A stretch of 32,000 nucleotides of DNA from Candidatus Harpocratesius repetitus. GTDB taxonomy: Archaea; Asgardarchaeota; Lokiarchaeia; Sigyniarchaeales; Promethearchaeaceae. Each line of letters starts with the position of its first letter. The first letter of the stretch is position 1. A program made the position numbers and the translations under genes. Location: the NCBI GenBank assembly GCA_021498095.1, contig JAIZWK010000001.1, forward strand, positions 3,960,001 through 3,992,000, written 5' to 3'. The notes beneath the pieces were generated by a model. That model had not been told where the DNA came from. It did no database searches and saw only the letters and a list, made by a program, of their open reading frames with translations. Shown here in pieces: positions 1-32,000 of this stretch.

Positions 1-1
1 T

Positions 2-1141
2 ATATGAATGAATTGTACGAGGAAAAGAGCGAATTAAAGCAGAAAGGGGGATTTTTTCACGTGCCAATATTTCTAAGATCTTTAGAGTAGTATAAACACC
101 ATCGCTGAACGGTCCATAATTTGGAAAATAGAATTTCATAGTATCAGCACCTCCAAAGATTCCGCGCTGTTCTCTTAGCTCACGTGATATTTCACCAGGA
201 AAATTTCGGGTTTTAAGTAATGTGAAACCACCTAATTCTTGAGCAAATTCCCCAATAATTTTAGATGCAGTTTTTGTTGTAATAATTGGTTGTTCTTTAG
301 TAGATGAAATAATGGGGTCATATTTCATAAAAAACATCATTAATTCTTCAAAAGTTAGTATTTTTCCTGTTTCATCGATATAAAGTGCACGGGATCCATC
401 AGTATCTAGAATTACTCCTAAATCTGCTTGAGATGCCTTCACAATATTTACTGCACTTTTAATTGATCTTAGATTAGGATACATCTCTGCTGATTTCTGA
501 TCATTTTCATAGGCATTTATAGCTATAACATCAACCTTAAGACTTGTTAAAATTCCAGGAAGGACAATAGATCCGGGACCATAAGAACAATCACAAACAA
601 CGTGCATTTGTTTTTTATTTTTGAATAAGTTTTGATCAACGAGTTGTGGAATGGCTTTTCGATAAATATCTTGAGTATGGGGTATATCAGTAATAGCACC
701 AACATCAAGTGGTTTTGCTCTATTAATTTTATTTTGTCTTAAATATTCATTAACACTATCAAGTTTTTTAATATCAAATTCTATTCCAGAAGAATCATAA
801 AAACGAATTTGATTTTGCATTTTTCCTGTCGAAACAGAAGAAAAATAAGCGCCAGCTGAAGCACCAAATCTTCGGATAGAAAATTGAAGAACAGAGACAG
901 GTGCTGAATGAAGATTTAAAATATCAACCCCAGAACTCATTAAACCACCAATAAATGCACGTTTAAGCATTCGATTATTATTTGAATATTCACGAGCAAT
1001 TACCGCAATTCCTTTTGAGCCTAAATATGTCCCGAAAGCTGCACCGATTTTAGCTGCAAGTTCTGGAGTTAAAATTTCATTACCAATTGCTTGAATTCGT
1101 CCCCGATTAATTATGTCTTTCAAATTTGTAATTTCGCTCAT
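2..1141 (-). CDS. Phosphohexomutase (PMM/PGM)-superfamily protein, probably catalytically inactive; 3' end runs off the window
   Basis: Hand translation (not in the ORF track), ATG at 1141, open to the window edge: MSEITNLKDIINRGRIQAIGNEILTPELAAKIGAAFGTYLG...RMLKRAFIGGLMSSGVDILNL...VVCDCSYGPGS...DLGVILDTDGSRALYIDETG. Typical PMM scaffold, but the TASHNP and DxDxDR motifs are degenerate. Confidence 0.85.
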   Translation of the reverse strand, partial: MSEITNLKDIINRGRIQAIGNEILTPELAAKIGAAFGTYLGSKGIAVIAREYSNNNRMLKRAFIGGLMSSGVDILNLHSAPVSVLQFSIRRFGASAGAYFSSVSTGKMQNQIRFYDSSGIEFDIKKLDSVNEYLRQNKINRAKPLDVGAITDIPHTQDIYRKAIPQLVDQNLFKNKKQMHVVCDCSYGPGSIVLPGILTSLKVDVIAINAYENDQKSAEMYPNLRSIKSAVNIVKASQADLGVILDTDGSRALYIDETGKILTFEELMMFFMKYDPIISSTKEQPIITTKTASKIIGEFAQELGGFTLLKTRNFPGEISRELREQRGIFGGADTMKFYFPNYGPFSDGVYTTLKILEILAREKIPLSALIRSFPRTIHSY

Positions 1142-1253
1142 TATGATATCACTTAGCACTAGATGGATTATAATTTATGTAACAATCTATATAATTATTA
1201 ATAGATATTCAGTCCCTTAAATGATTTTAATAATTAATCTTGATAATTGATTT

Positions 1254-4200
1254 CTATTTAAGTGATTCTAATAAGTGACTTACTTGATATTTAGCTTTTT
1301 GTGCCATGTCCCTCCATGTTAGAGTGAGATTTAGGTTTTGGGAGATAATTTCTGCATTTTTATCATAGATGGCAGGAATTAAAGAAATCAAAAATAACCA
1401 ATGGCATAATATATTAAAGCGATCTGCATTAAGCCATAGGATTTCTTGATATCGATTGAATTGTAGATAATTTTGAATTTCAGGATCGTTAAAGATTTTT
1501 GCTAATAAAGAATAGGATTTTGATACTCCATCCATAACACCTTTATTAAACCAATTTTGATGGACAATAAGTAGTTTAAGTAAATATAGAAGTTCAGAAA
1601 GATTAGAATCTTTTTCACAGATTTCTCCCATTACCCATTCCACAACATTCCCCAAGCGCCATTCTTCAAGCCAACTTCGACTTAAATTTTCAAAATCTTT
1701 ATTATAACGAATTTCTCCTAATCGATGAAGAGTAATCCAAGCGTAAAACAAGCCCCATTCTTCTATGTTTTTAGGTAAAAATGATTCTATAGCCTGCCAA
1801 TCATCTGATTTTAAGGAAATTCTTTTCAGTTCTTCTTTAAAATGGACAAAAAGATTCAATTCAGATTTCAAATGTTGTAAAAATTTCTCTAATTGCGCTA
1901 AAAGTTTAGTATTATCTATAGAAGAACTAAGAAATTTCCCAATTTCGCTCGAAAAAAGGTTGATTTGTTGAGAAATAGGATCATCCATAATATTAAAAGT
2001 GGGATTTTCAAGATTATATTGAGAATATAGACGATTTATAATAGATTTGTTATAAATTTCACGATAAGGTTGAAGAATTGGTTTATAGATTAATTCTTGC
2101 AAAGATTCTTGAATTGAAGGAACCCCTTTTCCATTTAGATATTTATATAGTTGGGCATAATGAAAATATTCATTATCTTTTTGAAAACGCCAGTCCATGA
2201 AACAAATACTCTGATATCCATGTAATTCAACATAAAAACCTTTCTCATGTAAATCTTGATTTAAAATTAAAAATTCTAAGCCAGACATATAATCTTTAAC
2301 TATAGAATAATTGTTACTAGGAATTTCTAATGCTTCTATAATATCTTTTTGGTGTATTGAACCATTTTCATTATATCCAACAGATTTTTTGATGTAACCC
2401 CGGGTTTCGTTATAACGGTTATTAAATATGACCAATCCTCGTTCACTTCCTATCATATTTGAGTAAACGAACACATCTTCATTTACATTTCCTCCTGTCC
2501 AAAAATCATATAGATAGAAATTTTGAGAATCTGCAAAAAGATATCGCTTTTTCATAATTGGAAAGATAGTTCTTTTGTGATGTTGCAATAACCCAATATT
2601 GACTTTTTCATCCCAATAAGCTCTTCGAAATTCCATCCCATATTTTTCTCTAAATCCTTCAATCTGTCCATGTCCAAACATAGGTAAACCAGGCATGGTG
2701 ACCAGTAACATACAAATGCCGAAATATTTATCTCCATCTCCAAACTGCTTAATGGCTGTTTCTTCATCTGGATTGTTCATGAAATTGACAAAGCGTTTTA
2801 AAATTCTTCTATCGAATTCTAAAGTTTTTTTTATTGATGAACGATAAAGCGCATTGTCTTCATCACGTAGTGCATTCATAAATATACTATTATAAACACG
2901 ATGCATACCAAGAGTTCTAACAAAAAAACCTTCTAATAACCAAAATGCTTCAGCTAATAAAAGAGTATCCGGGACTTCTTTTTTTATTCTATCAACAACT
3001 TCCCTCCAAAATTCTTCTGGCATTTGTTTTAAAAATTCTTCTTTTGTCATACCTAATCCTGCACGAGAAGGAATATCTCCCCCTGAACCTGGTTCTGGAT
3101 ACCACAATCTTTGAAAATGTAACCGTGTTAATGTCATTGCAGCATCAAATCGAATAATAGGAGATAATCGTGCAACATGCAGAATATTTTGAATAACAGC
3201 TTCACGAACTTCAGGAAGTAAATAGTTTAATTGTGCAGTATCATTCCACGGCATACTTGTTCCATCATTTCCATGATAAATATATCGAGTTCTTCCTGAA
3301 CGAAAGTCGACATGTTTGAAAGTAACTGCAGCGTCTTGGTGAGTAAAATATTTATCCTCCAGATAGATACCAAAATTTGGATCACCAGATAAACTATGTC
3401 CAGAATATTGATAAGACGGAAATGGAGGATAATCTAGCTGAATGAACCAATCAGGATGCTCACGTATCCATTTTGAGTCAATTCCGGTATGATTTGGCAC
3501 CATATCACTCGCAATTCTAATTCCTCTTGCTAATGCGCGATCTTTTAAGTTCTTATAAGCTTCAACCCCTCCAAGATCTTGTGCTATTGTATAATCATAT
3601 AATGAATAAGCAGAAGCAACAGCGTCATTATTCCCACACCACTGCTTTATCGTTTTTGAAGCGGGGCTTCTCTCCCATATTCCAATTAACCATAATGCAG
3701 TAAATCCCCAGCGAGCGAGTTCATCTAATTCTTCATCAGGAATCTGATCTAAATGTCTTATAGAACGTTTATATTTTTTGCTTAATTGATCCAACCAAAC
3801 ATATGAGTTTTTTGCAATCATTATAACTTTTGGCATCCAATCGCTATCTTGAGAGTAGTTTTCCTTATCTAATCCATAAAAATCAGGGATTTGAATTTTA
3901 CCTGGTCCCAAAAATCGGATTTTCTCTTCTTCGCGAATTAAATCTAGACTAATTAATAAAAGATAAGCCCATTTTCCTAAAAACCCAGACCAATGTTCTT
4001 GAATATATTTCAGTTGATCTTTCAAAGAATGAGGATTCTTATTAATTGGTTCACGTAGAGTTTCAATAATATTCTTGCCAGTAAATTTAAAGACAGGCTT
4101 TTTATCATAGAATTTTTCTATTTTTTCGATAATTTCCAAGTATTTTGCCTGTTTTTCTAAATCTTCATCATCAAAAAATTCTAAATAGGGAGAAAATGCA

Positions 4201-4673
4201 GGGTTGATATTACTTAACCAAAGATTTACAAATTCATTAATATACTTAACCCGATTTTTTATTCCAGATTCAGATTCTAATTTTTCTAAGAAATCATCCG
4301 TTGTTATTTCGTTTCGATAAATAGACTGAGGTGGGAATTCTTCAATAAGTAATTTAGTACTTTTTAGCAAGTTTTCTTTACCGATCTCATCTTCTAAGAA
4401 ATCATAGAGCTCTTGATTGATTTTTGGAGATTTAATTTCCTCCAAATATAATTGATAAATATATTCATTGATTTCAGTCAATAAAGAAATACCATAAACA
4501 TCAGATGTTTTAGCAGCCATTTCTGGAAAATTAATTAAATCTCGTTTTTCATTAATTTTTTGGGTAAATAAGCGGACTAAATGAATATCCCCTTGAAAAT
4601 AAAGATCTCCCTTATCTGAAAATAATGAATCATCAATTTGGTATTTTTCTCGTGAAAAGCGTGAAACTTTCAT
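1254..4673 (-). CDS. Large GH13 alpha-amylase family glycoside hydrolase (1139 aa)
   Basis: GH13 conserved regions present: SDMVPNHTG (I), IIRFDAAM (II, nucleophile Asp), LLLAEAFW (III, acid/base Glu), FMNNPDE (IV, Asp), plus LVTMPGLPMFGHGQ. Long N- and C-terminal helical extensions. Confidence 0.9.
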   Translation of the reverse strand: MKVSRFSREKYQIDDSLFSDKGDLYFQGDIHLVRLFTQKINEKRDLINFPEMAAKTSDVYGISLLTEINEYIYQLYLEEIKSPKINQELYDFLEDEIGKENLLKSTKLLIEEFPPQSIYRNEITTDDFLEKLESESGIKNRVKYINEFVNLWLSNINPAFSPYLEFFDDEDLEKQAKYLEIIEKIEKFYDKKPVFKFTGKNIIETLREPINKNPHSLKDQLKYIQEHWSGFLGKWAYLLLISLDLIREEEKIRFLGPGKIQIPDFYGLDKENYSQDSDWMPKVIMIAKNSYVWLDQLSKKYKRSIRHLDQIPDEELDELARWGFTALWLIGIWERSPASKTIKQWCGNNDAVASAYSLYDYTIAQDLGGVEAYKNLKDRALARGIRIASDMVPNHTGIDSKWIREHPDWFIQLDYPPFPSYQYSGHSLSGDPNFGIYLEDKYFTHQDAAVTFKHVDFRSGRTRYIYHGNDGTSMPWNDTAQLNYLLPEVREAVIQNILHVARLSPIIRFDAAMTLTRLHFQRLWYPEPGSGGDIPSRAGLGMTKEEFLKQMPEEFWREVVDRIKKEVPDTLLLAEAFWLLEGFFVRTLGMHRVYNSIFMNALRDEDNALYRSSIKKTLEFDRRILKRFVNFMNNPDEETAIKQFGDGDKYFGICMLLVTMPGLPMFGHGQIEGFREKYGMEFRRAYWDEKVNIGLLQHHKRTIFPIMKKRYLFADSQNFYLYDFWTGGNVNEDVFVYSNMIGSERGLVIFNNRYNETRGYIKKSVGYNENGSIHQKDIIEALEIPSNNYSIVKDYMSGLEFLILNQDLHEKGFYVELHGYQSICFMDWRFQKDNEYFHYAQLYKYLNGKGVPSIQESLQELIYKPILQPYREIYNKSIINRLYSQYNLENPTFNIMDDPISQQINLFSSEIGKFLSSSIDNTKLLAQLEKFLQHLKSELNLFVHFKEELKRISLKSDDWQAIESFLPKNIEEWGLFYAWITLHRLGEIRYNKDFENLSRSWLEEWRLGNVVEWVMGEICEKDSNLSELLYLLKLLIVHQNWFNKGVMDGVSKSYSLLAKIFNDPEIQNYLQFNRYQEILWLNADRFNILCHWLFLISLIPAIYDKNAEIISQNLNLTLTWRDMAQKAKYQVSHLLESLK

Positions 4674-4725
4674 GGATTTTTCCTCTAAATAAATTTAAAA
4701 TTGTTGATATAAAGAAAAAAAAGGA

Positions 4726-7700
4726 TTATAAATTTGAATTTAAAAAGGTAAAACTCTTCCAACCAGTGGAAATTTTCTCTCCTGTATCTAAATCGAAAAG
4801 CTCAAAACTATAATAAATTATAATTCCACTACTTATTGCATTTACTGGATTCATTTTTACGACCATACTATGACCTTGTCCGGGATATAACCCATCTACC
4901 CCATCCCATGTTGTGATTGTATAATTATAAGCAATTAGATTTGAACTGAAATTATATTCAACTCCAGCTAAATTTTGATTGAATAATTTTACATTCATTG
5001 GAACATCAGCACGAAGAGACATGTTTAAGGTTATATTTCTTTGTGGCAAAGAATCGTTTGTATTAAAATACTTTACCAAAACTTCAAACTCTGCCCAATT
5101 ATCTGGTGAATATTCAATCTGATCACCAGCATTTACAGTCAATTGTAAATCTTCGATAGTTTCTTCTGGAGTTGTTGTATTTAAGAATAAATCAAGTGCT
5201 AGTTTATTATATGCTTCTGTTAATGTATCTCCATAATAAGTTTGTTTTGTAAACGCATTCACTAATCCAGTACCAACAAAAGACTCATAATCACCAGTTT
5301 GTGAATAAATTGGAATGTAATAATAAAGAGAACCCGCTAAAGGATAGAGAAGTGTGTTCCCAAAACGTTCATTAGCAATTAAGGAGATTTCTTGAGTTGC
5401 TTGAGTCTTTAATTCATCTTTTGCAGTATTTGGGCCAATTAAATTATCTAAATCTTTTGCACGGAAGAAAAGAGTTTCACCAAAATGTTTTCCATGCCGT
5501 ATTACATATAATCCTGTAAGTTTCAGAGCATCTGCGCGATTATATTCAACCAATTGAACCCCTACAAATTCTAAACCTTCTCCTAAATCTGTTTCGATGT
5601 AAAAAACATCTGAGCCTTCTGGTAATTTAAAGAAATCACTCTGAGAATTCCATGTTCGTGGGTCTTCAACATGATAATAATAATCTATGCTTAGCTGCTT
5701 CTCCCATAATGTTTCAGGATAGCGTAATTGAGAGATTAACCAATCCTCGTTAGCAGGATTTTTCCAAGGATAGAAATCATTATCCCAATAAATCTTCCAG
5801 ATATTTTGAAGAGGATCGTTATTAATCATCTCAAAACCTGCAGGATTTTTGTACCATGTAAGTTCACCTGTTTTTACATCCACTAAAACCGTTCCTAAAA
5901 ACCGATATATTGGGGAATAAAAATAAGAAGATAATTTAATTTCAGTGTAAATAGAAACTCCATAATAAAGAGTATTATTTTCTCGATTAAATATTAAATA
6001 AGGATCGTTATCCAAGATCATTCCTGGCATAAGAACAGACTCTACACGGTTTATAATATTCCTATTTATCAAGAACTCTTTTTTGAACGAAGAATTTAAT
6101 GCAAAAGTAGACAACCCTGTTCCCATACTCATAATATACCAAAATGCTTCTAATCCTTGTAATTCCCCATCTGGTAAACCTTCATAAACAGAAGTTGAAT
6201 TTGTTGTTCTGGACCAACCAGTATTTAATAAAATATCATTATCATAAGCATAATAATCTGATAAAGTAATAAGATTATTCTGATTTTGAGAACTATAACT
6301 TGTATCTTCTCGTTCACCAAAAAATATAGGATAATTGCTTATAACACCAAAATCATCCATATAGTCAGAACTTGTTACCATTTCTCCAGTTGAAGTATCT
6401 AGCGCTAAAAATCCTTCAACATGATCATAAATTTCTGTATGTTCATATTTTACATCTTCAAGTAATTTGTCTAATAATAAAGTTTTCGGAGCAACCCAAT
6501 ATTCTCCATTACCTGGAATGTAAATAATATCACTATCAGCCATAGTTTCGTAATTATTCTTAATATCTCTAGCCATAATTTTTCCTGAATACTCTTTATC
6601 AAATTGTCTAATTACACCTAAAATTTCTGAATCAGAACTGTTGACATTGCTAGTATAATCATCAATATTCAATACTTGGAAAAAATTATTATTACCATAA
6701 CTTATACCTGCAGCTGTGCGTGTCCATTCAATTTGTTGTGAATACCGAACATTCCATTCAATTTCATCCCATACTTCTGGATTACCTAACTTTATCGTAG
6801 TAGGTATACTTACAAAGATCGGAATAAGCAAAATTACCAGAATACTTAAAGAAATAATTGCCATTCTACGTTTAAAACGTAAATCATTTAAATCTATATG
6901 ATATCCATATGCTTTCTTGCCATAAATAAATAAACCAATTCCAATACTGAAAAACACAAAAATTCCAAGATAAATCCCCCAAACACGTATTAAACTGATT
7001 CCATCTTGTGCTTTTAAAGGTCGATTAAATAATGCAATTATAAAAAAGATTCCAATTAAAAAACTGAATAAAGTAGTTATTTTTATTTCATTCCGATCCA
7101 TTACAAAATAGTAAATAATTCGTAATATGAGTCTAAATATGATTACACCTAGAACATACATTAAAATTGGATGAGTGATTGCTTGATAATAGAAAATATC
7201 AATCTCAGTAACTCTGGAAGGATCAGATAACGCTTTTAATGCATTAAAAAATTCTCCCGACCCAGGTTTAAGATAATTCTGCTGTGTTAACTCCATTGTT
7301 AATGCAAAATATCCCTTTTCTATTGATTGCCCAATAATATAGAAGAATATAAAACCAATAGTCCACCATAAAACCAATGATTTCCATTTTTTCAAGTTAT
7401 CCCAGCCAAATTTAAGACTTAATAATTTCAATAATGAATCTTCTGGTGGAATACTCATAATCAAAGCACCTAAAATTCCACCAATTAATCCAATTTTATT
7501 AAAGAAGAACTTCGTACTCCAGTAATCTAGAGTATAAATTCGCCAATAATTTATATCACTTTTCAAAGAATATAGTTGATTTTGGAGCGATACTTTTGCA
7601 TGCCATAAAGGATAACCATAAAAAATCCCAATAATTAAAGCAACAACAATTATAATTCCAATAATTGCAACGCGACGTTTAAAATCAGGATTTGGAGGAT

Positions 7701-7944
7701 TGTGATATTTAAAACGATTTGGTTTTGGAGGTTTAGGTGTTTCATCAGATATATGAGGTATTTCAGGCTCAATTTTCTTCTTATCTCGGTCTTCTTTTGA
7801 ATATAAAGAGCCAGTTCCATCTAATTGAGCATCTTGATAAAGCCTTTTTGATCGATCTTTATCATCTTCTTCATTTAGAGCACGGCAATCAGGACAACTA
7901 GCAACATAGCGATAATGTCGCTCACAACTTTTTTTCGGAGCCAT
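4726..7944 (-). CDS. UPF0182 (COG1615)-like integral membrane protein with an N-terminal Cys/His motif and a C-terminal beta-rich extension
   Basis: About 8-9 hydrophobic segments in the N-terminal 380 aa, then UPF0182-like motifs (QQIEWTRTAAGI, IFFGE, RNIINRVESVLMPGMILDNDPYLI, QLRYPETLWEKQ, YHVEDPRTWNSQSDFF, FGNTLLYPLAGSLYYYIPIY). Confidence 0.75.
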   Translation of the reverse strand: MAPKKSCERHYRYVASCPDCRALNEEDDKDRSKRLYQDAQLDGTGSLYSKEDRDKKKIEPEIPHISDETPKPPKPNRFKYHNPPNPDFKRRVAIIGIIIVVALIIGIFYGYPLWHAKVSLQNQLYSLKSDINYWRIYTLDYWSTKFFFNKIGLIGGILGALIMSIPPEDSLLKLLSLKFGWDNLKKWKSLVLWWTIGFIFFYIIGQSIEKGYFALTMELTQQNYLKPGSGEFFNALKALSDPSRVTEIDIFYYQAITHPILMYVLGVIIFRLILRIIYYFVMDRNEIKITTLFSFLIGIFFIIALFNRPLKAQDGISLIRVWGIYLGIFVFFSIGIGLFIYGKKAYGYHIDLNDLRFKRRMAIISLSILVILLIPIFVSIPTTIKLGNPEVWDEIEWNVRYSQQIEWTRTAAGISYGNNNFFQVLNIDDYTSNVNSSDSEILGVIRQFDKEYSGKIMARDIKNNYETMADSDIIYIPGNGEYWVAPKTLLLDKLLEDVKYEHTEIYDHVEGFLALDTSTGEMVTSSDYMDDFGVISNYPIFFGEREDTSYSSQNQNNLITLSDYYAYDNDILLNTGWSRTTNSTSVYEGLPDGELQGLEAFWYIMSMGTGLSTFALNSSFKKEFLINRNIINRVESVLMPGMILDNDPYLIFNRENNTLYYGVSIYTEIKLSSYFYSPIYRFLGTVLVDVKTGELTWYKNPAGFEMINNDPLQNIWKIYWDNDFYPWKNPANEDWLISQLRYPETLWEKQLSIDYYYHVEDPRTWNSQSDFFKLPEGSDVFYIETDLGEGLEFVGVQLVEYNRADALKLTGLYVIRHGKHFGETLFFRAKDLDNLIGPNTAKDELKTQATQEISLIANERFGNTLLYPLAGSLYYYIPIYSQTGDYESFVGTGLVNAFTKQTYYGDTLTEAYNKLALDLFLNTTTPEETIEDLQLTVNAGDQIEYSPDNWAEFEVLVKYFNTNDSLPQRNITLNMSLRADVPMNVKLFNQNLAGVEYNFSSNLIAYNYTITTWDGVDGLYPGQGHSMVVKMNPVNAISSGIIIYYSFELFDLDTGEKISTGWKSFTFLNSNL

Positions 7945-8097
7945 TTTTTTTCATCCTATTATTTATATATATCTGTAAGGTTCCACCTAAATAATACCTT
8001 ATCCATTATTTTAAAATCATTCTATTTTTATCAAATCAACTAATTTGCATAAAAAAATTTAAGCTCCAAAAATCTATTTGAATAATAGTGGATAGAG

Positions 8098-8388
8098 ATG
8101 TTTAAAAAAAAGGGTACAAAGAAAATTAAAAAAATAGAAAATATAAATTTAGTTTTAGCAGCATTAGGTGTAATGGAAGACGAAACGTTAAGATCTGTTC
8201 CTGCGGACGATATTGCCTTTTGTTTACAGATCGATTTTAAGAAAAAAATGAAAGATTTACAAGTTTTAGAAATATTAAAAAATGCTCAATCAGAAGGATA
8301 TTGCGAATATGCTAGTAAAGGATGGAAATTAAATCCTAAAGGGGAACAACTTGCAGATGAAACCTTAGCAATACTTTCTGAAGAATAA
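8098..8388 (+). CDS. Small hypothetical protein, possibly winged helix-turn-helix
   Basis: 96-aa ATG ORF. The pattern helix...ILKNAQSEGYCEY..GWKLNPKGEQLA resembles the wHTH recognition helix, wing and 'LTxKG' end. Confidence 0.55.
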   Translation: MFKKKGTKKIKKIENINLVLAALGVMEDETLRSVPADDIAFCLQIDFKKKMKDLQVLEILKNAQSEGYCEYASKGWKLNPKGEQLADETLAILSEE

Positions 8389-8432
8389 TAAAAACAATTC
8401 AAATTATCAAATTTATCAGGAGAACTAAGAAT

Positions 8433-11400
8433 TTGAGTAAAAATATGAAACTAAACCAAGAAGATATACTGAAACAAATAGATATTGTTGAACAAAAAGT
8501 AAAAAAATATAAAAAATTGATAAAAAAAAAGAATATTTTAGAATTAGAGTGCCCTTATAAAGAAGCTGAACAAGTTTATTTGAAAATGGCTAAAGAATTC
8601 GAAAAACTCGGAGATAAAAATCAAGCAGAGATTCTTTTTAATGGAGCAAAACAATATCAAGAAAAAAATCAAAAAGATCATTTATTACGAAATATTGAAA
8701 AAAGAAAAAAAAATGAAAGAAAAAAAATAAAGAATATTGCCCTGGTTGACGATAAAGATAAAAATTTTAATTATTCAGATAAAAAGAAAAATTATTCAAA
8801 TCAAAAATCGATTTTACAACAAAACAAAAAAGATGCTGCAAAAAATAAACAAAAAATAGACAAAATTTTTAATGAAATTGAAGAGATCACAAAAAAAATT
8901 AAGGATTATGAATCAAATACGAAAAAATTTCAAAAGAAAAGCCCGTATGAAATAGCAATCCGAGTTTATATGCATTCTGTAGAAAAACTTAAAAATTTAG
9001 GTTGGAATGAAGAAAGTCAAAGAATTTTTGAAAGTATTCAAACACTTCAAGAAAAATTAAAAAGAGATATTATAACGCGCAGGAAACTCAAACTTAAGCA
9101 AGAACATATGATAGAAGAGAAAGAAGAAATTGAACAAAAAGCAAAATTAACTCATGAAATGCAAAAAAAACATTTAGAAGAGATTCAGAAAGCCAAAAAG
9201 AAAAAAGAAGAAGAAAAATTATCTGCAAAAGCACAAGCAGAACAAATATTTAATAATATTGAGAAAATAACACAGAAAATAAAGGAATATGAATCGACAG
9301 CTAATAGATTCCAAATGCAATGCCCCTACGAAGAAGCAATTCAAGTTTACAAAGATTCAGTTAAAAAACTTAAAATTTTAGGTTGGAATGAAGAAAGTCA
9401 AAGAATTTTTGAAAGTATTCAAACACTTCAAGAAAAATTAAAAAGAGATATTATAACGCGCAGGAAACTCAAACTTAAGCAAGAACATATGATAGAAGAG
9501 AAAGAAGAAATTGAACAAAAAGCAAAATTAACTCATGAAATGCAAAAAAAACATTTAGAAGAGATTCAGAGAGCCAAAAAGAAAAAAGAAGAAGAAAAAT
9601 TATCTGCAAAAGCACAAGCAGAACAAATATTTAATAATATTGAGAAAATATCACAGAAAATAAAAGAATATGAATCGATAGCTAATAGATTCCAAATGCA
9701 ATCCCCCTATGAAGAAGCAATTCAAGTTTACAAAGATTCAGTTAAAAAACTTAAAATTTTAGGTTGGAATGAAGAAAGTCAAAGAATTTTTGAAAGTATT
9801 CAAACACTTCAAGAAAAATTAAAAAGAGATATTATAACGCGCAGGAAACTCAAACTTAAGCAAGAACATATGATAGAAGAGAAAGAAGAAATTGAACAAA
9901 AAGCAAAATTAACTCATGAAATGCAAAAAAAACATTTAGAAGAGATTCAGAGAGCCAAAAAGAAAAAAGAAGAAGAAAAATTATCTGCAAAAGCACAAGC
10001 AGAACAAATATTTAATAATATTGAGAAAATATCACAGAAAATAAAAGAATATGAATCGATAGCTAATAGATTCCAAATGCAATCCCCCTATGAAGAAGCA
10101 ATTCAAGTTTACAAAGATTCAGTTAAAAAACTTAAAAATTTAGGTTGGAATGAAGAAAGTCAAAGAATTTTTGAAAGTATTCAAACACTTCAAGAAAAAC
10201 TAAAAAAAGATTCAATAACACGTGAGAAAATAAAGCAGAAAGAAGAACAAATAAAGAAAGAACAAGAAAAGTTAGAAAAAAAAGCAAAGCTTTCTCAAAT
10301 AATGCAAAAAAGACAATTAGAAGAGATTGAAAAAGCTAAAAAAGAACAAAATAAACAAAGATTATCAAATAAAGTACAAGCAGAAAATATCCTTGCAGAA
10401 ATTGAAAAAATTTCTCAAAAAATAAAAGAATACGAATCAACAGCTAACCGATTTCAAATAGAATGTCCATATGAAGAAGCAATCGAAATATTTACAGAAT
10501 CTGCAAAAAATCTTAACAATCTAGGTTGGAATGAAGAAAGTCAAAGAATTTTTGAAAGTATTCAAACACTTCAAGAAAAACTAAAAAAAGATTCAATAAC
10601 ACGTGAGAAAATAAAGCAGAAAGAAGAACAAATAAAGAAAGAACAAGAAAAGTTAGAAAAAAAAGCAAAGCTTTCTCAAATAATGCAAAAAAGACAATTA
10701 GAAGAGATTGAAAAAGCTAAAAAAGAACAAAATAAACAAAGATTATCAAATAAGGTACAAGCAGAAAATATCCTTGCAGAAATTGAAAAAATTTCTCAAA
10801 AAATAAAAGAATACGAATCAACAGCTAACCGATTTCAAATAGAATGCCCATATAAAGAAGCAATCCAAGTTTACACGGATTCTGCAAAACACCTTAAAAA
10901 TATTGGATGGAATGAAGAAAGCCAAAGAATTTTTGAAAGCATTCAAACACTTCAAAAAAAACTAAAAGAAGATGAAATTTATCGAAGAAATAAGGAAATT
11001 GAAAAAATAAAATTAAAAGAAGAACAGGAAGAATTAGAAAAAAAGGCAAAATTATCACAAAAAATTCTTATGGAACGCCAGAAAGAACAAGAAGAACAAA
11101 AAAAGAGAGAATTACAAGAACAATTGCATAAAAGAAAAATCGCTGAGGAGATTTTCAAAAAAATTGATGTTATTGAAAATAAAATTAAAGATTATGAAAA
11201 CAAGCCAGATAAAATTCCATATTTTTGTCCTTATAAAGATGCAATCAAAATTTATGAACAAGCTTCAGATGAATTAAAATCAATAGGATGGACTGAGCAG
11301 GGAAATAGGATAATTGAAGCCATTCAAAGATATAAGGAGAAGTTAGAAGAAGATCAAAAATATCGAGAAAATGAAAAGGAACGTATCGCTAAATCTAAAG

Positions 11401-14400
11401 AAGAAGAAGAAATGCTTAAAAGAAGAATAAGATTAACAAGAAAATTACAAGAACAACGTCAAAAAGAACAAGAAGAAATTAAACTGCGAGAAGCTCAAGA
11501 TCAAGCCTATAAACAAGCAATAGCAAACCAAATTTTTGCTCAAATTGAAAAAATTGAATCAGATGTTAAAGAATATGAAAATAAACCCGATAAAATACCT
11601 TTTACCCCTCCATATAAAGAAGCAATACAAATTTATGATCAAGCTGCAAAAAATCTAGCAAAAATTGGTTGGCATAAAGAAAGTTTGAGAGTTTTTTCAA
11701 GTGTAAAATTATATAAAGATAAACTAAGAAAAGATCAAGAATATCGGGAGCAAGAAAAACAAAGAATTGAAAAAACATTAAAAGAAAAAAGTAAATTAGA
11801 ACAAAGAGCTAAAAAGTCTCGTGAAAATCTCGCCAAAAAAGAAATGCAACGATTAAAAAGGAAACAAAGAATCAGAGAAGAAAATGCATATAAACAAGCA
11901 ATTGCAAATCAAGTTTTTAATGAAATTGATCAAATTGAACGTAAAATAAAAGAATATGAAAATCTTCCGGATAAAATTCCCTATAATTGCCCATATGAGA
12001 ATGCGATCGAAGTATATCAAAAATCAGCAAATAGATTAAGAGAAATCGGAAGAACTTATGAAAGCATTAAGTTATTTGAAGGAATGCAACTGTATCAAGA
12101 AAAATTAAGAAAAGACCATATCTATCGGGAAGAAGAAAAATTAAGAGTTGCAAAAAATAAAGAAGAAGAAGAATTACTAGAAAAAAGAGCACAAAAAGTA
12201 AAAGAAATCGCATTAAAACAAAAACGAGAACAAGAAGAGAAAAGACTTAAAGAACAACAAGAAATGAAGTATAAACAAGCGATTGCGGATCAAATTTTTG
12301 CTCAAATAGAAAAAATTGAAGAAGAAATTAAAGAATATGAATCTTTAATAGATAAAATTCCTTATGAGTGTCCGTACAAAAAGGCAATTAATATTTATTT
12401 AAAAGGTGTTGAAACTCTAAAAGAAATAGGTTGGACTGAAGAAAGTATTAGATTATTCGAAGGTCTAAAATTATATCGAGATAAACTTGAAAAAGATAAA
12501 AAATATCGAGAAGAAGAAAAACTCCGAATAGCTAAATCAAAAGAAGAACAAGAATTACTGGAAAGAAGGGCAAAATTAGCGGAAAAATTGCAAAAACAAA
12601 GAGAACAAGAACTTCAAAGAATTAAACGACAAGAACTCCAAGAAAAAAATTATAAAATGGCAATTGCAGATCAAATTTTTACTAAAATTGATGCTGTCGA
12701 AAAAGAAGTAGAAGAATATGAATCCCAAATTGATAAAATACCATTTGAACCTCCATATGAAAAATGTATTCAAGTTTATAAAGAATGTGCACAGCAACTA
12801 ATAGATATCGGGTGGAATAAAGAAAGTCTTCGTTTATTAGAAGGTGTTCGTGTTTATCAAGAAAAATTAAGAAAAGATCAAATGTTCCGTGAAAAAGAAA
12901 AACTTAGAGTTGCTAAAACCAAAGAAGAACAAGAAATGTTAGAAAAACGAGCAAAACTAGCAGCGCAGATCTTAAAAGAAAAACAACGACTGAATCAAGA
13001 GCGCCTACAAAAGGAGAAAGAAGAAAATACGTATAAAGAATCAGTCGCAAATAATATTTTTGCAGATATTGAAAAAATTGAACATGAAGTGAAAGAATAT
13101 GAAAGTCTTCCAGATAAAATTCCTTACATTTGTCCATATGAGAAAGCAATCGAAGTATATCAAAAATCAGCAAATAGATTGAGAGAAATCGGCAAAACGA
13201 ACGAGAGTATTAAAATCTTTGAGGGTATGCAACTTTATCAAGAAAAATTAAGAAAGGACCAAATCTATCGTGAAGAAGAAAAATTAAGAGTTGCAAAGAC
13301 AAAAGAAGAACAAAAAATGCTGGAAGAACGAGCAAAACTTGCAAAACAAATTCAAATAAAGCATCAACAAATGTTACAAGAACAATTAAAGAAAAAAGAA
13401 GAAGAAGAAAAAGAAAAATCGAAAATCGCAGAAAAAGTCTTTGCATCAATAGATAAAATAGAGAATAAAGTAAGGGAATATGAATCACATTCTAATCGAT
13501 ATCCGTTAACTCCTCCTTATGAAGAAGCAATTCAGGTATATTTAGAATCTGCTAAAACCCTCGAACAAATAGGATGGAAAGAAGAAAGTTCCAAATTGTA
13601 TGAGGGATTAAAATCTTATAAAGAAAGGGTAGAAAATGATAAAAAATATAGAACTCATATCAAAAAACAACAAGAAATTCAAAAGTTAAATGAACTTGCT
13701 TTGAAACAGCAAATTGAACAGTCTCAAGAAATTTTAAAAGAAAAATTGAAGAAAGAAGAGAGAGAAAAAGCACTAGAATTTCAAGAAATGCAAAAACAAA
13801 AGGAAATATCCGAAAAAGCACTTAATATTATTTCTGGAGGTAATAAATTTGCTCAACAACATAAATATAAAGAAGCAATAATCAAATATTTAGAAGCAAG
13901 TAAATTATTCCAAGAAATCGGTTGGAAACTTGAAGCAGATAAAATTGCAAAGCAAATTGATTTTTTCAAACAGGAAGAAATTAATTATTTAAAAGAACTT
14001 CAAAGACAAGAAGAAGAACGTCTAAAATCAATTAAAGAATATGAAGATTTAGAAAGAAAAGCAAGAATTTCGTGGAAAATTAAACAAAGAGAAAAATTAG
14101 AACAAGAAAAAATAAGAAAGAAACGTGAAGAAGAAAAACGAAAGAAAGATTTAGAAGAAATTCAAAGATTAATTGCAGAAAGTCAAAAATATAAGGAAGA
14201 TAAAGAACAAAAGCTTAAGATTTTACAAAAAGAAGAACAACAAAAAGCAAAACAAATAGAAGAAATTCATAATCAATGTCTTATTTTATTGGATAACGCT
14301 CGTAACTCTGTTGAAAATAAAAATTATGAAGATGCCCTGAAAATCTATGAACAAGTTTTAAATTTATATGAGAAAATTAATTATAAGATTGGAATTCGAA

Positions 14401-15686
14401 TTACTAAAGAAACAATTGAAAAAACTAAACAAGATTTACATGCTTATCAAGAGCAAATAATCTTAAAGGAACAAGCAGAACAAGACCGTAAAAAAGAGAT
14501 ACAAAAGATTCAAGAATTAATAAAAAGATCTAAAGAAGAATCAGAGCGAATTTTATTAGAAGAACAGAAACGAAAACTAGAAGAAAATGAAATAAAAAGT
14601 AAGCAAGATCAAATTCAAAATCAAATTTTTGATTTACTTGAAATGGGAAGCAATTATTCACTTCAACATCAATATGATGCCGCTATTTCAAAATATAAGG
14701 AAGCTTTAGTGTTATTTGATGAAATAAATTGGCCTTTGAAAAAGAAACAAATAATTCAATTAATTAATGAAACTGAAACTAAGAAAGAAACATATTTGTT
14801 AAAACTAGCTGAAATTCAGAAGAGAAAAGAAGAAGAATTGCTTCAACGCAAGAATTTTGAAAAGCAAATGGCATCTCAAGAGATGAAGAGACGAGAATCT
14901 TTACAGAATTTAGAAGAAATTTCCATGGAAGAAAGACGCTTAGCAAGAATTGAGAGAGAAAGAGGAGATTTAGCTTATAAATACTTAGATTTGGCAGAAA
15001 AATCATATGAAGAACATCATCCATACTTAAGTCTTTATTATCTACATAATGCAATGTATAATTTTACAATAAACAAATGGACATTAGAAGCCAATACAAC
15101 AAAAAAAAGATTATATCAAATTTTTGAAGGCATTTCGAATTGTTTGATAAAAATAAAAGAATTGCTACAGAATACAAATTTTGAGTTAGAAAAAGAAGCA
15201 ATGGAAGAAATAACTCAATGTTATTTATTTTTAGAAAAAGAAGAGATCAAGCATTCTTTATCCAGTTTTGAACGAATAAGAGAAACCTTTAATAAATTAA
15301 ATTGGACAAATTCACTTGAAAAGCTTTCAACATTGTATATTGAAATATATGCGTTGAAAGCAAAGATAGATCATCGAAATCAACTTCCAACAAAAGAAGA
15401 TGGTTTTGAACTATTAAATTCTGCTTATGCACAACTAAAAGAGAAAAATTTTGATGATGCAATTCTCAGTGCAGAGAAAGCAGCAGAAATCTTTGAAGAA
15501 ATATCTATGCCCAGCTTAAAAAGATTGTGTGATCAAACAAAACTTAGAATAAAATTAAGTAAACGAAAATACGAAAATGAAAAAACAGCCTTAGAAAGAA
15601 TTTCTTTGATTTCTTCTCCAGAATTACGACGAGAAGCGCGCATTGAATTAAGAAAGAAAATTCGACGAGCATTACGTCATTCTTAA
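8433..15686 (+). CDS. Giant all-helical repeat protein (2417 aa): TPR/SNAP-like modules alternating with E/K/R-rich helices
   Basis: Uninterrupted 7.25-kb ORF with the recurring module 'IF..IEKI...IKEYE....[CP]PY..AI.vY..sa..L..iGW.eEs.ri...i..yqEKL' followed by ~55 charged residues. Start may be TTG 8433 or ATG 8445; AGGAG lies upstream. Confidence 0.85.
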   Translation: MSKNMKLNQEDILKQIDIVEQKVKKYKKLIKKKNILELECPYKEAEQVYLKMAKEFEKLGDKNQAEILFNGAKQYQEKNQKDHLLRNIEKRKKNERKKIKNIALVDDKDKNFNYSDKKKNYSNQKSILQQNKKDAAKNKQKIDKIFNEIEEITKKIKDYESNTKKFQKKSPYEIAIRVYMHSVEKLKNLGWNEESQRIFESIQTLQEKLKRDIITRRKLKLKQEHMIEEKEEIEQKAKLTHEMQKKHLEEIQKAKKKKEEEKLSAKAQAEQIFNNIEKITQKIKEYESTANRFQMQCPYEEAIQVYKDSVKKLKILGWNEESQRIFESIQTLQEKLKRDIITRRKLKLKQEHMIEEKEEIEQKAKLTHEMQKKHLEEIQRAKKKKEEEKLSAKAQAEQIFNNIEKISQKIKEYESIANRFQMQSPYEEAIQVYKDSVKKLKILGWNEESQRIFESIQTLQEKLKRDIITRRKLKLKQEHMIEEKEEIEQKAKLTHEMQKKHLEEIQRAKKKKEEEKLSAKAQAEQIFNNIEKISQKIKEYESIANRFQMQSPYEEAIQVYKDSVKKLKNLGWNEESQRIFESIQTLQEKLKKDSITREKIKQKEEQIKKEQEKLEKKAKLSQIMQKRQLEEIEKAKKEQNKQRLSNKVQAENILAEIEKISQKIKEYESTANRFQIECPYEEAIEIFTESAKNLNNLGWNEESQRIFESIQTLQEKLKKDSITREKIKQKEEQIKKEQEKLEKKAKLSQIMQKRQLEEIEKAKKEQNKQRLSNKVQAENILAEIEKISQKIKEYESTANRFQIECPYKEAIQVYTDSAKHLKNIGWNEESQRIFESIQTLQKKLKEDEIYRRNKEIEKIKLKEEQEELEKKAKLSQKILMERQKEQEEQKKRELQEQLHKRKIAEEIFKKIDVIENKIKDYENKPDKIPYFCPYKDAIKIYEQASDELKSIGWTEQGNRIIEAIQRYKEKLEEDQKYRENEKERIAKSKEEEEMLKRRIRLTRKLQEQRQKEQEEIKLREAQDQAYKQAIANQIFAQIEKIESDVKEYENKPDKIPFTPPYKEAIQIYDQAAKNLAKIGWHKESLRVFSSVKLYKDKLRKDQEYREQEKQRIEKTLKEKSKLEQRAKKSRENLAKKEMQRLKRKQRIREENAYKQAIANQVFNEIDQIERKIKEYENLPDKIPYNCPYENAIEVYQKSANRLREIGRTYESIKLFEGMQLYQEKLRKDHIYREEEKLRVAKNKEEEELLEKRAQKVKEIALKQKREQEEKRLKEQQEMKYKQAIADQIFAQIEKIEEEIKEYESLIDKIPYECPYKKAINIYLKGVETLKEIGWTEESIRLFEGLKLYRDKLEKDKKYREEEKLRIAKSKEEQELLERRAKLAEKLQKQREQELQRIKRQELQEKNYKMAIADQIFTKIDAVEKEVEEYESQIDKIPFEPPYEKCIQVYKECAQQLIDIGWNKESLRLLEGVRVYQEKLRKDQMFREKEKLRVAKTKEEQEMLEKRAKLAAQILKEKQRLNQERLQKEKEENTYKESVANNIFADIEKIEHEVKEYESLPDKIPYICPYEKAIEVYQKSANRLREIGKTNESIKIFEGMQLYQEKLRKDQIYREEEKLRVAKTKEEQKMLEERAKLAKQIQIKHQQMLQEQLKKKEEEEKEKSKIAEKVFASIDKIENKVREYESHSNRYPLTPPYEEAIQVYLESAKTLEQIGWKEESSKLYEGLKSYKERVENDKKYRTHIKKQQEIQKLNELALKQQIEQSQEILKEKLKKEEREKALEFQEMQKQKEISEKALNIISGGNKFAQQHKYKEAIIKYLEASKLFQEIGWKLEADKIAKQIDFFKQEEINYLKELQRQEEERLKSIKEYEDLERKARISWKIKQREKLEQEKIRKKREEEKRKKDLEEIQRLIAESQKYKEDKEQKLKILQKEEQQKAKQIEEIHNQCLILLDNARNSVENKNYEDALKIYEQVLNLYEKINYKIGIRITKETIEKTKQDLHAYQEQIILKEQAEQDRKKEIQKIQELIKRSKEESERILLEEQKRKLEENEIKSKQDQIQNQIFDLLEMGSNYSLQHQYDAAISKYKEALVLFDEINWPLKKKQIIQLINETETKKETYLLKLAEIQKRKEEELLQRKNFEKQMASQEMKRRESLQNLEEISMEERRLARIERERGDLAYKYLDLAEKSYEEHHPYLSLYYLHNAMYNFTINKWTLEANTTKKRLYQIFEGISNCLIKIKELLQNTNFELEKEAMEEITQCYLFLEKEEIKHSLSSFERIRETFNKLNWTNSLEKLSTLYIEIYALKAKIDHRNQLPTKEDGFELLNSAYAQLKEKNFDDAILSAEKAAEIFEEISMPSLKRLCDQTKLRIKLSKRKYENEKTALERISLISSPELRREARIELRKKIRRALRHS
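8983..13700 (+). repeat. Intragenic tandem repeat, 381-bp (127-aa) period, 13 in-register units
   Basis: The Gly codon of the GW motif falls at 9000, 9381, 9762, 10143, 10524, 10905, 11286, 11667, 12048, 12429, 12810, 13191 and 13572, an exact 381-bp spacing. Degenerate units flank the array (about 8610, 13920, 14379, 14727, 15075). Confidence 0.95.
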
Positions 15687-15865
15687 CTTTTTTTTGCTTT
15701 TACTTTTCTTCTTGGTAATTCTTCTTTTAGAATTAATTCATTCCGTATTAAGTCTCGAATTGCTGTGCGAATAGCTTCACTTCTATTTGGAAAAAATTCT
15801 TCTACAACAAGCAGGTCTAAAGATTCGATATATTTTTCTGGAACAAAAACTGTGAGCATTTTCAT
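15683..15865 (-). CDS. Ribbon-helix-helix (CopG/Arc/MetJ/NikR-N-like) DNA-binding protein
   Basis: MKMLTVFVPEKYIESLDLLV.EEFFPNRSEAIRTAIRDLI shows the RHH beta-strand, helix A and the 'NRSEAIR.AIR.L' helix B. AAGGA lies upstream of the ATG. Confidence 0.9.
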   Translation of the reverse strand: MKMLTVFVPEKYIESLDLLVVEEFFPNRSEAIRTAIRDLIRNELILKEELPRRKVKAKKS

Positions 15866-15890
15866 TTTTTTAATCCTTTAAGAATTTATA

Positions 15891-16067
15891 AAATAATCGA
15901 TATGTTATTATTTAATTTCTATTTATTTCAAAATTATTTTTTGTGTTACAAATCGATTTCTACAATAATCAAATTATTTAATTTCTATTTATTTCAAAAT
16001 TATTTTTTGTGTTACATATATGCGTAACACAAATCATATAAATAATCGATTTCTACTATAATCAAAT
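15891..16067. promoter_or_regulatory. Divergent promoter region with direct repeats and a perfect inverted repeat (candidate RHH operator)
   Basis: Exact 44-bp direct repeat at 15907-15950 and 15973-16016. 24-bp repeat aatcgatttctac..taatcaaat at 15951-15974 and 16044-16067. Inverted repeat TTTGTGTTAC-N8-GTAACACAAA at 16006-16033. Confidence 0.6.
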
Positions 16068-16090
16068 ATTATAAAATTAAGTGATTTAAA

Positions 16091-16411
16091 GTGATTGAAG
16101 ATTTACAAGAATTCTTAAAAACCGGTCAAGATTGGGAAAAAATGGAAACAGATATTCCCGGAGTATTTGTGGTTAAAATTCCAGGAACAAAAACCCGAGA
16201 TGCAAGATTAATGGTAGAAATAAATCCTGTGGATAAAACTACAGGAAAACCTAAAAAGCGAAAAGGTTTATTTATCGCAGATTATGAAATGTACCTTCAA
16301 TTTCAAGAAGCTTTATTTCAAGATGAAGTACCTGCATTAATTAAAGCTTTAGAAGAATTAAATCCACCATTACCTGCTACAAAGACAAAAAAATTAAAAC
16401 TAAAACCATAA
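16091..16411 (+). CDS. Conserved archaeal-type hypothetical protein (106 aa)
   Basis: GTG start with AAGTGA upstream. Compact globular-looking sequence (FLKTGQDWEK...IPGVFVVKIP...LMVEINPVD..GKPKKRKGLFI) that I recall from archaeal hypothetical proteins. Function unknown. Confidence 0.7.
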   Translation: MIEDLQEFLKTGQDWEKMETDIPGVFVVKIPGTKTRDARLMVEINPVDKTTGKPKKRKGLFIADYEMYLQFQEALFQDEVPALIKALEELNPPLPATKTKKLKLKP

Positions 16412-16414
16412 AAA

Positions 16415-16452
16415 TTGGGATCTAATCCAAAAAATTTTTTTATTTCATTTTT
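16415..16452 (+). terminator. Possible archaeal oligo-T terminator
   Basis: T-rich tract (aattttttatttcatttttcc) directly after the stop of the 106-aa gene. Confidence 0.35.
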
Positions 16453-16733
16453 CCGACGAAATTTATTCTTCCTCGATGAAATATATAATAAAAGATAGAT
16501 TTCTCAAGCAATCTAAAGGGGGAAATTAATTGAAAGGGAGAAATCTTTACGAAGTTCAATCACAATTTTGCTTGAGACTAAAAGTAATCAAAAAATGAGT
16601 TATGTTAAAAATTTGAATCCGAAATGGAATTTTGGGTAAATTTTGGAATTTTATTTTCAAAACATTTACAAAAGAGGGGGACAATTATTTAATCGTCGAA
16701 CTAAATAACCACTCTAAAGGTGAACCATGAAGG

Positions 16734-18048
16734 TTGTCCCAAACACATAAAAATAAACGCCAAAATAAAAAGAAATCGAATTTTTTTCAGCGTTATATTC
16801 TAGATTTGAAAATTAAAGTTTTATCATTAAACGAGATCCAAGACCATTTACGAGTATGTCATAATTACAATATCTCTATTAGAAGTATTAGAAATATTTT
16901 ATGTGATTTAGGTGCAAAAGCTAAAGCTGTTAATCGATTTTACGATAACAAAGTTCTGCCTAAAATTAAAATAGCTGAAGCCGATGAAATTTATCAAGGT
17001 CATAATAACATGTACATAGGAATTGCTGATAAAAATTCCAACTATTTAGTTTCTCTAACTCAGTTAAATTCTAAAAATACGGAATCTTTTCAAAAATTTT
17101 TCGGCCAATTTTCGAATAACTTATCATCCCTGGTTGTATGGATGACTGACGGGCTGCACACATATAATCCTGTGTTAAATTCGACGTATCCTAATATTAC
17201 TCATATAATCTGCCACGTGCATACCTATCGGGAAGTAATGAAAGAACAAGAAGTCTACAATCGGAAAGCGCGTTGGAAATATAAAAACTTGAAGAAAATG
17301 CGAGAAAATTTAAAAAATGCAGAAAAATACTTAAAAAATAACCAAAAAACTGTCAATGCTGCAATAAATTCCATGAATGCGATTGAATCTGAGCGAAATC
17401 AATTCTATTTGAAACACGGAATTAAAAAATACAGTAAAACAAAAAATTTAAAGCACAGCGGACAAAATATAAAAAAGAACTTCAAAATCTTCGAGCATAT
17501 ATAAGATCATATCAAAAACAGGTCAAACATTGGCAAAAGAAAATCCAGTATTTTCAAAAGGATTTGAAAGAGACGGAATTGTAATATATTAAATCTAAAA
17601 TCATTGCTCTTCAAAGTGGACGACTTGTAAAAGAATTTAAAGATTTGCTAGACAGCAGATGGAATGAATTTGAGAAAAAGGAGCGTCGTTTACTTAAAAT
17701 TTATTCTGATTCACCATATCCAATTGCTAAAAAACTAACAAAATTATTTCAAATAAGAAAAAGGTGTTTAACGATAAAACTGAAAGAATTCAAAGCATGG
17801 TTCCACCCAATCGAGCTAACACCAACACAATGGAATCAATTTTTGGGAGATATAGACTTTTTTTTTAAAAATATCGAAAAATGAAAGATACAAAATACTC
17901 TAAAGCGGTATTTGAAATACTAAGATTGCATCACAACCTTTCTCCACCATATTCCGGCCCAAATCAAGATAAATCACCTATAACCAGGGCTGGAATCAAG
18001 ACTAAATATATAAATTCTATAGATCGATTATGTAGAACGATTTCGTGA
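16734..18048 (+). pseudogene. Decayed DDE transposase (IS remnant); IS family not confidently assigned (IS66/IS256/ISH6/IS6-like catalytic layout)
   Basis: The ORF 16734-17504 carries ADEIYQG (D1), WMTDG (D2) and CHVH. Coding continues after a frameshift near 17495 and an in-frame TAA at 17582-17584. A further shift near 17750 gives NTNTMESIFG (catalytic Glu, about 17818-17847), and another near the T-run at about 17860 gives ILRLHHNLSPPYSGPNQDKSPITRAGI, ending at TGA 18048. No terminal IRs found. Confidence 0.8.
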
Positions 18049-18291
18049 TTTCAAAATTTTAATTTGACGATCATTTTCTTCTTAAAATCCAAATTATAAA
18101 TAAAATTTGAGCGAATAAATTGACAAGGGTTATGGAATCTTTGAATTAATGAAATGAAATTCATGAAGAAATTCCAAACTTTTGATAATAAACTAAAAAA
18201 AGAATGATTTTTTATTGATTAAGATCCAAAAATTGTTATAAAATTATTAATTTTTACTACCCCTAATTTTTTATCTTCTTATATTTTATTA

Positions 18292-18843
18292 ATGTTATAC
18301 ATGAAAGAAGCGGAAATTAAAATTCTTTTAGAGATTAAAGAAAATCTTATTCACATTATTCAAACAAAAACAGCAGATCTTGAAAAGATAAAACAAGAAA
18401 TCGATAATATTAATTCCCAAGTTGAGAAAATAAATCAATTAATTTCAAGTGGGAGTTTTATTACAGCTGCAAATTTAATTGATGCAGAAGCTGCTGCAAA
18501 AAAAAAAATATCTATTACCAGTAATACTGAAATGGTTAAAAAAATCTTTTCTAGTGATAAATCTTTATTAGCTGATTTAAAATATTCAAATTATACAGTA
18601 AAAATTCGATTTCCTGACCCTAAAAAAGTAAATTTTTCTCAAGAATTATATATTACAAAGTTTGTAAAACCCATTTTAGTCCCTCTAAAAAAAAAAGAGC
18701 CGAGTCTTCAATCTCAAATAAGCAAACTGGAAATTGATAATGAATTATTTATTTCTTCAATTATTTTACAAAATGTGAACCAATTTGATAGTTTTTCTTC
18801 CATTTATGAAAGTCTAATAGATCTATTACGAAAAAATGTTTAA
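18292..18843 (+). CDS. Hypothetical protein, N-terminal coiled coil plus alpha/beta C-terminal domain
   Basis: 183-aa ORF (ATG 18292 or 18301). Heptad-like N-terminus (LLEIKENLIHIIQTKTADLEKIKQEIDNINSQVEKINQLI) followed by an SFITA motif. Confidence 0.7.
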   Translation: MLYMKEAEIKILLEIKENLIHIIQTKTADLEKIKQEIDNINSQVEKINQLISSGSFITAANLIDAEAAAKKKISITSNTEMVKKIFSSDKSLLADLKYSNYTVKIRFPDPKKVNFSQELYITKFVKPILVPLKKKEPSLQSQISKLEIDNELFISSIILQNVNQFDSFSSIYESLIDLLRKNV

Positions 18844-18962
18844 TTATTACCTATAAAATTACTTTAATATACCAACTTTTGATATTTTTTTATCGTAAAT
18901 TAAAAAGCAAAATCTTAAAGCATGATTCATAACATATTATAATAAGAAAGAGAAGAGTAGAA

Positions 18963-19799
18963 TTGATGATGGCAAAAAAACCGAAAAAAGCTATTCTCAT
19001 TTACCCTAAAATTCACTCCACTTATAATAGTGATGCAATTGAGACTGCTTTAGTAAATAAAGCAAAAGAATTGCTGGAATTGGATGAAGAAGAGATCAAT
19101 TTTATCTTTTTAAGCGGAAATTTCTTTGACGCAAGAGGTTGGGCATATTCTGCAATACGTTCTTGGCGTGGTGCAATTAAACCTTCAAGTTCAAAAAAAA
19201 GACCAATATTGGATGCAACATTTGCATGCTTATCTGTATATCTTTCCTCATTAATAAGTTTTCAAGCGGATTTTGCTTTTGCATATGACGAAATTAAAGA
19301 AATCTTGAACGAGAAAGGTCGTGATGATTTGTGGGCAATTATTGAAGAGAAACTACCATTTGTTTCATTACCACCAGCAGAAATGTTCCCTCCAGGCTTA
19401 AAATCACCAATTGCACCATATTATACGTTAAAACAAGATGAAGAATTGTTTTTAGGTGAATTATATAGCACAGTATTTTTATCAAATTATGTAAAAAACA
19501 TGAAATCGCGTTATTATGTATATTTTTCATACAGGGGATATAGTGCATTTGGTTATTTTTCAGCTTTACCAAAAACAGATAATTTTGGATTCGATCAACC
19601 TCCACGAGACTTTAATATGGATCCTACAGAAGAAAATTTTGTGAACTTTATTAAAAGTTCCACAACTTTGAAAGATTTAATGATGGCACTTATTGAAGCC
19701 CATAATAACTCATTACTAGAACAATTCCTCGTGGATGATTATGAAACATTTTTAAATCAATTATTAGAAATTGAAGAAATAGATGAAGGAGAGGGCTAA
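18963..19799 (+). CDS. Hypothetical protein (about 277 aa), probably co-transcribed with the GTPase
   Basis: Long ORF with normal composition and no recognisable domain. Its stop is 2 nt before the GTPase ATG. The real start is probably ATG 18966 or 18969. Confidence 0.75.
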   Translation: MMMAKKPKKAILIYPKIHSTYNSDAIETALVNKAKELLELDEEEINFIFLSGNFFDARGWAYSAIRSWRGAIKPSSSKKRPILDATFACLSVYLSSLISFQADFAFAYDEIKEILNEKGRDDLWAIIEEKLPFVSLPPAEMFPPGLKSPIAPYYTLKQDEELFLGELYSTVFLSNYVKNMKSRYYVYFSYRGYSAFGYFSALPKTDNFGFDQPPRDFNMDPTEENFVNFIKSSTTLKDLMMALIEAHNNSLLEQFLVDDYETFLNQLLEIEEIDEGEG

Positions 19800-19801
19800 A
19801 A

Positions 19802-20416
19802 ATGGCAAATATAGGTTTACTTGGAGCAGTCTCAGTCGGAAAAACTACAATCTTGCGTTTATTTGTGAAATACCTCAAAACAAAGAAAATTGTTGATGTT
19901 AAGGGTGGAAAGGAATGTGTGGTGGTAAAAACGGATTTTTCAGGAGAAGCTGTTTTAGATCCTGAGACAGGTGTCAAAGAAACAAAAACAATTCACCCTA
20001 ATCGAGTAGTTTTTCGAGAAGTTGATACTCATAAAAACCATACATTGTTTGCACCAGGGGGTGATCGAGGGCGTGCAGTAGTACGAATGGGTGTTATTAC
20101 AATTTCCAGAATTGCTAAACAAATTATTGCAGTTTTTGCATGTGATCGCCCAGTAAAGGATCAATTTCAATTCTTCCGAGATGTGCGGTTTTTCCCTGGA
20201 CAGATATATGTTTGCTTTAACAAATACGATCTTGTTCCCGAAGGCGAGAGAGAATCAACGATAGAGAAAATGAAAGAAGAGATTATTGATTTCTTTATGA
20301 AACGAAAAATCTCAATAAAAGAATTTCATATTGTCTGCGCTGAAAATATTCCAAATATGGAAGAATATAATGATCGTGCTGCAGAAATGATTTTAAAAAT
20401 TGCAACAGAAAATTAA
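19802..20416 (+). CDS. Atypical small GTPase (Ras superfamily; MglA/COG2229/Arf-like)
   Basis: G1 GAVSVGKTT, G2-like KTIHPN, G3 position LFAPGG (no Asp), G4 NKYD, G5-like CAE. 204 aa with the standard strand/helix order. Confidence 0.85.
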   Translation: MANIGLLGAVSVGKTTILRLFVKYLKTKKIVDVKGGKECVVVKTDFSGEAVLDPETGVKETKTIHPNRVVFREVDTHKNHTLFAPGGDRGRAVVRMGVITISRIAKQIIAVFACDRPVKDQFQFFRDVRFFPGQIYVCFNKYDLVPEGERESTIEKMKEEIIDFFMKRKISIKEFHIVCAENIPNMEEYNDRAAEMILKIATEN

Positions 20417-20524
20417 TAAGAATTAATTCTAAATTCTGTTTTTTCATTCATTTAATATTCAGCGTTGCAACAAAATTAAATTAAAAAAAGAAGGATATAC
20501 GAAAAAAATCATTATTCAAATAAA

Positions 20525-21769
20525 TTACGTTCTGATTCGGCGAGGATTATAATGTAATGTCATCTCTGAATTAGTAACTACAATTGATTTTATCATTTTG
20601 CATTTTCGTTGTAAAGTCTCATATTTCATGGTAACTTTTTGTAATTTTGCTGGATCATTACTTTTCTTTGCTTTTCTAACTGCTTTTAAGTATTTTTTCT
20701 TCATCCGTAAAGATTTATGTATTTTTTTATATTTTTTATCATTTTCTTTCATATATCGAATCATAATAGCAAATAAAATCAAAACTCGTCTAAAAACAAC
20801 GGACCGATTTAATGACTCAAATTCTCGTTCACCTCTAAATCGAATAGTTGTTTTTCCACCAATATTCAGCATGCGATCATCGATTTCTGCAACTCTTTCT
20901 CGAGTTTCTGCATTAAAGACACGAAAATCTTTTCCTGGGGTAAAGCGACGCCCTTTAATTCTAAAAGTGATCAATTCTCCTGTTTTAGGATTAGGAATGG
21001 TGAACATATATCTGTCGCCAATTATTGAATGAGTCTTCATCAAAGCAACACGATATTCATATCCAGGTAAATTAATGAAATAAAATGGACGCGCTTTTCC
21101 ACGATTTTCTCCAAATAAGCCATTCATACTCATTAAAAGACTTTCTTCTAAAGTTCCACGCCAACGCCCAGCATGCCCCTCTTTCTTTTTATCCCGTTTT
21201 AATTCAGTAAAAGTTTTAACTACCAATCGTTTAAGCAACTTTGAGTATTCTTCAGGCTCATAATCTTGGCTGTGTTTCAAAGCTTCTTGGTAAATCACAG
21301 ATTCTTTATCTGAATGCTCCCAAAAAGAAGTATTATAACCAATTACTTCTTTGTAGTCTTTAACTTTTTGTTCTTTTCTCCTTTCTTTATAGGGTTTCCC
21401 CAAATCTTCTGGAGAATAAGCATAGAATGAAATATCACCGATAACTTCCATATTTTTGGTGAATTGTCTACTTTGGGCGCGATATTGATCTTTTTGACGA
21501 ATACCTGTTGTAGCCATATGCATTTTAGTTAACCAAGTATCAATTTCAATCCTTTTGTACCATTGGCGAGACATTTGAATTGCTTCTTTCTCACCATCAA
21601 TATCCTCTATCGAATAATCATCCATATTAAGAGATTCTTCTTCATCCGATCCTATCTCAAGTTCTTGAATTTCGTCTACAACTTCATCAACATCTTCAAA
21701 ATCTTTATCATCAAGTTCCTCATCATATGATTCGGAGTCTTCTTGATTTTCCTCAGGTTCTTCACTCAT
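20525..21769 (-). CDS. Hypothetical protein with an acidic N-tail and a LURP-one/tubby-C/scramblase-like domain
   Basis: The ATG at 21769 follows AGGTGA (the track's GTG 21778 lies within that SD). About 60 D/E-rich residues come first, then repeated beta-hairpins (FRIKGRRFTPGKDFRVF...RVAEIDDRMLNIGGKTTIRF) and a hydrophobic helix (FRRVLILFAIMIRY). Confidence 0.7.
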   Translation of the reverse strand: MSEEPEENQEDSESYDEELDDKDFEDVDEVVDEIQELEIGSDEEESLNMDDYSIEDIDGEKEAIQMSRQWYKRIEIDTWLTKMHMATTGIRQKDQYRAQSRQFTKNMEVIGDISFYAYSPEDLGKPYKERRKEQKVKDYKEVIGYNTSFWEHSDKESVIYQEALKHSQDYEPEEYSKLLKRLVVKTFTELKRDKKKEGHAGRWRGTLEESLLMSMNGLFGENRGKARPFYFINLPGYEYRVALMKTHSIIGDRYMFTIPNPKTGELITFRIKGRRFTPGKDFRVFNAETRERVAEIDDRMLNIGGKTTIRFRGEREFESLNRSVVFRRVLILFAIMIRYMKENDKKYKKIHKSLRMKKKYLKAVRKAKKSNDPAKLQKVTMKYETLQRKCKMIKSIVVTNSEMTLHYNPRRIRT

Positions 21770-21980
21770 TTTAGTCACCTAATAAAAAACTACATATTCT
21801 TCGTTAGCTATATTAACTTTCTGGGAAATCGCATATAAATTTTTCAGTTATTGATGTCTTAAATAAAAATAAAGGAATTAAAATTATTTTTCAGTGAATT
21901 CCCCCCTCTAAAGCACAAAAAATAAATTATATGCAATATTGTTTCATTTGAAAATCAATTTGATTTTTAAGGTTTTTCAA

Positions 21981-22334
21981 ATGACTACACCAACAGGTCC
22001 GAGTAATTTCTATATCAGAAAATTAGCTCGAAAATTATGGAAAACAAAACGCCCTATCTGGCGCGATGTTTCTAAACGTCTAATGGCCCCGCAGAAAAAC
22101 CGAGTCGAAATTAATTTGGCGAAAATCAATCGATTAACCCAAAAAGGAGAAACGATCATTGTTCCAGGGAAAGTTCTTGCTAATGGAACTTTAGAAAAAT
22201 CCTTGACAATTGCCTGTAAAGCAATTTCAAAATCGGCTCGTGATAAAGTCGCGGCTTCAAAATCTGAATTATTAACAATTGAAGAATTGTTGGAAAAAAA
22301 TCCAACAGGAAAAGGAGTAAGAATAATTATTTAG
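21981..22334 (+). CDS. rpl18e: 50S ribosomal protein L18e (eL18)
   Basis: MTTPTGPSN...PIWRDVSKRLMAPQKNRVEINLAKINR...IIVPGKVLANG...ELLEKNPTGKGVRII. ATG 21981 preferred over the track's TTG 21939. Confidence 0.95.
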   Translation: MTTPTGPSNFYIRKLARKLWKTKRPIWRDVSKRLMAPQKNRVEINLAKINRLTQKGETIIVPGKVLANGTLEKSLTIACKAISKSARDKVAASKSELLTIEELLEKNPTGKGVRIII

Positions 22335-22343
22335 GTGATCGAA

Positions 22344-22823
22344 ATGCAACAACCCGAATGGAAAATATTGGATGCCGCAGATATGATTATGGGTCGAATG
22401 TGCTCACAAGTGGCTAAACTTGCATTATTGGGCGAACATATTGTAATTATTAATGCTAAAGATGCTGTAATTAGTGGTCGCCGTAACCAAATTTTAGCGA
22501 AATATGTCCATCTACGTAGAGATATTCGAAATTTAAGTAATCCACGCAGAGGACCTTTTCATAATAGCAGACCAGATACATTTCTCCGACAAAAAATTAG
22601 ATTTATGCTACCTAAAAATCACCGAGGAAGAGAAGCACTTAAGCGTGTTCATGTTTATATCACAGGAATTCCAAGCATAAAAGCATCTAAATACGAAAAT
22701 GCAGAGCCAATTATTGTTCGTAATGCATCTAAAGAACGATTGAGCCATAAATATGTCACAATTGAAGATGTATGTAATAACATGGGCTGGACCCGAAAAA
22801 GGGGAAATGAACTTTCTGCTTAA
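22344..22823 (+). CDS. rpl13: 50S ribosomal protein L13 (uL13), archaeal type
   Basis: ILDAADMIMGRMCSQVAK..L.GEHIVIINAKDAVISG...RRGPFHNSRPD. AGGTGA SD precedes ATG 22344. Confidence 0.95.
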   Translation: MQQPEWKILDAADMIMGRMCSQVAKLALLGEHIVIINAKDAVISGRRNQILAKYVHLRRDIRNLSNPRRGPFHNSRPDTFLRQKIRFMLPKNHRGREALKRVHVYITGIPSIKASKYENAEPIIVRNASKERLSHKYVTIEDVCNNMGWTRKRGNELSA

Positions 22824-22842
22824 AAATTAAGGTGATTGAAAA

Positions 22843-23244
22843 ATGAAAATAATTCAAACTAGCGGAAAAAGAAAAAATGCAATTGCACGAGCCACTGTTC
22901 GTCCTGGAACTGGAATCATTCGAATTAATAAGATTCCTGTTGAGAAAATTCAACCAGAATTAGCACGAATGAAAATTGAAGAATTGTTAATAATAGTAAA
23001 TGACGAAAAACTAAAAACCATCAATATTGATATTGTAGTAGAAGGTGGTGGAGTTATAGGTCAAATTGATGCAGCTCGCATTGCACTAAGCCGAGCAATT
23101 ACTCAATTCCTAAAGAAAAAATCTGTTATTCGGGCTATCAAGGAATATGATCGATCCATGCTTTCTGGTGATTCTAGACAAGTAGAACGTAAGCATTGGG
23201 GTGGACGAAAAGCACGAAAACGATTCCAAAAGAGTTATCGTTAA
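22843..23244 (+). CDS. rps9: 30S ribosomal protein S9 (uS9)
   Basis: SGKRKNAIARA..RPGTGIIRIN...GGGVIGQIDAARIA...YDRSMLSGDSRQVERKHWGGRKARKRFQKSYR. AGGTGA SD present. Confidence 0.97.
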   Translation: MKIIQTSGKRKNAIARATVRPGTGIIRINKIPVEKIQPELARMKIEELLIIVNDEKLKTINIDIVVEGGGVIGQIDAARIALSRAITQFLKKKSVIRAIKEYDRSMLSGDSRQVERKHWGGRKARKRFQKSYR

Positions 23245-23341
23245 AGATGCATTATTCTCAATATAATTATATCAAAATACTTTTTTTTTAATCTATTTCA
23301 GAATAACATTATATCACAAAAAATTTAAAATAACGGGTCGA

Positions 23342-24217
23342 TTGATTTTGAAAATTGAAGTTTTTGAAAGAATCCAAAATGAAAATTTGGACATGGTCAA
23401 ATTTGTGCTCGATGGTGTTGGTGTAGAATTAGCCAACGCTTTTCGACGAATAATTTTGACCGAAGTTCCAACTATGGCAATCACAGAAGTTCTCTTTGTC
23501 GAAAATGATACGGTTTTATATGATGAAATGATTGCCCATCGATTAGGTCTAATTCCCTTAACAACGGATTTAAAGAATTATAATCTTCCCGAAGAATGTT
23601 CATGTGGTGGTCAAGGTTGTACTTTATGCCAAGCCCAATTAATGTGTGAAGTTCATGCAGAGAATGAACAAAAACACGTTTATTCCCGTGATTTAGAGTC
23701 CTTAGATCCAAAAATTCATCCTGTTAACGAAAATTACTTAATTGCAGAATTAGGAAAGCGAACATCATTAGTATTTGAAGCTTACGCCCAATTAGGACGT
23801 GGCAAGGATCATGCAAAATTTCAACCAGTTTGTTCTATTGGATATAAATATTTTCCCAAAGTAACTATTGATAATTCAAAATTTAGTAGTGAAGAAGAAA
23901 TTGACGAATTCTTGTTAAAAGATCACACTAAATTATTCAAAAAAGTTGATGGAAAATTAACACTAATCAAAGATTATTGGAAGGGTCCAGATTTTACGGA
24001 TTCAATTGCCAATCATGCACCTCCTGGAGCAGTTACAATTGATTTTGAACCAAATAAATTCGTATTTACTGTTGAAGGAACAGGTTCATTACCATTAAAA
24101 GAAATATTTACAAAAGCAATAGAAATATTTCTTGAAAAATTAGATGAATTTGAAGATCAATTAAAAAATGTAACAATTGAACCAATTATTTCTAAGATTT
24201 CCATGCGAAAACTCTAG
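23342..24217 (+). CDS. rpoD: DNA-directed RNA polymerase subunit D (Rpo3/RPB3 homolog)
   Basis: LANAFRRIILTEVPTMAI...NDTVLYDEMIAHRLGLIPL...CSCGGQGCTLC...LGRGKDHAKFQP...FTVEGTGSLP. The start may be TTG 23348 (MKIEV). Confidence 0.97.
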   Translation: MILKIEVFERIQNENLDMVKFVLDGVGVELANAFRRIILTEVPTMAITEVLFVENDTVLYDEMIAHRLGLIPLTTDLKNYNLPEECSCGGQGCTLCQAQLMCEVHAENEQKHVYSRDLESLDPKIHPVNENYLIAELGKRTSLVFEAYAQLGRGKDHAKFQPVCSIGYKYFPKVTIDNSKFSSEEEIDEFLLKDHTKLFKKVDGKLTLIKDYWKGPDFTDSIANHAPPGAVTIDFEPNKFVFTVEGTGSLPLKEIFTKAIEIFLEKLDEFEDQLKNVTIEPIISKISMRKL

Positions 24218-24546
24218 AGAATTCCCTTAAAAATTCCTTTTCCGACTCAAATCTAAAATATCCTTCCTAATTTTTTGTCGATTTTACCAAGGTGCTAAAT
24301 TCAAGATTTGTAAATCAAGAATTATAATAAAATAGACATTAGATTGAAGAATTTATAAACAGGATGGTAAATTTTTAACAAATTCTTTGAAAAAATCGAG
24401 TTCGACAAAAAAAGAATTGCGATATTTCAGATATAAGTCGGATATATATGAATGATATTCAAAAAAGCGTTTAAATTAAAAAAGATGAAACATCCTCAAT
24501 TAAATGAGAAAAAAAAGGATAAGCAAGAGATAATGAAATTTGTAAT

Positions 24547-25800
24547 TTATTTCTGAGCCTTATTAGCTTTTTCTTCCAAAAAGGCCCGGGCTTCAAAGAT
24601 ATTCAGTTTAACACCTTTTTTAAGCTTGTCTTTAGCATCTTCTAAGGTTAAACGTTGAATTTCTTTTTTCATTTTCTTTTTATTTTGATATTGAGCTTTT
24701 TGGGAAATTCGTTTTCGTCGATTAATTCGTTGAGAAACTTCAATTAATCGTTGATGGTAGATATCTGCTATGAATCGATTTTCATTTAACTCACGCTGTA
24801 GATTGCGCTTTTCACGACGAAGTTCATCAATTTCTTTACTACAATCTAAATATAACAAGTGATAATTTTGTGATTCTTCAGCAGAAGTCCTTAATTCTTC
24901 ATTGATTTCTGATAAATCTTTTCGATAATTTCGAATATTATCAATTTCTTCTTTAAATGGTTTAGGTTTTCGATGTTCTTTTGTTAAATCTTGAAGAGTT
25001 CGTTCTAATTTATCGATTTCATCAACAATTGCATTTTCTTCTTTTAGTTCTAAATCTTCTGTTTCGATTTTCTTTTCTAAAAATTCTATTTTTCTACGAA
25101 TTTTCCCTATTTGGGCACCTAATTTCTTGGAATTTCTGCCTTCTTCGCTTTGTTTTGCATCATTTTTAGCTTTTTTAAGCGTAGCTCGAGAATCATTTAA
25201 TAGTTCAACCATTTTTGACTTTCGTTCTTTAATCTCTTGAACTTTCTTATTCAATTGATCCCGCTTATTTCGATAATCTAATGCTTGATTTCGAACATTG
25301 GAAATCTCAATCTGAATCTTTTTGATTTTATTTATTAAATCGCGTGTTCCATCATTATGTAAATCGCGTAATTCTTTTAATTCATTTACATCTTCAATTC
25401 TTTCAGATTCTTGAGCAATTCTCTTTAATTTTGGATTTTTGCTGAGATCTATTTTCGGTTGCTTCTGCTTTCGGCGACGTTTTTTAGATTTTTTATCTTT
25501 TTCATCAGCACTTTTAGCAGATTCATCTTGTTCCGATTTCTCATCAATAGAGATTTCCGGTTTTTCGTCAGCTTCACCTTCAACTTCTAGAGGTTCATCT
25601 TCAACTTCTTCTTCATCTTCAGTCAGTAAGGTTTCAGCTTCACGATCTAACGATTCTTGTAATTCTTCATCCTTTTCAGGATCAATATCGGCTTCTTCTT
25701 CATCATCAGATGAGTCCTTTGATTCTTCATTCTCAGTTTCAGGAGATTTCTCTTCTTCTGGTTGAGGGACTTCATCTTCCGGTTCATTCTGATTAAACAT
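24547..25800 (-). CDS. Archaeal coiled-coil protein (COG1340-like) with a long acidic N-terminal tail
   Basis: RNKRDQLNKKVQEIKE, IEFLEKKIETEDLELKEENAIVDEIDKLE and the C-terminal AKDKLKKGVKLNIFE match my recollection of COG1340. The first ~100 aa are D/E-rich. Confidence 0.75.
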   Translation of the reverse strand: MFNQNEPEDEVPQPEEEKSPETENEESKDSSDDEEEADIDPEKDEELQESLDREAETLLTEDEEEVEDEPLEVEGEADEKPEISIDEKSEQDESAKSADEKDKKSKKRRRKQKQPKIDLSKNPKLKRIAQESERIEDVNELKELRDLHNDGTRDLINKIKKIQIEISNVRNQALDYRNKRDQLNKKVQEIKERKSKMVELLNDSRATLKKAKNDAKQSEEGRNSKKLGAQIGKIRRKIEFLEKKIETEDLELKEENAIVDEIDKLERTLQDLTKEHRKPKPFKEEIDNIRNYRKDLSEINEELRTSAEESQNYHLLYLDCSKEIDELRREKRNLQRELNENRFIADIYHQRLIEVSQRINRRKRISQKAQYQNKKKMKKEIQRLTLEDAKDKLKKGVKLNIFEARAFLEEKANKAQK

Positions 25801-26009
25801 TTATTTGGCACCCAAAATATATCGTATGACGATATTTATTGTGATACATAGATTTACTCTCATCTGATAAATTTAAGTAAAAAAATTCGAGATGAGATCA
25901 ATCTCCCAAAGGTTTCGATCTATTATTAACTTTACTAAATCCACGTTATCCCCTATCCCTATATGTAATTATCGAAAAATTTTTTGCCTTTCTTAAGTTT
26001 CATTTTTTA

Positions 26010-27377
26010 ATGCAACCAATAGAAGAAGGTGAAAGAGTTTATATTATTCTTGATCCTCGAAGAAAATGGATTCGATCTGTGAAATCTTCACAACAATTTC
26101 ATAGTGATAAAGGATTTCTCGAATATGAAGAAATAATTGGAAAATTACCTGGACAAACATTTTTACTAAAACCCTTTCATCGGAAAGTTGCAATATTGCG
26201 TCCACTAATAAGTGATTTTATTTTCCATATGAAACGTCAAAGTCAAATTATATATCCAGAAGATATTGGTTCTATTTTAATTTACGGGGGAGTTAACCCT
26301 AAATCAAAAATTCTTGAAGCTGGTACTGGAAGTGGAACAGTCACCAGTATTCTCGCTCATTTTTGTCAACCTAATGGTCATGTTTACAGTTTTGATATCC
26401 GTGAAACTGCACTTAATCAGGCAAAAAAAAATATTGAATTTATGGGTATGACTCACCAAACTACAGTGGATCTTGGAAACATTCTTGAAAATGACTATGA
26501 CTTTCAAAATATTAATTTTATTATGCTTGATTTAGCTACACCTTGGTTGGCAGTTCCAAAGGTCAAGAAATATCTCCACCCAACAAATGGGAGAATGTGT
26601 TTATTCAGCCCAACATTAGAACAAGTTAAAAAAAATATTAAAGCACTTTCAAGTGAGCATTTTTCATGGTATTGCACTTATGAATTATTAAAACGCTTTT
26701 ATCAAGTAAAACCTAATGCCACAAGACCAATTGGACGAATGGTTGGTCACACAGGATATCTTACATATGCTGCCTTTTATTCTTTGGACGATTCACTTCA
26801 TAACATAGGTTTTAATGACTTATACTCACCTGAAAATTTAGGAAACCTTTGTATTTACGCACAATTCACACAAAACCGGAGAATTTTAGTTGTTACTCAA
26901 AATCAATCTCCATTTAAGAAAATTTTAGAAAAAACACTTCAAAATCTTACGAATTTTACTTTTATTTTTGTATCTCAAGATACAGATGAAATATCTCAAT
27001 TAAATGAAATTGAATCTCAACAACTTTTTGATGTAATCTGTATTGATAATTGTTATTTTGAAAAATTATTCGAAAAATCGGCAGAATATCTTGAAAATGG
27101 TGGTGTATTCTGCGGAATTCATGAAAATATCGAAAAGGCGAAGGAATTCCATCTTGCCATGATTGAAGCTCACTATTACGATATCACAACATCTGAAATA
27201 ATCAAACGAGAAATTAGAATAAATGAAGTAGATAAAAAAACCACTACACATATCCTTTCAAATAAAGGTTTTTTAACACTTGGACGTAAAGTGCTAGATA
27301 AAATCGAAATTAAAGAAGGTGCACCAAAAACACCTGAAAATGTTGAAATGGTACTAGAAGTAGGAAGGAATCTTTAA
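26010..27377 (+). CDS. trmI: tRNA (adenine-N1) m1A57/58 methyltransferase TrmI, with a second degenerate MTase domain
   Basis: KRQSQIIYPEDIG, ILEAGTGSG, FDIRE, MLDLATPW, FSPTLEQV, VGHTGYL. Residues ~271-428 repeat the Rossmann domain without the SAM motif. Confidence 0.92.
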   Translation: MQPIEEGERVYIILDPRRKWIRSVKSSQQFHSDKGFLEYEEIIGKLPGQTFLLKPFHRKVAILRPLISDFIFHMKRQSQIIYPEDIGSILIYGGVNPKSKILEAGTGSGTVTSILAHFCQPNGHVYSFDIRETALNQAKKNIEFMGMTHQTTVDLGNILENDYDFQNINFIMLDLATPWLAVPKVKKYLHPTNGRMCLFSPTLEQVKKNIKALSSEHFSWYCTYELLKRFYQVKPNATRPIGRMVGHTGYLTYAAFYSLDDSLHNIGFNDLYSPENLGNLCIYAQFTQNRRILVVTQNQSPFKKILEKTLQNLTNFTFIFVSQDTDEISQLNEIESQQLFDVICIDNCYFEKLFEKSAEYLENGGVFCGIHENIEKAKEFHLAMIEAHYYDITTSEIIKREIRINEVDKKTTTHILSNKGFLTLGRKVLDKIEIKEGAPKTPENVEMVLEVGRNL

Positions 27378-27380
27378 AAA

Positions 27381-28034
27381 TTATAATATTTTTAATGGCA
27401 AATGCATTCTTAAATCCGCTACACTTGAAATTATTAAATCCGGCTTCAATTTTGAGAAATATTCAACCGAACGAGAAGAACATACAGCAATAGTTCTTGT
27501 TCCTGCAGCTATTCCAGCTATGATATCATATGGCGAATCGCCAATCATCACACAACGTGGAGCTGGCAGATTCAGTAAAGAAAGTGCTTTTTCAATCATT
27601 TCCGGATCAGGTTTAGCTTTCTTTATATCATCAATCCCAATATAACCAATTGATAAATCATTCCAATGATTCACTTCTATCATTTTAGCAATAACTCTAT
27701 TAAAATTGTTACTGACGAAAATGATTTTCCCATATTTTTTTGAAATTTCTTCTAAAATATCGTTTACACCTTCAAATACTGCAATTTTTTCAATTTCATT
27801 TAATAAAAAATCAGTTTTTACTTCAGTAATATGTTGTATTGTCGAATGGTCTACATTATTACCTGCTAAATTGCGACAAATTTGCGCAGTTTTCAAACCA
27901 AACTGGGATGTAATTTCTTCATCACTCTTAAATATACCATATTCACGCAATGCTCTTCGCCATGCTCTTAGATGAGCAATATTAGATTCTAAAAGAGTTC
28001 CATCAATATCAAAAATATATCCTTTTATCTCCAT
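27381..28034 (-). CDS. HAD-superfamily hydrolase (subfamily IA, phosphoglycolate phosphatase/beta-PGM-like)
   Basis: Motif I FDIDGTL, motif II VSN, motif III KKAKPDPE, motif IV MIGDSPYD. Confidence 0.93.
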   Translation of the reverse strand: MEIKGYIFDIDGTLLESNIAHLRAWRRALREYGIFKSDEEITSQFGLKTAQICRNLAGNNVDHSTIQHITEVKTDFLLNEIEKIAVFEGVNDILEEISKKYGKIIFVSNNFNRVIAKMIEVNHWNDLSIGYIGIDDIKKAKPDPEMIEKALSLLNLPAPRCVMIGDSPYDIIAGIAAGTRTIAVCSSRSVEYFSKLKPDLIISSVADLRMHLPLKIL

Positions 28035-28192
28035 TAATCTAGCTCCATGAAATATTATTTTCCATTCAATAAGAATTATTTAGATATTATTTCAACATAG
28101 AATGAAAAGATCGGAAACAATAATTTTCTCTATAAAAAAGTGGTAAAAAAAAGTTAGATTAAAAAAATGAGAAAAAGCGAAAAAAAAAAATT

Positions 28193-29659
28193 TTACTCAT
28201 CCATTGGAATCTCTAATTTATGTAATTTTTCTTTTAACAACTTAATTTCATCAATTCTTTCTCTCTTTCGCTTTTCATATTCTTCAAGATCTTCTGCTTT
28301 AATTTTAGTGAGTGAAATTCCACGGTTTATTGATTCCATTAGTTCGCTTATCACATCTAACTTATATTTTAATTGTGAAATCTCCTTCATTCGTTTTTCT
28401 TTTTCTTGCTTAAGTTGATTCATTTCTTCAGAATCAATTTGCTCCAGCATAGCACCATCTTTAACTTTTTTCATTAATTCATCCAAAACATTAAGATGGC
28501 TTGATAAATGTGCAATTTCTGCTTGACGACCTAATTTATTATATTCATGTTCTTGGATCTCTTTTATCGAAATACTTTGTAATTTAGGCATTGATTCAAT
28601 TTCCTTCATTAATTCTACGCTTAAATCCATTTTAGCAAGGATATTTCCTTTTAAGCGCTGAATTGCCTGTAAACGCTCGGCTTTATATTTTTCATATGCT
28701 TCTTTTTCAGCTGGATCTGGTGGAGTTAATTGCTTTTCTTGAATTTCTTGAAATAATTGAGGTATTTTTTCAATTTTTTCTTTTAAACCAGTAATCTCTT
28801 GGAATTTTTTTACTTTTTCTGGATCTAATCGATCGAAATAAGCTGAAGCAATCTCAAATTTTTCTAACAATTCATTTCTTATTTCTGTCCGCTGTTCATG
28901 AGAAACTTCAAGAGTTGATACAATATCATCTAATAATTTATCAGCCATCTCAATCTTAGATTTCAAATTTGAAATTTCATCTAAACGTTCTTGCCGATGG
29001 ATTTCATATTCTTTTTTTGCATTTTCATCGACTTTTTTTAAAATTGGAGGTGCAGCTTCAATCTCTTTTAAAAGTGAGCCAAAATTTTGAAGATGTTTTT
29101 CAGCTTCTTTAAGATCCTCAATTCTTTTCTTTTTAGCTTGTAAATATGCTTCTTGTTCTTGAGGATTTATTGGTGTTAAAGCATTTAATGGATTTTCAGA
29201 AATCTCATTTATAACATTTGAAAAATTCAGTAAATGCTTGTTTGCAATACGAATCATTCCTAAACGTCGATTTTTTTCTTGTTCATATTTTTCACGCTCT
29301 TTTTCATCAATAACTTTCAAAGATGTGCTATTTTGGATTTCTTTAATTAATTCCTTTGTCATATCTATTGTTTCACGTAATTTTTCAATAGATTTCAATC
29401 GTTTTTCCTTAGCTGCATTATAGATTTCTTTCTCTGTTTCAGGAATTGGAGATAGCTGGATTTGTGATTGTTGAAGTTCTTTAATTATTGATTGAGCATT
29501 ATCAAAAAGCCCTTTGAGTCTTTTTATTTCATTTTTTCGAGCTTGGCGCGCTTGTTCAACAGAATGAAGCTCTTGCTCATCAATTTTATGTAATTGTGAA
29601 CCTTCTTTAATTTCTTTTAAAAGTTTTTTCTGTTGTTCTTTTTTTTCTGGATCTTCCAT
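28193..29659 (-). CDS. Helical ~45-aa repeat protein with about ten WH2-like motifs
   Basis: ATG 29659 follows AGGTGA (the track's GTG 29671 is in the SD). Repeat consensus 'LlkEI....xL..Id..E...Ye..K..Rl..I..Lk..l'. Confidence 0.8.
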   Translation of the reverse strand: MEDPEKKEQQKKLLKEIKEGSQLHKIDEQELHSVEQARQARKNEIKRLKGLFDNAQSIIKELQQSQIQLSPIPETEKEIYNAAKEKRLKSIEKLRETIDMTKELIKEIQNSTSLKVIDEKEREKYEQEKNRRLGMIRIANKHLLNFSNVINEISENPLNALTPINPQEQEAYLQAKKKRIEDLKEAEKHLQNFGSLLKEIEAAPPILKKVDENAKKEYEIHRQERLDEISNLKSKIEMADKLLDDIVSTLEVSHEQRTEIRNELLEKFEIASAYFDRLDPEKVKKFQEITGLKEKIEKIPQLFQEIQEKQLTPPDPAEKEAYEKYKAERLQAIQRLKGNILAKMDLSVELMKEIESMPKLQSISIKEIQEHEYNKLGRQAEIAHLSSHLNVLDELMKKVKDGAMLEQIDSEEMNQLKQEKEKRMKEISQLKYKLDVISELMESINRGISLTKIKAEDLEEYEKRKRERIDEIKLLKEKLHKLEIPMDE

Positions 29660-29800
29660 TACGTTTCTCACCTTAAATTATATTTTAACAATCTTATTTC
29701 ATACATTTAATCATTTTGCCTTTGTTATTAATAAAATAAAAATATGAAAAGAAATCAACCATTAATAATCAACCACAGATAGAATGAAAATTATAGATGA

Positions 29801-30457
29801 TTAGTTACGAGGACCAAATATAGCGGTTCCAATCCTAACCATGGTTGCTCCCTTTTTGATTGCTTGTTGATAATCATGACTCATCCCCATACTTAGAGTA
29901 GTCAATTTGTATTGTTCTTTATAAGTTTCAAAAATTTCTCTCATTTGTTGAAAATATGAAGTAGGATCTTTATCTGCGGGAGGAATACACATAAAACCCT
30001 TAACTTCAATTCTAGAAAAATCTTTGCAATATTTAAGAAAATCTGATACTTCTTCAGGAAATATTCCACTTTTTTGAGGCTCCTTTCCTATATTCACTTG
30101 AATTAATACAGATATCTTTTTATCAAAAGATATACATGCATTTTGCATTTTTAAAACAATTTTCATACGATCTACAGATTGTACTTCATCAAAATGTGCA
30201 ATGATATCTTTTATTTTATTAGATTGAATGTGACCGATAAAATGCCATCGAATTTCCCTTAAATGTTTTAATGAAAGAATTTTTGGAATAGCATCTTGAA
30301 CATAATTTTCCCCAAAATCTCGTACACCCCATTTATAAGCAGCTTCAATATATTCTATGGGTTTCCTTTTAGATACAGCCACTAAAGTGATTCCAGGGGA
30401 AATTTTAATTTTATCTAAATTTGCTGCAATAAATTCAAGGTTCTCTATAGTGTTCAT
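29801..30457 (-). CDS. yggS: YggS/PLPBP family pyridoxal-phosphate homeostasis protein
   Basis: LVAVSK (PLP Lys), FGENYVQD, WHFIGHIQSNK, QVNIGKEPQKSG, LSMGMSHDY, GATMVRIGTAIFG. Confidence 0.96.
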   Translation of the reverse strand: MNTIENLEFIAANLDKIKISPGITLVAVSKRKPIEYIEAAYKWGVRDFGENYVQDAIPKILSLKHLREIRWHFIGHIQSNKIKDIIAHFDEVQSVDRMKIVLKMQNACISFDKKISVLIQVNIGKEPQKSGIFPEEVSDFLKYCKDFSRIEVKGFMCIPPADKDPTSYFQQMREIFETYKEQYKLTTLSMGMSHDYQQAIKKGATMVRIGTAIFGPRN

Positions 30458-30674
30458 GATAACATGACTCCTCTTTTTGATTCTAATACCGCTTTCAATA
30501 TATTAGTTATGTTAATTTCTTTAATATCCTATATTTCTTTACTAATGGATGATTAAATTTGAGTCTTATATAAAAACATTTAACTCCTGAAAAAGAAACT
30601 TTCGTCACTTTCATTATTTATCCTCACCAGAATCAAAAAAAATACTGATTTAATAAGTTGATAATGATAATCAT

Positions 30675-30692
30675 AGAGAAAAAGTTTAAAAT
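30675..30692 (+). promoter_or_regulatory. Possible BRE/TATA promoter of the thermosome gene
   Basis: A purine-rich GAGAAAAAG followed by TTTAAAA lies about 100 nt upstream of the ATG. Confidence 0.35.
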
Positions 30693-30785
30693 TTTTGATG
30701 ACTTAGACTTCCTCAGATCATCTATTTTAAATTCATAAATTACAGAGACCAGTAAGTCTCAAATTTAACAGATGAGGTAAAAATC

Positions 30786-32000
30786 ATGTCACAATTAGGT
30801 GGAGTCCCAATTTTAATTCTTAAAGAAGGTGCAGAACGCACTCGTGGGCAAGATGCTCGAGAAAAAAACATTCTCGCCATTCAAGCAGTAGCAGAAGCAG
30901 TTAAAACCACCCTAGGACCTCGAGGAATGGATAAAATGCTTGTGGATTCTTTAGGGGATATAACTGTTACAAATGATGGTGCTACCATTTTAGATAATTT
31001 AGAAGTGGAACACCCCGGGGCAAAAATGGCAGTGGCAATCTCAAAGACACAAGATGATAATGTTGGGGATGGAACAACATCCAGTGTAATAATTGCAGGA
31101 CATTTATTGACAGTTGCAAATGAACTAATGTCGCAAGGTATTCACCCCAGCATTGTTGCACGTGGATTTAATTTGGCAGGTAAAAAAGCAAGAGAAATCT
31201 TGAAAGAAATTGCAGAAAAAATTGATCCTGCAAAAGATAAAGAAATTTTAAAGAAAATAGCAACTACAACAATGAATTCAAAAGGAATTAGTGGTAATAA
31301 AGAATTCTTTGCAGATTTAGCTGTTGAAGCCTTTAATAAAATTAAAGATGATAAGAATGGAAACAATATGGCAAGAGTCAAAGATATCATCGTTGTAAAG
31401 AAAAAGGGACGTTCTATCCAAGAATCTGAAATTATTGAAGGTATTATTTTAGAAAAAGAGCCAACTCACCAAATGATGCCAAAATTAATCAATGATGCTA
31501 AAATAGCTTTGGTAAATCAAGCCTTTGAAATTAAGAAGACAGAATTTTCTAGCGATCTCCGAATTTCAAATCCAAATGACATTCAATCATTTTTAGATCA
31601 AGAAGAACAGATTTTACGCCACTTCGCAGATAAATTGAAAGAAGTAGGCGCTACTGTTGTGATTAATCAAAAAGGTATTGAAGATACTGCTTCTCACTTC
31701 CTTAACAAATATGGAATTGTGGCAGTAAAATCAGTAACCAAAAGTGATTTGGAAAAATTGAAGAAAGCAATCGGTGGTAAGATTGTAGAAAATATCGAAT
31801 CCATTACAGCAGATGATTTAGGAAAAGCTAAGAAAGTAGAATTTAAGAAAATTGCCGGGGACGATTTGTGCTTCATTTCTGGATGTGAAAATCCAAAAGC
31901 AATTTCTATATTACTACGAGCAGGTGTTAACAGCGCATTAGAAGAAGCAGAACGAACATTACATGATGCACTTTGTGTAGTAGCAAGTACGTATGATCGT
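30786..32000 (+). CDS. ths: Thermosome (group II chaperonin) subunit; 3' end runs off the window
   Basis: Hand translation (not in the ORF track), ATG 30786 after GAGGT: MSQLGGVPILILKEG...KTTLGPRGMDKMLVDSLGDITVTNDGATIL...EHPGAKM...VGDGTTS...EEAERTLHDALCVV. 405 codons open to the edge. Confidence 0.97.
   Translation, partial: MSQLGGVPILILKEGAERTRGQDAREKNILAIQAVAEAVKTTLGPRGMDKMLVDSLGDITVTNDGATILDNLEVEHPGAKMAVAISKTQDDNVGDGTTSSVIIAGHLLTVANELMSQGIHPSIVARGFNLAGKKAREILKEIAEKIDPAKDKEILKKIATTTMNSKGISGNKEFFADLAVEAFNKIKDDKNGNNMARVKDIIVVKKKGRSIQESEIIEGIILEKEPTHQMMPKLINDAKIALVNQAFEIKKTEFSSDLRISNPNDIQSFLDQEEQILRHFADKLKEVGATVVINQKGIEDTASHFLNKYGIVAVKSVTKSDLEKLKKAIGGKIVENIESITADDLGKAKKVEFKKIAGDDLCFISGCENPKAISILLRAGVNSALEEAERTLHDALCVVASTYDR

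Follow-up and report, generated by a model that had tools for sequence, protein, structure and literature searches.

Can a small G protein operate as a switch when both classical residues of its catalytic loop are replaced, and to which GTPases is it related? This question is raised by a 204-aa protein encoded in the window analyzed here, an AT-rich stretch of 32,000 nt (about 30% GC) from a genome which consists of a single contig of 4.36 Mb. As far as can be judged from its sequence, the protein is probably a partner-dependent molecular switch of a kind not yet described. Its gene is the last of a three-gene unit, just downstream of which an archaeal ribosomal-protein and RpoD cluster is encoded. 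The features of the unit are the following:

18292..18843, + strand: gene for a fast-evolving protein of 183 aa, separated from the partner gene by an AT-rich gap of 125 nt (ORF map, sequence)
18969..19799, + strand: gene for the 276-aa partner (P0193), which belongs to no known family; its stop codon lies 2 nt before the ATG of the G-protein gene, and its last codons contain the SD-like GAAGGAGAGGG (sequence)
19802..20416, + strand: gene for P0001, the orphan G protein of 204 aa, with which the unit closes (ORF, stop-free translation)
19823..19846, + strand: G1/P-loop G8-AVSVGKT15; all 121 clusters have G8, S11, G13, K14, and T15
19934..19948, + strand: D45-F-S-G-E49, a second DxxG-like motif, in which an additional beta-strand of the long switch I ends (120-121 of 121 clusters; strand 39-45 from the model)
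19976..20005, + strand: K59-ETKTIHPNR68, including the G2 Thr (T63) with the adjoining Lys62 (120-121 of 121 clusters)
20048..20068, + strand: rewired G3/switch II F83-A-P-G-G-D-R89; A84 takes the place of the Asp, and D88 that of the catalytic His/Gln (alignments, conservation)
20162..20164, + strand: Q121 after beta-4, nearly invariant throughout the family, distant members included
20219..20230, + strand: G4 N140-K-Y-D143, guanine specificity; N, K, and D are invariant
20336..20344, + strand: G5-like C179-A-E181, after beta-6 in the model (E181 in 120/121 and C179 in 115/121 clusters)
20438..20445, + strand: T6 run after a double TAA stop, possibly an archaeal terminator (sequence and ORF map; terminator function inferred); the next gene is convergent

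Just upstream of the unit, an IS66/Mutator-type transposase ORF (256 aa; DDE_Tnp_IS66, E 4e-8) and short ORFs are found at window positions 16734-18048. The wider neighborhood of the three-gene unit differs in a relative (L001).

Nearly all signatures of the P-loop GTPases of the TRAFAC class are present in the 204-aa protein: G1 (GxxxxGK[ST]), the G2 Thr, G4 ([NT]KxD), and the G-domain fold. The exception is the DxxG of G3: its Gly is retained, whereas none of the 121 core clusters has the Asp. A canonical P-loop and NKxD had been recognized in the first-pass annotation, and both (GAVSVGKT at residues 8-15 and NKYD at 140-143) proved to be invariant. T63 is present in 120/121 clusters and is paired with the Thr of GITI in the CysN-like GTPase of the same genome when the latter is aligned to the family HMM. 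The protein is predicted to be a guanine-nucleotide-binding protein, with strict selection on the motifs that contact phosphate, Mg, and guanine (G1, the G2 Thr, and NKxD).

The AF2 model (pLDDT 89) shows a G-domain fold with the elements in canonical order: beta2 (67-73), a hairpin, beta3 (79-84), the PGGD loop, and helix alpha2 (92-104). The protein stops at helix alpha-5 and is devoid of the beta-barrel domains II and III. A gap of about 40 residues between G1 and G2, to which attention had been drawn earlier, is indeed seen (48 residues from Thr15 to Thr63, with the extra predicted beta-strand 39-45 inside), but such spacing is ordinary for the Tr-type class. DFSGE and KETKTIHPNR are separated by a variable loop which is modeled with low confidence (pLDDT about 60). 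We tentatively equate Q121 with the Gln of the QTxEH motif of translation factors.

The central peculiarity of the protein is the sequence FAPGGDR at the position of G3. All alignments agree that the G3 Asp and the catalytic Gln are missing, as had been claimed from the sequence alone. In a phmmer alignment with aIF2gamma, APGGD is paired with DSPGH; with the family HMM and the CysN-like GTPase, FAPGGD is paired with IDTPGH and TKTI with GITI; and hhalign was run against the translation-factor and Ras-like groups. In every case, A84 falls on the Asp and G87 on the Gly of G3, and D88 falls on the catalytic His/Gln. The assignment of A84 to the Asp column also follows from the divergent relatives P0130 and P0160, which have the canonical DxxG (FDPGG) in the same column as FAPGG. 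P0130 (231 aa) combines this G3 with a GVPNSGKT P-loop; we take GxPNxGKT to be the pattern of the K+-dependent Era/EngA/MnmE-type GTPases.

Conservation was evaluated on 121 homologue clusters with 59-100% identity. P85, G86, G87, and D88 occur in all 121 of them, and A84 in 118 (replaced by G in two and by S in one, never by Asp). The APGGD motif is thus confirmed as a fixed character of the family which reflects neither chance nor decay, and, on the sequences compared, APGG is standard solely within this orphan family. Similarly strict is the conservation of K59, K62, H65, N67, R68, D45, and E49 (120 or 121 of 121). The arginines of GDRGR had been proposed to act as an intrinsic finger; this idea is weak because neither is invariant (R89 in 103/121, R91 in 111/121). 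The protein has a second DxxG, D45-F-S-G48, which is invariant. It was rejected as an alternative G3, since residues 84-87 are assigned to G3 by all profile alignments and also by their location between beta3 and alpha2 in the model. Together with the preceding hydrophobic strand, DFSG may nevertheless supply the carboxylate functionally.

A search of 5.8 billion proteins retrieved 631 homologues, and those carrying a name are all from Promethearchaeota/Lokiarchaeota. The exhaustive search of 1.84 billion representatives yielded only 71 representative clusters, with no sign of a canonical GTPase family among the matches listed. Within the phylum, 301 genomes were sampled. The G-protein gene was found in 69 of the 75 genomes from the window's own order, and three further families have copies of greater divergence (E about 1e-35; 17/21, 2/2, and 1/1 genomes); at 1e-10, the gene was not found in the rest of the 301. 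The family, as delineated by these searches, is distinct and undescribed, and is found in almost every genome of one Lokiarchaeal order and additionally in a divergent sister clade. Members of the sister clade have YGTGGH, and thus a His at position 88, and lack DFSGE.

In one genome of the sister clade (G259, locus L006, 4471-5997), a GTGGH-type G protein of 193 aa is followed after 30 nt by an ORF of 304 aa without a Pfam match. By hhalign, no similarity between this ORF and the 276-aa partner was seen (probability 0.2), and the ORF may represent a different partner. A HerA-like ATPase is encoded divergently upstream of the GTGGH-type gene.

The genome from which the window is taken codes for a paralogue outside the window (654693-655307, - strand; locus L005, 5682-6308) which is 52% identical and retains FAPGGDR. 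No gene for the 276-aa partner is found beside it. Its direct neighbors are a TraB/PrgY/GumN-family protein (334 aa) downstream and an uncharacterized protein of 117 aa upstream, with a beta-helix/NosD-like protein (789 aa) farther upstream.

Orphan G-like domains also occur in larger Lokiarchaeal proteins, with three types of fusion: to SIR2_2 plus TPR, to TPR, and to a Ras domain. The multidomain proteins P0134, P0139, P0147, and P0142 (810-828 aa; for example, locus L002, 4001-6433, and also G057:C106:2365-2958) have the domain at the N-terminus, often with a dead P-loop and with FAPGG kept. P0134 and P0139 additionally carry a SIR2_2 domain and TPR repeats, an architecture reminiscent of conflict or signaling NTPases. 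A canonical Ras-family domain accompanies the orphan domain in P0137 (538 aa; orphan domain C-terminal) and in P0144 (433 aa; orphan domain N-terminal). Weak matches to DO-GTPase2 (PF19993) were obtained for 10 of 55 family members.

The gene for the 276-aa partner is single-copy and restricted to the same order, where it was found in 70/75 genomes. Among the 70 genomes with both genes, 66 have the partner gene immediately before the G-protein gene and on the same strand; in one of the four exceptions, the genes are 6 kb apart, and in the other three they are on different contigs. The partner has 55 invariant columns in 38 sequences with identities down to 51%. Neither Pfam nor NCBIfam provided a match, and there is no Robl_LC7 signature. 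Searches of the Protein Atlas gave no usable match for the partner and only unnamed archaeal clusters for the 183-aa protein. The latter is usually encoded upstream of the pair: with a single-sequence query, it was detected in 29/81 genomes, and it was located upstream of the pair where detected.

The AF2 model of the partner is poor (pLDDT 63). Its fold matches, at Z 5-7, are alpha/beta sandwiches of the roadblock/longin/GAF type, the best being the C-terminal domain of LokiRagO (Z 7.1), RagC (7.0), MglB (6.0), Mon1-Ccz1 (5.9), and an MK-D1 roadblock protein (5.6); this Z range is also reached by unrelated folds. That the partner is roadblock/longin-like is thus suggestive only. A complex prediction for the G protein and the partner gave a score of 0.01, which counts neither for nor against binding.

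The G3 Asp of GTPases normally holds an Mg-bound water, and the His or Gln normally positions the attacking water. With Ala in place of the former and Asp in place of the latter, the catalytic loop is rewired, and since both residues are replaced, intrinsic hydrolysis is probably slow or unconventional. The G protein would then be a switch with a long-lived GTP state, and the co-translated 276-aa protein would set the switch cycle, possibly as a much-enlarged roadblock-type domain. Its role may be likened to that of MglB on MglA, or of the Ragulator/longin platforms on Rags and Rabs. Partner dependence had been suggested earlier; it is plausible in view of the near-universal pairing of the genes (66/70 genomes). 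We give about equal credence for and against the overall reading, a slow, long-lived GTP switch governed by the coupled upstream partner, in which we infer slow hydrolysis, physical binding, and the role of the partner. There are counterpoints to this reading. Asp88 and the invariant DFSGE and KETKTIHPNR might provide full intrinsic activity, and the paralogue, 52% identical and with FAPGGDR, has no adjoining partner.

A different function would result if the protein bound GTP but was an essentially non-hydrolyzing adaptor, as in Ski7 and the pseudo-GTPases. The nucleotide would be a structural cofactor and the surface formed by FAPGGD-MGIITISRIA a permanent protein-binding interface. Ski7 reportedly does not hydrolyze GTP, and its GTPase-like domain is among the longest-aligned structural matches (Z 14.1, 174 residues). 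The replacement of both catalytic-loop residues is consistent with such an adaptor, as are the divergent relatives and multidomain fusions (e.g., P0131, P0134, P0139, and P0147) which have lost the P-loop Lys/Thr and NKxD and still keep FAPGG and the MGIITISRIA helix (alpha-2). Because P-loop-dead relatives keep it, this segment may be conserved mainly as a binding surface and not for catalysis. The loss of G1 and G4 that is typical of pseudo-GTPases is confined to these divergent relatives and does not apply to the 204-aa protein and the core family. Against the adaptor, the invariance of D88, DFSGE, and KETKTIHPNR in the core family indicates more constraint around the gamma-phosphate site than is needed for binding alone. 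We consider the adaptor rather unlikely.

The same invariant residues (120-121 of 121 clusters) could be taken to mean that the protein is a self-sufficient GTPase with relocated catalytic residues. In EF-Tu, a switch-I Asp holds Mg-bound waters besides the G3 Asp. By such an arrangement, D88 would orient the water, D45/E49 would stand in for the absent G3 Asp in its second-shell contact to Mg, and K62/R68 would serve as the intrinsic finger; the partner would be an effector and not a GAP. K62 directly precedes the G2 Thr and is thus at the position of the intrinsic Arg finger of group-1 MglA (PMC4316618). On the other hand, the confidence of the model is lowest in the loop from DFSGE to G2 (pLDDT about 60), and the arrangement is not ancestral because the sister clade has no DFSGE and has His at position 88. 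Self-sufficiency is improbable on this evidence, and the slow, partner-governed switch remains our preferred reading.

The placement of the family among GTPases was addressed by profile, fold, and tree analyses. When Pfam matches were assigned to each of 55 members, GTP_EFTU was obtained for 41 (counted at E<0.01; best 9e-9), Gtr1 for 5, Ras for 3, and Arf for 1. For the 204-aa protein itself, GTP_EFTU (PF00009) scores 18.5 bits, which is below its gathering threshold of 26.5, and the Ras, Arf, and Rag profiles (PF00071, PF00025, PF04670) gave no match at E<0.1. A profile search of PDB sequences returned eEFSec first (1e-5), followed by aIF2gamma (2e-4). In the genome itself, the family HMM scores 31-32 bits with the CysN-like and aSelB-like G domains and 15 bits or less with the approximately 50 Ras-superfamily proteins (Ras-, Arf-, and Rag-like); the MglA-like GTPase is absent from the best 60 matches. 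The best non-family match is a 601-aa CysN-like/APS-kinase protein encoded outside the window (G000:C1:3544794-3546599, - strand; locus L009). This EF1A/CysN-like GTPase consists of a G domain, domain II, and a C-terminal domain, to which an APS-kinase domain is attached.

Fold comparisons point in a similar direction, with eEFSec and EF-Tu on top in Foldseek and, after the family's own cluster, mostly GTP_EFTU sets as neighbors in the ESM-Atlas (TM 0.69-0.73). In the exhaustive fold search, TRAFAC GTPases tie at Z 13-16 over 140-174 residues without a clear nearest family; MglA (Z 15.9, rmsd 2.6, 160 aligned), EF-Pyl (15.2), and EF-Tu (14.9) lead the list. The comparison with the GTPase groups of the genome by hhalign also ended in a tie (67-84 for the translation-factor group, 69-88 for equal-depth Ras subsamples).

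In an ML tree of 46 G domains, the family is monophyletic (96/97) with a long stem, and the Ras superfamily, the family, and the translation factors plus HflX meet at one three-way node. The Rag-like proteins of the genome form a clade of their own (100/100), away from the family. MglA is represented in the tree and in the AU test by a single MglA-like sequence (G000:C1:3919343-3920041), which groups with Arf-like proteins and not with the family; a joint clade of the family with this sequence was not rejected by the AU test (p 0.25), nor was one that also includes the Arf-like proteins (p 0.28). The sequence in question, located on the + strand outside the window, is a GTPase of 232 aa which resembles MglA groups 2-5 (G2 HTTTG, G3 GVPGQ, G4 NKND).

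On these sequence comparisons, the family is an isolated TRAFAC lineage. In the ML tree, none of the groups MglA, Arf, Rag, Ras, and translation factors includes it, so that no nesting in a described subfamily with APGG as the standard is seen, and the distinct subfamily which the first-pass annotation had considered possible is borne out by the monophyly and by the small number of clusters (71 in 1.84 billion proteins). The nearest relatives, to judge from the lean of the sequence-profile and fold searches, are the Tr-type G domains (EF-Tu/SelB/CysN); profile-profile comparison and phylogeny do not discriminate. The DxxGQ of Ras and MglA, against which the loop had been read initially, may therefore be the wrong frame: an Asp-less G3 is indeed shared with MglA, but the searches lean Tr-type, and D88 corresponds to the His of DxPGH.

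A more far-reaching proposal, which we regard as possible but doubtful, is that the family is an Asgard-specific offshoot of EF-Tu/SelB-type GTPases. It would have shed domains II and III and the ribosome-activated His and would have been captured by a roadblock-type regulator. A switch that combines a small G protein with a roadblock domain would then have been invented independently, by convergence, in a lineage other than the Ras superfamily, and its catalytic arrangement, built on Asp88 and the switch-I motifs DFSGE and KT, would be new.

Least likely, and indeed very doubtful, is that the family is a divergent member of the MglA/COG2229 branch of the Ras superfamily with an Asp-less G3 and a roadblock partner (a question of membership and not of mechanism): the MglA G3 without Asp (TVPGQ or GTPGQ; PMC4316618), which the sister-clade GTGGH resembles in its GTPGQ form, the top row of the fold search (tied with EF-Pyl), the AU test, and a possibly roadblock-like partner are consistent with it, but the family has no catalytic Gln and has Lys instead of Arg/Thr beside the G2 Thr, its HMM scores (15 bits or less vs. 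31-32 bits) and Pfam matches (41/55 vs. 3 and 1) favor the CysN-/aSelB-like proteins and GTP_EFTU over the Ras superfamily, and the MglA-like sequence sits with Arf-like proteins in the ML tree.

Asgard archaea are of interest for the question of how GTPase-based regulation arose in eukaryotes. The published surveys of Asgard GTPases that we found cover Ras-superfamily groups (Rab-, Rag-, Arf-, and MglA-like), and no description of the present family was found in the literature on Asgard GTPases. The P-loop string of the 204-aa protein is absent from the alignments that supplement the survey of MK-D1 GTPases, and a literature search for the motifs FAPGGD, APGGD, and GTGGH returned only papers which, by title and abstract, are on unrelated topics. 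The modules covered by these surveys would be extended by a G protein that evolves slowly, is nearly universal in its order, and has neither of the classic catalytic-loop residues. Should the protein prove active, its active site would be built in a way that is new for GTPases; should it be inactive unless the partner is present, prokaryotes would offer a clean example of hydrolysis for which a partner is obligatory.

Among the known systems, the bacterial and archaeal polarity GTPase MglA with its Roadblock/LC7 GAP MglB (PDB 5ymx, 3t1r) resembles the pair in several respects. In both, the G protein has a single domain, lacks the Asp of G3, carries an additional strand or insertion after G1 and before G2, and has a basic residue just ahead of the G2 Thr. 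The neighboring gene codes for a protein whose model is weakly roadblock-like, and MglA is among the tied top fold matches of the G protein. The G3 of MglA is TVPGQ (group 1) or GTPGQ (groups 2-5) with a catalytic Gln, and the residue before the G2 Thr is Arg (group 1) or Thr (groups 2-5) (PMC4316618), whereas the family has APGGD and Lys62 (120/121 clusters). The partner has 276 aa and is devoid of a Robl_LC7 sequence signature, and sequence-profile searches do not link the family to Ras-superfamily or MglA-like proteins.

The Tr-type GTPases (EF-Tu/EF1A, SelB/eEFSec, aIF2gamma, CysN; PF00009) are the best neighbors in sequence-profile searches. They share the N-terminal NIGxxGxVxxGKT pattern, the long G1-G2 spacing, and the Gln after beta-4, and the sister clade keeps the GGH of DxPGH. 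In contrast to them, the family is a stand-alone domain of 204 aa without domains II and III, and DxPGH is altered to APGGD, by which both Asp and His are lost and D88 occupies the His column. Furthermore, the 204-aa protein scores below the Pfam threshold, the family is not nested in the translation factors in the tree, and hhalign ties with the Ras-like proteins.

The GTPase-like domain of Ski7 (PDB 4zke) likewise keeps the nucleotide-binding motifs with a replaced catalytic residue in switch II (Z 14.1 over 174 residues), but Ski7 is a eukaryotic multidomain exosome adaptor, and the likeness seen here is one of structure. Finally, Rag-Ragulator and the Asgard Rag-like GTPases (PDB 8yl2, 9m28, 6nzd) also bring a G domain together with roadblock-type domains, and the top folds of the partner are the C-terminal roadblock domains of Rag proteins; in Rags, however, G domain and roadblock are parts of one chain, and the G3 is of the canonical DxxGQ type.

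Follow-up and report, generated by a model that had tools for sequence, protein, structure and literature searches.

What does a second, SAM-less catalytic domain do in the only TrmI of an Asgard archaeon, and how does it relate to Trm6, the non-catalytic partner of the eukaryotic enzyme? In known TrmI enzymes, subunits of about 250 residues assemble into homotetramers that have four active sites (PMC5007650, PMC2952851). The Trm61-Trm6 enzyme derives from duplication of a TrmI-like gene and joins an active subunit to a paralogue without SAM-binding motifs, with two catalytic centres (PMC5007650). The gene considered here, P0001, occupies positions 26,010-27,377 of the window (the whole stretch of 32,000 nucleotides analysed) on the forward strand, as do all features below. 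It encodes 455 residues, stop codon included in the interval, and consists of a TrmI followed by a dead copy of its own catalytic domain. The GCD14 profile search of its 4.36-Mb genome identifies P0001 as the single TrmI-family gene; a second, weak match, L002, was rejected as a TrmI paralogue and is a protein-L-isoaspartate methyltransferase (PCMT). An Asgard origin of the DNA, proposed by the sequence-only reading, is confirmed by the closest named relative, from Candidatus Harpocratesius sp. (90% identity over the whole protein, 86% over the C-terminal domain). Fused proteins carry the annotation of a plain tRNA (adenine-N1)-methyltransferase or of a hypothetical protein, which the architecture described here corrects; literature searches (Trm6, Trm61 and Asgard; TrmI and Lokiarchaeota) returned no paper on it.

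Residues 1-255 constitute a complete archaeal TrmI with intact motifs. The N-terminal region (26,010-26,204) matches Pfam TrmI-like_N at residues 3-48, aligns to residues 2-60 of Pyrococcus abyssi TrmI and is modelled by AF2 as strands between residues 9 and 63. It is followed by the active Rossmann-fold catalytic domain (residues 73-255, 26,226-26,774), which matches 3mb5 and 3lga in the PDB (E about 6e-38). The half as a whole scores 135.2 bits against GCD14 (PF08704; cut-off 26, E 4.1e-39), and 116 bits in the genome search. Its predicted fold is a β-barrel plus a class I Rossmann domain, as in solved TrmI (AF2 pLDDT 91), and superimposes on 3mb5 with a Foldseek E of 2.5e-26 (TM 0.91 by target, rmsd 1.8 over 254 columns); identity to P. 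abyssi TrmI is 35%. SAM motif I, EAGTGSG (residues 103-109, 26,316-26,336), is invariant in the five closest homologues. SFDIRE (127-132), which contains the motif II acid, and motif IV, MLDLATPW (172-179, 26,523-26,546), are likewise invariant among close homologues; Asp174 of motif IV, in the catalytic pocket, is nearly invariant in 32 sequences. The N-terminal half, a full member of the archaeal and bacterial TrmI family (PF08704; PDB 3mb5/3lga, 2pwy, 1i9g), is thus predicted to be an active tRNA m1A57/58 (or m1A58) methyltransferase.

The remainder of the chain comes from the same family. A linker of 15 residues (256-270, 26,775-26,819) contains one helix (259-266 in AF2) and, by alignment and model, no second β-barrel. 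From about residue 258 to residue 428 the protein is a diverged copy of its own Rossmann domain, the degenerate domain proper spanning residues 271-428 (26,820-27,293; AF2 pLDDT 82 alone, 91 in the full-length model). In a BLASTP comparison, residues 60-268 and 262-455 share 21% identity across 171 columns (single-comparison E 4e-4), and hhalign of a five-sequence C-terminal alignment against the N-terminal one gives a probability of 93.3% (E 2.7e-7, 158 columns). The six pairs of matching segments on which the sequence-only reading had based its claim of a duplication all recur in BLASTP, hhalign and MAFFT. A profile of the C-terminal domain retrieves nothing but TrmI from the PDB, from 1.84 billion proteins and from 288 of the 400 Asgard genomes. 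The significant PDB matches are all TrmI chains (1yb2, E 9.8e-9; 3mb5, 9.3e-6), plain TrmI is matched at E 2.8e-8 among the 1.84 billion proteins, and the plain genes of related genomes are recovered at per-genome E values of 1e-13 to 1e-20. Pfam GCD14 matches 8 of 10 C-terminal domains; two pass the gathering score, and that of P0001 falls below the cut-off at 13.3 bits; the clusters nearest to the domain in the Atlas, useful as a lead only, are all GCD14. Short matches among the 1.84 billion proteins (P0011, P0014 and others) were considered as standalone genes for the domain and rejected, as they start within the N-terminal domain or have no start codon; P0011 continues directly from the end of an N-terminal domain. 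These matches appear to be pieces of fused genes, and no standalone form is therefore claimed.

The copy has lost the means of binding SAM, as the sequence-only reading had recognized from the missing glycine loop. EAGTGSG is replaced by VVTQNQS (residues 294-300, 26,889-26,909), a stretch unconserved among 19 C-terminal domains; the motif II acid is absent; and the motif III region is deleted, with about 20 residues around β3 missing relative to TrmI. Because motifs I-III are gone, the domain is not an active member of the family. The former motif IV, ICIDNCYF (343-350, 27,036-27,059), has lost the PW and retains Asp346, nearly invariant among the 19. Overall identity among these domains is otherwise 22-33% (53% at the amino acid level in the available DNA pairs), and yet N276, G278, L293, D346, E375, K378, E396, I398, R400, G420, G425-R426-K427, D430 and E443 are nearly invariant, a pattern indicative of purifying selection. 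The conserved elements between 27,120 and 27,290 are IExxK (E375, K378), EIIKR (E396, I398, R400), the loop 408-418 and GFLTLGRK (419-427); the best-conserved parts are those that hold TrmI subunits together. The tail (429-455, 27,294-27,374; AF2 pLDDT below 50 at 446-455) retains E.VEMVLEVG. Most other fused homologues carry a conserved EFVExxLDVG...KIDYANL motif after the domain, the IDYANL end of which is lost in P0001's own clade. In 13 homologues the domain is acidic (net charge -1 to -11, pI 4.7-6.2).

The sequence-only reading had called for a survey of the distribution, and the fusion does extend beyond this genome, although to part of one family only. Of the 12 other matched genomes in the Promethearchaeaceae (f1), 8 carry it, spread over genera g1, g3, g5 and g6; among them are those of two cultured organisms, Promethearchaeum syntrophicum MK-D1 (QEE15755.1) and Candidatus Lokiarchaeum ossiferum (UYP47764.1). 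Plain TrmI of about 285 residues is found in the sister genera g2 and g7 and in all listed genomes of the neighbouring family f3, where listed frames have 245-352 residues, and every listed frame in other Asgard families is of plain size. Thirteen C-terminal domains form one clade (100/99, starred) inside the TrmI clade of the Promethearchaeales, and its topology mirrors that of the N-terminal clade (100/99, starred). Holding the two clades together costs 0.8 lnL (p-AU 0.48). The path-length ratio of C- to N-terminal domains is 3.4, that is, the C-terminal domains evolve about 3.4 times faster, and paired distances correlate (r 0.84). The long stem of the C-terminal clade is weakly anchored in the tree, and AU tests reject little. 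These trees point to a single duplication within the Promethearchaeaceae (Lokiarchaeia), inherited vertically together with the N-terminal domain.

A second fused clade, known from metagenomes (P0017, P0048, P0049 and P0050), shares the architecture and the duplication boundary at helix α2/α3, and here too the glycines of motif I are substituted in the C-terminal copy only. Unlike the older copies, the younger ones retain 54-75% identity to the N-terminal copies and to plain relatives, with motifs II and IV partly intact. The glycine loop stands at differing stages of decay in the four proteins; in P0050 the copy is nearly intact (EAHTGSG, motifs II and IV present). The clade branches separately (100/99, starred) with plain relatives P0051-P0053, and a search with P0050 did not find this type in the 400 sampled Asgard genomes. 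Starred branches and parsimony favour two independent duplications; this is favoured and not proven, because AU tests leave a single clade of all old and young C-terminal domains unrejected (delta lnL 10.2-10.6, p 0.30).

How the fused chain is assembled can be approached through structure prediction. The full-length AF2 model is confident (pLDDT 91, pTM 0.89), and the predicted homodimer of P0001 reaches an ipSAE of 0.77 against 0.00 for the best control, a score that may reflect likeness to solved structures, because TrmI tetramers have already been solved. Of 30 proteins solved as one-chain pairs, 20 reach this ipSAE mark, and of 23 solved as single chains, 1 does; contact agreement between homodimer runs is at least 78% and partner pLDDT at least 85. 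In the predicted complex, chain-chain contacts involve residues 201-204 and 236-247 of the N-terminal domain and their C-terminal equivalents (373-375, 409-419), plus 398. The N-terminal part of this interface (26,607-26,750) comprises SPTLEQ (200-205), R229 and the NATRPIGRMVGH loop (236-247). Within it, T202 and A237 are aligned to Cys196 and Cys233, the residues that form an inter-dimer disulfide in P. abyssi TrmI (PMC2952851). The predicted chain-chain contact is thus the dimer-dimer contact of TrmI, and the dimer modelling proposed by the sequence-only reading recovers the contacts of the TrmI tetramer. The tight dimer of TrmI is held by α3-α3, β6-β6 and α2-β7 contacts (PMC2952851). The intramolecular pairing of N- and C-terminal domains most likely corresponds to this tight dimer, a reading reached by elimination and from the identity of the conserved elements.

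P0001 would accordingly be a single-chain pseudo-heterodimeric TrmI in which a dead domain serves as structural protomer, a parallel of Trm61/Trm6; a probability of about 0.7 is assigned to this reading. The C-terminal domain arose by tandem intragenic duplication of helix α2/α3 and the Rossmann domain. It has lost SAM motifs I-III and kept what joins TrmI subunits: α3 (YSPENxG), β6 (ELIKR) and β7 (GYITxGRK), together with the IExxK turn and protruding loop. The domain would most likely fill, in the same chain, the place of the second protomer of the tight dimer. Two chains are predicted to meet at the normal dimer-dimer contact, which would yield a pseudo-tetramer having two active sites and as many β-barrels, against four of each in the homotetramer; each chain would contribute one active and one dead Rossmann domain to a two-site dimer of chains. 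As the likely stand-in for a protomer, the dead domain is probably a built-in structural subunit and not a second enzyme.

Other roles for the domain were weighed. It might be a regulatory module that binds a ligand or partner and controls the methyltransferase through the degenerate pocket or the acidic tail, and that is not mainly structural. Asp346 and several other polar residues are nearly invariant and may be kept for a ligand or partner and not for the fold, the EFVExxLDVG...KIDYANL motif is conserved in most homologues, and the acidic surface is unlike an RNA-binding one. But the former motifs I-III that line the pocket are unconserved, the conserved residues coincide with TrmI subunit contacts and the predicted interface, and P0001's clade has dispensed with IDYANL, so that a mainly regulatory role is unlikely. 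More improbable still is that the domain is a decaying, functionless remnant of the duplication or a weak enzyme. Its accelerated evolution and the nearly intact copy of P0050 would fit such a reading; the frame, however, is open in all members of a deep clade spanning several genera, nearly invariant columns persist against the low overall identity, and the C-terminal tree follows the N-terminal one. In the old clade catalysis is implausible, because the glycine loop and motifs II and III are all missing.

The sequence-only reading had left open whether the domain is related to the precursor of Trm6 or is an independent parallel. Under the former option, the domain would be an orthologue or direct relative of the Trm6 (Gcd10) precursor, and the eukaryotic pair would have come from the fused Asgard gene by fission. 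Like Trm61-Trm6 (GCD14-GCD10, TRMT61A-TRMT6; 5eqj/5erg, 5ccb), P0001 pairs an active TrmI-type Rossmann domain with one devoid of SAM motifs, and the top VIA-align match of the C-terminal model is yeast Trm6 (5erg_A, Z 14.3, rmsd 3.5, 161 residues), with human TRMT6 (5ccb_B) at Z 13.0, while the weakly anchored stem leaves room for such a descent. The structural lead over TrmI (1o54, 13.0; 3lga, 12.6) and CbiT (13.1), however, is only about 1 Z unit, nearly a tie, and Foldseek ranks TrmI first. Gcd10p (PF04189), the Pfam family of Trm6, matches none of the 10 C-terminal domains at E up to 10, in contrast to GCD14, and is above cut-off in none of the 400 Asgard genomes, a search whose control set held no eukaryote; the best match in P0001's own genome (E 0.63) is at chance level and away from the gene. 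PDB profile searches with the domain yield TrmI and TRMT61A and no Trm6 chain at E up to 10. The eukaryotic protein is a polypeptide of its own with arm insertions and basic tRNA-binding surfaces that keeps its N-terminal β-barrel (PMC5007650), whereas the lokiarchaeial domain is fused, barrel-less and acidic and branches within Lokiarchaeial TrmI beside its own N-terminal domains; sister genera, the neighbouring family and the listed frames of other Asgard families lack the fusion. Such grouping refutes homology to Trm6, and not the analogy, on the terms of the earlier reading itself. Kinship with the Trm6 precursor is thus unsupported and extremely unlikely, and the independent parallel is favoured. 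The fused TrmI is an analogue of Trm61/Trm6, not a member or an ancestor, and the one-chain counterpart of an active/inactive pair that the sequence-only reading had described is borne out. Being acidic and without a β-barrel, the domain probably contributes less than Trm6 to tRNA binding, and its acidic surface may serve a function other than that of Trm6.

A comparable solution exists in PRMT7-type tandem methyltransferases, in which an active and a degenerate module in one chain form a pseudo-dimer. They likewise combine intragenic duplication of a methyltransferase, loss of the cofactor site in the second copy and intramolecular mimicry of a homodimer. Unlike the fused TrmI, they belong to another methyltransferase family, act on protein arginine and are eukaryotic, with no shared descent. 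Many eukaryotic tRNA-modifying enzymes, among them ADAT2/3 as well as Trm61/Trm6, consist of an active subunit and a dead paralogue, where bacteria and archaea have homo-oligomers. The change from one arrangement to the other is seen here inside Asgard archaea, in the form of a fusion. Its old version is fully degenerate, and in the young one the SAM loop is caught at several points of its decay. That eukaryotic Trm6 itself stems from an Asgard TrmI with its catalytic domain already duplicated and inactivated in the chain and later split off, the fusion in Lokiarchaeia being the surviving relative of that intermediate, is very unlikely. More likely is a weaker version, in which the TrmI of Asgard archaea exchanged its four-site homotetramer for a two-site pseudo-heterotetramer on at least two occasions. 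As the old fused TrmI occurs in both cultured Lokiarchaeia, P. syntrophicum MK-D1 and L. ossiferum, direct measurements can be made of its oligomeric state, of how many active sites it has, of its tRNA stoichiometry and of whether it needs the dead domain. If at least two such moves did take place, the route by which Trm61/Trm6 originated would be directly testable in cultured Asgard archaea.

Within a 4.36-Mb single-contig genome, of which the window covers bases 3,960,001-3,992,000, the TrmI gene lies at 26010-27377 on the plus strand and encodes a 455-aa protein (P0001). P0001 is a novel form of TrmI in which the active enzyme is joined to an inactivated copy of its own catalytic domain. 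Its closest named relative is a Candidatus Harpocratesius sp. protein annotated as tRNA (adenine-N1)-methyltransferase (90% identity overall); because that relative belongs to Promethearchaeaceae, Promethearchaeota, the Asgard assignment proposed by the sequence-only reading holds. A GCD14 search identified the P0001 gene as the sole TrmI gene of the genome; a second, weak match was rejected as a paralogue, being PCMT. Upstream lie the gene for RNA polymerase subunit Rpo3/D (23342-24217, plus strand) and that of a charged coiled-coil protein of 417 aa without Pfam match (24547-25800, minus strand). The latter adjoins trmI divergently, an arrangement also present in two other Promethearchaeales genomes (L013 174-1103; L016 2825-3589), and the synteny of the pair is conserved. 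Downstream, both on the minus strand, are a HAD hydrolase (27381-28034) and a Glu/Lys-rich coiled-coil protein of 492 aa without Pfam match (28193-29671), which is highly repetitive and in which an 'L..I..' and 'EKE.YE' pattern recurs.

Residues 1-255 of P0001 are a complete TrmI. This N-terminal half matches Pfam GCD14 (135 bits, E 4e-39) and TrmI-like_N, and Pyrococcus abyssi TrmI (3mb5, 3lga) aligns with it end to end (E 6e-38). The AF2 model of the full-length protein (pLDDT 91, pTM 0.89) superposes on 3mb5 with a TM of 0.91 by target and an rmsd of 1.8, and the motifs EAGTGSG (motif I), SFDIRE and MLDLATPW are intact.

The C-terminal domain (residues ~258-428) genuinely duplicates the catalytic domain of TrmI. 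All the paired segments noted in the sequence-only reading were recovered by BLASTP of residues 60-268 against 262-455 (21% identity, 171 columns, E 4e-4), and profile-profile comparison of five C-domains with five N-domains gave a probability of 93.3% (E 2.7e-7, 158 columns). A 19-sequence C-domain profile retrieved TrmI-family chains only from the PDB (1yb2, 9.8e-9; 3mb5, 9.3e-6; TRMT61A, weak) and no Trm6 chain. When 1.84 billion representatives were searched exhaustively with a five-sequence profile, just 35 proteins were found at E <= 1e-3, comprising fused forms or their fragments and plain (unfused) TrmI of ~250 aa. The C-domain profile matches 288 of 400 Asgard genomes; outside the fused group a plain TrmI gene accounted for every match inspected, with per-genome E down to 1e-20. 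The language-model clusters that lie closest all belong to GCD14, which is taken only as a lead.

Loss and retention were read from a joint alignment of N- and C-domains, with conservation taken across 19 C-domains. The loss of the SAM-binding glycine loop claimed earlier is confirmed: the motif I position reads VVTQNQS in the window's C-domain and other strings without glycine in its relatives. The motif II acid is absent, ~20 residues are deleted around β3/motif III, and motif IV has lost PW and retained its Asp (D346). C-domains outside the window's genus are only 22-33% identical to that of P0001; nearly invariant among the 19 are N276 and G278 (YSPENxG), L293, D346, E375 and K378 (IExxK), E396, I398 and R400 (EIIKR), G420, G425-R426-K427, D430 and E443. 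By alignment to TrmI, the conserved elements are α3, β6, β7 and the protruding region. In P. abyssi TrmI, the tight dimer is held by α3-α3, α2-α3 and β6-β6 contacts and an α2-β7 salt bridge, and the tetramer by a β-barrel that the protruding regions form, together with the Cys196-Cys233 bridge (PMC2952851). Since the conserved elements coincide with these subunit-contact elements, selection has kept the contacts and dropped the cofactor pocket.

The C-termini of fused TrmI of the Promethearchaeaceae type, here the old clade, mostly end EFVExxLDVG followed by (E/K)K(I/V)DYANL(R/K)E (L007, L009-L011, P0006-P0014). The IDYANL end has been lost in the window's genus (27294-27374), which keeps E.VEMVLEVG; in the neighbouring family, plain TrmI terminate in NPYRExKP...EFxxLxGMPLRG. 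The conserved tail may be a short linear motif.

A dimer of fused chains mimicking the TrmI tetramer had been envisaged, and complex prediction with two full-length copies (32-row alignment, three runs) agrees, giving an ipSAE of 0.77 (runs 0.76-0.78) vs 0.00 for the best control, although TrmI tetramers have been solved, and the score may arise from resemblance to those structures and not be independent support. Among proteins solved as one-chain pairs, 20 of 30 reached this ipSAE mark, and among those solved as single chains, 1 of 23 did; contact agreement was at least 78% and partner pLDDT at least 85. The predicted interface comprises N-domain residues 201-204, 229 and 236-247 and the equivalent C-domain residues 373-375, 398 and 409-419. 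Because the best contacts, of residue 237 or 238 with 202-204, correspond by alignment to P. abyssi Cys233-Cys196, the predicted chain-chain contact is the TrmI dimer-dimer contact. With that contact so occupied, the intramolecular N/C pair should, by elimination, stand for the tight dimer, a reading with which the geometry is compatible. Because β7 of a TrmI monomer ends against α2 of its partner, a 15-residue linker from β7 to the new α2/α3 would suffice for such pairing; the duplicated unit begins at α2, as is clear in a younger fused clade. Fused TrmI probably forms a two-site pseudo-tetramer.

An IQ-TREE tree (LG+C20 PMSF) was built from 62 rows of catalytic domains. All 13 old C-domains fall in a single clade (100/99*), which has a long stem (1.9) and lies within Promethearchaeales TrmI (100/99*). 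There it shares a polytomy with the N-domains of the same proteins (100/99*) and with plain TrmI from both their own family and the neighbouring one. The C clade branches in the order seen in the N clade; a constraint grouping N with C costs 0.8 lnL (p-AU 0.48), and C-domain distances are 3.4x the N-domain distances (r 0.84). This single C clade mirroring the N clade, together with the correlated distances, points to a single duplication, after which both domains were inherited vertically together. In the distribution survey, genera g1, g3, g5 and g6 of the window's family carry the fused gene, with open frames of 454-504 aa, and g2, g7 and all listed genomes of the neighbouring family carry the plain gene. 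Fused TrmI is confined to part of Promethearchaeaceae, plus the unrelated younger clade.

The latter, a tandem-duplication clade drawn from metagenomes, includes P0017 (488 aa, metagenome assembly GCA_040960995.1), in which the two catalytic domains share 60% identity (E 9e-79). Its relatives are P0048, P0049 and P0050, fused and 486-490 aa long, and P0051-P0053, plain and ~284 aa long. A search of 400 sampled Asgard genomes did not recover the young type. One such fused gene lies at L041 880-2346; the low-complexity ORF upstream of it (L041 1-474, minus strand) is rich in Pro/Ala/Thr and carries tandem repeats of 'APDAA(V/I)VTP'. Motif I is EAGTGSG in all N-copies and EAHTGSG, AACTGNG, EVGNGNG or VASNGNR in the C-copies, and the decay of motifs II and IV keeps pace with it; the C-copy glycine loops represent four distinct stages of decay beside an intact N-copy. 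A second tree places all four C-copies of the young type together (100/98*), within a clade (100/99*) that holds their own N-copies and plain relatives and is separate from the group containing the old C-domains (97/96*). Two independent duplications are favoured; a single clade of all C-domains is not rejected by the AU test (p 0.30).

Eukaryotic Trm6 comprises a β-barrel and a SAM-less Rossmann domain, is a separate subunit with basic tRNA-binding elements, and is thought to descend from a TrmI-like gene that was duplicated (PMC5007650). The sequence-only reading had called P0001 a one-chain analogue of Trm61-Trm6, possibly a relative of the Trm6 precursor. The analogy is sound; homology to Trm6 is not supported. 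The C-domain shares only the SAM-less Rossmann part, lacks the barrel, is fused in the chain and, unlike Trm6, is acidic (pI 4.7-6.2 vs ~8.5 for catalytic domains). None of ten C-domains matched Pfam Gcd10p, whereas eight matched GCD14 (two above cut-off), and no Gcd10p-family gene scored above cut-off in 400 Asgard genomes. Phylogenetically, the C-domain groups as a recent Lokiarchaeial TrmI copy. With the AF2 model of the C-domain alone (pLDDT 82), VIA-align ranked yeast Trm6 best (Z 14.3), with TrmI, CbiT and human TRMT6 within ~1 Z unit, and Foldseek ranked TrmI first; we read this modelled likeness to Trm6 as convergence or a tie.

The fused proteins of sampled genomes G142 and G137 are identical to QEE15755.1 (Promethearchaeum syntrophicum) and UYP47764.1 (Ca. 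Lokiarchaeum ossiferum), respectively. Both cultured Lokiarchaeia carry fused TrmI, which makes the proposal testable.
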